In this document: piece after piece, positions 1-64,000 of the stretch
How the letters are laid out: each line of letters opens with the position of its first letter
Numbering within the stretch: the stretch's first letter is position 1
Assembly (NCBI GenBank): GCA_043228905.1
Contig: JBHGNT010000001.1
Coordinates: 20,956,001 to 21,020,000 of the forward strand
DNA from: Azolla caroliniana
Taxonomy: Eukaryota; Plantae; Polypodiophyta
DNA length: 64,000 nt
Reading direction: 5' to 3'
Made by a program: the position numbers and the translations under genes
Notes under the pieces: generated by a model
Databases searched by the model: none
What the model was told of the DNA's origin: nothing
Seen by the model: only the letters and a program-made list of their open reading frames with translations

Positions 1-107
1 TACGTGTCAATACTTCTGTTAGTCCGTATGGACTTGTATAAAAGTGCTCACTCAGCACATCCTATGTACAGATTGAGTATTATTTTGAATCAAGTTTTTT
101 TTTTTGT

Positions 108-159
<52 letters not shown>

Positions 160-245
160 ACGTACTATGCATATACAAGCTCTCCATTAAACCTGCGTAT
201 TTTCCGTGTTCAGTTCTCTATTGCTTCCGCATGCTATTCTTTACA
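1..245 (+). mobile_element. 3' part of a Copia-A-like LTR, cut by the window edge
   Basis: Shares cttgtataaaagt.ctcac..agcacatcctatgtacagattgagtattat and ccattaaacctgcgt with LTR 11061-11474; ends attctttaca; contains a (CT)n tract at ~109-158. Confidence 0.75.
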
Positions 246-555
246 GTTGTTGCCTGGAGACCAATCTGCAGCGGGTGGTTACGGCAAGCGGGTGAATAGC
301 GTCTGGTGACCTATTCGGATGTTGTTTAACCGAATGAAGCACGATTGGGTCGGTTGTTGCTCAAGGAGCTCCCCTCAAGCTGTTACAATCATAGGAATAG
401 AGTACAGCCGACTGGCATACTCCAATTTGTGATTTAACACAGTGAGATGCGAGCTTTTTGTTTTTCTTCTCCCTTCTTTGTTCTTCAAAGAAAAAGAAAA
501 CGGAATGTTGTGTGGTGTACTATGACGGTCGGAAACGGGTTGAAGAACCTCCAAC

Positions 556-874
556 GCTCTGATACCAAATGTTGGGGACAAGGCCGTCAATGCGGAAGTG
601 CAAGCAACATTCGTGATGAAGAAGAACTTGTGTATGCACATAAGCAAGATAGACACACACAGAGCGAGAGAGAGATATAGGCACAAACAAACGTTATATT
701 CCAATAGCAACAGTTACAAAGAATGACAACCAACCTTTACTAAAGGTTACAAAGTCACTATATATAGTGACTATCCTAGCGCAACTGTCCTTTATGCTAT
801 TTACAAAAATAGCCCAAACTTGGGCTGTCCAAAAGGACAGTGTGAATACGGCCATTATACACTCGTATTCGACA
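556..874 (-). mobile_element. Copia-type LTR remnant with tRNA-iMet PBS
   Basis: gctctgatacca (556-567) is the reverse complement of the PBS TGGTATCAGAGC, 2 nt from the LTR edge at 570; the far end (~874, cgaca) is tentative. Confidence 0.55.
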
Positions 875-2120
875 CTATCCACTTGGCCATTCAATTTTAT
901 ATTAGTTTTAGATTTTATGTCTTATCTCTCTCCTCTCTCTTTGTTGCCCTTTTTCCATGTGTCGCATACTCCCTCTCTTACTTTTTCTTCCTTGGCGCTT
1001 ACCTCCCTCCTCTCTTTACCTTTTTGCTCGATGTCTACACTTTATCCTTTTACCCTTGTTCATCTGCATTTCTCACACTCGGCATGCCACATCACGACAA
1101 CGAATAGGAGAGTGTAGTGTTTCACACATATAGTTAACATAATTGTATGTTTTCCTAAATAAAAAGAAGAAGAAGAAAAACTAATCAATTATACATATTA
1201 CACATTCAATATGGCAAACAAGCTCTTTACAAATAACATCACAATGAGTTATCTTCAAACATAGCATAGAACCAAATGAAACAATTTAAACCAACATAGT
1301 TACAAGCCCAAATGTTCATGTCACGTTAGGAGGTTCCCTATGAATTGTAAGGGTTTGTAAGATTGTATATGATTTCCCCTCTAGAGAAGTCCTAAGAAAT
1401 GGGATAGGAAGTAGGATGGGGAAGGATTGGGTCCGGAGAAGGGTAATATCCTAATTCCCCGCTCAACGGTGGTGGAGCCAAGGCTAGAGGCGTAGACAAT
1501 AGAAAGGCCAGAAGCAGTGGACACGGTTCAACAGGAACTAGGGCAAGAACATACTACACAATCGGGTCTTTAGACATAGCAGCAGGAGGACGCATGAAGG
1601 TCGATGTCAGATTGGGAGATGGAAGAGACGGCTACACAGAGCTTTGGGGAGGAGCAAGGTGTCAAGAACTACACGCTCCGATGAACAACGCTCGGCCACA
1701 ACCGAGCTTAGAATCAAACACAGAAAACGGGAATGTATGCACGACAAAATGGAGAGAAGGGTACATAGGATGTTTACGTGGAAAACCCAAACATGGGAAA
1801 AACCACGGCAGTCCACTAACTGCTAACTATCACTTTATAACAATATACAAAGAGATGAACATAGAGGCAACGACCTCTTGTTCACTGTCTTTGCCACAGG
1901 CGGCGGTTACAACAGAGGCAATGACCTCTTCGTCTCTTTCTTTTCTCTCTCTCTCTGTACACTGTTGCGCTCTAATCTTTCGTCAACAAGAATAACAACT
2001 CTCTCTATACTAAGTTTCCCCTAAGTCATATTTATACTAATATGACTTTTTGGCTATTTAGAAATATAGCCCCGATGGCCTCTCAGGGAACATATTTACG
2101 AATATGTCCCTTCTTCCGGT

Positions 2121-2395
2121 GAGCACTTCTCACCAGGCCTTCACCATCCAGCTCTTGCCAGGTACTTCTCATCCGGTTCTCACCGGGTCTTCCATAGCCG
2201 GGTACTCCTCATTCGGTTCTCACCGGGTCTTCCGAAGCTGGGTACTCCTCATCCGGTTCTCACTGGGTCTTCCGTAGCCGGGTACTCCTCATCCGGTTCT
2301 CGCCGAGTCTTCCGTAGCCGGGTACTCCTCATCCGGTTTTCACCGGGTCGTCCAAAGCCGGGTACTCCTCATCCAATTCTCACTAGGTCTTCCGA
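2121..2395. repeat. 40-bp tandem repeat (~6 copies plus a degenerate one) in Copia B LTR U3
   Basis: Unit ggtactcctcatccggttctcaccgggtcttccgtagccg at 2161, 2201, 2241, 2281, 2321, 2361. Confidence 0.95.
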
Positions 2396-2462
2396 GTTTC
2401 TCATCAGCACTGTTCTTCTCACTTCCCATCCAGAGGGACTTGTTTCCTAACAAACTCCCCCT

Positions 2463-5400
2463 TCACTCCGGCATGGGATGTCTTACTAGTCCAATCCGCT
2501 TCCGGCATGAGTCTAGCTTGTCGGGTATCAATACTTTGGTCAGCATATCTGACCCGTTCTCGGCCGTGTGGATCTTCGTCAGCGCAAACTCCTAGTCATC
2601 TACTCTTTCCTAGATCCAGTGATACCTTCGCTGGATATGCTTCGTCCGGGAATGGTAGGCCGCATTCTTAGCAAGGTGGATGGCACTTTGAATGTCGCAA
2701 TAGAGCCGGTATTCATCTTGCCGGATACCGAGCTCTCCGATGAAGTACTTCATCCATAATATTTCCTTGCCGGCTTCCACAGCCGCCATGTACTCCGCCT
2801 CTGTGGTTGACAACACAACCGTCTTTTGCAGCCTCGACTGCCACGAAACAGCTTCCCCTGCATATGTCATTACATACCTGGATGTAGACCGGTTGGTATC
2901 CACATCAGACGACATGTCTGAATCGGTAAAACCGTCAAGTTGAGGTTTACCGAAGCCGAATCAGAGACACATGTTCGAAGTGCCCTTCAAGTACCGGAGT
3001 ATCCATTTGACCGCGTTCCAGTGCTCCTTGCCGAGATTGCTCATAAACCGGCTCACCACTCCGACTGCGTATCCTATGTCCGGTTGGGTACACACCATTG
3101 CGTACATCAAGCTCCCGATGGCAGAGGCATATGGAACCTTCATCATATCAGCCTTCTCTATTTTCATCTGCGGGCTTTGCTTACCCGATAATCTGCAGTT
3201 TGCCGGGAGCGTCGATCCGACCGGTTTCGCTTCTAACATGTTGAACCGCTGAAGCACCTTTGTCACGTATTTCTCCTGTGATAGCCACAGTTGCTTCGTT
3301 GGCCGGTTCCGGATGATATGCATCCCCAGCATTTGTCTTGCCGGACCCAAGTCTTTCATTGCGAAAGTTCGGTTGAGAGCCTTCTTTAGCATCCGTATTC
3401 TGGCTTGGTCCCATCCGACGATCAACATGTCGTCCACGTATAGAAGGAGTATCAGGAAGTCGCCTCCTTCAAACTTCTTCACAAACACGCAGTGATCGGC
3501 CTGCGTCTTTTTGTACTCTTGATCGGTCATGAATGAGTCGAACTTCCGGTACCATTGTCGGGGAGCCTGTTTCAGTCCGTACAGGCTCTTCTTCAACCGG
3601 CAAACCAGGTGCTCCTTCCCTTTCTCCACGAATCCTTCTGGTTGCTGCATGTAGATCTCTTCTTCGAGGTCACCATGAAGGAATGTCGTCTTCACGTCTA
3701 GCTGCTCTACCTCGAGGTCCATGCTTGCCGCTATACTCAGCACCATCCGGATGGAGGTCATCTTTACTACCGGGGCAAATATCTCGTCGAAGTCCACGCC
3801 CTTCTTCTGCTGGAACCCCTTCACCACGATCCTGGCTTTGTATCTCGGGGGGTTGCCTGCATCTCCCGGTTTCAACTTGTACACCCACTTGTTTCGGAGT
3901 GCCCGCTTTCCTTTCGGCAACTCCACCAATTCATACGTATGGTTCTCATGCAGGGAATCCATCTCATCCTGCATGGCACTTAACCATTTGCAGCTGTGGG
4001 CATCACTTTTAGCTTCCTCGAAGCTTTCTGGCTCCCCCTCGTCGGTTAGCAGCACATGCTTTGCATCCGGAAATCTCCGGGGGGCCCTTCTCTCTCTGAG
4101 AGGGTATCTACGTCTTTGGGCTTCGGTAATCGGCTCCTCCATTTGCTCTTCATCCAAATCCGATTCGGGATCTTGGCCGGTTCCGGTTTCAGCTTCCTCT
4201 ACTTCCTCTTCTGCCGGTTCAGTATCCTCACTGTAACCGGTTGGTTCCTCAAGTGCTAACCGGTCTCTTGCCAGTTGGTTTTGCTCATCGTAGAATCGAT
4301 CCTTACCGATCGACTCGGAGTTCGTTATCTTCTTCTCCGACTCCCAGTCGGCGAGTGTCTTGTCCTCCATGAAGATAATATCTCGACTCTGGATTACCTT
4401 CTTGTCGACCAGGTCCCACACTCGGTAGCCGAACTCATCGTTGCCGTAGCCGAGGAATATGCATGGCCGGGTCTTCGGATCTAGTTTTCCTCTCCGGTCC
4501 TTAGCTATATGCACATACGGAAGACACCCGAATACCTTCAGATGCCGGTAGGACACTTCCTTACCGGTCCAGACTCTCTGTGGCGTGTCTCCGTCCAACG
4601 GTACTGAGGGTGATCTGTTTATCACATATGTCGTCGTCGACAGTCCCTCAACCCAAAACTTCTTGGGTAGTTTTACATGTGCCAGCATACTCCGGACCCT
4701 CTCCATTATGGTCCGGTTCATCCTCTCGGCTAGCCCGTTTAGTTTCGGCGTCTTCGGCACGGTAAATTCGAGCCGGATTCCCTTCGAGCGACAATACTCC
4801 TCTAACTACCCCCGGTATTCTCCGTCGTTATCTGCTCGAACCGCCTTCAGCTTCAGGCCGGTTTCTCTTTCCACTCTCGCGTGGAGCTCTTTGAAGACGG
4901 ATAGCACCTGATCCTTTGTCTTCAACGGTGTGGCCCGCAGCTTCCATTTGTGGTCATCTATGAACGTCACAAAGTACTGCGATCCTACATGTGACTTCGT
5001 GTCCACTTGACACACATCAGTATGCACCGACTCCAGTGGTGCATTACGTCTCATTGGTGGCCTTGGTCGGAAGGAGGTCCGGTTTTGCTTACCGGCCAGA
5101 CAATCAGTGCACTTCTCCAAGTGCACGTTCTTCACTGGAATGAGGTTGTCGTCTTCAAGCCTCTTCATCCCCTTCTTGCTCATGTGACACAACCTTTTGT
5201 GCCACAGCTCACCGGCAGTGTCGGATGCCACGTTCACTTCCTCCGGACATACCCGGGCATTCATCAGGTACAACGTGTTTACCTTCCGGGCCCGAGCCAC
5301 AATCAAGCTCCCTTTGCTGAACTTCATAACACCGTTCTGGATGCTACCCGTGTAGCCTTCATCATCTAGCCGACCGGCTGATATCAGGTTCAGACGAACC

Positions 5401-6436
5401 TCCGGAACGTGTCGGACATCCTTCAGCAGCAGCTTGCATCCGGTTGGTGTTGTCAGCCACACATCTCCTATGCCGACAATTCGACATGTACCTTCATTCC
5501 CCATCCGGACACAACCGTGATCACCAACTGAGTAGGATGAGAAGCATTTCCGGTCCGGGGTAAGCTGGAACGACGCTCCGAAGTCGACCACCTAAGTCAT
5601 CTGGTCGCCGGCAAGGTTTATCTCACTCTCCTCGGTGATGAGCATCAACTCTTCTTCACTTGCCATGATTGCCGTCGTTCCCTTCCGGTCCGTTCCCCTC
5701 CAGTCTTTACCGTTCCGGTCTAGCGTCCGCTTCGAATCGGTACCATCGGTTTCCTTGTCTTTTCGGAAATGCCGACAGTTCTTCTGGAAGTGTCCGGCTT
5801 GCCTCAATAGAAGCAAGTAGGCCTCCCCCTTGACTTTGACCGTGTCCCCGACTTTTCCCGGTTCGGGGGACTACGGTTCCTTTGTCTTCCGCGTTCCTAT
5901 TCGGTAAGGAGCGCTTTGGAGTCAGAGCTCGTATCCTTATCTTTCCGACGTGCCTCCTCATCTATCAAGCTCGACTTCACTCTTGCTAGCGATAACCGTT
6001 TCCCTTCCGGCCCAGTGTTGCCCAAGGTGACAACCAACGTCTCCCAGCTATCTAGGAGAGAGCCGAGTAGGAGTAGTGCTAGTACCTCATTGGCAAGAGG
6101 TACTTCCAATGATGTTGCCTGGTGGATCAGCCCCTGGAAGGCATTCATGTGCTCCGCCATGCTGGAGCCATCTTGGTACCGGAGTCTTACTAGCTTCCGA
6201 AATACCGAAACCTAATTGACAACATTTTTGTTCTGAAACATAATGTTGATCTTCTCCCAGAGCTCATGAGCCTTGCTCTCTTGATCAAAGTTGTTGTATA
6301 GAATCATGTCGATGAAGCACCATTTGTAAGCCGTTGTCTTCATGTGCATCACCTCCCATATCGCGGTGTCGATTTTGTCCGGTCTCTTGTCCCCGAACTG
6401 AACCGACAGCCAAAGATCTTTAACCACAAGCATGTC
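2463..6436 (-). pseudogene. Copia gag-pol polyprotein, disrupted by stops and frameshifts
   Basis: ORFs 6212-6442, 5897-6160, 4806-5591 (LWHKRLCH, HTDVC), 2961-4760 (QLDVKT, YVDD), 2610-2915 (SWQSRLQ, TKHI). Confidence 0.92.
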
Positions 6437-6568
6437 CCTCATCCAGTTCTCACCGGGTCTTCCGTAGCCGGGTACTCCTCATCCGGTTCTCACCAAGTCT
6501 TCCGAAGTCGGGTTTCTCATTAGCACTGTTCTTCTCACTTCCCATCCGGAGGGACCTGTTTCCTAACA

Positions 6569-6849
6569 ATTTATACAAGTCCTCTTGGGACTGACAGAAG
6601 TACAACGTACTTCAATGCTCACACGAGCGTCTGACCCTAACTACGTGACAATAACTACCTAGTAATCTAAGCTATTACTAGGCTTCCAGTTACTGCTGGA
6701 TCCGGCTAACCGGCTCCCTAGCTCACCGGGTGCTCACTGGCTCACCGATCCGTCTCGCTCACCGGCTCAGGCTTATTCAGTTGATCCGGCTGCAATTGAG
6801 CTTGCCGCTCAAAACTCCCCCTCAAGCGTAACTTGAGGTCCGGTCGTAG
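6569..6849 (-). mobile_element. Partial 3' LTR plus PPT of a Copia-A-like element
   Basis: ttatacaagtcc...gtacttcaatgctca matches LTR 53067-53430; PPT complement ctccccctcaag at 6815-6826. Confidence 0.7.
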
Positions 6850-8010
6850 TGTCAACGTTTGTGGCAACCGGTCCTCCTACCCGGTGTTGTCCATGGGCCA
6901 AAAATATAAATTAGTCAAATGTAATAAGGCGAGTAGGTAAAGCGAGTAGGTAAGGTAGAGTTAGGTAAACGCCGAGTTTCGAGCCTCACAGTCAGCCGAC
7001 TGCTTGGCTCTGGATGAAGAAGAAAAAGTATATAAACCGAGGTCTACGTACCTCGGCAAGAGGGAGATCCAGAGCCTAGGCGAGATCGTTTCATAGTTAT
7101 AAGAGCTTTGTAAGGCTACCGGTAGTGGGCCGTGTTTTTTTGTAATCATTGCTAACTATTGCTGCAATACATATCTATTAGCTCTTGTTGATTTCATCTG
7201 TGTGCCGTCGTTTTTAAGGTCTCAACTAAGTATACAACCCGGGCTCTATTCCGGGTATACTCTCCATGTTCTTCCCCTAACGACACCTCCGTGCACAAGT
7301 CTTCACGATTACACTTCCCTTGATACCGATAGCTTGTAGGCATATCGAAGGTGTTTCTAGCAGAACGGTTAACACAATTTGGCACACTTGGTTACAACTG
7401 TGAGATCACAGCGAACTACGTTGAAGACAACCTTCAACCACCATTACGGCGCCCAATCGCACCAAGCGGTCTCGGCCATCTGGCCGACACACTGAGCCAG
7501 TCGAAGGCACTTCTGACTTGGCGGTCACGGACCAGTCTTTCCCAGAAGTATCGGAGGCTTACCGGTTGCAATCCTCGCCACCTACTACTCGGTCGCGAGT
7601 TGAGTCCACACCAACCTCTCCACCAAGCCCTCCAGAGGTCACCCACCCTGACCCTAACCCTTTTCCGGTTTTACTAGAAGACTCCGAATTCGATACCATG
7701 CCGTATCCTTACCCACGATACACCGACAACCCCGACGCAGAGTCGCACGTTCGTGCCTTCGTGTCCACCTGGCAGGCCAACCACTCAACACAACGACTCT
7801 CGCCTGCTGAAATCGAGGCCTCAAAAATTGCCGAGTTTACACTATCCCTCAATGGACCAGTTGCGCGTTGGTATTCTGGCCTCGACACAGGGAAGTTTGT
7901 CACCTTCCATGACGTTCGCACGCAGTTCCTAGAACTGTTCCATCACGAGGTGCCCAAACGAGAATTGCTCCGACAATTCTTTTCCATGCGACAAGAACTG
8001 CACGAGACGG

Positions 8011-8770
8011 TGTCACGTTGTTAAGTGCATACGTGTAAAAAGGGGCGGGACCACGGGGGTCTTGGACCGAGGAGCGAGAGAGAGAGAGAGACAAAGAGAG
8101 AGATTCACCGACACATAGAAGCGAGAAAGAGAGATATAGAACGTAACACTTAATTATAATGACAGAGATTACAAACTCCGACAGTTACAACCGACAAAGT
8201 GGCAACGGACCCGACACGGGGACCCTACTCCCGCACAGCAATGACAGTCACACGACTCAAAGAAACAAAAGGGGGAAAGGGAGCGACTCTGCTGGAAGCA
8301 CACGGGCTGTCCACGAAGCAGAGGCAGCGATCTTTCGACACCCGCAGAGAGCAACGATCCGCCTCCAAGAGAGAGAGCTCCCACTTCCCTTCTGCAGCAA
8401 CACTCCCCCTCCTCCTCACGCGCACTGCCCGTTTTCCCTTGTCCTCTTCCCTTTATTCCCTATCCCTCTGACCGGGATACGCACAATCCCCCTTTAATAA
8501 ATGTGTGCGGCTTAGTATTTACATCCACCGGTTCGTGTACAAAATGTCAAGTCACGCGTCCATCCGTGTAAGGGCCGGTTTACGCGCTTTCTCTCCGATT
8601 CCCCCCATGGCCGGTTTTCTTCACGACAACGGTCGCACAATTCACGATTCGGTTCCAGGATCTCTACAAACAAGTGGCCGAGGATGTCTCTGCATAGCAC
8701 ATTCCGGGCGCATTCCTGTCCAGCCTACGGGAGCCTCTATGGATGACTCTTGCACTTACTAATTTTGACA
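8011..8770. mobile_element. LTR-like insertion in G1 gag
   Basis: Starts tgtcacg and ends ttgaca; GA-rich and non-coding; gag is broken here and resumes after ~8770. No matching TSD. Confidence 0.5.
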
Positions 8771-11700
8771 ACCAAACGATCGAGCATGTCATAGCACGCG
8801 TCCTCGCCCTCGATCGGACTCAGCAAAGCACGGCTTTCTCTATGAGTTCACTGCAAAGCGCCCTTCCCCAGGAGGACAATCGCTTCCGCCAAGCCCTCTA
8901 ATGCAAAGTTTGCTCGGGATTGGGCCATCTGGCCCTTGAATGTCCTCACCGACCACAGTGTCTGATTTGCCAGTCCCAATCCTACATTGTCGAGCACTGT
9001 GAATACAATATGCTCAATCGCACAACGACGGACCCGGTTCGCCAGATCGAGCCTAGGGATACATACTCTCGTCATGACGAGCGACAATCCTACCGGAACC
9101 AGGATAACCAACGACCTCGATCGCCAGATAGACGGCGCCGTAACGATGATTATCGATGGGACGACGACCGTTACTGAAACGACAACCGACGAAGATCGGA
9201 CGACCGCCGTGATCGCTATCACGATGACCAGTATCGGGCAAACGACGATTATGATCGGAATGAAGAGGATCGGGATGACCGATATGATATGAGAAATTTC
9301 CGTAATGATCGGCGCAACTCTCACCAAGGATCGCACAATAGCCGAAGGAATAATGACTACCGTTGTCGGGACCCACCGCACAATGAACGACGCAACTCGA
9401 ACGCGCCCTGGACCAACCCACAAACCCACAAGGCCGGGAATCAACTGCACCCCCCCACACACATAGATTGGGCTGGCACCAGCAACTCGGCCGACGTTAC
9501 CTGCTTCAAGTGCAACCAACCCGGTCACTACGGTACGCAATGCCCAACAACAGACCGCGGAAAGGCTCTTGTCGTGAATAGTATTATGGACGACGTGCAA
9601 AACGTCACAACATGCAGCAAAGCCCAGGCTACCCCATGGCAAGTCCAGGATGAAGTCCGACAAGCAGCCAAAGAATGGATGGATACGGCCAACAAAAACA
9701 ATGTGGTGCAGATGCAAACAGAAATGGGAGACGCGACCATCAGAGAAACACAGTCCTCGGCACCATCCACGGCGACAGAAGATGACCAGCTATGGGACAC
9801 CCTTACCAGTTCCAGGATCTACTTGCCTCTGCATAAACTCTTACCACTCATGCCACATTTTTGGGACACCTTGGCTTCACTCATGGCCAACACCCATTCC
9901 ACCACACCACCTGTGCACTTGACCGACCTAGGGACGGGTCCACCCCTCATGGATGCGCAGAATCCAGCCATAAAAATTATGATTAAAGGAAGGGACCTGC
10001 ACGGGTGCATAATCGATGGCGGCTCTGGCGTGAATGTCATCAACGAGGCTACTTGTCATAAACTCAGCCTGAATCAATGGGAACTTTGCCCCTTTTGGCT
10101 TCGGATGGCCGACACACGATCGGTTCGCCCCATCAAATTAATCCGCCACCTCGACTTTACTCTAGGAGGTCACATGTTCACTATCTCGGCCGTTGTCTTA
10201 CGACTCGAAGCACAGGGGGCTTATCCAATGTTACTGGGCAGACCATGGTTGTGAACAACAAATATCCAACAACATTGGCAGCGCAACATGATCTCGTTTC
10301 GCCGAGGAAAGACCAAGGTCCGGGTCATCACCGAGGAACGCGTAACCACGCCCCACAACACCTCGCCGTTATACGCAGATGGGGTGCACATGCTCGACGG
10401 GTTAGCCGATGACGAGGTGGATGACTTCCTAGAAGACCATCCCACTATCATACCTCCCTTCGAAATCGACGCCATTACGGCCATCGGTACACCTCTAAAC
10501 GAGGAAGTCACGGTGCATACACCTCCACAGGATGAGCCCGATCCCACCACCATCGCAGAATTACGACACGCTCAGGACGCTTTTGAACGTGTACTCGCCA
10601 TCTCCAAACGAGTGAAGGCATCAACGCTCGAAACACTGAACCTTGGTTCGGACGAGAACCCTCTCACCCTACAAATTGCTAATAACTTACCTCTCGGCGA
10701 ACGAGCAACCCTCATACATTTACTCACCGATTACCAGGATGTATTCGCATGGTCTTACACGGATATGAAGGGTTTGGACCCACAATACTACCAACACTAG
10801 ATCCATCTTCTCCCGGACGCTCAGCTGGTTCAACAAAGACGATACCGGATGAACCCAAATTATGTGGCTAAGGTCAAGGAAGAAATAGACAAGCTCCTTC
10901 GAGTCAGGTTCATATGACCAGTAAAACATGCCACATGGTTGAGCCCAATCGTAGTCGTCCCCAAGAAAAACGGGAAAATCCGAGTTTGTGTTGACTACCG
11001 CAAGCTTAATGCTGCAATGGTCACGGATGGATTCCCTCTCCCGTTCACCGACAACATTCTTGTTGAGAGACAAGCTCAACATTTGTGCGTAATACGATGC
11101 ATAACCAGTGCGTAGACTGGGTGCATAAAACCGGTACGCAGACCGGTGCGTAGAAAGGCCGTATCGGTGCGTAGACCGAAAGGCCGTTAGAAAGATATTC
11201 CTCGTAAGGAATAGTTTTCGGTGTAAGTGTTGAGGCTCATTTATGAGCAGTCAAGTACTGTCAATACTTGTGTCAGCCCATTGTCAGGGCTTGTATAAAA
11301 GTACTCACTGAGCACATCCTATGTACAGATTGAGTATTATTTTTCGAATTTAAGTCCTTGTGTTACTCTCTCTCTGTCTCTCCCCTGCGTACTGTGAAGA
11401 CCTAAGCTTTCCATTAAACCTGCGTTTTCTATTGTTCGGTTTTCCTATATTGCTTCTACACGCCATTCTTTTCATGGTATCAGAGCGAGAGGGTTGAGAA
11501 CCTCTGCAGCTGACTTTGCTTGAAGGAAAAACCAACGAAGAAGAAAAAGGAAAACGATGGAAAAAGGAATGGCTAGCTTGCTTCCAACGGAGAAGCTCGA
11601 CCAAACCAACTACGCATCTTGGTCCTACAAGATGCACCAGTACCTGCTCAGACATGGTTACTGGAGCTATGTCGATGGAGCAAATGACACAGCACCCGAT

Positions 11701-14700
11701 TCGACACACAAAGACTTCCCGGCGTGGGAACAATCGGCGAGCAGAGTGCTATACTACTTCGCGTCTTGTGTGGGTGAACAGTTGCTAAGCTACGTTCGGG
11801 ATGCAAAAACGCCGAAGGGTGCATGGGAAAATCTAAAGAAGATTTTCGCCGCGAGCACCATAGCCAGGAAGCTTCAGCTTCGACAGGAGTTGAGCAACCT
11901 ACGACAATGCGATTTGTCGGTGGCTAACTATACCTCGAGGATTAAGGACATATGCGACTCCTTAGCTTCCATTGATGTGAACATCGAGGAAAGCGAGATG
12001 GGCCAGGTCTGTCTCGGGGGTTTGGCGTCAAAGTTCGGGGCGTTCCGAATTGCAGTGTGTACCCGGGAGAATACGCCGTCCTTTTTCGACTTACAGTCGA
12101 TGCTCCTGGTAGAGGAGAACCACGCGGGTGCATCGACGAGCACGCACACTGACAACAAGATGTTGTACACGGAGGGAGAAACGCCCCATGGTCGTGGCGG
12201 ACGAGACGAGTCGGTACGCAATGCAGACGGTCGACGGGATCAAGGAAGAACGCATCGAAGTGATGCCGACAGCAATTCCGGACCCTTCGGAAACAGGGGG
12301 AGTCGAGGCGACGAGAACCAGAAAGGGAAATCCGCCACGGAATGCTGGTACTGTGGCAAGAAAGGGCACAGGGAGAGCGAGTGCTGGAAGAAGCACGCCG
12401 AGTCGGAGAGGTCTGGTTCCGGACATACCGACAAAGGAAATCGGTAGCGATCGCACTACGCCGAAGGATCCGGAAAAGCTAGAAAAGGGTCAGTCTTCGT
12501 GACGAGACACGAAGCAAACTCAATGAAACAGTCCGCCCCAAAATCAGACGAGGTGTGGTATGTCGACTCCGGCGCGTCAAACCACATGACGTGCCACAAG
12601 GAGTTGTTCTCATACCTTGAGAAACCAACACAACCAGGAGTAGTCGCAACTGGAGACGACACTCTGCATCCGATCGCGAATGTCGGTGAAGTTCCCTTGA
12701 GCCATGTCGGGCAGAAAGGGAAACTTATGAACGTGTTACACGTCCCGACCATCACGAAGAATCTGGTGTCGGTCGGGCAGATCGTCGACCAGGGGATGCA
12801 GGTTCGGTTTACGCATCTTGGGTGCTTCATTGAGGAAGAAGGCTGTATTATTGCACAAGGGCGCAAAGATGGGAGGATGTTTATCCTCGACTCTACTGAC
12901 GGTGGCACCGCAATGTTCGCGAAGGGACAAAAAGTCGAGTCAGACATCGACTTATGGCACAAATGGATAGGCCAGGTCAACTACCAGCGGCTTCAAGACC
13001 TGCAATCGAAACAAGTGGTGTTTGGATTGCCCAAATTTAGTGGCCGGAAGGCACAAATTAGTGAAGCCTGCCAGCTTGGGAAGCAACACTGACTTCCTTT
13101 CCCAAACGAGCGTAATCGGAGCCGGAATAAGCTAGACTTGATACACTCTGATGTGTGGGGGCCGGCACAAAACGTTAGTCTTGGCGGGAGCCGATATTTT
13201 GTTTCCTTCATCGACGACTACACGCGGCACACGTGGATCTACCTCATTGAGAGGAAAAGCGAAGTCTTCGACTGTTTCCAGGACCTCAAAGGGTTCGTGG
13301 AAACGGAAACAGGAAGAAAGATCAAGTGCCTGTGGTGTGATGGCGGAAAAGAATACTTTTCCGGTCAATTCAACGGTTATCTACAACAGATGGGAATTCA
13401 GCGCGAATTCAGTTGTAGATACACGTCGGAGCAAAACGGCGTGGCCGAGAGAAAAAATCGGTCGGTTGTGGAAGCTGCACGCGCAATACTGGAGGAGAAG
13501 AGCTTGCCCAATTTCTATTGGGCCGAGGCGGTAAGAACCGTTGTATACATCCAGAACCGGATCGGAGAAAAAGTGTCCGCGCATGAGCTATACTTTGGAA
13601 CAAAGCCGAACTTGCGACACTTACGAGTTTTTAGTAGCATTGCGTATGTACATGTGCCGAAGGAGAAAAGGAGGAAGTTAGACGCAAAAGCCGAGAAGTG
13701 TATCTTGGTCGGCTATTCGGACAAGCAGAAGGGTTATAAGTGCTATAACCCGCGTACCAAACAACCGTGCGTGAGCCACGACGTTGTGTTTGATGAGTCC
13801 GCGTCCTGGTACTTGCCTCCGACTCCGGACCTCACCTCCAATCCGAGTTCTGACAATGAGGATAGCGAGGCCGAGGTGCCTCCGGCTGAGCTTGAAATTG
13901 GGACCCCCGAAGAGAGTCCAATTTCGGTTCGGTTAAGTGGACCGAATGGACGATTGAGTCGGTACGACTAGTCCGATGAAGAGCCGGCGAGTAATGGAGA
14001 CTCGTCCGTGCATTCCCCGTGTAGGAAGCCAAGGAGACGGCTTACGCCTGAAGAGAAAGGGAAGAAGAAGGTGTCAGATTCGGCACGGATAGGAACGGGT
14101 CGGACCGACACGAGTCTAACTTCGAGGGAAGCAGCGACGGGCCTTCAGGAATGAAGTCCGCGTCGGTCGAGAAGACCTTGACATCGGCAAATGACCGATT
14201 ACGCCGATCTACCCGCCAAAAGAACCCAGTTCTGTGGTTTGGATACAACGAGTACATGGCGCATCACTATGCATACATGACCCGTGTAGCGGAAGTGCGT
14301 GAGCCGGGGAGCTACGCAGAAGCGGCAAAGGACGCGAATTGGCGCGCCGCGATGGAGGAAGAGATGCACGCATTGGCAGAAAACGAGACTTGGGATCTTG
14401 TTGACGCACCAAAGGGTGTGAAGCTGATTGGATGTAGGTGGGTGTACAAGGTCAAGTACAACACCGACGGCTCGGTCAACCGATACAAGGCCTAGTTAGT
14501 GGCAAAAGGCTACGCACAGAAACACGGCATCGACTACAATGAGATGTTCGCGCCGGTCGGAAAGATGACGACCGTCTGTGTTTTGCTTGCAGTAGCCGCG
14601 GCCAAGGGGTGGCACCTACATCAGATGGATGTAAAGAATGCATTCCTGCAAGGTGAGCTTGAGGACCAAGTGTACATGGTACAACCCCCCGGATTTCACT

Positions 14701-15047
14701 CCGGACCAAACACGTCGGCAGTATGCCGATTGAAGAAGTCTCTTTACGGACTGAAGCAAGCCCCACGCGCCTGGAATGCAAAAATCACGCATCGGCTGCG
14801 TCGGATGGGCTTTGCGACTTCAAAATCGGACTCCTCGTTGTTCATTCGAAAAGGTCGACCCGGGCCGGTTAGTTTTTTACTCTATGTTGATGACTTGGTC
14901 ATCACCGGCGCCGACCTAGGTGAGATCAACCGCGTGAAGCTCTAGCTTTCGGCATCATTCGACATGAAGGATCTGGGGGACCTTCATTACTTCCTCGGGA
15001 TCGAAGTGATCCGCACCCCCGAAGGCATACTAATCAGCCAACGTCAT

Positions 15048-18000
15048 TGTTGGGATTACGGTCCCTTTCGGATGGGATGGTCGGATGTTGGAGATGAATG
15101 CCGACAAGCCCGGTTGCGGTTTCGGAACCGGATGATGAAGACCCCGGCTTTGGAGCCGGATGACGAATGTACCCGGAGAGAGATCCGGATGTGGGGACAT
15201 ATCTGTGAATATGTTTGCCAAGGGCCCTTGAGGCTATAGTTGTAAATAGCCCCAAAGTCATATGTGTATAAATATGACTTAGGGCAAACAGTTTTAATGT
15301 TGCTGATCATTTTTCTGTTTTTCCACTCAAGAGGAGTGAAGAGAGAGCAGTCGCGAGAGAGATAGAGCGTGAGAGAAGAAGAGGTCGACGCCTCTGTGTA
15401 TTTCCGCCGCCTGTGGCGAGGACAGCGAGCTCAAGGTCGTCGCCTTGCAGCTCGCCATTGTATACTTCTCTGTGCATAGTTTTGGTTCGGAGTCGTGTAC
15501 TCCCGTGGTTTTTCCCGTACAGGGTTTTCCACGTTAAATCGTGTGTCCACTTATTTTCTTCTGCATTTCCCATTTTTTCTGCAACAACGATTCGTGTGTT
15601 TCCTCGGTTGTGGCCGAGTGGTGAAGTTTGGAAAGTGTCGATTAATTTTCCATCAATTTGGTATCAGAGCGGGCTGCTGCAGAAAATGGAAGCCGACGGC
15701 AGCGGGCAGCCGGGGATGATGGTGCTGAATGCGCAGAATTACGCCGACTGGAAGATCAAGATGGAGGATCTTCTGATTGTTTGGGACCTGTACGAACCGA
15801 TTGACAGGTCAGAAATACCGAAGGGGGTACTTGAGTCGGAATGGAAGCTTCTGAACCGGAAAGCCGTTGCAACCATTCGGCAATACGTCGACGTGAGCGT
15901 TCTACAACATGTGGCGAACGACACCAACGCATATGAGATGTGGCGGAAGCTGTCGGGCCTCTACGAGAGGAAGAATGTATTGAACCGGACCTCCCTGATG
16001 AGGAAGATAGTGAACCTCAAGTACCGGGACGGCGAGAGTATGGTGGAACACGTAAGCACGTTCATGGGATTCGTGAACCAGCTTGCGGCGATCAAGTTCC
16101 CGTTGGAGGATGCAATGCAAGCCATCATCCTGATGTGTACATTACCGGAAAGCTGGGAGAACTTGGTGGTGACTCTCAGCACCTCCTGCACGGAAGATAA
16201 CTTGTCCCTACAAACGGTAAAGACAAGTATTTTGAACGAAGAAGCGCGTCGGAGAGATAAAGAACCGGCCTCCGACTCGAAAGCGCTGCTTACCGAATTG
16301 GAACGGGGAAGACAATGGAACCGGAGTCCGCAAAGACGAGAGAAGTCGGGGACCCGGTCGAAGTCAAGAGGAAGACCCACGTGCTTCCACTGTGGGAAGC
16401 CGGGGCACTTCCGAAAGAATTGTCGGCATTACCGAAAGGACAACGGAGCCGACGACACCGATTCGAAGAAGTCACCGGAGAGAAACGGTGCACACCGGGG
16501 AGCCACGGACCGGAGAGGTCCGGATCGGCGAGGGCAGGATCGGAAAGGAACGACGGCACTCGCGGCAAGTGAGGAAGAAATCATGCTCATCACCGAAGAA
16601 GGTGAACTAAACATTGCCGGCGATGAGACGACCTGGGTGGTCGATTCCGGAGCATCGTTCCACCTGACCCCGGAGAGAAGATACTTCTCATCCTACACAG
16701 CCGGTGAACATGGCTGTGTTCGGATGGGAAATGAAGGTACGTGCCGGATTGCCGGCATAGGAGACGTGTGGTTGACAACCCCGACCGGATGCAAAATGCT
16801 GCTGAAGGATGTCCGACACGTTCCGGAGGTTCGATTGAACCTGATTTCGGCCGGGAGGCTAGACGATGAAGGCTACACAGGTAGCATCCGGAACGGCGTA
16901 ATGAAGTTCAGCAAGGGGAGCCTGATAGTGGCTCGGGCCCGGAAAGACAACACACTGTACCTGATGAATGCCCGGTTATGTCCGGAAGAGCTGAATGTGG
17001 CAGCCGACACTGCTAGTGAGCTGTGGCACAAAAGACTGTGCCACATGAGTGAGAAGGGGATGAAGAGGCTTGCAGAAGACAACCTTATTCCAGTGAAGCA
17101 CGTGCACCTGGAGAAGTGCACCGATTGCCTGGCCGGTAAGCAGAACCGAGCCTCCTTCCACTCAAGGCCACCGACGAGACGTAGTGTACCATTGGAGTTG
17201 GTACACACTTATGTGTGTCAGGTAGAAACGAAGTCACATGGCGGAGCCCAGTACTTCGTAACATTCATTGATGATCACAGCCGGAAGCTGTGGACGGCAC
17301 CGTTGAAGACAAAGGACCAAGTGTTGTGCGTCTTCAAAGAACTCCACGCGAGAGTGGAAAGGGAATCCGGCAAGAAGCTGAAAGCGATACGAGCGGATAA
17401 CGGAGGGGAATACCGGGGGCAGTTCGCGGAGTACTGTCGCTCGAAGGGTATCCGGCTCGAGTTTACTGTGCCGAAGACGCCGGAACTGAACGGGCTGGCC
17501 GAGAGGATGAACCGGACCATAATGGAGAGGGTCCGGAGTATGCTGGCGCATGCGGAATTACCCAAGGGGTTTTGGGCTGAGGCGATGTCGACGGCGACAT
17601 ACGTGATAAACAGATCACCCTCAGTACCTTTGGACGGAGACACGCCGCAGAGAGTGTGGACCGGTAGGGAAGTATCCTACCGGCATCTGAAGGTGTTCGG
17701 GTGTCTCGCATACGTGCATGTGGCAAAGGACCGGAGAGGAAAGCTAGATCCAAAGACCCGGCCATGCATATTCCTCGGTTACGGCGATGACGAGTTCGGC
17801 TACCGAGTATGGGACCCGGTCGACAAGAAGATATTCCGGAGTCGTGATATCATCTTCATGGAGAACAAGACACTCGCCGACTGGGAGTCGGAGAAGAAGA
17901 TGAAGAGCTCCAAGTCGACCGGTGAGGATCAACTCTACGAGGAGCAGTCCCGACCGGCAAGGGACCGGTTAGCACTCGAGGATCCGGCCGAAGACGGTGA

Positions 18001-20377
18001 AGAAACAGAACCGGCCGAAGAAGATGAAAATGATACCGGAACCGGCCCCGATCCCGAAATGGATTCGGATGAAGAAGAATCGGAAGAACCGGTTACCGAA
18101 GCTCCGGAACGGAGATATCCTCTAAGAGAGAGAAGGGCCCCCCGGAGATTTCCGGAACCAGAGCACGTGCTGCTAACCGACGAGGGGGAGCCGGAGAGCT
18201 TTGAAGAAGCAAAGCATGACACCCAGAGCCGCAGGTGGTTGAGTGCCATGCAGGACGAGATGGATTCCCTGCATGAGAACCACACATATGAACTTGTGGA
18301 GTTGCCGAAAGGAAAGCGGGCACTTCGAAACAAGTGGGTGTACAAGCTGAAACCGGGAGATGTCGGAAACCCCCCGAGATACAAAGCCAGGATCGTGGTG
18401 AAGGGGTTTCAGCAGAAGAAGGGCGTCGACTTCGACGAGATATTTGCCCCGGTAGTGAAGATGACCTCCATCCGGACGGTGCTGAGCATAGCGGCAAGCA
18501 TGGACCTCGAGGTAGAACAGATGGACGTGAAGACGGCATTCCTTCACGGTGACCTCGAAGAAGAGATCTACATGCAGCAACCGGAAGGATTCGAGAAGAA
18601 AGGGAAGGAGCACCTGGTATGCCGGTTGAAGAAGAGCCTTTACGGACTGAAGCAGGCTCCCCGGCAATGGTACCGGAAGTTCGACTCCTTCATGACCGAC
18701 GAAGGGTACCTCAAAACGCAGTCCGACCACTGCGTGTTTGTGAAGAAGTTCGAAGGAGGAGACTTTCTAATACTCCTCCTGTACGTGGACGACATGTTGA
18801 TCGTCGGACGGGACCAGGTCAAGATACGGATGCTGAAGAAGGCTCTTCACCGAACCTTCTCAATGAAGGACTTGGGTCCGGCGAGACAAATACTAGGGAT
18901 GCACATCATCCGGGACCGGAGCAAGAAGCAGTTGTGGCTGTCACAGGAGAAGTACGTGACAAAGGTGCTTAAACGGTTCAACATGTCGGAAGCAAGACCG
19001 GTCGGATCGACCCTCCCGGCAAACTGCAAGCTGTCCAGCAAGCAAAGCCCCAAGACAAAGGCTGAGAAGAAGGACATGATGAAAGTGCCATATGCCTCTG
19101 CCGTCGGAAGCTTGATGTACGCAATGGTGTGTACAAGACCGGACATCGGATACGCAGTCGGAGTGGTGAGCCGGTACATGAGCAATCCCGGCAAAGAGCA
19201 TTGGAACGCGGCCAAGTGGATACTCCGATACCTGAAGGGCACGACAAACGTGTGCCTCCGATTCGGCTCCGGTAAGCCCGAACTCGACGGCTTCACCGAT
19301 TCGGATATGTCGGCTGATGCAGATACCAGCCGGTCCACATCAGGGTATGTGATGACGTATGCAGGGGGAGCGGTTTCATGGCAGTCGAGGCTGCAGAAGA
19401 CGGTTGCGTTGTCAACCACGGAGGCGGAGTACATGGCGGCTGTTGAAGCCGGCAAGGAAATAATATGGATGAAGGACTTCATTAGAGAGCTCGGTATCCG
19501 GCAGGAGGAGTACCGACTCTACTGCGACAGTCAGAGTGCAATCCACCTTGCGAAGAACGCGGCCTATCACTCCCGGACGAAGCACATCCAGCGACGATAT
19601 CACTGGATCCGGGAAAGGATAGAAGACAAGGAGTTCGTGCTGACGAAGGTCCACACGGACGAGAACGGGTCGGATATGCTGACCAAGGTGCTCACACCCG
19701 ACAAGCTGGAAGCATGCCGGAAGAGGATCGGATTGGAGAGACATCCCATGCCGAAGTGAAGGGGGAGTTTGTTGGGATTACGGTCCCTTTCGGATGGGAT
19801 GGTCGGATGTTGGAGATGAATGCCGACAAGCCCGGTTGCGGTTTCGGAACCGGATGATGAAGACCCCGGCTTCGGAGCCGGATGACGAATGTACCCGGAG
19901 AGAGATCCGGATGTGGGGACATATCTGTGAATATGTTTGCCAAGGGCCCTTGAGGCTATAGTTGTAAATAGCCCCAAAGTCATATGTGTATAAATATGAC
20001 TTAGGGCAAACAGTTTTAATGTTGCTGATCATTTTTCTGTTTTTCCACTCAAGAGGAGTGAAGAGAGAGCAGCCGCGAGAGAGATAGAGCGTGAGAGAAG
20101 AAGAGGTCGATGCCTCTGTGTATTTCCGCCGCCTGTGGCGAGGACAACGAGCTCAAGGTCGTCGCCTTGCAGCTCGCCATTGTATACTTCTCTGTGCATA
20201 GTTTTGGTTCGGAGTCGTGTACTCCCGCGGTTTTTCCCGTACAGGGTTTTCCACGTTAAATCGTGTGTCCACTTATTTTCTTCTGCATTTCCCATTTTTT
20301 CTGCAACAACGATTCATGTGTTTCCTCGGTTGTGGCCGAGTGGTGAAGTTTGGAAAGTGTCGATTAATTTTCCATCA
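15048..20377 (+). mobile_element. Copia C: intact-looking Ty1/Copia element (Tnt1/Tork-like) inserted in Copia A RT
   Basis: 608-bp LTRs 15048-15655 and 19770-20377 (6 mismatches by eye), TSD gtcat (15043-15047/20378-20382), PBS-Met 15659-15670, PPT gaagggggag 19758-19767. Confidence 0.98.
15686..19759 (+). CDS. Copia gag-pol polyprotein (1357 aa; gag, CCHC, PR, INT, RT, RNase H)
   Basis: Single open frame; first ATG after the PBS is 15686 (MEADG); motifs CFHCGKPGHFRKNC, VDSGAS, LWHKRLCH, QMDVKTAF, YVDD, SDMLTK. Confidence 0.95.
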   Translation: MEADGSGQPGMMVLNAQNYADWKIKMEDLLIVWDLYEPIDRSEIPKGVLESEWKLLNRKAVATIRQYVDVSVLQHVANDTNAYEMWRKLSGLYERKNVLNRTSLMRKIVNLKYRDGESMVEHVSTFMGFVNQLAAIKFPLEDAMQAIILMCTLPESWENLVVTLSTSCTEDNLSLQTVKTSILNEEARRRDKEPASDSKALLTELERGRQWNRSPQRREKSGTRSKSRGRPTCFHCGKPGHFRKNCRHYRKDNGADDTDSKKSPERNGAHRGATDRRGPDRRGQDRKGTTALAASEEEIMLITEEGELNIAGDETTWVVDSGASFHLTPERRYFSSYTAGEHGCVRMGNEGTCRIAGIGDVWLTTPTGCKMLLKDVRHVPEVRLNLISAGRLDDEGYTGSIRNGVMKFSKGSLIVARARKDNTLYLMNARLCPEELNVAADTASELWHKRLCHMSEKGMKRLAEDNLIPVKHVHLEKCTDCLAGKQNRASFHSRPPTRRSVPLELVHTYVCQVETKSHGGAQYFVTFIDDHSRKLWTAPLKTKDQVLCVFKELHARVERESGKKLKAIRADNGGEYRGQFAEYCRSKGIRLEFTVPKTPELNGLAERMNRTIMERVRSMLAHAELPKGFWAEAMSTATYVINRSPSVPLDGDTPQRVWTGREVSYRHLKVFGCLAYVHVAKDRRGKLDPKTRPCIFLGYGDDEFGYRVWDPVDKKIFRSRDIIFMENKTLADWESEKKMKSSKSTGEDQLYEEQSRPARDRLALEDPAEDGEETEPAEEDENDTGTGPDPEMDSDEEESEEPVTEAPERRYPLRERRAPRRFPEPEHVLLTDEGEPESFEEAKHDTQSRRWLSAMQDEMDSLHENHTYELVELPKGKRALRNKWVYKLKPGDVGNPPRYKARIVVKGFQQKKGVDFDEIFAPVVKMTSIRTVLSIAASMDLEVEQMDVKTAFLHGDLEEEIYMQQPEGFEKKGKEHLVCRLKKSLYGLKQAPRQWYRKFDSFMTDEGYLKTQSDHCVFVKKFEGGDFLILLLYVDDMLIVGRDQVKIRMLKKALHRTFSMKDLGPARQILGMHIIRDRSKKQLWLSQEKYVTKVLKRFNMSEARPVGSTLPANCKLSSKQSPKTKAEKKDMMKVPYASAVGSLMYAMVCTRPDIGYAVGVVSRYMSNPGKEHWNAAKWILRYLKGTTNVCLRFGSGKPELDGFTDSDMSADADTSRSTSGYVMTYAGGAVSWQSRLQKTVALSTTEAEYMAAVEAGKEIIWMKDFIRELGIRQEEYRLYCDSQSAIHLAKNAAYHSRTKHIQRRYHWIRERIEDKEFVLTKVHTDENGSDMLTKVLTPDKLEACRKRIGLERHPMPK

Positions 20378-23300
20378 GTCATTACGCGCTGAATATGCTC
20401 TTCAAATTCGGGATGGAAGACTGTAAGTCCGTCTCGACTCCTCTGGGCAGAACTGTCAAGCTTCGCCCCAATTCCGGCAAGGTTTGCGATCCGACAAGGT
20501 TCCGACAAGTTGTTGGAAGCCTTATCTACTTGACCATCACCCGACCCGATCTCAGTTATCCGGTCGGGGTGATCAGTCAGTTCATGGTGCGACCTACCGA
20601 GGAGCACCTTCAATGTGCGCAACACGTACTGCGGTACGTAAGCGGCACTAAGGACCGCGGACTGCTATATCGGACCGATACAACCCCGTAGTTGGTCGGC
20701 TACACTGATGCCGACTGGGCCGGCAATGTCGCCGATCACCGATCCACGTCCGGACATGCGTTCTCTCTTGGGAGTGCCGCGATAGCGTGGAGTAGCAAGA
20801 AGGAGCCGACAGTTGCACTGTCGAGCACCGAAGCCGAGTATAGAGGAGCGGCTGTCGCAACATGCGAAGCCATTTGGTTGAAGTGGCTACTTAAGGATTT
20901 GCAGGAGGAGGTGTCCGATCCAACGACGATCTACTGCGACAACCTCAGCAACATCCAACTCGCGAAGAACCCCGTCTTCCACGCACGGACCAAGCACATT
21001 GATGTGCACTACCATTTTGTCCGTGAGCGTGTCCTTTCTGGTGAAGTCGAACTTCAATATGTTCCGACAGATCGGCAGACCGCCGACATCTTCACCAAGC
21101 CTCTTGGTCTGGACAAGTTGCGGCAATTTTTGAGTGCGCTTGGGTTGCGTCACTTCGACGTGCCGAACTTGAGGGGGAGAAACGTCCCAGATGACCACGA
21201 AAGGGAGCAGGAAAGGAGCGGAAAAGACCTCGAATCGGATGAAGAAGCCAAGAGCGGATCCGTGGAAGAGTCTGAAAGCGGACACAAGGGGAGTAGCCGA
21301 AAGAAAGAGCCAAAGCCAACCAGGCATGGGGGAGATGAAGCCTTCAAGGGCGAGAAGACCAAAGACGAGTTGGAGATAGCCAACTCGGATGAGAGCTCGG
21401 ACGAGAGCGACTAGAAGGATCGAAGCGCGCGGAGTCGAACAGGCCGAGGAGCGCGAGCGAGGCGTGGAGCTAGGAGAAGCCGGAGCGTAGGTCCGGCAGA
21501 GCAGGCGGAACCTCAAGTTGAGCTTGAGGGGGAGTGTTGAGAGACAAGCTCAACATTTGTGCGTAATATGATGCGTAACCAGTGCGTAGACTGGGTGCAT
21601 AAAACCGGTACGCAGACCGCTGCGTAGAAAGGCCGTATCGGTGCGTAGACCGAAAGGCCGTTAGAAAGATATTCCTCATAAGGAATAGTTTTGGGAGTAA
21701 GTGTCGAGGCTCATTTATGAGTAGTCAAGTACTGTCAGTACTTGTGTCAGCCCACTGTCAGGGCTTGTATAAAAGTGCTCACTGAGCACATCCTATGTAC
21801 AGATTGAGTATTATTTTTCGAATTTAAGTCCTTGTGTTACTCTCTCTCTGTCTCTCCCCTGCGTACTGTGAAGACCTAAGCTTTCCATTAAACCTGCGTT
21901 TTCTGTTGTTCGGTTTTCCTATATTGCTTCCGCACGCCATTCTTTTCAATTCTCGACATGGTGGTAGGTCACGAATGCTACAGCTTTCTAGACGGGTTCA
22001 GAGGTTACAACCAAATCAGAATGCACCCAAATGATCAGGAGAAAACAACATTTGTCACGGAATGGGGTGTTTTCGTAGCAGAAGTAATGATATTCGGAGA
22101 TGCTCGAGAGGGATCAATTTGTGCTAGAATGGCTTGAGCGAAAACATCTGTCTTCAAGTCCTCACGTATGGTATCGATAACGTGGGAATCCAAGGGCATA
22201 CCGAAGACCTGTGTTGCTTGTAGTCATGCCGGTCCCAAGATTACTTGCTTTAAGTTGTGTGAGAGGCAGAACAAGCTTTGAGTAATCCTGTATGAACTTG
22301 CGGTAAAAATTGGCAAAGCCTAAAAAGCATTGCGCATCTCGCAATGAATGCAGAGTTTGCCACTCTACCACCATTTTGACCTTAGCTGGATCCATGGAGA
22401 TGCCTTCCGAGGAAATGACATAGCCCAGAAATTCTACTTGGTTGCAACCGAAACTACATTTTTCTAGTTTTGCATAAAGACCATGTTCTCGAAATCGTTT
22501 TAGTACTAACAGTACATGGGAATCATGCTCTTCTTCGTTCTTTGAATAAACCAGTAAATCATCCAAATAGATGATCAAAAAATCATCCAAGAGATCTCGA
22601 AATATATCATTTGCCATGTGCTGGAAGACTGTTGGTGCATTAGTGAGTCCGAATGGTATGACCATATACTCGAAGTGCCCATATTTGGTGCGAAAAGTAG
22701 TCTTCCATTCATCTCCTCTTCTCCTGGTCAGATCCGTACTAGGTTATAGGCTCCTCGTAAGTTGATCTTTGTGACGAACCTTGCACCATTGATCCGTTCT
22801 AATAGACTTGAGATAAGGGGGAGTGCATACCTATTCCTGATGGTGACTTTATTCAACCCAGAGTAATCTACGACGAGACAAAGTGATTCATCCTTTTTCT
22901 TGATGAAGAAAATGGGTGTGCCAGCTGGAGATTTCGAATGTCGAATGAAACCATTTGCCAAATTCTCCTCTATATAGGCTCGAAGCACTTCTAGCTTGGT
23001 TGGTGACAAATTGTAGATCGGTCCCCATGGTGGCTCTTTTCCTGGTTGTAAATCGATGGGGCAATCATATGGTCGATGGTGAGGAAGCGTATTAGCTCGT
23101 ACATTATCGAACACATTGGCATAATGACAATATTTCTCTGGAAGTTGAACGGTGAACTCCTCTTTATTGATACTGGAGGGGTTTACTGATATTGCGAAGA
23201 GAAACATTTCCTCCTTGCGTCCTTCCTCACACAAATGATGTAGCGAAATGGTTGCAATCTTATGAGTAGATCCTCGGGTTTGTTGACACCGTATTTCTCT

Positions 23301-25284
23301 TGTTCTCCAATCTATGGCTGGGTTATGTAATTCGAACCATGGTAATGCCAAAACAATGGGATGTTCTAGGATACTAATTATATTAAATGATACTACACAC
23401 GCTAATTTATCTAGGACAATATTAATGGGTTCGCACTCTTCTATAATATTCCCGGAATCAATGGGACGACCATCAATGACTACTACAGAGGTTGGACATG
23501 GGAGTTTCTTCAGGGATATCTGATGAGCTTGGGCAAAATTCCCATCCATGAAGCAAGAGTTGGCTCCGGAATCTAAGAGTGCTAAGACATGTACTAGGGG
23601 AGTACTTTTAGTACTAACCATTACTTGAGCTAAGAACACATTGCTAACTTTCTTAGAGGAAATGGAACCACTAATGGGCTGCAAAGATCTAGGGTTGTCT
23701 AACCAAACGACTCCTATTTTGGTTGGACTTAATCATTTAACTCTTCTTCTAGTTGACTAAGGATTTCAAATTTTTTTGAAAGGCTTGGCCTATTAGGACT
23801 ATCAGACACACCTAGAGAAATAGACTCGGGTTTAGTACTATTAGTACTAGCGGTTATTTGATTTACCTGCCTTTTCGGCCGATGGGGGCAGTTCACTGCA
23901 ATATGCCCCAGTCCACCGCAATAAAGACATAATCAATTTGCCTTGCGTCGCTGCTTTTCTTCTTCTAATAGTGGTCCGCAACGACATGTTGTGTCAATTT
24001 CCATTGAAGTTGGTGTATTTGTTGGAGACGTATTGAATGACTCCCTTGGGAAAGGCTTTGCTACGATTGAAGTATAGGTGGGCTCTGATCTTGTCCGTGG
24101 TATTTGGAACTGACGTTCCGAACGTCGTTCGAAGAGGCGATTATCGCATCACACCGCACGATTGATTGCTTCTGTTAATGACTTTGGCTCCTCGGGGAAA
24201 GTTAAGAGTAAATCTTTAACATCATTATGTTGGCCAAAACGAAATTGCTCCATTAGTGCTTGGTCATCCCAGGGAATATCGGTAGCGAGAAGACGGAAGT
24301 CCGCAACATAAGCTGAGGCCGGCCGCTCACCTTGGTGCAATCTTTGGATTTTGTTGATTGTTGTTCTAACACTGTCGGTATCTCCAAAACAGGCTTTAAA
24401 CTCGGTAATAAACTCTTCGAAATTATTTAACAAGGGAGAGTTTTTTCCTAACAAGGGGGCGAACCATGCCAAAGTCGTGCCACTAAGTAGAGTGCCTACT
24501 AGTCCCACTCGTGATGCATCGGTGGGATATCGAGAAGGATGCATTTGAATGACTAATCGTACCTCATTAAGGAATCCTCTAAACTGCGATCGCGTTCCAT
24601 CGAATTTCATGGGAAGGCCGATCTTGGGTTCTTTATGAATCCCTTGCGTACTGTGTTGTTGGGGTGGGGGGTGAAGCCTAGAATGGTTTCACCCCCCTCC
24701 CAAGGGGGTTACGATAGTGAGAGAGCTAGAGAGAGAGAAAAATAGAAAATGACACAATGTGAGGGGTGAAATGTATATCCATTAGATGCCCCATAAGGGG
24801 TTTATATAATACATAATGTAACGGTATATAATGACCATTACGAAAGAGACGATCGTTACACTCTTGTCACATGCACATAATTGTGCATGTGCTCACACAT
24901 ACTCATCCTCACATACTCATTTACTTTACACATACACATCAACCACATCATTACACATAATCTTATGCCTCCCCGTATATTCTTACAAGTAACACATTGC
25001 ACGCTTGTGGAACAGTGCATTGCACGGTGAACCCACTCGCCATGGCAACTCTTCTCGACTGGAACTCCATTGGTCGTCTCAACGGTTGGAAATCCCTTGA
25101 CCGGATCACTGCTCTACGATCGATAACTTCAATCGGAGCTTTGCTTGACTCGAACCTTCTCGTTCGGTCAGCACAAGTTGTGATTGGATCATACACCAAT
25201 CGGCTAGTTCAATGTGGCATGGGTCGTGAAATCGTGTTGTGCATTTGTGCAATGTTTCTTTCATCATGTGAAATTAGTTTTATA

Positions 25285-25585
25285 TTTTTTACCCTTTGGT
25301 CTTTAAAATTTTTACCCTCAAATTTTTTGAAATTTTATTTTCGGCCCTTGTGTTTTCGAAATTCTGCATTCTGCCCTCCAAATTTTGAAATCTCATTTCA
25401 TGCCCTTGAGCTTTTGAAATTTCATCTTCTTTTCCCTTAAGCTTTTGAAAATTTGTCTTCTACCCTCCAGTTTTTGAAATTTGGTCTCATGACCTCGAGC
25501 TTTTGAAATTCCGTCATATGCCCTCGAACTTCTGAAATTCGGTTTTGATGCCCTCCAATTTTGAAATTTTGAGATCTGCCCCTCT
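25285..25585. repeat. ~29-bp degenerate tandem array (~10 copies), like Mutator TIR sub-repeats
   Basis: Recurrent ccct.....ttttgaaatt unit with ~29-bp period. Confidence 0.7.
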
Positions 25586-26329
25586 CTTCTTGCCTTCTGA
25601 ATGCCCCTCTCTTCTTGCTTCCATTCATATTTTCACTTCTAGAGAATTGCAGCGGCAACGGCAACAACGGCAACAACGGTGGCAATGATTACGGCGGCTA
25701 TGGTAGCGGCGACGGCGACGACGATTGTGGTCCTTTCATTTGATGGATACCAATAATGATCATCGAAAATCGATTGATCTTCATTCCTTAGCCGTCTCGC
25801 TCACTGGGGTTTGGCAGATTGTAGTAGCATTTCATGGTGTTGGAGTAAGGGCAGGAGCTTGGCGTGCCACCATGATTGCGCTGCTCTCCAAGGACAACAA
25901 TTCATATCTCCGCGATGGATATTAGGCCCTGTATCTCGCTATTTCTTAGGCCTCAAAGTGAAGAAGTGAACACACATATAGCTTCTTAGAATTAGTTTCA
26001 CCTCAAACTTTTCATTACATGTGTGTAGTCGAGAAAACAACTTCTCTACTGAGCGCAACATATGGTTTGTGATCTTCATCCTCCTCATCACTAGATTCAT
26101 CCTCATCCTTATCTTCCATATTCTCATATCCAAGAAGGACAAATAAGGTAGCCTTTAAGATCCTTGACTATCGATGAAAACATGCAATACAAATAGTCAT
26201 GGCTATGGCGACCTTCCCTCTTTGATTAGAGTGCATGATGAACAACGTCCTCATCGATATTCACTTAAACTTGACTTGAGAAGGTTAGATGAATCCATCT
26301 CTCGTTTTCAGGCTGCACAGGAGATAGAA

Positions 26330-26970
26330 AAGCAGATAAAAGCAGAAGAAAGAGAAGGAGGCAGATTTGCTGACGATGAAGAGCTTCTCGAAGGTTCACT
26401 AGATCACCGTCTTGCAGTATTGATGATGGACCAACAAGCAAGTTCATCACTGTTACTGTTGAAGAGAGCACGAGATGGAAATGGTAGAGATGGAAGTGGA
26501 AGGAAGCCAACAAAGAAAATGACGATTGTGGTAGAGGAGAGCGAGCTCTCTAGCGATCTTGATCCATGTCAGAGGCATAGGAACGAGAGATGAAGAGAAA
26601 CAACTCGCCAAAATATTACAGGGACGAGGAGGATATGATTCTGGTCTGTTAGACGATGGTGAGCTTCAGCAATGGACTTGGTCGTTGTGCGGGATGTGAG
26701 CAAAAGCATGGAAGGGACGAAGCTTAAGCGAGCTATGGCGATGGTGGTGAGGAGCATGGGTTGTGTGGATAGTTTAAGCATCGTGACTTTCTTTGCAATA
26801 GCCAAGAGAATGATAGGGGATGGGAAGCAAGTCGCCATGGAAGTTGTAAATGCGTTGGCTTGCACATGAGGGACCGCCATATCTGAAGGTTTTTTTTTTC
26901 CAAAAACATATCTGAAGGTTCGCGTAAAGGTTCAGAGATTTTGAAGCAGAGGCGGTTCAAGAACCCTAGC
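26330..26970 (+). pseudogene. Fragment of a plant RING-vWA (WAV3/EDA40-like) gene
   Basis: FADDEEL motif, then DLVVVRDVSKSMEGTKLKRAM...DSLSIVTF...*GTAISEG..RKGSEILKQRRFKNP, resembling the family vWA segment DLVTVLDVSGSM.GTKL...GGTNIAEGLRKG; contains stops and indels. Confidence 0.75.
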
Positions 26971-27245
26971 CATATGTCCAAGGAAAGCTCCGTCATAGCC
27001 ATGCCATCGCCTATGTACCCTTCTACTTCTTCTTCCCCATTTGTTTCTTCTTCTTCCTCAGTTTCCTCTTCTACTTCTGTAGTTTGTGGCCCTATCTTCC
27101 CTATGCTTAGAGCTAATCAAGGAAGGGAACTCTTCTCAAACCAATTCTGACAGGAAAGTGGTATGTTGTTGCAGTTGCTTCTCTGCTCGGATTTGGCTCT
27201 TTCCACCGCCATAGATGTAGAAATGGTTGGGAGAGTACGAGTTGT

Positions 27246-27372
27246 GAAGCTCTCAATAACATGCTTGTCACTGTTCCCAAGCTTGTAAGTGAAATGGCCA
27301 ATTGTTGTGGACTTCCACAAGCTAGCCATGGCCAAAAGCAACAATGTTGATATGTATCTTCTCCTTCCCCAT
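27246..27372 (-). pseudogene. EF1A: N-terminal fragment of elongation factor 1-alpha, frameshifted
   Basis: MGKEKIHINIVAFGH / frameshift / KSTTIGHFTYKLGNSDKHVIESF versus canonical [42 protein letters not shown]. Confidence 0.88.
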
Positions 27373-28429
27373 GACTGTAGATACCCGCAAATAGTCAAAC
27401 AAGGTAGATGAGAATTAGGGATAGAGACAGACACACACACCTTCACAATGCATAGAGAGAGAGAGAGAGAGGGATTAGTGACGAAGAGGGAAAGTGAGGA
27501 TAGACTTCCGCTCAAGGGAAGTTGTCCGTTCAAGCGTGCCAAAAGTGTTGTTGGGGTGGGGGGTGAAGCCTAGAATGGCTTCACCCCCCTCCCAAGGGGG
27601 TTATGATAGTGAGAGAGCTAGAGAGAGAGACAAATAGAAAAAGACACAATGTGAGAGGGGGAAAATGTATATCCATTAGATGCCCCATAAGGGGTTTATA
27701 TAATACATAATGTAACGGTAAATAATGACCATTACAAAAGAGACGACTGATACACTCTGTCACATGCACATAATTGTGCATGTGCTCACACATAATCATC
27801 CTCACATACTCATTTACTTTACACATACCCTTATGCCTCCCCGTATATTCTTACGGGTAACATACTGGGTCCTTGTTGTTGCATCTCTACTAAGGTTGCT
27901 TCGAGTTGTTGCATGCGTACCACTAGTTCCCCATGTTGTTGTTGCGTCTGTTGGTTTTCTAAGGAGATTTGTTGAAGATCCCCAACAACCGTTGATTTTC
28001 TTGTTCCAAAGCAAGGAACTTCTCTTTCAAGCATTGCAGCTTTGAGAAAACAGATTAATATTCTTGAGTGCTAACAGTGGCCATAGTATGAGAGAAAAGA
28101 GGAATAAGAGATTAGTATGAAGGGAGGGAGAAGTAATAAGATAAGGGAAGAGAAGGAAGGAGAGAAAAATCGGTTCAAACTGTCAGGAGCAGTACTAAGA
28201 CAGAGAAGTACTGTCAAGAACAATACTAAAACAGAGAAGGAATTAGTACTAAAAGATGAGGATTAGTACTAAGGGAGGTGTAGAACTCTCGAGAGAAGGA
28301 AAGAGTGAGTGAGTGAGAGAGAGAGAGAGAGAGAATGAGGATAACAAAAGATATATATTATGTTAAGGGAATATATAATAGTAGCTAGGAGACTTAAGAC
28401 TGGCGTTGAACCGATTTGGTTCGAAATAA

Positions 28430-29043
28430 TGCCTTGTGCCTCCTTTTATAGTGTTCTCAAGAGTACTCTTGAAGTTTCTAGAATGTTCGAGAATCTGGAA
28501 TATACATCAATTTTCTATAGTAAAACTTAAATGAAAATAATATTTTTTATATTACAACATATAGTCAAATGGTCAAGAGCTTGACCCATGTAACATAAGG
28601 TCATGGGTTTGAGTCTTGCCATATCATGACACACACACTCTCTCTCCCCTTCCCTCCCTCCCATGTACTCTCTATGTGTTTCAAGCTTTCCATTAAACCT
28701 TCGTTCTATTTTCTCTTGCTATCCGGCTAAGCCAATTGTGTCTACAAGCTTCCACACGTAAACCCTTCACAACGTTCATACACACTAGATGTGCATGAGT
28801 AGCTTTTTTTCCCCTAGAAAATATGCGTGAGGATAACGTTTTCAACATCGAAAAACTATTTTTTTAACACACATGATGTGTTAGTACAATGGTAAGGGTT
28901 GAAATTGTTGACATGGAAGTATAGGGTTTGAATCCTGCCCTATGCATGTAACATACATTTGAATATTTTCTTCATTTTCTTCATGCTTATTCAATTGGGT
29001 TTTTTATAGGTTTTTCACATAGTGTACAAATTACACTACAACA
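28430..29043. mobile_element. Mosaic of LTR relics (two G4-like pieces and a Copia-A-like LTR end)
   Basis: 28771-29043 resembles the G4 LTR (cacactagatgtgcatgag; ttttcac.tagtgtac.aa.tacactac.aca); ~28640-28770 resembles the Copia A LTR end (aagctttccattaaacct). Confidence 0.65.
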
Positions 29044-29049
29044 ACGTGT

Positions 29050-31276
29050 AAGACATTCTACATCAATCCTCTCTGGCCAACATGGCTCAGAGGGACGTCA
29101 CATGTGATCGATGGGGTGTACAGTGTCGTCACTAGTCTCGACAACTCCTGGTTGCTCCGTCTTCTCCAAGATTGAGAACCATTGTTCATGGTTCGTCATG
29201 TAGGTAGAAGCTCCGGAGTAGTCGACGTACTACACCTCTTCCAGCTTCAAGGTGTGCACTCCCATCTAGTTAGCTTTGTGCTTCATCATGAATGCAAGTC
29301 CCATTCCGACTTGCCTTGAGCCCTCATTGTAGTGTGATGTTTGTCGTCTCTTGGAGTTGGCTCTATCTGATTCGACTTTGTCCAAATCGACCTTCTTTTT
29401 CCAGCACTCGCTCTCCTTGTGGCCTTTCTTGTCACAATACTAGAAGTCCATGGCTTTTCCTTGCCGGCTTTTGGCACCACACTTACTCCCTCTGCTCATG
29501 GAGGGTGCATTATTGTTGTCGGCATCCCTATTGTGCCTCTAATTCTACTCATATCGGCCGCCATTATTGCATGGTGATCCGTCTCTTCCACCACAACCAC
29601 AAGGCCGATCTGCCTCTCTGTACAATATCTAGTTGTGGGTGTGTGTGCTCTTCGAGGCACCCACGTGGTTCTCCTCTACAAGGAGCATTGACTGTAAGTT
29701 GAAGAAGGAAGGCATTTTCTCCCTCGTGCAGACCACCATTCGGAATGATCCAAACATCTGCGCCAGACCTTCGAGGTAGACCTGCACCATTTCGTCCTCA
29801 TCAATCATCACGTTGATGGATCCAAGCATGTCACAAATCTCCTTTATCTTGGAGGTGTAGTCGGTCACCGACATATCTCTCTATTGGATGTTGTTCAACT
29901 CTTGTCTAAGTTGCAACTTCTTGGCCATCGTGCTTGCGGCGAAGATCTTCTTCAATTTTCTCGAAGCTTCATTTCGCATCTTGGCATCCCAAACATAGTT
30001 GAGCATCTGATCGCTCACACAAGACGCAAAGCAGTACAAGACTCAGCTTGCTGCTTGCCATGCCAGGAATTCCCTATGTGTCAACTCCGGTGTTGCATCC
30101 TTTGCTTCATCCACGTAGCTCCAATAACAGTGTTCAAGCAAGTATCGATGCATCTTGTATGCCTAAGATGCATAGTTGCTCCTGTCGAGTTTTTTTTACG
30201 ACAACGAACTACCCATTTCTCTATTTATGTTCCTGTTGATTTATGTCCGAAAGATATTCTCCTTGTTTGTGTTAAAGCACTTGTTGGCTCCAAAGGATTC
30301 TTCTCAACCCTCACGGCACTCGGATACCGTGTAAAAGGTTACGTGCGGAATCTTTTACACATTAGACACAATCGACTCAGCAAGACAATAGTTCACAGTT
30401 AGGTACACACTTAGGGTGGAGAGTACATAGAGATAGAGAGATAGATAGATAGAGATTGAGATTGAGATTGAGTTAGTAGACAACAAAATTTGAGTCTAAA
30501 TAATGATGCTCAATACATACAATGTGCTCATAGAGCACTCTTTATACCAGCCCTTGATAGTGGGCTGACACAAGTTGTTACGGGCATGACCATTTAATAT
30601 CCTGTGGTGAGAATTTACCGTAGTATTCTATACACATGGATAAGTGTGAGGGTTAAACGAGAGTGTAAAGAAGGGGAGGATTATTTTTAATCCTCGGGAT
30701 TGAGACAACCCATTAGGTCAAGTGTGAACTTGCCTGGGGGCCTTGGGTATCGCTATAAATAAGAGGCCTAGCTACCCTCATTTGATCATCTTTTGACTAC
30801 ATCGAGACTCTGCTCTTGTGGTGGGTCAACTCTTGTAGCGAGCGCGCCAGCACCAGGTACGACTCGACGCCACGGCGGTGGTATGGGACGCCGATCGAGG
30901 CTCGAGTCCGTCTCGATCCCTTCGCTTGGGGGTGGTCGGGTGGATCGGCACCCTTCTTTCTCTTTCTCCTTTCTATCTATCATTACTTTATCCATATCTT
31001 AAGCTTACTTTAGTACCTAGATCTCTAATACAAGTACCGACTATTACTTTAATGCTCACTTATGAGCTCTAACACTAACTTGCCTATAATATTCTTATTA
31101 CTAAAATAGGAATGTAGGCCCTAATGACCTGTTGGCTTCCAGCCGATCCATCTTACGACTTTTGCAGTCGATCCTTTAGTCGATCTAGCTTTCGACTTCT
31201 TCAATCGAGTTCCCTCAATCGATCGGCTTTTAGCGTCTTTAGCCGATTCGGCTCATGTTGAGCTTGTCACTCAATA
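29050..31276 (-). mobile_element. Copia E: truncated Copia-A-like element (5' LTR, decayed PBS, gag, protease)
   Basis: LTR 30330-31276 with a solo LTR inserted, decayed PBS ~30318-30329, gag remnants (TDYTSKIKEICD, PSFFNLQSML). Confidence 0.8.
30576..31030 (+). mobile_element. Solo LTR of the G5 chromovirus family
   Basis: Homologous to 41954-42418; TSD caagt 30571-30575/31031-31035; ends ctctaata. Confidence 0.93.
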
Positions 31277-32872
31277 GCCTCGAAAACTCAGTACCGACTC
31301 GCACTGAGACTCACGTTTTGTGCAAGTCCCCAAACATCCAAATGGATCAAATTGACCTTGTTGTAGATCCGATTGTGCTCATTGGGGAATGGAAGCGGAT
31401 GTTGCTTTTTGAGTTGATACACTTTATAGATTTGGCCTTTACAACCACTGAATTTTGACAAGCTAAAAATGAAAAATTTCGACTGCATGCCATGAAGTCT
31501 CCGAAAGTTGATGTGGTTGAACCACTTGTGCCATAAGTTGATGTTTGAATCCACTTTCTGTCCTTTAGCATACACTGCGGTGCTGACATCATTGATGTCG
31601 AGGATAAACATTTGGACTTCTCTCATCCTTGTGCAATTAACCAACCGTCATTCTCGATTAAGCATCCATCTTGATTGAATCATACTTGCATGCCCTGGTC
31701 GACAATTTGTTTGACCGACACCAGGTTCTTGGTGATTGTTGACACAAGCAATATGTTCTTCATGGACCCTCTCTAACTGACATGAATCAAAGGAACATCT
31801 CCAATATGTTCAATAGTGTGGATGGTGTCATCACCGGTTTTCACGTACCCCAGCTGATCGGGCTTCTGTAAGCTCATGAACCATTCCTCATGGTTCATCA
31901 TATGGTTTGATGCTCCTGAATCGACATACCACACCTCTTCTTGTTTGGAGGTGCTTGCTTCCATTGAATTTGCACTATGCTTCATCACAAATATGGGATC
32001 ACCACCCAACCGTCCCATATCACAGGCACAGTGCAACCTTTGTCGACTTCCCAATTCGACCCTGCCCCCGGTTGTGCCTGATTCCGCTTTGCCCGAATTA
32101 ACCCGCTTCATCCAACATTCATCTTCTTTGTGGCCTTTCTTGTAGCAATACCAACAATCAATCGGCCTATCTTGTCGACTTGCGGCACTACTATGACTCC
32201 CCCCTACTAGTGGAGGGTCCTTGTGTTACGGGCATGACCATATAATATCCCGTGGTGAGAATAGTCGTAGTATTCTATACACGTTGTCGTGCCTTTCGGC
32301 TCCGGATCGTTGCGTGAGTCGGGTGGGAACCGCTGGGGTTTTGGACTAGGAAGAGGAGAGTTTTAAGGCTAATAAGAATATAAATATGTTGTAAGAAAGA
32401 GTTATAGCAAACTCGTGAATCCCACGAGTGTATTGTATTTGATTAATCAATATGAATATAAGAATATAAACTTCGGTTGAAAGAGAATGATATAGAATTC
32501 TCGTGAATCCCACGAGTATAGTTTATTAATTGGTGTTTTTTAGAAACATATCCAGTTTCCAAATATTTTTCACACACCTATTACATTGTGCTCCCCATCC
32601 TTATATAGTGATGGGAGAGACTAAGCATAGCTACATGCTTTTTTTCTAATATGTTCATGCACACTAAATGTGCATGTGATGCTTTTCTAATCCTTGCTTT
32701 TATTTGCTAAATATAGTGCTCATGCACGCTAGATGTGCATGAGTCACTTTTTAGTCGCTTGCGTTTTTCTATAAAATATTCACGCACTCTAAAAATACAT
32801 GATTTACCTTTTAATAAAGGTAGGCGCAAATAAAGCACTTATAGTTATTAAATCTATTTATAAAACACTAAA

Positions 32873-32945
32873 GATAAGGTAGCATAATGGTAAAGTTGAG
32901 GTTTGGCTACGTGGAGGTACAAGGTTCAAATCTTGCCCTATGCAC
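32873..32945 (+). promoter_or_regulatory. tRNA-like Pol III internal promoter in G4 LTR (second copy ~35254-35326)
   Basis: A box tagcataatgg 32880-32890, B box ggttcaaatct 32923-32933 (starts 43 nt apart), T-arm caag/cttg. Confidence 0.7.
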
Positions 32946-32998
32946 GTGATAAATATCTTGATTTTCTTATTTTATTTATTTATATGTAATTAAATCGG

Positions 32999-34627
32999 TT
33001 ATATTATTTTTACTTTTTCACGTAGTGTACGAAATACACTACGACACTCGCCCCCTCCGAACCCGCACATCCTCCGGTATGTGCCGAAGTTGCCGATGCT
33101 CGTTGTCTTCCCTTCATCCTCCGTTTGTCCCGCTATGTCAACTTTGTCTCTCCATTTTGAGTAGACCCATTCTTTCCACCCGAACCATTGTCGCCATCCG
33201 ATCCACCATATTCTTTGTTCATTCTTTGCATTGCCATGAGTGGTTGTCATGGTCCCTTGTGGTACTCTTGAGCATCTCGGTGTGTTGTCTCTCTCCACTC
33301 CGCGCTTGTCTTCCGTAGGTTCTACCCACGCGTCGATGTCGACCTCCGAATACGCGCTCGCTGTTAGGTCCTTGTGCGGCTTTAATGCATGCTTTATTTC
33401 TCGATGTTGTGCATGCGTCGTATTAGGCCGTAGCGCATGCTTCGTATTCCATCGTAGTGCATGCGCCGTATTACCCCGTAGTGCATACTTATTTTTGCAC
33501 CGTAGCGCGTGCTTCTTTTTGCGCCGTAGCGTGTGCTTCTCTTTACGCCGTAGCACGTGCTTCTTTTGGTGCCGTAGTGCGTGCTCCGTATTACATGCTT
33601 CTCCCATCGTAGACCCGACCTTCGCGTTGTCATGCTTTTGTTTACATCGGAATTTCAGACGGATCATCTTCCATCCGAACCGGCTTCCGACTTTACCTTC
33701 CTTGTTGCCACCTCCCGTCTCTCCGGTCTCACGTTGGTTCTCGGACACAACCGCCGAAGTCTCTAGAATTAGTGGGTAGGAATCCTCGGTATTATCATCT
33801 TCCGTTGTTTCACCCATAGCCATGTTCTCCTTGGCTATCTCTCCTTCGTATGCATCGGCTTCGACCTTCGTTTCGTTGCCGCCACTTTCCTTATCTTCGG
33901 TGTTATGTCGACACCCGGGCTCCAGTACCGAAGTCTCCGAAACAATGGTGAAGGAATCCCTTCGTTCGTGCTCATTTACTTTGTCTTCCTCGTTGCCCTT
34001 CCGGTCCTCCACTTTTCCACCGACACATTCCGTCTCTCCGGTCTCACGTTGGTGCACGGGCACAGCCGCCGAAGTCTCTGGAACCGGTGTGGGGATACCC
34101 TTTCGTCCTCGATCTTCCTCCTCCTCGTCCTTTGTTGGCCTCGACTTTGGTTCGGTTTTAAGCTCCCCTTCAATGTCGACTTGCGACTTTTCATGCATCT
34201 CCGAACCCTTCCGCATCAAGCTCTCCTTCGGTGGTAGTCGGTGGCCGCTTTTCACCCACTGTTGACCGCCGTTCGTGGACCATGTCCTCGTCCGCTTCGG
34301 TCTTAGATAGTCATATGCGTCTCGTATAGCTTCTTCAAAGGACTCCCACGTCGGGCTTTGTTGTTGTATCTCGTGGATTCTCTCTTGAAGCTCATCCGTA
34401 GCCACCCGGTTGAAAGATAACACTTGCAATCTTTCTGAGATACCATATCGCAACATCTCCATTTTGTAGTCACGTAGATAGCGTGACACGTCTTTTCCAT
34501 CGAATTGCCCGTTCTGTTGCACGAGCCGTTGTACTACTGTCGTGATCTCCGACATCTCGCGTTGTTCTTGTAGCATTCTCTCGAACATCATCATCATCAT
34601 GTTCATCGCCTCTTGTTGATTCTCCAT
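32999..34627 (-). CDS. Gag-derived 542-aa protein with acidic repeats and 9 KHALR-type octapeptides
   Basis: Open ORF starting just after the PBS; N-terminus (GQFDGKDVSRYL...TWESFE) aligns by eye with G6 Gag (GQFDGRNVTKFL...TWSEFE); stop lies inside the 3' LTR. Confidence 0.85.
   Translation of the reverse strand: MENQQEAMNMMMMMFERMLQEQREMSEITTVVQRLVQQNGQFDGKDVSRYLRDYKMEMLRYGISERLQVLSFNRVATDELQERIHEIQQQSPTWESFEEAIRDAYDYLRPKRTRTWSTNGGQQWVKSGHRLPPKESLMRKGSEMHEKSQVDIEGELKTEPKSRPTKDEEEEDRGRKGIPTPVPETSAAVPVHQRETGETECVGGKVEDRKGNEEDKVNEHERRDSFTIVSETSVLEPGCRHNTEDKESGGNETKVEADAYEGEIAKENMAMGETTEDDNTEDSYPLILETSAVVSENQRETGETGGGNKEGKVGSRFGWKMIRLKFRCKQKHDNAKVGSTMGEACNTEHALRHQKKHVLRRKEKHTLRRKKKHALRCKNKYALRGNTAHALRWNTKHALRPNTTHAQHREIKHALKPHKDLTASAYSEVDIDAWVEPTEDKRGVERDNTPRCSRVPQGTMTTTHGNAKNEQRIWWIGWRQWFGWKEWVYSKWRDKVDIAGQTEDEGKTTSIGNFGTYRRMCGFGGGECRSVFRTLREKVKII
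33371..33587. repeat. 24-bp coding tandem repeat x9
   Basis: EHALRHQK KHVLRRKE KHTLRRKK KHALRCKN KYALRGNT AHALRWNT KHALRPNT THAQHREI KHALKPHK. Confidence 0.9.
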
Positions 34628-36094
34628 CTCCTTGCCACCCGCCTTCGCGTCGGGTTCACCAACTGTGTCGTGCCTTTCGGCTCCGGATCGTTGCGTGAGT
34701 CGGGTGGGAACCGCTGGGGTTTTGGACTAGGAAGAGGAGAGTTTTAAGGCTAATAAGAATATAAATATGTTGTAAGAAAGAGTTATAGCAAACTCGTGAA
34801 TCCCACGAGTGTATTGTATTTGATTAATCAATATGAATATAAGAATATAAACTTCGGTTGAAAGAGAATGATATAGAATTCTCGTGAATCCCACGAGTAT
34901 AGTTTATTAATTGGTGTTTTTTAGAAACATATCCAGTTTCCAAATATTTTTCACACACCTATTACATTGTGCTCCCCATCCTTATATAGTGATGGGAGAG
35001 ACTAAGCATAGCTACATGCTTTTTTTCTAATATGTTCATGCACACTAAATGTGCATGTGATGCTTTTCTAATCCTTGCTTTTATTTGCTAAATATAGTGC
35101 TCATGCACGCTAGATGTGCATGAGTCACTTTTTAGTCGCTTGCGTTTTTCTATAAAATATTCACGCACTCTAAAAATACATGATTTACCTTTTAATAAAG
35201 GTAGGCGCAAATAAAGCACTTATAGTTATTAAATCTATTTATAAAACACTAAAGATAAGGTAGCATAATGGTAAAGTTGAGGTTTGGCTACGTGGAGGTA
35301 TAAGGTTCAAATCTTGCCCTATGCACGTGATAAATATCTTGATTTTCTTATTTTATTTATTTATATGTAATTAAATCGGTTATATTATTTTTACTTTTTC
35401 ACGTAGTGTACGAAATACACTACGACAACGTGGATAAGTGTGAGGGTTAAACAAAGAGTCTAAAGAAGGGGAGGATTACTTTTAATCCTCGGGATTGAGA
35501 CAACCCATGAGGCCAAGTGTGAACATGGCTGGGGGCCTTGAGAATTACTATAAATAAGAGGCCTAGCTACCCTCATTTGGGGATGCATTGACTACGTCGA
35601 GACTCTGTCCGTGAGTGGAACGACTCTTGTAGCAAGCGCGCTATCGTCCAGGTACGACTCGACGCCAAGGCGGTGGTATGGGACGCCGATCGAGGCTCGA
35701 GTCCGTCTCGATCCCTTCGCTCGGGGGTGGTCGGGTGGATCGGCACCCTTCTTTCTCTCTTTTCTCTCTATTCTTTCTAGATCTATCATTGATATATCCT
35801 TATTTTATGCTTACTTTAGTACCTAATCTCTAATATTTGGTATCAGAGCCTATGTACTAACGTTTCTTTTGGTTTTCTTTTTGTCTTCGCGTGGGATGGC
35901 GATTGATCGTTGTGCGGTCGCCTTCATGCAGACAAGGATTAGCGAAAGAACTTCGGTAAATTTTCCTTAATTTTTTATCTAATTTTTCTTCTCCCTTCTA
36001 TACATGTGTATACTTAATATGTAGTTTTTTTTTCATATATTCAATGATGTTGACGTGGTATTTAATTGGTTATCTTAAACGTTTACATATGTCC

Positions 36095-36340
36095 ACGAGG
36101 TCAATACCTCGTTTGACATATAAATCATATGTGATGAGTGTCGTATGCGTACGAGGTTACTACCTCAATTGCGTATTACGTTCACGAACATATGTTACGT
36201 TCGCGTACGAGGTCAATACCTCGATTCGTTCGAAATGATATGCGTTGGATTTACTATGCGTAAGAGGTCAATACCTCAATTGCGAATTACGCTTAACCTT
36301 ATTTTCGGATGTTTCGTGTGCGTAGAGGTATATGCCTCGA
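36095..36340. repeat. Five palindromic gaggt-N4-acctc motifs at ~56-bp period in the G5 5' leader
   Basis: Copies at ~36095, 36151, 36207, 36262, 36323. Confidence 0.85.
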
Positions 36341-37533
36341 TTAAGTATCCCGAATACATCATTGTTGGCTATATAAAAAAAACGATTCATTTAGTATACG
36401 CATATGTGGTCACTTATATACGTCTCTGATCGTATATATGTGATATATTGACATATGTGTATATTTTAGATTACGTGATTCATATCAAATGTTTTCCTAA
36501 TTGGGGAGAGGATTTTGGTGGCCGTCCTCACATTTTTGTGAGAATGGCGTTGTCACCATCCCTTTTATCAACAATTTTTATTGTTGAAATTCCCGTTGGT
36601 CACTTTGATCTTTCGTTACGTAACGAACCTCGTATAGCCAAAATGATGTTGAATACGTCGGGCTTGATCCACATCAAGTAGGGTCGCTCTAATGACACAC
36701 GTATCCAACATCTCCCCTCGTTACATGGATACGATGCCACCATGAGCTCGTTCTTACGAGCGCCATTCGTAATGACGTGACCATGTGATGGGCCACATGA
36801 GCCTACGAAGACACAAGGGCTCATTCGGCTTGACCATTAGGTTACACTTTGGCATATGCCATTGTACTTACGAGGCTTGAGGGTAGGTAGCGTACAACCA
36901 TAGTGGGTAATAAATGAGGGAGAAATAAGGCCACTTGACCTATATGTTTCTTTTAAAAAAAACATATAGGGGCAAATGCCTCGCATATCTCGAATACGCC
37001 TCAAACATTAAACATTCAAGACGCGCAATCTACTTGGTTGGCTCAAGTGTTTAATGTATTTGTCCTCGAGGTCTCGAGTTCAAATATGACCAACACCATA
37101 CAACATCGTTGATACATATGACTATAATACATGTTTAGACTTTAGGTCTAAGTGCACTTCGGGGTCCTCGTAATAGGACTTAAAGAGCCGAAACCACATA
37201 TGTGGGCACAGAAACATAGTTATTGTTAACATTTTTTTCGTGTATAAACTATTCATGACGCGAACATACATGGTTGAGCCTCGGGGAGCCGCCATGAAAA
37301 AAATCGATATAGAGATCAGGGAAAGGCATTCATTTGTCACCCCCATGGTTTTTAAAACACCTCTGTGTTACCATAGTAACCTGATCTTGAACCTCATCTC
37401 ATACGTCTAGAGGGGTATTGACGTGAGATCATGATATCGATTAATGTTTGCCCATGATATGTTTACACCACGACAAGATGTTATGACTATTTGTCTGACC
37501 TTATCTTATTTCTTTGCCAGAAATAATCATTCA

Positions 37534-40500
37534 ATGGCTCAGAATAACGACCCGATGCCCTCCGCTCAAGCGGAAAGACCTCAAGGAAATCCTCCTGGGA
37601 CAATGTCCATTGAGGCGTATATTTTACAAGTACAACATTTCCTTAGTTCAACCGCGCAGCAGTTGACCGAATTTCGGCAATCTCAAAGTGCTCTCGAGGC
37701 ACGAGTCATTAGTCTCCAAAATGAGATTAATAGACCTGATGAGCGTCAGGGTGAACCATCATTTGTCGTAAAGCCATTTACGGGAGATAAAAAGGAAAGA
37801 ACCGAAGAAGCAATCTGCACGTGGCTGGGCCGATGGGAGTCTCATTTTGAGCTCTATCCCACGCCAGATAGTACGAAGATTGCATATGTCGGCCGAGAAC
37901 TAGGGGGTAAGGCCGCCGCTTGGTGGCGTGGGCTCCGAACTTTGGGGAGATTGCCCGAGACCTGGACAGACTTTGTCACACTTTTCAAGGGTCAATTTCT
38001 ACAACCTCCCTCTCGAACCGAGGCAGCACAAGCTTTAATGAACCTCTCTAGCAGGAAATTTTCCTCGCTAGAAGACTATGTCCACCATGCTAGAACCCAA
38101 ATCCAAAAATCGGGTCTAGAAGGGGACAATTGGTTAATAGCTTGTTTTGTCAATGGCATCCCCAATTCGGACTATCACTGGATAGTGCACGATAAGGATC
38201 CAAAATCCTTCGAAGAGGCCGTTGAGATAGTTCTTCGCTATCAACGCACTTCGAAGAAGGACCATAACAAACCCAACGAAGCGCCCGGGACTAAGCAGTC
38301 GCAATTCGTTGGGAAACGCAAGACACCCAACGAATTCATGGACCGCGATTATAAGCGACAACATCCTTTTTGCGTATTCTGCAAAAAGAAGGGTCATACA
38401 AAAGAGCAATGTCGTAAGCTCCAACGAAAAGAGCACGACGCCAAACCTAAAGCTACAGACCATAAAGGTCAGATTCCTAATGTCCTTCAGGTCTATACAC
38501 ATCATTTGAGTAATTGTCAATGTTCTTTCCCTCATTATGTATTGGGTCCCAATGATTTACTACGTGCAAACGGGTATATCAATGGATCTCCCGTACAATT
38601 TTTATTTGATTCGGGAAGCTCACACAATTTTGTGAATGATCGTTTGGTACAGATATGGGGAATCCAACCCACCGTAAGTGATCACACCTACACGGTGCAC
38701 TTGGCTGATGGAAGAGTACAACACATCAACGGGGCGATTCATTCTTTAGGAATTTCTATTGATACCTATATAGAGGAAGTAGACTTCCATGTAATGAATC
38801 TTAGTACCACCGATGTAATACTGGGTTATCCCTGGTTTTATAATAAAAGCTCTTCTTTATTTATTGATTGGGTTCGCCATTCCATTTCTTTTGTACTCAA
38901 CGATTGTACGCATTTTATTCAATGTGTAACAAAACAATCCCTCTCGATTGTTTCCTCGTGTCCATCAATATCCGAGTTGTCTTGTTCTACGTTATTTTAT
39001 TGTGTACTTGATCCGGACATTCACGTTTACAATATCGATAATGTCTCGGGTCAATTAACATATTTTGAACAAAAACAACTTGATGAAATCGTAAACGATT
39101 TTCGTGATGTTTTTCCTAGTGAACTACCCGATGGTTTACCTCCTAAACGTAATATAGACCATCGTATAGATATTGTACCTGGCATTGCACCCATTAGTAT
39201 ACCTCCGTATCGCCTAAGTCGATCTGAAGAGGATGAGGTAGCTAAGCAACTTAAGGACTATTTACGAATGGGTTATATACGTTATAGTAAATCTCCATGG
39301 GGTGCACCAGTTCTCTTGGTTAAAAAGAAAGAGGGCACATGGCGTATGTGTATTAATTACCGACGCTTGAATAAAGTGACGATCAAGAATTCGTACCCAT
39401 TGCCCCGGGCTGACGATCTAATTGACCGTCTCCAGGGAGCTCGGTATTTTACGAAACTTGATCTCCGTACTGGCTACCATCAAATACGAATAAGTGAGGA
39501 CGATGTTCCTAAAACAGCATTTCGTACGCGCTACGGCCATTATGAGTTTTTGGTTATGCCTTTTGGTTTGACCAATGCTCCGGCTACATTTCAACAAGAA
39601 ATGAATGACATTTTCCGAGAACAACTTGGAAAATTTGTCGTTATCTTCTTAGATGATATTTTAGTTTATAGCCGTACATTACAAGAACATGCTAGACATG
39701 TCCGCTTTGTTTTACAAATATTGCGTGACAAACAATTTTACGCGAAGATCTCAAAATGTGAGTTCTTCAAGAAATCAATTACTTATCTTGGACATCTCAT
39801 AACCGAACGAGGAGTTGAAATTGATCCTTCTCGCATCGAGAAAATCAAGCTTTGGCCCACTCTTCGGAATATTCGAGAAGTTTGATCATTCCTTGGTTTT
39901 GTCGGATTTTTGCGAAAATCTCTTCGTAATTACTCACAATTGACGACGCCGTTTACTGATCTTCTAAAAGGTCAAACGCGTAAGTCTACAAAACCTATTG
40001 TGTGGAATGCTACACTAGACCTCGCCTTTAAGGAACTCAAGGACTTGGTATGCAAGGCTCCTTCACTTCTTTTACCCGATCCTTCAAAACCTTTTGAGGT
40101 TGAAACCGACGCAAGCGATTATGCTATAGGTGCTGTCTTGTATCAAGATGGTAAACCAATAGCATTCGAGAGTAAGAAACTTGATTCTGCTCAATGTCGG
40201 TATACCGTTCAAGAAAAGGAATTATTTGCGGTTATACATGTGCTCAAAACATGGCGCCATTATCTTTATGGAAATCGCTTTGTGGTAACTACGGACCACG
40301 AGTCCTTGAAATATTTTTGTGACCAACAAGACCTGAAAGGTCGTAAGGCACGATGGGCTGATCTCATCCAGGACTTTGATTTTTCCATACGCTATCGTAA
40401 AGGTTCCATGAATACTATCGCTGATGCACTAAGTCGCATCCGTGAAGTTAACATGCTTAGCTTCACTGAAATAACATCAGATCTTTATGATCACCTTCAA

Positions 40501-41967
40501 GGAAAGTATCCTGATGACAATTATTTTGCAAAATACTGGGCAAGAGTCGAGTCTGGAACAGACACCACCACACCCTCGAAGGAATACTTCCACATTGCTA
40601 ACGGTCTGCTCTACCGTAATGGGAAGGTTTGTGTTCCAGATTTACCTGAGGTCAAAAAGAGAATTCTTTTTGAATGCCATGATGCACCCTCAGCAGGGCA
40701 CCCTGGAATACATCGTACACTCGTTCTCATCTCCACTCAATTTTATTGGCCTAAGATGCGTCCTGACATACATAGCTATGTGACTAAATGTCACCAATGT
40801 CAGGTTAACAAAGCCGAGCGACTTAAAGCCGCAGGACTTTTACATCCCTTGGACATTCCCAATAATAAGTGGGAAAGTATATCCATGGATTTTATTGTTA
40901 GCCTTCCTCGCACCCAAAAAGGTCATGATGCCATATGGGTTGTGGTTGACAGACTAACTAAAATGGCCAGATTTATTGCTACTAAAACCACGGTAACAGC
41001 TCCTGAATTGGCTTACCAATTCGTTGATGAGTTATTTCGTTTTTACGGGTTACCGATGGATATCGTGAGTGACCGAGATCCGAAGTTTACTAGTGACTTC
41101 TGGACGCAAGTCTTTAAGAAGTTAGAAACTACGTTGAGCATGAGCTCCACAGATCATCCTCAATCCGATGGACAGACAGAACGAGTAAATCAAATTATTG
41201 AGGACATGCTTCGAGCATACGTTGGTGCAAAACCAACAAAATGGGAACGTTACCTCCCAATTTTGGAGTTTGCTTATAACAGCTCCAAGCATACGTCGAC
41301 GGGATATAGTCCTTTTATGTTGATGTATGGATTTCAGCCACGAGCCCCGATTGATGTTAATATACATCATGATGAGTTGCGAAGTACGCAAAACTTTCTT
41401 CGGGATATGCAAGATATGTTGCATATTGCACGGGATAATATAAAAACAGCTCAAGATAGAGCGCGTTTTTATGCCGATCATCACAGGCAACCTCGTGTAT
41501 TCAGCCCTAGACAGAAGGTATTTTTACGTGTACCTCACAATTCTAAGACATTGTCTACGGGTAAGTGCGCTAAGTTAGCCCCACGGTTTTGTGGACCTTT
41601 TACAGTCCTCAAACGCATTGGATCATCAGCCTATCGTCTCGCTCTTCCCGATGGTGTTGGAATCCATCCAGTCTTTCATGTAAGTCGTCTAAAAGAACTT
41701 CTAGGTTCTGGCGACAATACAGTTACAACTGAAACTCTGGTTACTTCTGAAGATTTATCTTCTAAACCACATGTACCAGAAAGAATTCTCGATATTAAAA
41801 CAAAAAAATTACGTGCTAAGGAAATCCGAGAATTTAAAATAAAATGGATGGATAAATCAATCAAAGATGCCACATGGGAACGCGAAACGACTCTAAGAAC
41901 TAACTTCCCTAACTTTCCATTGCAAGAGTGCAATGTTTTAAAGAGGGGGAGTATGTTACGGGCATGA
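37534..41967 (+). pseudogene. G5 gag-pol (gag, CCHC, PR, RT, RH, INT, chromodomain) with one in-frame stop
   Basis: ORFs 37444-39885 and 39910-41967 share one frame; TGA 39883-39885 falls in IREV*SFLG; motifs FDSGSS, FLDD, TDAS, ISMDF, GPF, PERIL...KW...DATWE. Confidence 0.93.
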
Positions 41968-44407
41968 CCATATAATATCCCGTGGTGAGAATTGTCGTAG
42001 TATTCTATACACGTGGATAAGTGTGAGGGTTAAACAAAGAGTCTAAAGAAGGGGAGGATTACTTTTAATCCTCGGGATTGAGACAACCCATGAGGCCAAG
42101 TGTGAACATGGCTGGGGGCCTTGAGAATTACTATAAATAAGAGGCCTAGCTACCCTCATTTGGGGATGCATTGACTACGTCGAGACTCTGTCCGTGAGTG
42201 GAACGACTCTTGTAGCAAGCGCGCTATCGTCCAGGTACGACTCGACGCCAAGGCGGTGGTATGGGACGCCGATCGAGGCTCGAGTCCGTCTCGATCCCTT
42301 CGCTCGGGGGTGGTCGGGTGGATCGGCACCCTTCTTTCTCTCTTTTCTCTCTATTCTTTCTAGATCTATCATTGATATATCCTTATTTTATGCTTACTTT
42401 AGTACCTAATCTCTAATACCTTGACTGTTGTCATGTCCGACATCAATCTTCTGCTCATTTTGGTCGTCATTCCTACAAGCCGACCCAACTCTCCATCCAC
42501 GTGTATAACATTTGGCTGTCAGTGGACATACTCCTTGTCTCCCCTGTGTGGTTCTCTTCAACTGATAGCATCGATTGAAGGTCAAAGGAGGGTGGTTTCT
42601 CTCTGGTGTAGATGGTCGTCCTGAATGGCCCGTATATCTACGCCAAGCCTCCCAGGAAAATATGAACCATTTCATCTTCGTCCACCGTCACGTTGATGGA
42701 ACACAATGCATCACAAATATCCTTTATTTTGGAGGTGTAGTCGGTCACTGACATGTCCTTTTGTTGGACTTTGTTCAACACTTGTTTCAACTACAATTTT
42801 TTGGTTGTTGTGCTCATAGCAGAAATCTTTTTCAGATTTTCCCACGCCTCTTTCGGTGTCTTGGCATCTCTGATATAGTCAAGCATTTGATCATGAACAC
42901 AAGACGTTAAGCAATAAAGCACCATACTTGCTGCCCGCTCCCAAGCCTGAAAGTCTTTGTGTGTCAACTTCAACGTTTCTTCATTTACTCCATCAATGTA
43001 ACTCTAGGAGCCGTGTCCTAACAAGTACTAGTGCATCTTGTACACCCAAGGTACGTAGTTGTTATACTCTAGCTTCTTAGTGGGCAGCAAGCTTCCCATG
43101 TTCTTGTCCATTCTGTTGATGATCAACTACCTTATACTTGTGGTCTTGTCTTTGTGTCAAATTGTCGGTTATAGACGATTAGTTCGAACCCTCGCACTCT
43201 AATACCATGTAAAGTTTGCGGAAGTTGACACATACAATCGGCTTAGCTGAATAGATAAACCACAATAATGGAAACACAGAGATAGAATCAAAACTAGAGA
43301 TTGAGATGAAGATAGTAATACAGAGATATACTTAACGCCAAAATAGAACACTAATTATCGTTTACAAAACAGTTGTCACCATACACAATGCTCAGAGAAC
43401 TGTTTTTATTGAAGACCTCAAGTACCTCTCATAAAGGTGGGGGTTGTCAATTCGGCTCATTCATGAGCACTTAATCCTACCGAACCTAATTATTGGGAAT
43501 GACACGCTAGTGTCCTAGTTGAGCTTGTCATCTCAAGACACATGAACATGTAGCTGGGTTCCTAGCTAAGTGCATCCTAGGTATGATAACCACTAGTGAA
43601 TTCCAATTCCAAGAATTCATTGAAGAAGCTTTAATCATGCGAACACATGCGTGACTGTCGATTCATTAGATACCCATGAACAAAGAATAAAGTTCCATCA
43701 TAACAAGCACTCCAAAGAAGCAACAATGAGCACCATGCAAAAGTGTTCCTTTGGCAAGAATTGGTTTGTGGGCTACCTTTCGTGATAGGTTTCAAATACC
43801 CAATTGCAAGGCCTAGATTCTTTACATGCCCAATTGCTATGGGAAATTGCATTGTTCAGTCCCCTTGTTCTGGGCATCATTAACGAAGGATGTTCTATCA
43901 CCTTGTAAACGGGTTGTCATTCAACTTTTTATCCCCACCATAGTGTAAGGTTGTTTTAGACTACTTTACATATCATGGAATGTGGTACAATTGGAGTCTG
44001 AGAAATGGGTTTTGTTTGATGGTCTCCAATAGGTACCACAAAAGAGGAGGGTCACTAGGGGAATTGATTGGGTAGTTCTCGTAGCACCAAAGCTCTCATA
44101 AGATCTCCTCCCCACTTTTCCTCTTTGGAAGTGTCAAAAATGTTTGCTTTGGTTTGGCTTGGTTTTTACTCCTGCTAAGAGAGAGAGAGAGAGAGAGAGA
44201 TGGTTTATTTATTTCCCTTTGTATATGACATATGTAGACATATGTATGTATTTCCCTTTCTCTTACTTTCTCGAGTATGTATGTATGTACACGCACGCAC
44301 GCACGCAGGGAGGGAGGGAGATATATATACATATGATATATGTATATATATATAATCACTGAAAGACACAAGAAGAAGAAAGAAAGAAAGAAAGAAAGGA
44401 GAGCGTA

Positions 44408-47400
44408 ATGGAGTTCCTTGGAATGGATTTCAGTTGCCTCATCCTTTCTCTGCAGATGCTTCAGATCCCTCCTCTTCACACATGCCTTCTCCCTCTACTC
44501 TCCAAAGCTCTTGGCTACGCCATTGTTGCTGCGTCAACCATTGTGAAATCCCCCCAGGTCTCAAAGTTTCTCTCTCTCTCTCTCTCTCTAACACCCAAAA
44601 AACGCCCACAAAAATTGATACAGAACTTATAAGAAAAAGACACATACCATATGCGCATCCTTTTAGTATTAAGCAAATGGATATACGCTTGAGTACTAAT
44701 AATTTCACATGGAAAATCTTACATTAATGCAAACGAGATAAAAAAACACAGATACACAGCCACATGCATACTATATTTCAAGATCTTAAGAGTTTCTAGT
44801 TTCTGTTATGTGTCGCATTCAAGAATGACATAATTATATACTCTCTTTTGGTCAGACTTGTAAACATTCTTGCTATGCAGTTTTTGTATTTTGGTCTAAA
44901 TCGTAAATTTTCTAGTTTTTATTATATGTACCTCTGAACAATTAAGCTAATGTAGGGGAGCTCTTGATGAAGAAGAAGGTCGCAGTGACAATATACTAGA
45001 GCTCAAGTTGAATTGAACTTCACCTAGCTTTCTTGGTTGTATTGGAGAGGATTGAAGTGCTTTCTAGCTTGGATCTAAACTAGAATTCTGTGTTGGCATC
45101 TAACTGGCAGGTCGTTTGCATACATACTGTGATTTAGGCTATAGAAAATAAAGATCACCTGAAACACTGAAGCCTTTGCATATTGCTATACACCTATCAA
45201 TTACCACAAATATATATGCAATCTAGTGCTAAATAGCTTAAAGACATCCAAGTCACTATAAACTCAAAAATGCTCGTTCAAGCTTTTGGTATCTTTTCAT
45301 AAAGTTTATCATCCTTTTTGTTTGGTTGAAAATAATGCTGATCCAAAAATTCTTCACCAAATTGTCCACCAGTAGTTTAAGGCAAATGGAAGCAATGGAA
45401 CCCAACTAATATATGGAAACTCATTCTCTACTAACGAATAAAAGAGAAACACGATAAGGCTCATTTTTTATGACTACCTAGACCACATTTTAGGTCAGTC
45501 ACATGGAATGGGGCTAAGTCTGAACTGGCAGTTTCCATGCTGTGATGTGAGAGAGCCCAAAAAAGGGGATAAGGCATGACAAGAGAAAACAAGATGCCCA
45601 TTCTTATATGCAATGGGCATACACCTTCATAGGATGGTCTTCGCATTCAAATCTAAAAGAAGTTACTTGTGTGCTAGAATTATTAAAGGGAACATTGCAT
45701 TTTCTGAAGTAAGTTCCCATGTAGCAGCAACAACCGGCTTTCCTATGCTTTGCGGTAATATTATCCTTAGCAAAGATCTTGGGTATGCATCGTAAGAGAT
45801 CCTAGCAACTGATGAGTCCTCATTGTCTGTGATTCTTAAAGAAGATCTCATTCTCTTGACCCACTTAGACCAGAGTTTGAAACTCTTCCCATTTCCTTCG
45901 AAACTTGCAATGCTTGTACTTCTTACTTTTTTCATACAAACAACCTATGTACCTCAAAAGTATCTATGCCCCAAAATAATTATAAATTGAAAGGAGGTTT
46001 GAAAGGAATTTTAAACAGAAACTTTTAACATTTTTATATATTTATATCTGGAATTACTGTGGATTGTGATTTCTTGGCATAAGTCTTGTTTCAAATATGA
46101 TCATGTGCATGTACATAATTGAGCTTATCAGTTTACATATTTATAATCACAGATTTATCTCATCATCAAAAACCAAAGTGTTGAAGGACTTAGTCCCACA
46201 TCATTTGAACTTGAAGTGGTTGGCTACACAATTGCTTTGGCATATTGTGTCTCGAAACATCTCCCATTTTCAACCTATGGAGAGGTTTCGTTTCTTCTTA
46301 TACAAGGTAAAATTCTCATTTATAAGTGACTATGTGCTGCACAGAGTGAAGTTGTAAATAATGTCAATAAAAATTTCAGCTCTAATAATTGTGGGCCTTA
46401 TCTACAACCTCACACCAAAGTTGAAAGCGAGCAGCTGGGTGGCGGGAGCATTGTATCCTTTTCTTTTCTTTTCTATTCAAATAATCTGATGCTTATGTGA
46501 ATATATTGACCTTGTAGATTTACCTCTGACTTGGATGCCATTCTAGCTGGTACTATTCCCTAATCCCATCAAATAATTTTTGACTGTAGCTTTATTCTAT
46601 GTCGGGGATGCAAGAAAAGGAAATGCCACATCTATTTTCTGTTTCTTCAGTTGTGTTGTAGTGAAATCTTTCCAGCATGGCCAGAGGCTTGTTATGAAAT
46701 GCTTCTTGCAAATAATTCATTTCATAAAACTGTGAAACAAAGGCTTTACTTAATAGGAACACAGATATTGTGCATTGGCGCCGACTGTTCTTAGTGGTGG
46801 CATTAGCCCAGGGCTGCTGGAAGCACTTTATGTGGGTAGTATACTGGTTTCATGTTGCCTTCTCAATTAACTCCATCATAATAAGTTAATATTTGATGGT
46901 CATCTGAACATTTGCAGGCTTCTCAGCATGCTATATTCTTCTTTGCCCGGCTACCCCAAATTATCAAAAACTACCATGTATGAAATTATTCTCTTTACTC
47001 GTATGATAGTATTTAAAATTTAAAAACAAATAAATTTGTATGGATGTACATAAGCAAATGGGCTATGGCTTTCAGAGTAAAGAAACAGGGCAATTGAGCT
47101 TTCTTACGAATTTCATGAATGTTGCCGGCTCTCTTGGTAAAGTTTAACAACTTTTATACTTTAGATTGTATTTATGCAGTTGTTGGGGTCCTAAGACATT
47201 CTTTGGTTGGGCTGTTGGTTTTGGTCTTCTTTACTCCTTTTTAAATGAGAATGTTTATTTGTATCTATATATGTTGCGTCAAATTGAATTGGCCTCTCTC
47301 AACTTTATTAACAGTATGTTATTTTGCAGCAAGATTGTTTACCAGTATTCAAGAAAAAGCTCCGATCTCTAGTATCCTTTTAATCCTAAACTCTAATTGG

Positions 47401-47529
47401 GAAAGTACATGAATGCTATATTGTAACCTTAACCAATTTGTAGTGGCGGTTGGAAGTGGCTTAGGTGTAATTACCAATGGGATTTTGGTCTTCCAAATTT
47501 GGTCATACAAAAAGACGAAGAACAAATAA
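44408..47529 (+). CDS. MPDU1: Mannose-P-dolichol utilization defect 1 homolog (PQ-loop membrane protein, 230 aa, 8 exons)
   Basis: Exons 44408-44557, 46153-46306, 46380-46452, 46765-46831, 46918-46977, 47076-47136, 47330-47371, 47444-47529 join in frame (693 nt), all introns GT-AG; motifs [33 protein letters not shown]; C-terminal KxKxx. Confidence 0.93.
46453..46764 (+). other. U12-type (minor spliceosome) intron 3
   Basis: Donor GTATCCTT; branch-like ttacttaat ~10 nt before the AG. Confidence 0.8.
47372..47443 (+). other. U12-type intron 7
   Basis: Donor GTATCCTTT; branch ccttaac 47427-47433; AG at 47442-47443. Confidence 0.9.
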
Positions 47530-48779
47530 TATGCTAACTTCGGTTTTATCATCAAAACATCACACAGAGAAGAGGATCAACTTAACTCATGCAACTTTGG
47601 AACAAAGTTATGTATACTATGAGAGAATTTCTTCTTATAGTTTGGAAGTGTTTTCCCTTCAGTGGAATGCCCAGCTGGGTTTAGATACGTGTTACCTGGC
47701 TAGAATTTTTAATGATGGAAACAATTTCAGTTGAAAACTATCAACATTTGCATATGATTCTTTCTTATCTCCGTTTAAATTTATTTGATTGATACCAAAT
47801 TTGAGAATGTCTTCCTTTATTCTTTGCATCTGATGTGTGAGGTAAACATTGATGAAAGAGAATTGAATTATACATTGATTTGAGGTGGAGACTGCTCACA
47901 CTTCAGTGCCACTGGAAATTGAGTATTAGAAACGTTAGATTGTTTTATTGTGTATGAAGTGGAAACATCTCTTTGGAGGAATTACGAACACAGACACGCT
48001 CACTTGGTTCAAGGTTTTGTAGATGGGTTTCCAAAGAGGCGCGGGAAGGATGGCAAAGAACAAAACAGTCATCAACCCTCTTGACATCCCCAAACACACC
48101 AGTTGTCATTCATGAACAAAGATCAGTGTCAGTGAGGTTGCAAAAATAAGGAATTATATAGCTTGTGATTGATGAAGGTTTTGGAATGAATGGCATTAAT
48201 AGCAATGATGTATCATGTTCCATAAATGTTTTGGGTCTGCATGGTGTATCAATGCACAGTTCAACCTTTAGGAATCATTAGACAAGTTGCCATTCACATA
48301 AACAGTACTGTGCTCAAATATTTGGACTGGTGTTATATTTAGTAATGGAAGACGTGTTATATTTAGTGCCCAATGTTTCTGAAAGGACAACTCAAATCAA
48401 ACATAATTGTTAACAGAACATGATTAAATCTTCCAGGGATGAACTAGAGTAAATGTCTTAGCATTATAACCAGAATTGATAGCATTAATTAAACAATATA
48501 ATGATGGATTTGTTTGTACACATGAAGACATGTAGGAGTTTGACCCTTGATTTTGCCAATATAAAATCCATATGGAGAAACACATTTTGCTAGCTTGGCA
48601 AAGAAGGCACATAGGAAAAGTACTTTGGATTAGATTCATAACTTGGATTAAAAAATGGCAATGTGGTTGAATTTCATAATTGTCACGCCCGTGAAGACTT
48701 GGCAAACTTTGCAATCTGTTTTTTGACACATCCATTGGTGAAGAATTATGTGAAGAACCACCACAAGAAAAGGAACATC

Positions 48780-49560
48780 ACCAAATGAAATGAAAATTGC
48801 GTTGTCTTGCTTGGGGCGAAGTCAAAGAGTTAGAAGACCATCTTCTATCCTTATGGATCCTTCATTTGTGTGCAATGTAAGCATAGAATCTGAAATACTA
48901 GAATCATCTAATTTAAAAGAAGCTTTACTTTCATCGTATAGAGCAAAGTGGGAGGAGGCAATACATTTGGAGCTTGAAGCACATCACAAGAATGGTACAT
49001 GGGAACTCATAAAAGAAAGTGAAGGACGACAAACCATATGTTCCAAATGGATGTTCAAAATTAAGAGAGGATAAAATGAAACGCCCATCAAATTCAAAGC
49101 TCGATTAGTAGTCCAAGGCTTGAAACAAATTGCTGGTATTGATTTCACAAAAACTTATGCACCAAATTGCCGGTATTGATTTCACTTAAACTTATGCACC
49201 AATTGATGTTATCACTTCCATTTGGGTCGAATAAGTAAAGGACCATGCACAAGGTTGGGAAATCCATCAAATGGATGTAAAACCAACTTTTCTTAATGGG
49301 GAATTAAATGAAGAAATATATATATGACATTACCAAAAACAAACAAGGAAGATCCAACACAAACATATCGACTTAAGAAGTCACTCTATGGTTTGAGACA
49401 AGTAGGAAGATGTTGGTGTATCAACCTCCATAGTTTCTTTTTAAGAAATAATTTCACATGTTGCAAATCGGGTCAAAGGATCTATGTTCTTTGCAACAAT
49501 AAAAGGCATGTTATTGTTGTGGTATATGTTGATGATATAATAATCATGGGCAACACTAGT
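48780..49560 (+). pseudogene. Old AT-rich Copia RT fragment
   Basis: NGTWEL...SKWMFKIK, QMDVK-like, LKKSLYGLRQ, YVDDI with stops and frameshifts. Confidence 0.85.
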
Positions 49561-49584
49561 ATCAAAGGACGGACATCTCGAAGG

Positions 49585-50955
49585 AATGTTCAAGCTAACC
49601 GGCTCCAACTATTTTGTCTGGAAGTTGAAGATGAGAGATATGTTGGTATGCAGAGACCTCTAGTTGCCAATGCAATTCGGAGATGAAAAACCAGACAAGA
49701 TCGATGCATTGACGTGGGAAGTCATGCATATGAAGACAACAACCTACATTAGGTGTTTTATAGCCATGAATCTATATAATAACTTCAAGGAAGAGACAAA
49801 GGCATATGTCCTTTGGAAGAAGATCGACATTATGTTCGAGAACAAAAATGTCGTTAATAGAGTTTTAGTCTTCCGGAAGATCGTGAGACTAAGGTACCAG
49901 GATGACTCTAGCATGGCAGAGCACCTGAATGCCTTCCAAGGACTGATCAACCAAACCACCTCTCTGGAAGTACCTCTTGCCGATGAGGTATTAGCATCGT
50001 TGCTGGTGAGATCCCTTTTGGACAGTTGGGAGACACTCGTTGTCACATTGGGCAATGTCGGACCGGAAGGGAACCATCTATCCCTAGAGACGGTGAAGTC
50101 AAGCTTATTAAATGAGGAAGCTCGCCAGAAGGACAAAGAGTTGTTACTGACCCGAAGGCCTTAGTCACAGAAGGTGTCTCAAATAGGGGAAGAGGCCAGC
50201 AGAGAAGTCCCCAGAATTGGGACAAGCCCGGAACGAGGTTGAAGTCAAGGGGAAGGCTCACGGGCTTCTATTGTGGGAAGCCAAGGCACTTCCAAAAGAA
50301 TTGTTGGCATTTCTAGAAAGATGAAGGGGGAACCAATGGTTCCAAGCTGAAGAAGAATCCGGAGAGAGAGGGCACCTCAACGATCGCCACAAGTGCTACT
50401 CATTAGTGAGAAAAATGAGCTAAATCTTGTTGGCGAAGTTCGACTTGGGTGGTCGACTCCGGTGCGTCGTTCCACTTAACCCCCAATAGAAAGTGCTTCT
50501 CCTCGTATACAACCAGTGACCACAAATATGCGAAGATGGGGAATGAAGGAGTATGTTGGATTGTTGGGATTGGAAATATTTGTTTGCTCACATCAACCGG
50601 GTGTAGAATGATCTTGAGAAATCTGCACCATGTTTCGTAAGTCAGATTAAATCTAATATAAACCGGTCGGCTAGATGATGACGGCTAGTAGCTTCTGACA
50701 TGACACATTCAAATTCGGCAAGGGAAACCTGATAGTGACTAGTGCCCGGAAGACGAACACAATGTACTTGATGCATGCTTGACTATAACGGGACGAAGTG
50801 AATGTGGCAGTAGAAATGACCGGTGGGCTGTGGCACAAGAGGTTTTGCCACATGAGCGAGAAGGCGACACAGAGACTTGCCAAAGAAAAACTCATACCGG
50901 AGATAAAGAACATGTATCTTGACAAATGCCCTGATTGCTTGGTCGGCAAGTAGAA
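49585..50955 (+). pseudogene. Degenerate Copia-B-like gag/protease/pre-integrase fragment
   Basis: QFGDEKPDKID, LNEEAR, VDSGASFH, LWHKR. Confidence 0.85.
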
Positions 50956-52732
50956 TGTTGGGAATTCGATCCCTCCAGATGAAAATCGGACAAGCCGGAT
51001 CGGACGAGCCGAAGGAAAGAACCGGACCGGATGGATCCAGTTGGTATCCGGCCAACTGTTAGTTTGTGTATGTTCCAATGTGACTGTTTCAGGTCATATT
51101 TGTAAATAGTCCTAAAGTTGTATGAGTATAAATATAACTAGGGAAACAATGTTCATAAGGTTGTTGTTATCATTCTTGTTGTATAGAGAGAGACAGAGAG
51201 AGCAGGAGAGACACATAAAGTTCTCTGTTGTAACTGTCGATTGACGAAGATAGAGCTTGAGGTCGTTTGCCTCCGAGTTTCTTGTTGTACCCTTCCTCTC
51301 ATAGTGATAGTTGGAGTTTGTGGGCTTCTGTGGTTTTTCCCGATCAGAGTTTTCCATGTTAACATCTTGTGTCGTGTTATCCGTGTGCCCTATTCCGCAC
51401 AGTTTGGTATCAGAGCAAAGTCCAAAACTTTAAACAAAGAAAGAAAATGGAAGAGTCATTCGGTAGCGTGTTTAAGCTCACCAGCTCCAAGTACCCAATG
51501 TGGAGGTCGAAGATGAGGGACATGCTAGTGGTAAAAGATCTTTGGCTGCTAGTACAATTTGGAGACAAAAGACCAGGCAAGATCGATGTCGCGACCTGGG
51601 AGGTGATGCATATGAAGAAGACGGCATACATATGATGCTTCATCGACATGAGCCTGTACAACAACTTCAACGAAGAAAGTAAGGCTCATGTGCTTTGTGA
51701 GAAAATCGGTACCATGCTGGAGAGTAAAAATGTTGTGAATCGGGTCTCAGTATTCCAGAAGTTAGTGAGACTCTGGTACCAAGACGCATCCAGTATGGCA
51801 GAGCACATGGATGCCTTCCTGTGGCTGATAAACCAAACAACCTCGTTGGAAGTACCTCTGGCCAATGAGGTACTTGCGTTGTTACTGCTCGGTTCCCACC
51901 CGGATAGTGGGAGATGCTAGTTGTCACTTTGGGCAACGCCGGGCCGGAAGGAAAACACCTGTCCCTAGCAAGGGTAAAATCAAGCTTGCGGGGCATTTCT
52001 TGAAGAATTGCTGACACTTCCAGAAGGAGAACGGAACCGACAATGTTGACTCAAAGAAGGGTCCGGACCGGAGAAGTTTGGATAGGAAAGGAACGTCGGC
52101 AATCGTGACAAGTGAGGAAGAACTACTGCTCATCACCGAGGAGAGCAAGATACATCTTGTCAACGACAAGATGACATGGGTGGTCGACTCCGGAGCGTCG
52201 TTCCATCTGAATCCTGACCAGAAGTGCTTCACAGCCTATAGAGCCGGAGATCACGGTTGTGTAAGGATGGGGAATGATGGTGCATGTGGGATTGTCGGCA
52301 TAGGAGACGTATGGTTGACAACATCAACCGGGTGCAAGATGCTTTTGAAAGATGTCAAACGTGTTCTGGAGGTTCAATTGAACCTGATATCAACCGGTAG
52401 GCTAGATGATGAAGTCTACACAGGTAGCATCTGGAACGGAATCATGAAGTTCAACAAGGGGAGCTTGATCGTGGCCCAAACCCGAAAGATCAACATGTTA
52501 TACCTGATGTATGCCCGGATATGCCGAGAAGAAGTGAACATGGTATCCGACTCATTGTGGAGGTGAAAGACCTACGGCTTGAAAGGTGCACCGACCGTTT
52601 GGCCGACAAGCAAAACCGAACTTCTTTCTGAACCCGACCACCGTCTAGACGGAGTGCACCGCTGGAACTTGTGCATACCGATGTATCCGAAGTGGACACG
52701 AAGTCACATGCCGGATCACAGTACTTCGTGAC
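50956..52732 (+). mobile_element. Truncated Copia-B-like element (5' LTR, PBS, gag to start of INT)
   Basis: LTR 50956-51401, PBS-Met 51405-51416, gag ATG 51447, protease VVDSGASFH. Confidence 0.85.
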
Positions 52733-53066
52733 TGTTGCACGAACAAGCTCAACCGGATCCGAATCGGTTGAATAAGCCAGAGCCAGATCGGTGTCCGGAT
52801 AGCATTCAGAACCTAGAGCTGGATCGCGTGTGAACCAGTAGGACGTTAGAGGCCTACACTTCTAGACTACTAGGTAGTTATTGTTCTTGTAGTTAGTGTC
52901 AGGGGCTCAGTACGAGCATTGAACTACTTGTCAGTACTTTGGTCAGTCCTTCAAGGACTTTTATAAATAGTGCGGTTGAGCACATTGTATGTACAAAGAC
53001 TTTTTAGTGTTTTTGAATATACGCGTTTTTTGTGTTCTGCTCTAACTCTGTCTCTCCTGTGTAAGG
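52733..53066 (+). mobile_element. Partial Copia-A-like LTR
   Basis: Starts tgttgcacgaacaagctcaac (compare tgttgagagacaagctcaac); cut at 53067 by the Copia F LTR. Confidence 0.7.
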
Positions 53067-53741
53067 TGTAAAAGAATATGTGAGGAAGCTTAACAGACAC
53101 GACCGGGTAACAACAGAAAAAAGACCAAGAAGATGAGGAAGGTTTAATGGAAAGCTTAATCAACACAGCGTACGCAGGAGAGACAAAGAGAGCAGAACAC
53201 ACAAAATTCTATTCCAAAATAATACTCTAAAACTCTATACATAGGATGTGCTTAGAGAGCACTCTTATACAAGTCCATATGGACTGATAGAAGTACTGAC
53301 TTGTACTTCAATGCTCATCAATGAGCCCCTACACTAACTCCCAAAATATATTCCTCCGCGGAATATCTATCCAACAGCCTTTCATTGCGCACCTGGTTGA
53401 CGCACTCAATGTTGAGGTTGTATCTCAACACTCCCCCTCAAGCTCAACTTGAAGTTCCACCTGCTCTTCCGGATCTTCGCTCCAGCTTCTCCAGGCTTCA
53501 CACCTCGCTCACGCTGCTCGACCTGTTCGATTCCACGCGCCTCGACCCTTTCAGTCAACTTGTCTGCTTGTGCGGCCTTTCTTAGCTCCCTTGCTATCGT
53601 GGTGTTGGAGCCTCTTACGTTGCCCTTTCCTCCGCTTGGCCTTCAGTAGATTGGGCGTCTCCGAATCGAACATTCTAACCGAATCGGCTGTCTCCGATTC
53701 GTTTCCACTCTTGCCTGAATTGGCTGTCTCCAATTTGTCTT

Positions 53742-54650
53742 ATGTCTTCAGGCCCTTAACCACATTAGACCATGTCTTGGTCTTGACCTTCTCGCCCTTC
53801 TTGGCTTCATGTCTCCCTTGTTTGGCTGACTCCGACTCTTCCCTTCGATTGCTGCCCTTGTTTCCGCCTTTGGCTTCTTCAGCCGACCCGAAATCGAATT
53901 CTTCATCTGACTCAAATTCGGGGTCATTGCCGCTCCTTTCCTGCTCCCTTTCTTGGTCCTTTCTCCCCTTCAAGTTCGGCACATCAAGGTGCTGCAAAGC
54001 AAGCGCACCCGAGAATTGCCGCAACTTGTCGAGACCAAGGGGCTTGGTGAAGATGTCTTCAGGCCCTTAACCACATTAGACCATGTCTTGGTCTTGACCT
54101 TCTCGCCCTTCTTGGCTTCATGTCTCCCTTGTTTGGCTGAATCCGGCTCTTCCCTTCGATTGCTGCCCTTGTTTCCGCCTTTGGCTTCTTCAGCCGACTC
54201 AAAATCGAATTCTTCATCTGACTCAGCTTCACGGTCATTGCCGCTCCTTTCCTACTCCCTTTCTTGGTCCTTTCTCCCCCTCAAGTTCGGCACATCGAGG
54301 TGCTGCAAAGCAAGTGCACCCGAGAATTGCCGCAACTTGTCGAGACCAAGGGGCTTGGTGAAGATGTCTTTAGGCCCTTAACCACATTAGACCATGTCTT
54401 GGTCTTGACCTTCTCGCCCTTCTTGGCTTCATGTCTCCCTTGTTTGGCTGACTTCGGCTCTTCCCTTCGATTGCTGCGCTTGTTTCCGCCTTTGGCTTCT
54501 TCAGCTGACCCAAAATCGAATTCTTCATCTGACTCAGCTTCGTGGTCATTGCCGCTCCTTTCCTGCTCCCTTTCTTGGTCCTTTCTCCACCTCAAGTTCG
54601 GCATATCAAGGTGCTCCAAAGGAAGCGCACTTGAGAATTGCCGCAACTTG
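53742..54650. repeat. 311-bp tandem triplication
   Basis: Units start 53742, 54053, 54364 (atgtctt.aggcccttaacc). Confidence 0.95.
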
Positions 54651-55163
54651 CTGATCCATCGAAACATACGTGAGTTCGACTTCATTGGAGAGGACACGGT
54701 GTCGTGAAGATCCGTCACTACGCGCAGATCGTGAGGCGGAACCGCCGGGGTTCTGGACCGGAAGGATTCAAAGTCGGTACAAGCTTTGGTGCAAGCTTTA
54801 GCGAGAAAGTACTTAAGATAGATTGGGAAAGAGAGAAGTTGAGATTAAATGATTGAGAGAGATTGATTGAACTTTTATCTTTAGATTTAAGAAACAAGTT
54901 ACACGATCAATTTGATAACGAATTTCTTCTTCTTAATTTCATAACTAAAAAAAAAACGCATTTTTTCTCCTCCCCCTTCCTTCTTTTATAGATGCTCTCA
55001 TGCATATGATGCATGTGAGGGTACAAGACATGCATAAAATGCATGTTTGCCATTTGGTGCTTATGTATTACATGTGGTGCATGATAACCATGTCACTCAC
55101 TTTAGCTCTCATGTATGAGAATTTACATGTAAAAGTACAATGATAGAAATATAAATTCAACTA

Positions 55164-55236
55164 AATGGCATGGCTTAATGGTAAGCCAATTGACCCCTAA
55201 CTCAGAGGTGCAAGGTTTGAATCCTTACTTGCCCTC
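55164..55236 (+). promoter_or_regulatory. tRNA-like Pol III internal promoter in G6 LTR (second copy ~62051-62126)
   Basis: A box tggcttaatgg 55171-55181; B box ggtttgaatcc 55214-55224 (ggttcgaatcc at 62104-62114); D-stem ggctt/aagcc, T-stem aagg/cctt. Confidence 0.75.
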
Positions 55237-55869
55237 CTTGTATATGTATATATGTATATATATTTATTTATCTAGTCATCGGACGCCGGTTCGCCGGATG
55301 CCGTCGGTTATCGGTGCCTCGTCGGATGCCGTCCGCCGCCTCGCCGTTGTCGGATGCCGGTCTCTCACCGGCGCCGGATGCCTTCGGATCACCGGCTCCA
55401 TCGTCGGTCTGGTTTTGGTTGGCCAAAACCCTTTAACAAGTAGCTAGCCCACCTCCACTCTTAGTTCAAGTTACCTTGAACTCTCTATGCTACACACATA
55501 GACACAAAGATAATATCTTTTGCTCTACCTTATATATGATGAGAGCCATATTTGTCGTGCCTATGTGGGATATCTCACAATTTTCTCTTTTCCTTTCACA
55601 AACTTTATACCCTCATATCTTGACATTTAGTTGTCCATTTCTCGTGTAATAAAGTGCATTCGAAAGCTCCATCATTTTGTACTTAGATATTAAATTTATT
55701 TAAAATGTTATCTTCACAATTATTGTATTATGTGATTCATACTCGATTTTGTACGTTTTATGGGATTTTCACACTATTGCCGAAAATCTTCACGACATCC
55801 ACCCCCACCAAACCGCACGTCCTCCGGTACGTGCCAAGAAGAGAGAAAGTGAGATTTCGGCTACGGTGA

Positions 55870-58800
55870 TCAATTAGATTCCTCCGTGTCTTCATTTACA
55901 TCCGCCCTATTAGGTTTATCGTTGAGGTGATCGAGGTCAAGATCCTTGTCTTGTCTTTTCTTGAAAATCTTTACTCTTTTTCCCGCAATGGGTACGACCA
56001 ACCTTGATCCGTCTAGTTCCGCAAGGTGGTATGTGGCATTATCGTTGACACTTGTCACCACATATGGCCCGAACCATCTTATTGCGAACTTCCTTGTTGT
56101 ATTATGTTGATTGCTAAGGGTGCTGTCGTAAACCAAAACCCAATCCCCTTCTTCAATCTTCTTGGGACGAAGTCGATGCGTGTTGTCGAATTGAACTTTG
56201 TTCTTTACTCGGGCTGCCTCCATCATCTTTCGCGCTTTTTCTAAATCTTTAGGTCTTCTTTCAAGTTACCTTATCCGCGCCGCTAATAACTCTTCTTGGC
56301 TCATCTCGTTCTCCCACGGTATCGCTACCCATGAGGCGATCGTCCTTTCGATGGGCATAATCGGCTTTTGTCCATACATAAGCTCCGTCGGCATATACCC
56401 TGTCACCGAGCTATGTGTCGTTCTATCGGCCCACAAGGCATATGGTAATAGTTGTGGCCAATTCCCGACTCGACCGTTGCATGCCCGTACGATGGCTTTA
56501 ACGATAGGTCCATGCCCTTGCTCGATCTTCCCATTCGCTTTCGGATTGTAGGCAGTTGTGAGGGAGAGCTTCACGCATAGTCTTTCGAAGAGCTCCGTCG
56601 CTTCGTGCACGTCCAACTCCCCTCGGTCGGCCACTATCTTCCCTACACATCCATATCGGCAAACAACCTCTTCAAGTAGAAATTTGCAAACGGCTGAAGT
56701 CGTCTTATTTGTCAAGGCTCTTCCTTCCACTTGATTTGTCAAGTCTTCCCTTGCCAACGCTAAGTACTTCATTTGTCCCACTCCCATTGGCATAGAGACC
56801 AGATCCACCATCCATTTGAAGTGTATGGTGAGTGGGTATGTCGGCTGTAACTCATCACGATGACGTATATTTGAATATATTTGGGAAGTTTCGCATGTGG
56901 ACACAAAATGGAGTACATCTTTGTACATGCTTGGCCACCGATACTTCTCCTTCAACTTTTCGAACGTCGCCCATGTTCCTCTATGACCTGCCCAAGCACT
57001 CTCATGGAATTCGGTCATCAGTGTCTCTTGCTCTTCTTTCTTTACCACCACTCGATGTGGTATTCCTGTCCTTCTTTTTGGATGTCGCCAAAGGAATCCT
57101 CCCTTCAAGAAGTATCGGTAAGCTTTCTTTCGGATTCGTAGGGCCTCCTCCTTTGTCAACGAAGCATCTGTCGTCAATGTTTTTAGGAATCTACCGATGA
57201 GTAACCACTCTCCTTCGCACTCGTTCTCGTTGAAGGCATGGATGGTTTGCTTGTCCTGGTCTTCCGCCGACAATCGAGCCATCTTGAAGAAGTCGAGGGC
57301 GACATCTTCATCTTCCGAAACCATGTTACTTCCATTTGAAAATCTTGCCCTCGACAGCATGTCAGCCATGGCGTTCTTCTTCCCTGCAATGTGACGGATC
57401 TCTGGGTTTAAAGACTTGATGTAGGCGATCCACCTTAGCATAGCAAGATCTGGGGTCGCACATCCCAAGACCATTCCGAGAATTGGGAGACAATCTGTCT
57501 CTATTATCACTTCTGATCCGATAAGGTAATCTTTGTCTGTCTTCACTACCGACACAATACCCCAAAGTTCCCGCTTGACTTGGGCATATCTTTGTTGCCG
57601 TTCGCTGAGAACCTTTGCTCCGAACCGGACGGCATATCGCGCATTATCTTCACCTTCTTAATTGATGACCCACCCGATTCCGGTTGGGCTCGTATCTACG
57701 GTCACGTAAATTGGTTTCCCTTCGGCATAGTCGGCCTTCCTTAGTGCCGGAGCTTCAAGAAACAGTTTCTTTAATCTTCGCATCGCATTTGTGTGCTCAT
57801 CTCGCCATTCGAACTTCATTCTTTTCTTTAGTAGTTCATATAATGGTTCGGCGACATGAGCGTAGTGAGGAATCCATATATGATAAAATGCGCACGCTCC
57901 AAGGAACCTTCGAAACTCCGTTTGGTTTTCGCATTCTTCTTTCATGTCTTGGATTGCGTTCACTTTGGATGGCGAGGGCTTCCGGCCATATGCTCCACAT
58001 AAGTGACCTACCACCAAGATCTCCGGTTGCCCGAATGCGGATTTTTCTCCCGAAAATGTCAAATTCGCATCTTCGAGCCTTTGAAGCACCTTCTCGCAAT
58101 CTTTCATATGATCCGCAACGAACTTTCTACAACCTTCCTTATCTTTCGATTCATCTTTCTCCTCATCCGAACATCCTTTTATCGGAATGTCATCCAAGAA
58201 TGGCATCGTGATGTCCAGGATGCAATCCTTCAAGACTTTATTCATGGCATTCACCATATGAGCCACCGAGTTCGTTGTGCCTTGGGGTAAGGTACACATC
58301 CGCACAAGCCCGATCGGAGTCCTCATGGTTGTAATGTCCTGACTATCGATCGCCAATTGGAATTGGTCATATCCGGAGTAGAGATCGGCAATGGAGTAGA
58401 TGGACCGGCCCGCAAATGCTTCGGCAAATTTGTCCACGCTCGGACCGATTCCGGCATTTTGAATTGTCACCTTGTTGACGGGTTGAAGATCTTGGATGAA
58501 TCGCAATGATCCATTCTTCTTCGGCACCGTGAACCACCTATTGGAATAAGGAGCATTCGACGGTTCTAGAATTCCCATACTCACCTTCTCCTTTAAGAGC
58601 TCGATCAGCTTCGGAAGGTGTGCTCTCGGAACCGGTATCGGTTTCAAATTCCAAGGCACATGAGGCACCGTGAAGATCACCATCGGCTCTATAACCTTTG
58701 GGTCGGCGCATCCGATTTCTCGTGGGAAGAATGCGAAAGCCTTCCCATGTCTCTCAAGCATATCGCGAAACATTCGCTCCTCTTCAGGGAGAAGGAAATC

Positions 58801-61528
58801 CTCCTTTCCAACTCGTAGCTTCCCCTTCGTCTCTTTGGTGAAGACATGACCTATCTTCTTCGGATCTCTCAAGCTTGGATCGTTAGCGATTTCCTTCATC
58901 TTTTGCCAGCTATCTTCCGGTAGCGGAACCGCAACTGGCTTGATCTTCTTATCCACCGTTTTATATTTCGTGTTGATGTCAGCTTCCTTCATCGAAATGC
59001 CACGACGGTATTCATCGATGATAGCGTACATGTTGACGGAGTTAACCGAAATCACGCGTTGGTTGTGAAGATAGCTCAAGTCCACGACGTCCTCGATTTC
59101 GCCGATGGTGTCATTAAATGAGGCTTCTTCCATAATATGAGTCACAAACTCTCCTTCTTCTATTATGTTTTCTTCTTTTAGCATCTTCTCAAATTCTTGT
59201 ATCCGACGCTTGTGCTTCTTGTCGGGTAGTACTAGTTTACATGCGCCACTAGGTGTGACACATGTTGCTTCTCCTTGCAATCCACACACTCTTCTTTCTT
59301 GTGGGGTCTTGTGATTGCTCGGACTATTTGTGCCCCATGCTTCAATAGTCCGCTCTAAAAATCCGAGGATTCGCCTCCGAGACTATCTCGATTCCTTTCA
59401 TGATTGGCTCGCACCGTTAGGAATTGGACCGATCTTTGGTTGTCAAGACTCTTTATTCGTGCGAAGGCTACTCCATTATCGAACACTTTGGTCTCCATCC
59501 GAGATGATGTGATATAAGGTTGCCCTAGGATGACAGGATGCGACACCGATTCTTGTACGAAGAAGTGTTGTTCCATCTCCACATCCCCGATCGTGACTTT
59601 GATATTGGGACAAGCTCCGTACAAGTCCTCCGTAGACTTTGTTGCCGAGCGAATCTTCCATCTGTGGTTTGTATTGATTGGCCATCTTCCTTTTTTGTAG
59701 AAGTTGGTTGACATGAGGTTGATCTCCGAGCCGTGGTCGATCAAGGCTACCACGGTCTCTTTCTTCTCCCCGATCTTCACCGGCGTCTCCGTTGTCGCTC
59801 GTGCCCAATGAGGTCGAGTATAGTGGCTGTCCACCATATGTTCATCGACTTCGTCTCTTGCCATCGTTATGGCATTTGTTTTTGCTTTTTGTGGCTTCTC
59901 TTCTTCCTCGTCTGATTGTTGTCTCTTTCTCTTTACAAGGTCCACGATCGTGTCATGGAACTCCTTCGTAATGCCCAGCAATTCCCTCAAGGACAGTTAC
60001 GTGGCTATCAAGAACTCGTTCTTCGAGAATCTTCTTTAGGTCCGTTGTCTGCTCTATGTCCGACTTTAGCTTATAGGTAGGTATAGTCCTTGTCCTTCGA
60101 GCGGGGTCTTCGACACCAACCTTCACGGGCCGAACCGTTTCTTCAACTCGTATGCTCGGCTCCCCTTTTCGGCTTGATTCTCGTTCCTCCGTTTGTAAAG
60201 GTCGACTCGTCTCCGCATCGTCTTTCTTTTTCGGGTTCCTTGTTTCATGTCTTTTTGATGGACCTTGCTCTTCTATTCTCTTTCTCTTTTCTTCGACGAA
60301 CACCTCGTGGTTGTCACACATCACCTCTCCGAGTATGGTGTTGTCGTCCACCGGATCCGACCACCCGGTTATGCTTTGCATGCTTCGGTCTGCAAGCTCT
60401 ACCTCATTCGATGTGACTTTTTCCTTCTTCTCATATTCGAGAACGGAAGTCCAAAACTTTGCTCCCGCTCTAGCAGCTTCAGTCTTGTCTTTCCCGACTC
60501 TTATTCCGGCCGACGCAGCATATTGCATTGCATCCACATGAATCGCATCGGCATCCTCCATAGATTTCTTCATTCCTCCTCTTCTGAAATTCACCCGTAG
60601 GGGTCTTCTAGTCTCGCTTGAGCAGATCATGTTGTCCTCTATGTATACGATATTTTGTCGAATCGCCTCTCGAAGGCTCACACAATCCTTTATGGCATCT
60701 AAAGGGTTCTTTTCCTTTAGGGCCCCGACGATTCATGTTGGCTAGCGTGACCTTCTCAAACTTCTTCACTAGCTCTTCGATGATGTCGTCATCAATCTTC
60801 TTTTCTTCCACGTTACTTTGTCTTGGCGGCTTAGCTACTTTCAGCGGACTTGCTTTGTCCGTGGTAGTCGATCCCGTCAAGTCGGTGTCATCAACCCATT
60901 GGCGACGCTTGTCGAGCCTATTGCATGCCCGCTTCACTGCGATCCAATCCGCTATGAGCCCATTTGCTTGGGTATCATCTTCGAGAAGAATCCCCAACTC
61001 CCGTCTATCCTTTATGTCCACGGCCTTCAAGAAGTACAAAGTCTTGTCCTCTTCAAGCAACACTTGGTCCGTATTGGGGAGACGACTAAACATCTGGTCG
61101 AATTCGTCATACACCCTCGAGACGCTCATCTTCTTATTCTTCTTCTCTATCCACTTCATCAGGGCATGTCGAGTCATCCTCGCTGAGTCTTCAGTCACGA
61201 ACTCCGCTAGTATTGTTTTCTCGAACTCGGACCATGTTGTCTTACCTTCTTGAAGCTCAATGACGCGTCTTTGGATGTTGTTGGCGACAACTCTCTTGAA
61301 GCTTGCGATTTGACGTTCCTCGGACATGTCCCTCTGATTCATCTCCCTTCTATATGCATAAAGGAACTTCGTAACGTTCCTTCCATCGAATTGGCCCTCG
61401 AGCTCTACGACACGATCGACAGCCTTCTCCACGCTCGCGTCATTGTCCCGAGATCTCATCATTTGCTCGACGATTAGCATCATCCTTTCGAGCTCTCCCG
61501 CTTGGTTGCTTGAGGACGCCATCTCCAA
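55870..61528 (-). pseudogene. G6 gag-pol with frameshifts and stops
   Basis: gag 61528-59953, protease LIDHGSEIN 59990-59355, RT FLDD 59289-57658, RH/INT 57555-56266, GPY module 56226-55870; no chromodomain seen. Confidence 0.92.
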
Positions 61529-64000
61529 GTATTAATCTCGACTTGATCCTTCCTATTGCCTCTTTCACGTCGGGTTCACCACTTAATTATGTCGTGAAGA
61601 TCCGTCACTACGCACAGATCGTGTGGCGGAACCGCCGGGGTTCTGGACCGGAGGATTCAAAGTCGGTACAAGCTTTGGCGCAAGCTTTAGTGAGAAAGTA
61701 CTTAAGATAGATTGGGAAAGAGAGAAGTTGAGATTAAACGATTGAGAGAGATTGATTGAACTTTTATCTTTAGATTTAAGAAACAAGTTACATGATCAAT
61801 TTGATAACGAATTTCTTCTTCTTAATTTCATAACAAAAAAAAACGCGTTTTTTCTCCTCCCCCTTCCTTCTTTTATAGATGCTCTCATGCATATGATACA
61901 TGTGAGGGTACAAGACATGCATAAAATGCATGTTTGCCATTTGGTGCTTATGTATTACATGTGGTGAATGATAACCATGTCACTCATTTTAGCTCTCATG
62001 TATGAGAATTTACATGTAAAAGTACAATGATAGAAATATAAATTCAACTAAATGGCATGGCTTAATGATAAGCCACCAATTGACTCCTAACTCGGAGGTA
62101 CAAGGTTCGAATCCTTACTTGCCCTCCTTGTATATGTATATGTATATATATTTATATATTTATTTATCTAGTCACCGGATGTCGTCGCCTTACCGGCGTC
62201 GGATGCCGTCACCGGATTGCGGTCTCTCACCAGCGCCGGATCACCGGCTCCATCGTCGGTCCGGTTTTGGTTGGCCAAAACCCTTTAACGAGTAGCTAGC
62301 TCACCTCCACTCTTAGTTCAAGTTACCTTGAACTCTCTATGCTCCACACATAGACACAAAGATAATATCTTTTGCTCTACCTTATATATGATGAGAGCCA
62401 TATTTGTCGTGCGTATGTGGGATATCTCACAATTTTCTCTTTTCCTTTCACAAACTTTATACTCTCATATCTTGACATTTAGTTGTCCGTTTCTCGTGTA
62501 ATAAAGTGCATTCGAAACCTCCATCATTTTGTACTTAGATATTAAATTTATTTAAAATGTTATCTTCACAATTATTGTATTATGTGATTCATACTCGATT
62601 TTGTACGTTTTATGGGATTTTCACACTATTGCCGAAAATCTTCACAACGGTCGCGGACAAAGTGGTAGTGCCCCTCAATGTGCTTGGTCTTGGCGTGGAA
62701 GACGGGGTTCTTCACAAGTTAGATGCTGCTAAGGTTGTCGTAGTAGATCGTCGTTGGAGCGGACACCTCCACCTGTAGATCCTTGAGTAGCCTCTTGAGC
62801 CAAATGGCGTCGCATGTCACAACAGTCGCTCCTCGATACTCAGCCTCCGTGCTCGACAATGCAACTGTTGGCTGCTTTTTACTGCACCATGCGATCGCCA
62901 CACTTCCCAATGAAAATGCATATCCAGATGTTGATCTGCGATCGCTGGCATTTCCGGCCCAATCGACATCCGTGTAACCGACTAACTGCTTGGCTATGCT
63001 TGCCCGATATAGCAACGCCCTATCCTTAGTGCCGCGGACGTAGGGCAATATCCTTTGCGCACACTGAAGGTGTTCGGCCATGGGCTGCGACATAAATTGA
63101 CTAATCAGGCCGACCGGGTAACTAAGATCCGGCCGGGTGATCGTCAAATAAATTAAGCTTCCTACGATCTGTCGAAACCGTGTCGGGTTGCACGCTTGTT
63201 CTGAATCTCGGCGAAGCTTGGCGTTTCTATCTAGAGGAGTTAAGATGGACTTACAGTTTTCCATCACAAACTTGAAAAGCATACTCAACACGTTATGTCG
63301 TTGGTTGATCAGTATGCCTTCGGGGGTGTGGATCACTTCGATCCCTAGGAAGTAATGAAGATCCCCTAGGTTCTTCATGTTGAATGATGCCGCGAATTTG
63401 GACTTTAAGTGGCCAATTTCATCTAGGTTGGCGCCGACGATGTCTAAATCATTAACATAAAGTAAAATACTAATTGTTCCATGTCGACCTTGCCTGACAA
63501 ACAATGAAGAGTCTGATTTGGACGTCGCAAACCCCATCCGATGTAGGTGCTTCGTGATCTTTGCGTTCCACCCTCGTGGGGCTTGTTTTAGTCCGTAGAG
63601 GGATTTCTTCAGTCAGCACACCGCCGAGGTGTTCTTTCTAGACTTAAATCTGAGGGGCTGTACCATGTACATTTGCTCCTCAAGTTCTCCTTGCAGGAAC
63701 GCATTCTTTACATCCATCTGATGTAAATGCCACCCCTTTATTGCGGCTACTACAAGTAGAACACAGACGGTTGTCATCTTCGCGATAGGCGCAAAGGTCT
63801 CATCGTAGTCAATGCCATGATGTTGTGCGTATCCCTTAGCCACTAACTGGGCCTTGTAGCGGTTGATAGAGCCATTGGTGTTGTACTTGACCTTGTACAC
63901 CCACCTACATCCACTCGACTTTACACCCTTCGGGGCGTGAACTAGGTCCCATGTTTCATTTTCTACTAATGTGTGCATCTCCTCCTCCATTGCGGCATGC

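What the first reader, a model, noticed from the sequence alone, without database searches (positions are those of the whole stretch)
32873..32970. tRNA-derived Pol III module built into the LTRs of a young Gypsy-group element
Seen: a consensus A box (TAGCATAATGG) and a B box (GGTTCAAATCT) 43 nt apart as in tRNA genes, a T-arm, partial acceptor pairing (ataagg/ccctat) and a T4 run at ~32962, in both LTRs, antisense in U3. Established: A/B boxes recruit TFIIIC, tDNAs can act as chromatin barriers, and Cassandra TRIMs carry 5S Pol III promoters in their LTRs. Inference: a tRNA-type analogue of Cassandra that makes a ~90-nt RNA or insulates the LTR promoter from surrounding heterochromatin. I know of no description of this for these elements.
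Basis: partly seen in the sequence, partly recalled or inferred. Interest (0 to 1): 0.85.

Follow-up and report, generated by a model that had tools for sequence, protein, structure and literature searches.

The report
Backward-facing tRNA promoter inside retrotransposon LTRs
Several families of plant jumping genes carry, backwards in their end repeats, a worn copy of a tRNA gene that has kept its two promoter boxes but lost its tRNA shape, and it likely serves as a docking site for the tRNA-gene machinery beside the element's predicted own promoter, although neither binding nor transcription has been shown.

Summary
The A box (32880-32890) and B box (32923-32933) are real, lie in both LTRs, are antisense, and beat shuffles against an independent tRNA profile (14.1 and 13.3 bits; best of 20 shuffles 9.3). 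It is not a tRNA: ARAGORN and Rfam miss it, the stems barely pair, and the T4 at 32962 is copy-specific. The element is a young, 3.1-kb, non-autonomous Phygy-like Gypsy. The module recurs in a 7.9-kb gag-pol family whose Gag is only 32-36% identical, and more weakly in a self-primed chromovirus LTR. Across six copies 10 of 11 box positions are invariant against 18 of 61 others. Against function: two sister LTRs lack it, one copy has deleted it, 5 of 10 copies carry C56T, and among close copies boxes vary as much as flanks. The tRNA analogue of Cassandra is already published (Helenus, 2024). This module differs: it faces away from the element, in long LTRs with a TATA-like box, so it cannot make the template RNA. 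Best reading (0.45): an optional TFIIIC docking site. Earlier scan notes report antisense tRNA relics in other genomes' Gypsy tails, not in LTRs.

The parts
32285..35427 (-). Element A: 3,143-bp non-autonomous Phygy-like Gypsy element (LTR, PBS, gag-like remnant, repetitive filler, PPT, LTR), inserted in the 5' LTR of a chromovirus
   Evidence: TSD ACGT at 32281-32284 and 35428-35431; empty site in the other chromovirus LTR near 42011
32285..33046 (-). 3' LTR of A (762 bp, TG...CA)
   Evidence: 1 difference from the 5' LTR
34666..35427 (-). 5' LTR of A
32873..32945 (+). tRNA-derived module, antisense to the element; boxes kept, stems decayed
32880..32890 (+). A box
   Evidence: T8, G10, A14, G18, G19 invariant in 6 of 6 copies compared
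32923..32933 (+). B box; core 32924-32932 fits GWTCRANNC
   Evidence: consensus as written in PMC4228148; across contigs 32928 reads G in 65-84% and 32927 reads T in 19-26% of depth
32962..32973 (+). T runs (T4 at 32962, copy-specific; T4 at 32970) in an AT-rich tail; possible Pol III terminator
35254..35326 (+). Copy of the module in the 5' LTR (A box 35261, B box 35304)
32601..32608 (-). TATA-like box of the LTR (predicted Pol II promoter; same place in the 5' LTR at 34982)
   Evidence: motif only; start site not mapped
34648..34661 (-). Primer-binding site; naming it tRNA-Trp is recalled, no call returned the host tRNA
   Evidence: fits the dominant Phygy PBS type
33047..33058 (-). Polypurine tract
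34290..34624 (-). Gag-like N-terminal remnant at the start of a 575-codon open frame; no Pfam hit
   Evidence: 35% identical to ORF1 of element B, 72-78% to A-type loci
28774..29043 (-). Fragment C: U3 end of an older A-type LTR (69% identical to A) with the module at 28875-28947; C56T
54700..62646 (-). Element B: 7.9-kb Phygy-like element with gag, PR, RT, RH and IN in a broken frame, no chromodomain hit, TSD ACGG, same PBS
55164..55235 (+). Module in the 3' LTR of B, antisense, about 175 nt upstream of a TATA-like box; C56T
   Evidence: 16.1 bits
62051..62125 (+). Module in the 5' LTR of B; intact B box, G19A and a 3-nt insertion
   Evidence: 22.3 bits
28181..28631 (-). LTR E of a chromovirus-like element with a self-priming signature (28167-28178 is the reverse complement of 28406-28417)
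   Evidence: its RT is 47% identical to the window's chromovirus RT and 25% to B
28555..28627 (+). tRNA-like module at the U3 end of LTR E, antisense; weaker evidence
   Evidence: pattern match; 7.1 bits, within shuffle range; second copy in L074 scores 12.7 bits; alignment

Best explanation
The stretch is a worn tRNA-derived sequence built backwards into the LTRs of Phygy-like Gypsy elements, and its A and B boxes likely serve as an optional docking site for the Pol III factor TFIIIC just upstream of the element's predicted Pol II promoter, where bound factors would keep that promoter open or shielded. SHOWN: tRNA derivation; antisense position in both LTRs; presence in A-type and B-type families; retention of boxes and spacing while stems, the middle arm and the terminator position drift; absence from a sister group. 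INFERRED: capture, once, in the ancestor of the A and B LTRs, probably by a SINE or tRNA-gene insertion into a 3' LTR that was then copied to both ends at each cycle; selection on the boxes; TFIIIC binding; a product-independent chromatin effect. Any RNA made (about 95-100 nt in A-type copies) would be a by-product.
For: Independent tRNA HMM: A 14.1/13.3, B 22.3/16.1, L080 26.9, L093 22.7 bits; a true tRNA scores 29.0; shuffles reach at most 9.3. Six copies (A3, C, L074, B3, L080, L093): 10 of 11 box positions invariant against 18 of 61 other module positions, Fisher p=2e-4. Three orthologous A-type copies: 10 of 11 box positions against 7 of 19 between the boxes and 15 of 40 downstream, p=0.007. 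A and B Gag share 32-36% identity. At E<=0.05 the A LTR matches B-type LTRs only at a 21-nt U5 motif (4 of 4) and a 20-nt stretch over the B box (B5, L080). Module present in 4 of 4 informative A-type LTRs and 4 of 6 B-type LTRs. Contigs of 4 coded organisms cover the module in LTR context; the listed loose ends look like LTR variants, one keeping the A box with a different spacer; the share running on into unlike sequence is 0. The first T4 lies 29-31 nt after the B box in A-type copies, 14, 151, 189 and 211 nt after it in B-type copies, and beyond the LTR in E, which points to a DNA site rather than a defined RNA. Barrier, insulator and nucleosome effects of Pol III complexes are reported, mainly in yeast (PMC4228148, passages).
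Against: No binding or transcription data. The B-box cytosine that TFIIIC needs is T in 5 of 10 module copies (C, B3, L093, L074 A-type, E in the window) and in 19-26% of contig depth; two other CpGs, at 32910 and 32945, are not among the listed variants (40 of 43 rows shown). Among contigs at least 80% alike, boxes are not better kept: 2 of 11 box positions vary against 11 of 62 other module positions, and the module (13 of 73 places) varies as much as its flanks (10 of 83, 12 of 69) (counted by hand). Two complete sister LTRs with the same PBS (L091, L096) have no module. L160 has deleted both boxes and L059 has shrunk to about 116 nt. Shared boxes between A and B would also arise from two separate tRNA or SINE captures; Gag fragments do not show A and B to be sisters. 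The six copies are not independent. In yeast, Pol III complexes can also repress nearby Pol II promoters, so the sign of any effect is unknown.
Confidence: 0.45

Rival explanations
1. Neutral passenger: old SINE heads or tRNA pseudogenes landed in U3 of a few master elements and are copied along with the LTR; antisense copies are simply the tolerated ones.
For: AT-rich, (TA)n- or (TTTA)n-like tails follow the module in A and B. Sister families lack it, one copy deleted it, and C56T is common. No conservation peak among close copies. Kojima notes that 'not a few' Repbase LTRs hold tRNA-like parts and proposes SINE insertion as their origin.
Against: Boxes outlast the spacer in orthologous A-type copies (10/11 against 7/19). 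No flanking direct repeat of 7 nt or more in 6 of 8 copies, and only AT-rich 7-8-mers in the other two. A profile of the module finds no copy outside these LTRs in 91 kb. The same orientation and side of the TATA-like box are seen in three families.
Confidence: 0.32
2. A functional short Pol III RNA (about 95-100 nt in A-type LTRs), antisense to U3 of the genomic RNA, that regulates the element or acts as a tRNA-like decoy.
For: Intact boxes in both LTRs of the young copy; a T4 lies 29-31 nt after the B box in 4 of 4 A-type copies; foamy viruses make Pol III RNAs from their U3 (PMC3993851, passages).
Against: No conserved fold (z -0.96 for A), the spacer decays, and the terminator position is not conserved in B or E.
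Confidence: 0.14
3. An RNA-level second primer-binding site: the antisense copy in U3 of the genomic RNA pairs with the primer tRNA and bridges the RNA ends, as in Ty3 and HIV-1.
For: Orientation and position fit. Ty3 has part of its PBS in U3 (PMC5371799, passages), and a U3 sequence of HIV-1 binds the primer tRNA (as summarised in PMC9757044, passages).
Against: The module's 3' stem matches the primer's 3' end, read from the PBS, at only 3-5 of 12 positions, and the longest shared run is 4-6 nt. The E element carries a module but has a self-priming signature.
Confidence: 0.06
4. A Cassandra/Helenus-type internal promoter that makes the element's template RNA.
For: A and B boxes in both LTRs, with PBS and PPT.
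Against: It points away from the internal region in the 5' LTR; the elements are 3.1 and 7.9 kb, against 311-1263 bp for Helenus; a TATA-like box is present.
Confidence: 0.03

Closest known systems
Helenus / TRIMp3 (Kojima 2024, PMC10886601; main text parts 1-5 of 6 read, supplement passages seen)
   Same: tRNA-derived stretch in both LTRs; A and B boxes kept while tRNA structure is lost; PBS and PPT; SINE insertion proposed as origin; one plant case (Selaginella).
   Different: Helenus are non-coding TRIMs of 311-1263 bp; the module is sense in the two supplement entries seen and is proposed to make the template RNA. Here it is antisense, in LTRs of 450-1150 bp with a TATA-like box, in gag- or gag-pol-bearing elements, and C56 is often lost.
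Cassandra (5S-bearing TRIM; as described in PMC10886601; the original paper was not read)
   Same: Pol III promoter captured in plant LTRs.
   Different: 5S-type promoter that drives the element's RNA; here tRNA type, facing outward, with no Rfam 5S hit.
Phygy, non-chromovirus Ty3/gypsy (Neumann 2019, PMC6317226; passages and one supplement row)
   Same: 4-bp NCGN TSD, tRNA-Trp-type PBS, size of B inside 7656-9968 bp, no extra domain.
   Different: No tRNA-like LTR module in the passages seen; A is a 3.1-kb non-autonomous derivative; RT placement against REXdb not tested.
Foamy-virus U3 Pol III microRNA cassettes (PMC3993851; passages)
   Same: An autonomous LTR element with Pol III transcription units in U3.
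   Different: Those make structured microRNA precursors and were shown to be expressed; here no conserved hairpin and no expression data.
Ty3 bipartite PBS (PMC5371799; passages) and HIV-1 U3 tRNA-binding motif (PMC9757044; passages; primary papers not held)
   Same: tRNA-complementary sequence in U3 of the genomic RNA.
   Different: Those match the primer tRNA; this module does not match the primer's 3' end.
Yeast tDNA and ETC (extra-TFIIIC) sites (PMC4228148; passages)
   Same: B-box sites that act through bound factors: barrier, insulator, nucleosome phasing, Ty targeting, repression of nearby Pol II.
   Different: Chromosomal sites in yeast, not carried in an LTR; activity here is untested.

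Membership tests
Helenus / TRIMp3 | tRNA-like sequence with A and B boxes in both LTRs | tested here: met
Helenus / TRIMp3 | Short, non-coding TRIM (up to about 1.3 kb) | tested here: not met
   A is 3,143 bp with a gag-like remnant; B is 7.9 kb with gag-pol
Helenus / TRIMp3 | Module oriented to transcribe the element's template RNA | tested here: not met
   antisense in every copy that carries it; sense in the Helenus entries seen
Helenus / TRIMp3 | PBS and PPT between the LTRs | tested here: met
Helenus / TRIMp3 | Pol III transcription | not testable with these tools
   no raw RNA reads were available
Cassandra | 5S rRNA-derived sequence in the LTR | tested here: not met
   no Rfam hit
tRNA gene | Cloverleaf recognised by ARAGORN or Rfam RF00005 | tested here: not met
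   positive control L096 found
SINE (recent insertion) | Target-site duplication around head and tail | tested here: not met
   none in 6 of 8 copies, AT-rich 7-8-mers in 2
SINE (recent insertion) | Simple-repeat or A/T-rich tail | tested here: inconclusive
   AT-rich tails in A and B, none in E
SINE (recent insertion) | Free copies outside the LTRs | tested here: inconclusive
   none in 91 kb or among listed loose ends (24 rows shown, 233 not shown); no genome held
Phygy (non-chromovirus Ty3/gypsy) | 4-bp TSD of type NCGN | tested here: met
   ACGT for A, ACGG for B; definition
Phygy (non-chromovirus Ty3/gypsy) | tRNA-Trp PBS | tested here: inconclusive
   PBS found and conserved; its isotype name is recalled, and a search for the host tRNA found none
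Phygy (non-chromovirus Ty3/gypsy) | Size 7.7-10 kb, no extra polyprotein domain | tested here: met
   B: 7,947 bp; Pfam shows RT, RH, IN and weak PR and gag, no chromodomain; A is a shorter derivative
Phygy (non-chromovirus Ty3/gypsy) | RT/RH/IN phylogeny with reference Phygy elements | not tested
   no REXdb references on hand; named relatives are from Riccia, Adiantum, Calypogeia and Chara
TR-GAG (element A) | Non-autonomous LTR element retaining gag and lacking enzymes | tested here: inconclusive
   no pol; only about 110 residues resemble Gag, with no Pfam hit; term as used in PMC13570524
Tcn1 chromovirus (element E) | Self-priming site in place of a tRNA PBS | tested here: met
   12-nt complementarity; clade feature
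Tcn1 chromovirus (element E) | Phylogenetic placement and chromodomain | not tested
   only pairwise RT identity; the 3' part of E was not found in the window

The most novel reading that the evidence does not exclude
Two unrelated Gypsy lineages of a non-seed plant (Phygy-like and Tcn1-like) have each captured a tRNA-derived Pol III promoter and keep it back to back with their own Pol II promoter, carrying a host chromatin barrier inside the LTR as a portable anti-silencing device, and possibly as a self-made landing site for integration.
Probability: 0.25. Interest if true: 0.75.

Novelty: new variant of a known kind. Interest (0 to 1): 0.45.

Why it matters
If the boxes are bound, an LTR retrotransposon would carry its own tRNA-gene-type chromatin boundary in thousands of copies. 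That would be a cis-acting way to resist silencing, and it would scatter TFIIIC sites through a large plant genome. Sister families and copies with and without the module give a natural comparison. If the boxes are not bound, this is a SINE or tRNA relic amplified inside LTRs, which matters mainly for repeat and tRNA annotation. The general idea of tRNA-like sequence in LTRs is already in print.

Tried and rejected
No whole genome is held. Expression: no RNA holder listed; the one guessed RNA run laid (X23) covered 9 of 30 bins and none of the module; this says nothing about expression. The run X20 is probably DNA. Scans of viral contigs for the PBS pattern (42 stretches; taken for chance or phage matches and not examined further for elements), for the host primer tRNA (31 stretches, 0 tRNAs), for the module pattern (0) and for RT relatives (0 of 54) gave nothing. 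A scan of prokaryote genomes gave 33 stretches, none with Gag similarity or the tRNA. The metagenome scan stopped at 120 stretches; I kept 15 as this lineage by PBS context or shared record prefix and dropped 105 as chance. L044, L100 and L146 (A-type) break off before the module position; L056, L085, L147 and L153 are too short; L066 has none in 617 nt. BLAST of the B and E modules against phages gave only weak hits (E 0.06-9), on tRNA-Asn for B and on tRNA-Thr, Met, Val or unrelated genes for E, so the isotype is not settled; by eye the loop reads CTT in L080/L093 and TGT in E. The module profile R1 did not find module E. Rejected: functional tRNA; recent SINE with TSD; template-RNA promoter; copy of the primer tRNA. 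Two primary HIV-1 papers were not held. No tree was built because Gag fragments were short and unrooted.

Full report
Setting. The window is a nest of LTR retrotransposons. Named relatives of the RT studied here come from Riccia, Adiantum, Calypogeia and Chara, so the host is likely a non-seed land plant; earlier scan notes guess moss or fern, and I did not resolve this. No whole genome is held.

The element. The finding lies in element A, 32285-35427, on the minus strand. Its 762-bp LTRs differ at one site; it has a 4-bp TSD (ACGT), a PBS at 34648-34661 and a PPT at 33047-33058, and it sits in the 5' LTR of a chromovirus whose other LTR shows the empty site. It has no pol. A 575-codon open frame begins with about 110 Gag-like residues and continues as repetitive filler, with no Pfam hit. 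Element B (54700-62646) has the same PBS, the TSD ACGG, and gag, PR, RT, RH and IN without a chromodomain hit. Neumann et al. 2019 (PMC6317226; passages and one supplement row) define Phygy by a 4-bp NCGN TSD, a mostly tRNA-Trp PBS and 7656-9968 bp. B fits, and A looks like a non-autonomous relative. The name Trp for this PBS is recalled; I could not retrieve the host tRNA. RT placement was not tested.

The observation. The A box starts at 32880 and the B box at 32923; both recur at 35261-35314. They are antisense and about 265 nt upstream of a TATA-like box, so U3 is inferred. I built a sequence-only HMM from 34 tRNAs called by ARAGORN in the fetched loci; most came from three phage records picked through weak BLAST hits of the B and E modules, not of A. 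The four best window hits are the modules of B (22.3, 16.1 bits) and A (14.1, 13.3), above the best hit of all 20 shuffles (9.3); C (6.5) and E (7.1) fall within the shuffle range; L080 scores 26.9 against 29.0 for a true tRNA. tRNA derivation is therefore real. tRNA structure is not: there is no ARAGORN or Rfam call, T stems pair 2-4 of 5 and A/B-type acceptors 0-4 of 7, and folding of A is unremarkable. The T4 at 32962 is broken in 95-99% of contig depth in four runs, though other T runs lie close by.

Distribution. They come from a few short-read assemblies, may be collapsed repeats, and are not independent hosts. The module is in 4 of 4 informative A-type LTRs (A3, A5, C, L074) and 4 of 6 B-type LTRs (B3, B5, L080, L093). 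L160 has lost both boxes in a deletion of about 145 nt, judged from 20 nt on the far side, and L059 has shrunk to about 116 nt. A third group with the same PBS lacks the module in 2 of 2 complete LTRs (L091, L096). Eight LTRs of four other families in the window have none. Contigs of four coded organisms cover family A with the module in place; coverage is higher over the B-box arm than over the AT-rich flanks in all four runs, and in one run the A-box side is poorly covered (depth is not copy number). LTR E (28181-28631) belongs to a chromovirus-like element with a 12-nt self-priming signature. It has a tRNA-like module in the same orientation, 16 nt from its U3 end, with a second copy in L074 (12.7 bits). 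E is the weaker case, and the A/B profile does not find it.

Conservation. A and B Gag are 32-36% identical, and the module-less group is about as far from both. At E<=0.05 the A LTR matches B-type LTRs only at a U5 motif and over the B box. Across six copies 10 of 11 box positions are invariant against 18 of 61 others (p=2e-4). In three orthologous A-type copies the counts are 10 of 11 against 7 of 19 in the spacer (p=0.007). The copies are related, so these p values are generous. Against this: among contigs at least 80% alike, 2 of 11 box positions vary at 15% or more against 11 of 62 other module positions, and module and flanks vary alike (13/73, 10/83, 12/69; hand counts from 40 of 43 rows). 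The key B-box cytosine is T in 5 of 10 copies and in 19-26% of depth. CpG decay after insertion can explain some of this, since B3 has T and its twin B5 has C, but a subfamily with fixed T56 is not excluded.

How it likely works. What is kept is what a protein reads on DNA: two boxes at fixed spacing (44 nt from T8 to G53 in 7 of 8 A/B-type copies). What an RNA would need is not kept: stems, spacer and terminator position. The module cannot make the template RNA because it points outward. It does not match the primer's 3' end (3-5 of 12 positions), and E has a self-priming signature, which argues against a Ty3- or HIV-like second primer site. I therefore favour an optional TFIIIC docking site back to back with the Pol II promoter (0.45), over a neutral relic (0.32), a functional short RNA (0.14), a primer bridge (0.06) and a Helenus-type promoter (0.03). 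Binding, transcription and any chromatin effect are inferred from yeast work (PMC4228148, passages), which also reports repression of nearby Pol II promoters.

Comparison and novelty. That paper also says that 'not a few' Repbase LTRs contain tRNA-like parts but analysed only short TRIMs, so long elements of this kind may already sit in Repbase undescribed. Foamy viruses transcribe Pol III RNAs from U3 (PMC3993851). Searches for an antisense A/B-box module in LTRs of long plant elements found nothing relevant in their listings: 25 of 418 listed; 0; 3; 4; 0; 0; the library lacks most subscription papers and Repbase was not searched. Earlier scan notes describe antisense tRNA relics behind pol in Gypsy elements of other genomes (unchecked), and look-ups for this LTR found nothing. 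Verdict: a real feature and a new variant of a known kind, with function unproven; interest 0.45.

Noticed in passing
L096:297-947 and 1150-1224: A complete module-less Phygy-type LTR (followed by ACGC) has a true tRNA-Arg(CCG) gene about 200 nt beyond its U3 end, facing away, the same geometry as the built-in module. One case only; it may hint at insertion near tRNA genes.
   Followed up: partly
window 28181-28631 and L074:1-152: LTR of a self-primed, Tcn1-like element with its own antisense tRNA-like module at the U3 end and no T4 before the LTR end, so any transcript would run out of the LTR.
   Followed up: partly
L160:330-466; L059: B-type LTR with both boxes deleted; B-type LTR shrunk to about 116 nt between a PBS and a PPT.
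   Followed up: partly
L074:1375-1594: An A-type LTR end inserted in opposite orientation about 31 nt inside another A-type LTR.
   Followed up: no
window 32999-34726 (-): A 575-codon frame stays open from the Gag-like start through duplicated and tandem-repeat filler, across the PPT and into the 3' LTR; no Pfam hit.
   Followed up: partly
window 32800-32830: A small palindrome (TACCTTT-TAAT-AAAGGTA) upstream of the module is one of the best-covered parts of the LTR across four runs.
   Followed up: no
window 37035-37090: Weak tRNA- or SINE-head-like stretch, sense, in the long leader of the chromovirus; 2.4 bits, not above shuffles.
   Followed up: no
window 35836-37435: The chromovirus has a 1.6-kb leader with repeated GAGGTCAATACCTC palindromes.
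   Followed up: no
window 55270-55420 and 55530: B-type LTRs have a GC-rich CCGGATG repeat block behind the module and a second TATA-like box nearer the U3 end.
   Followed up: no
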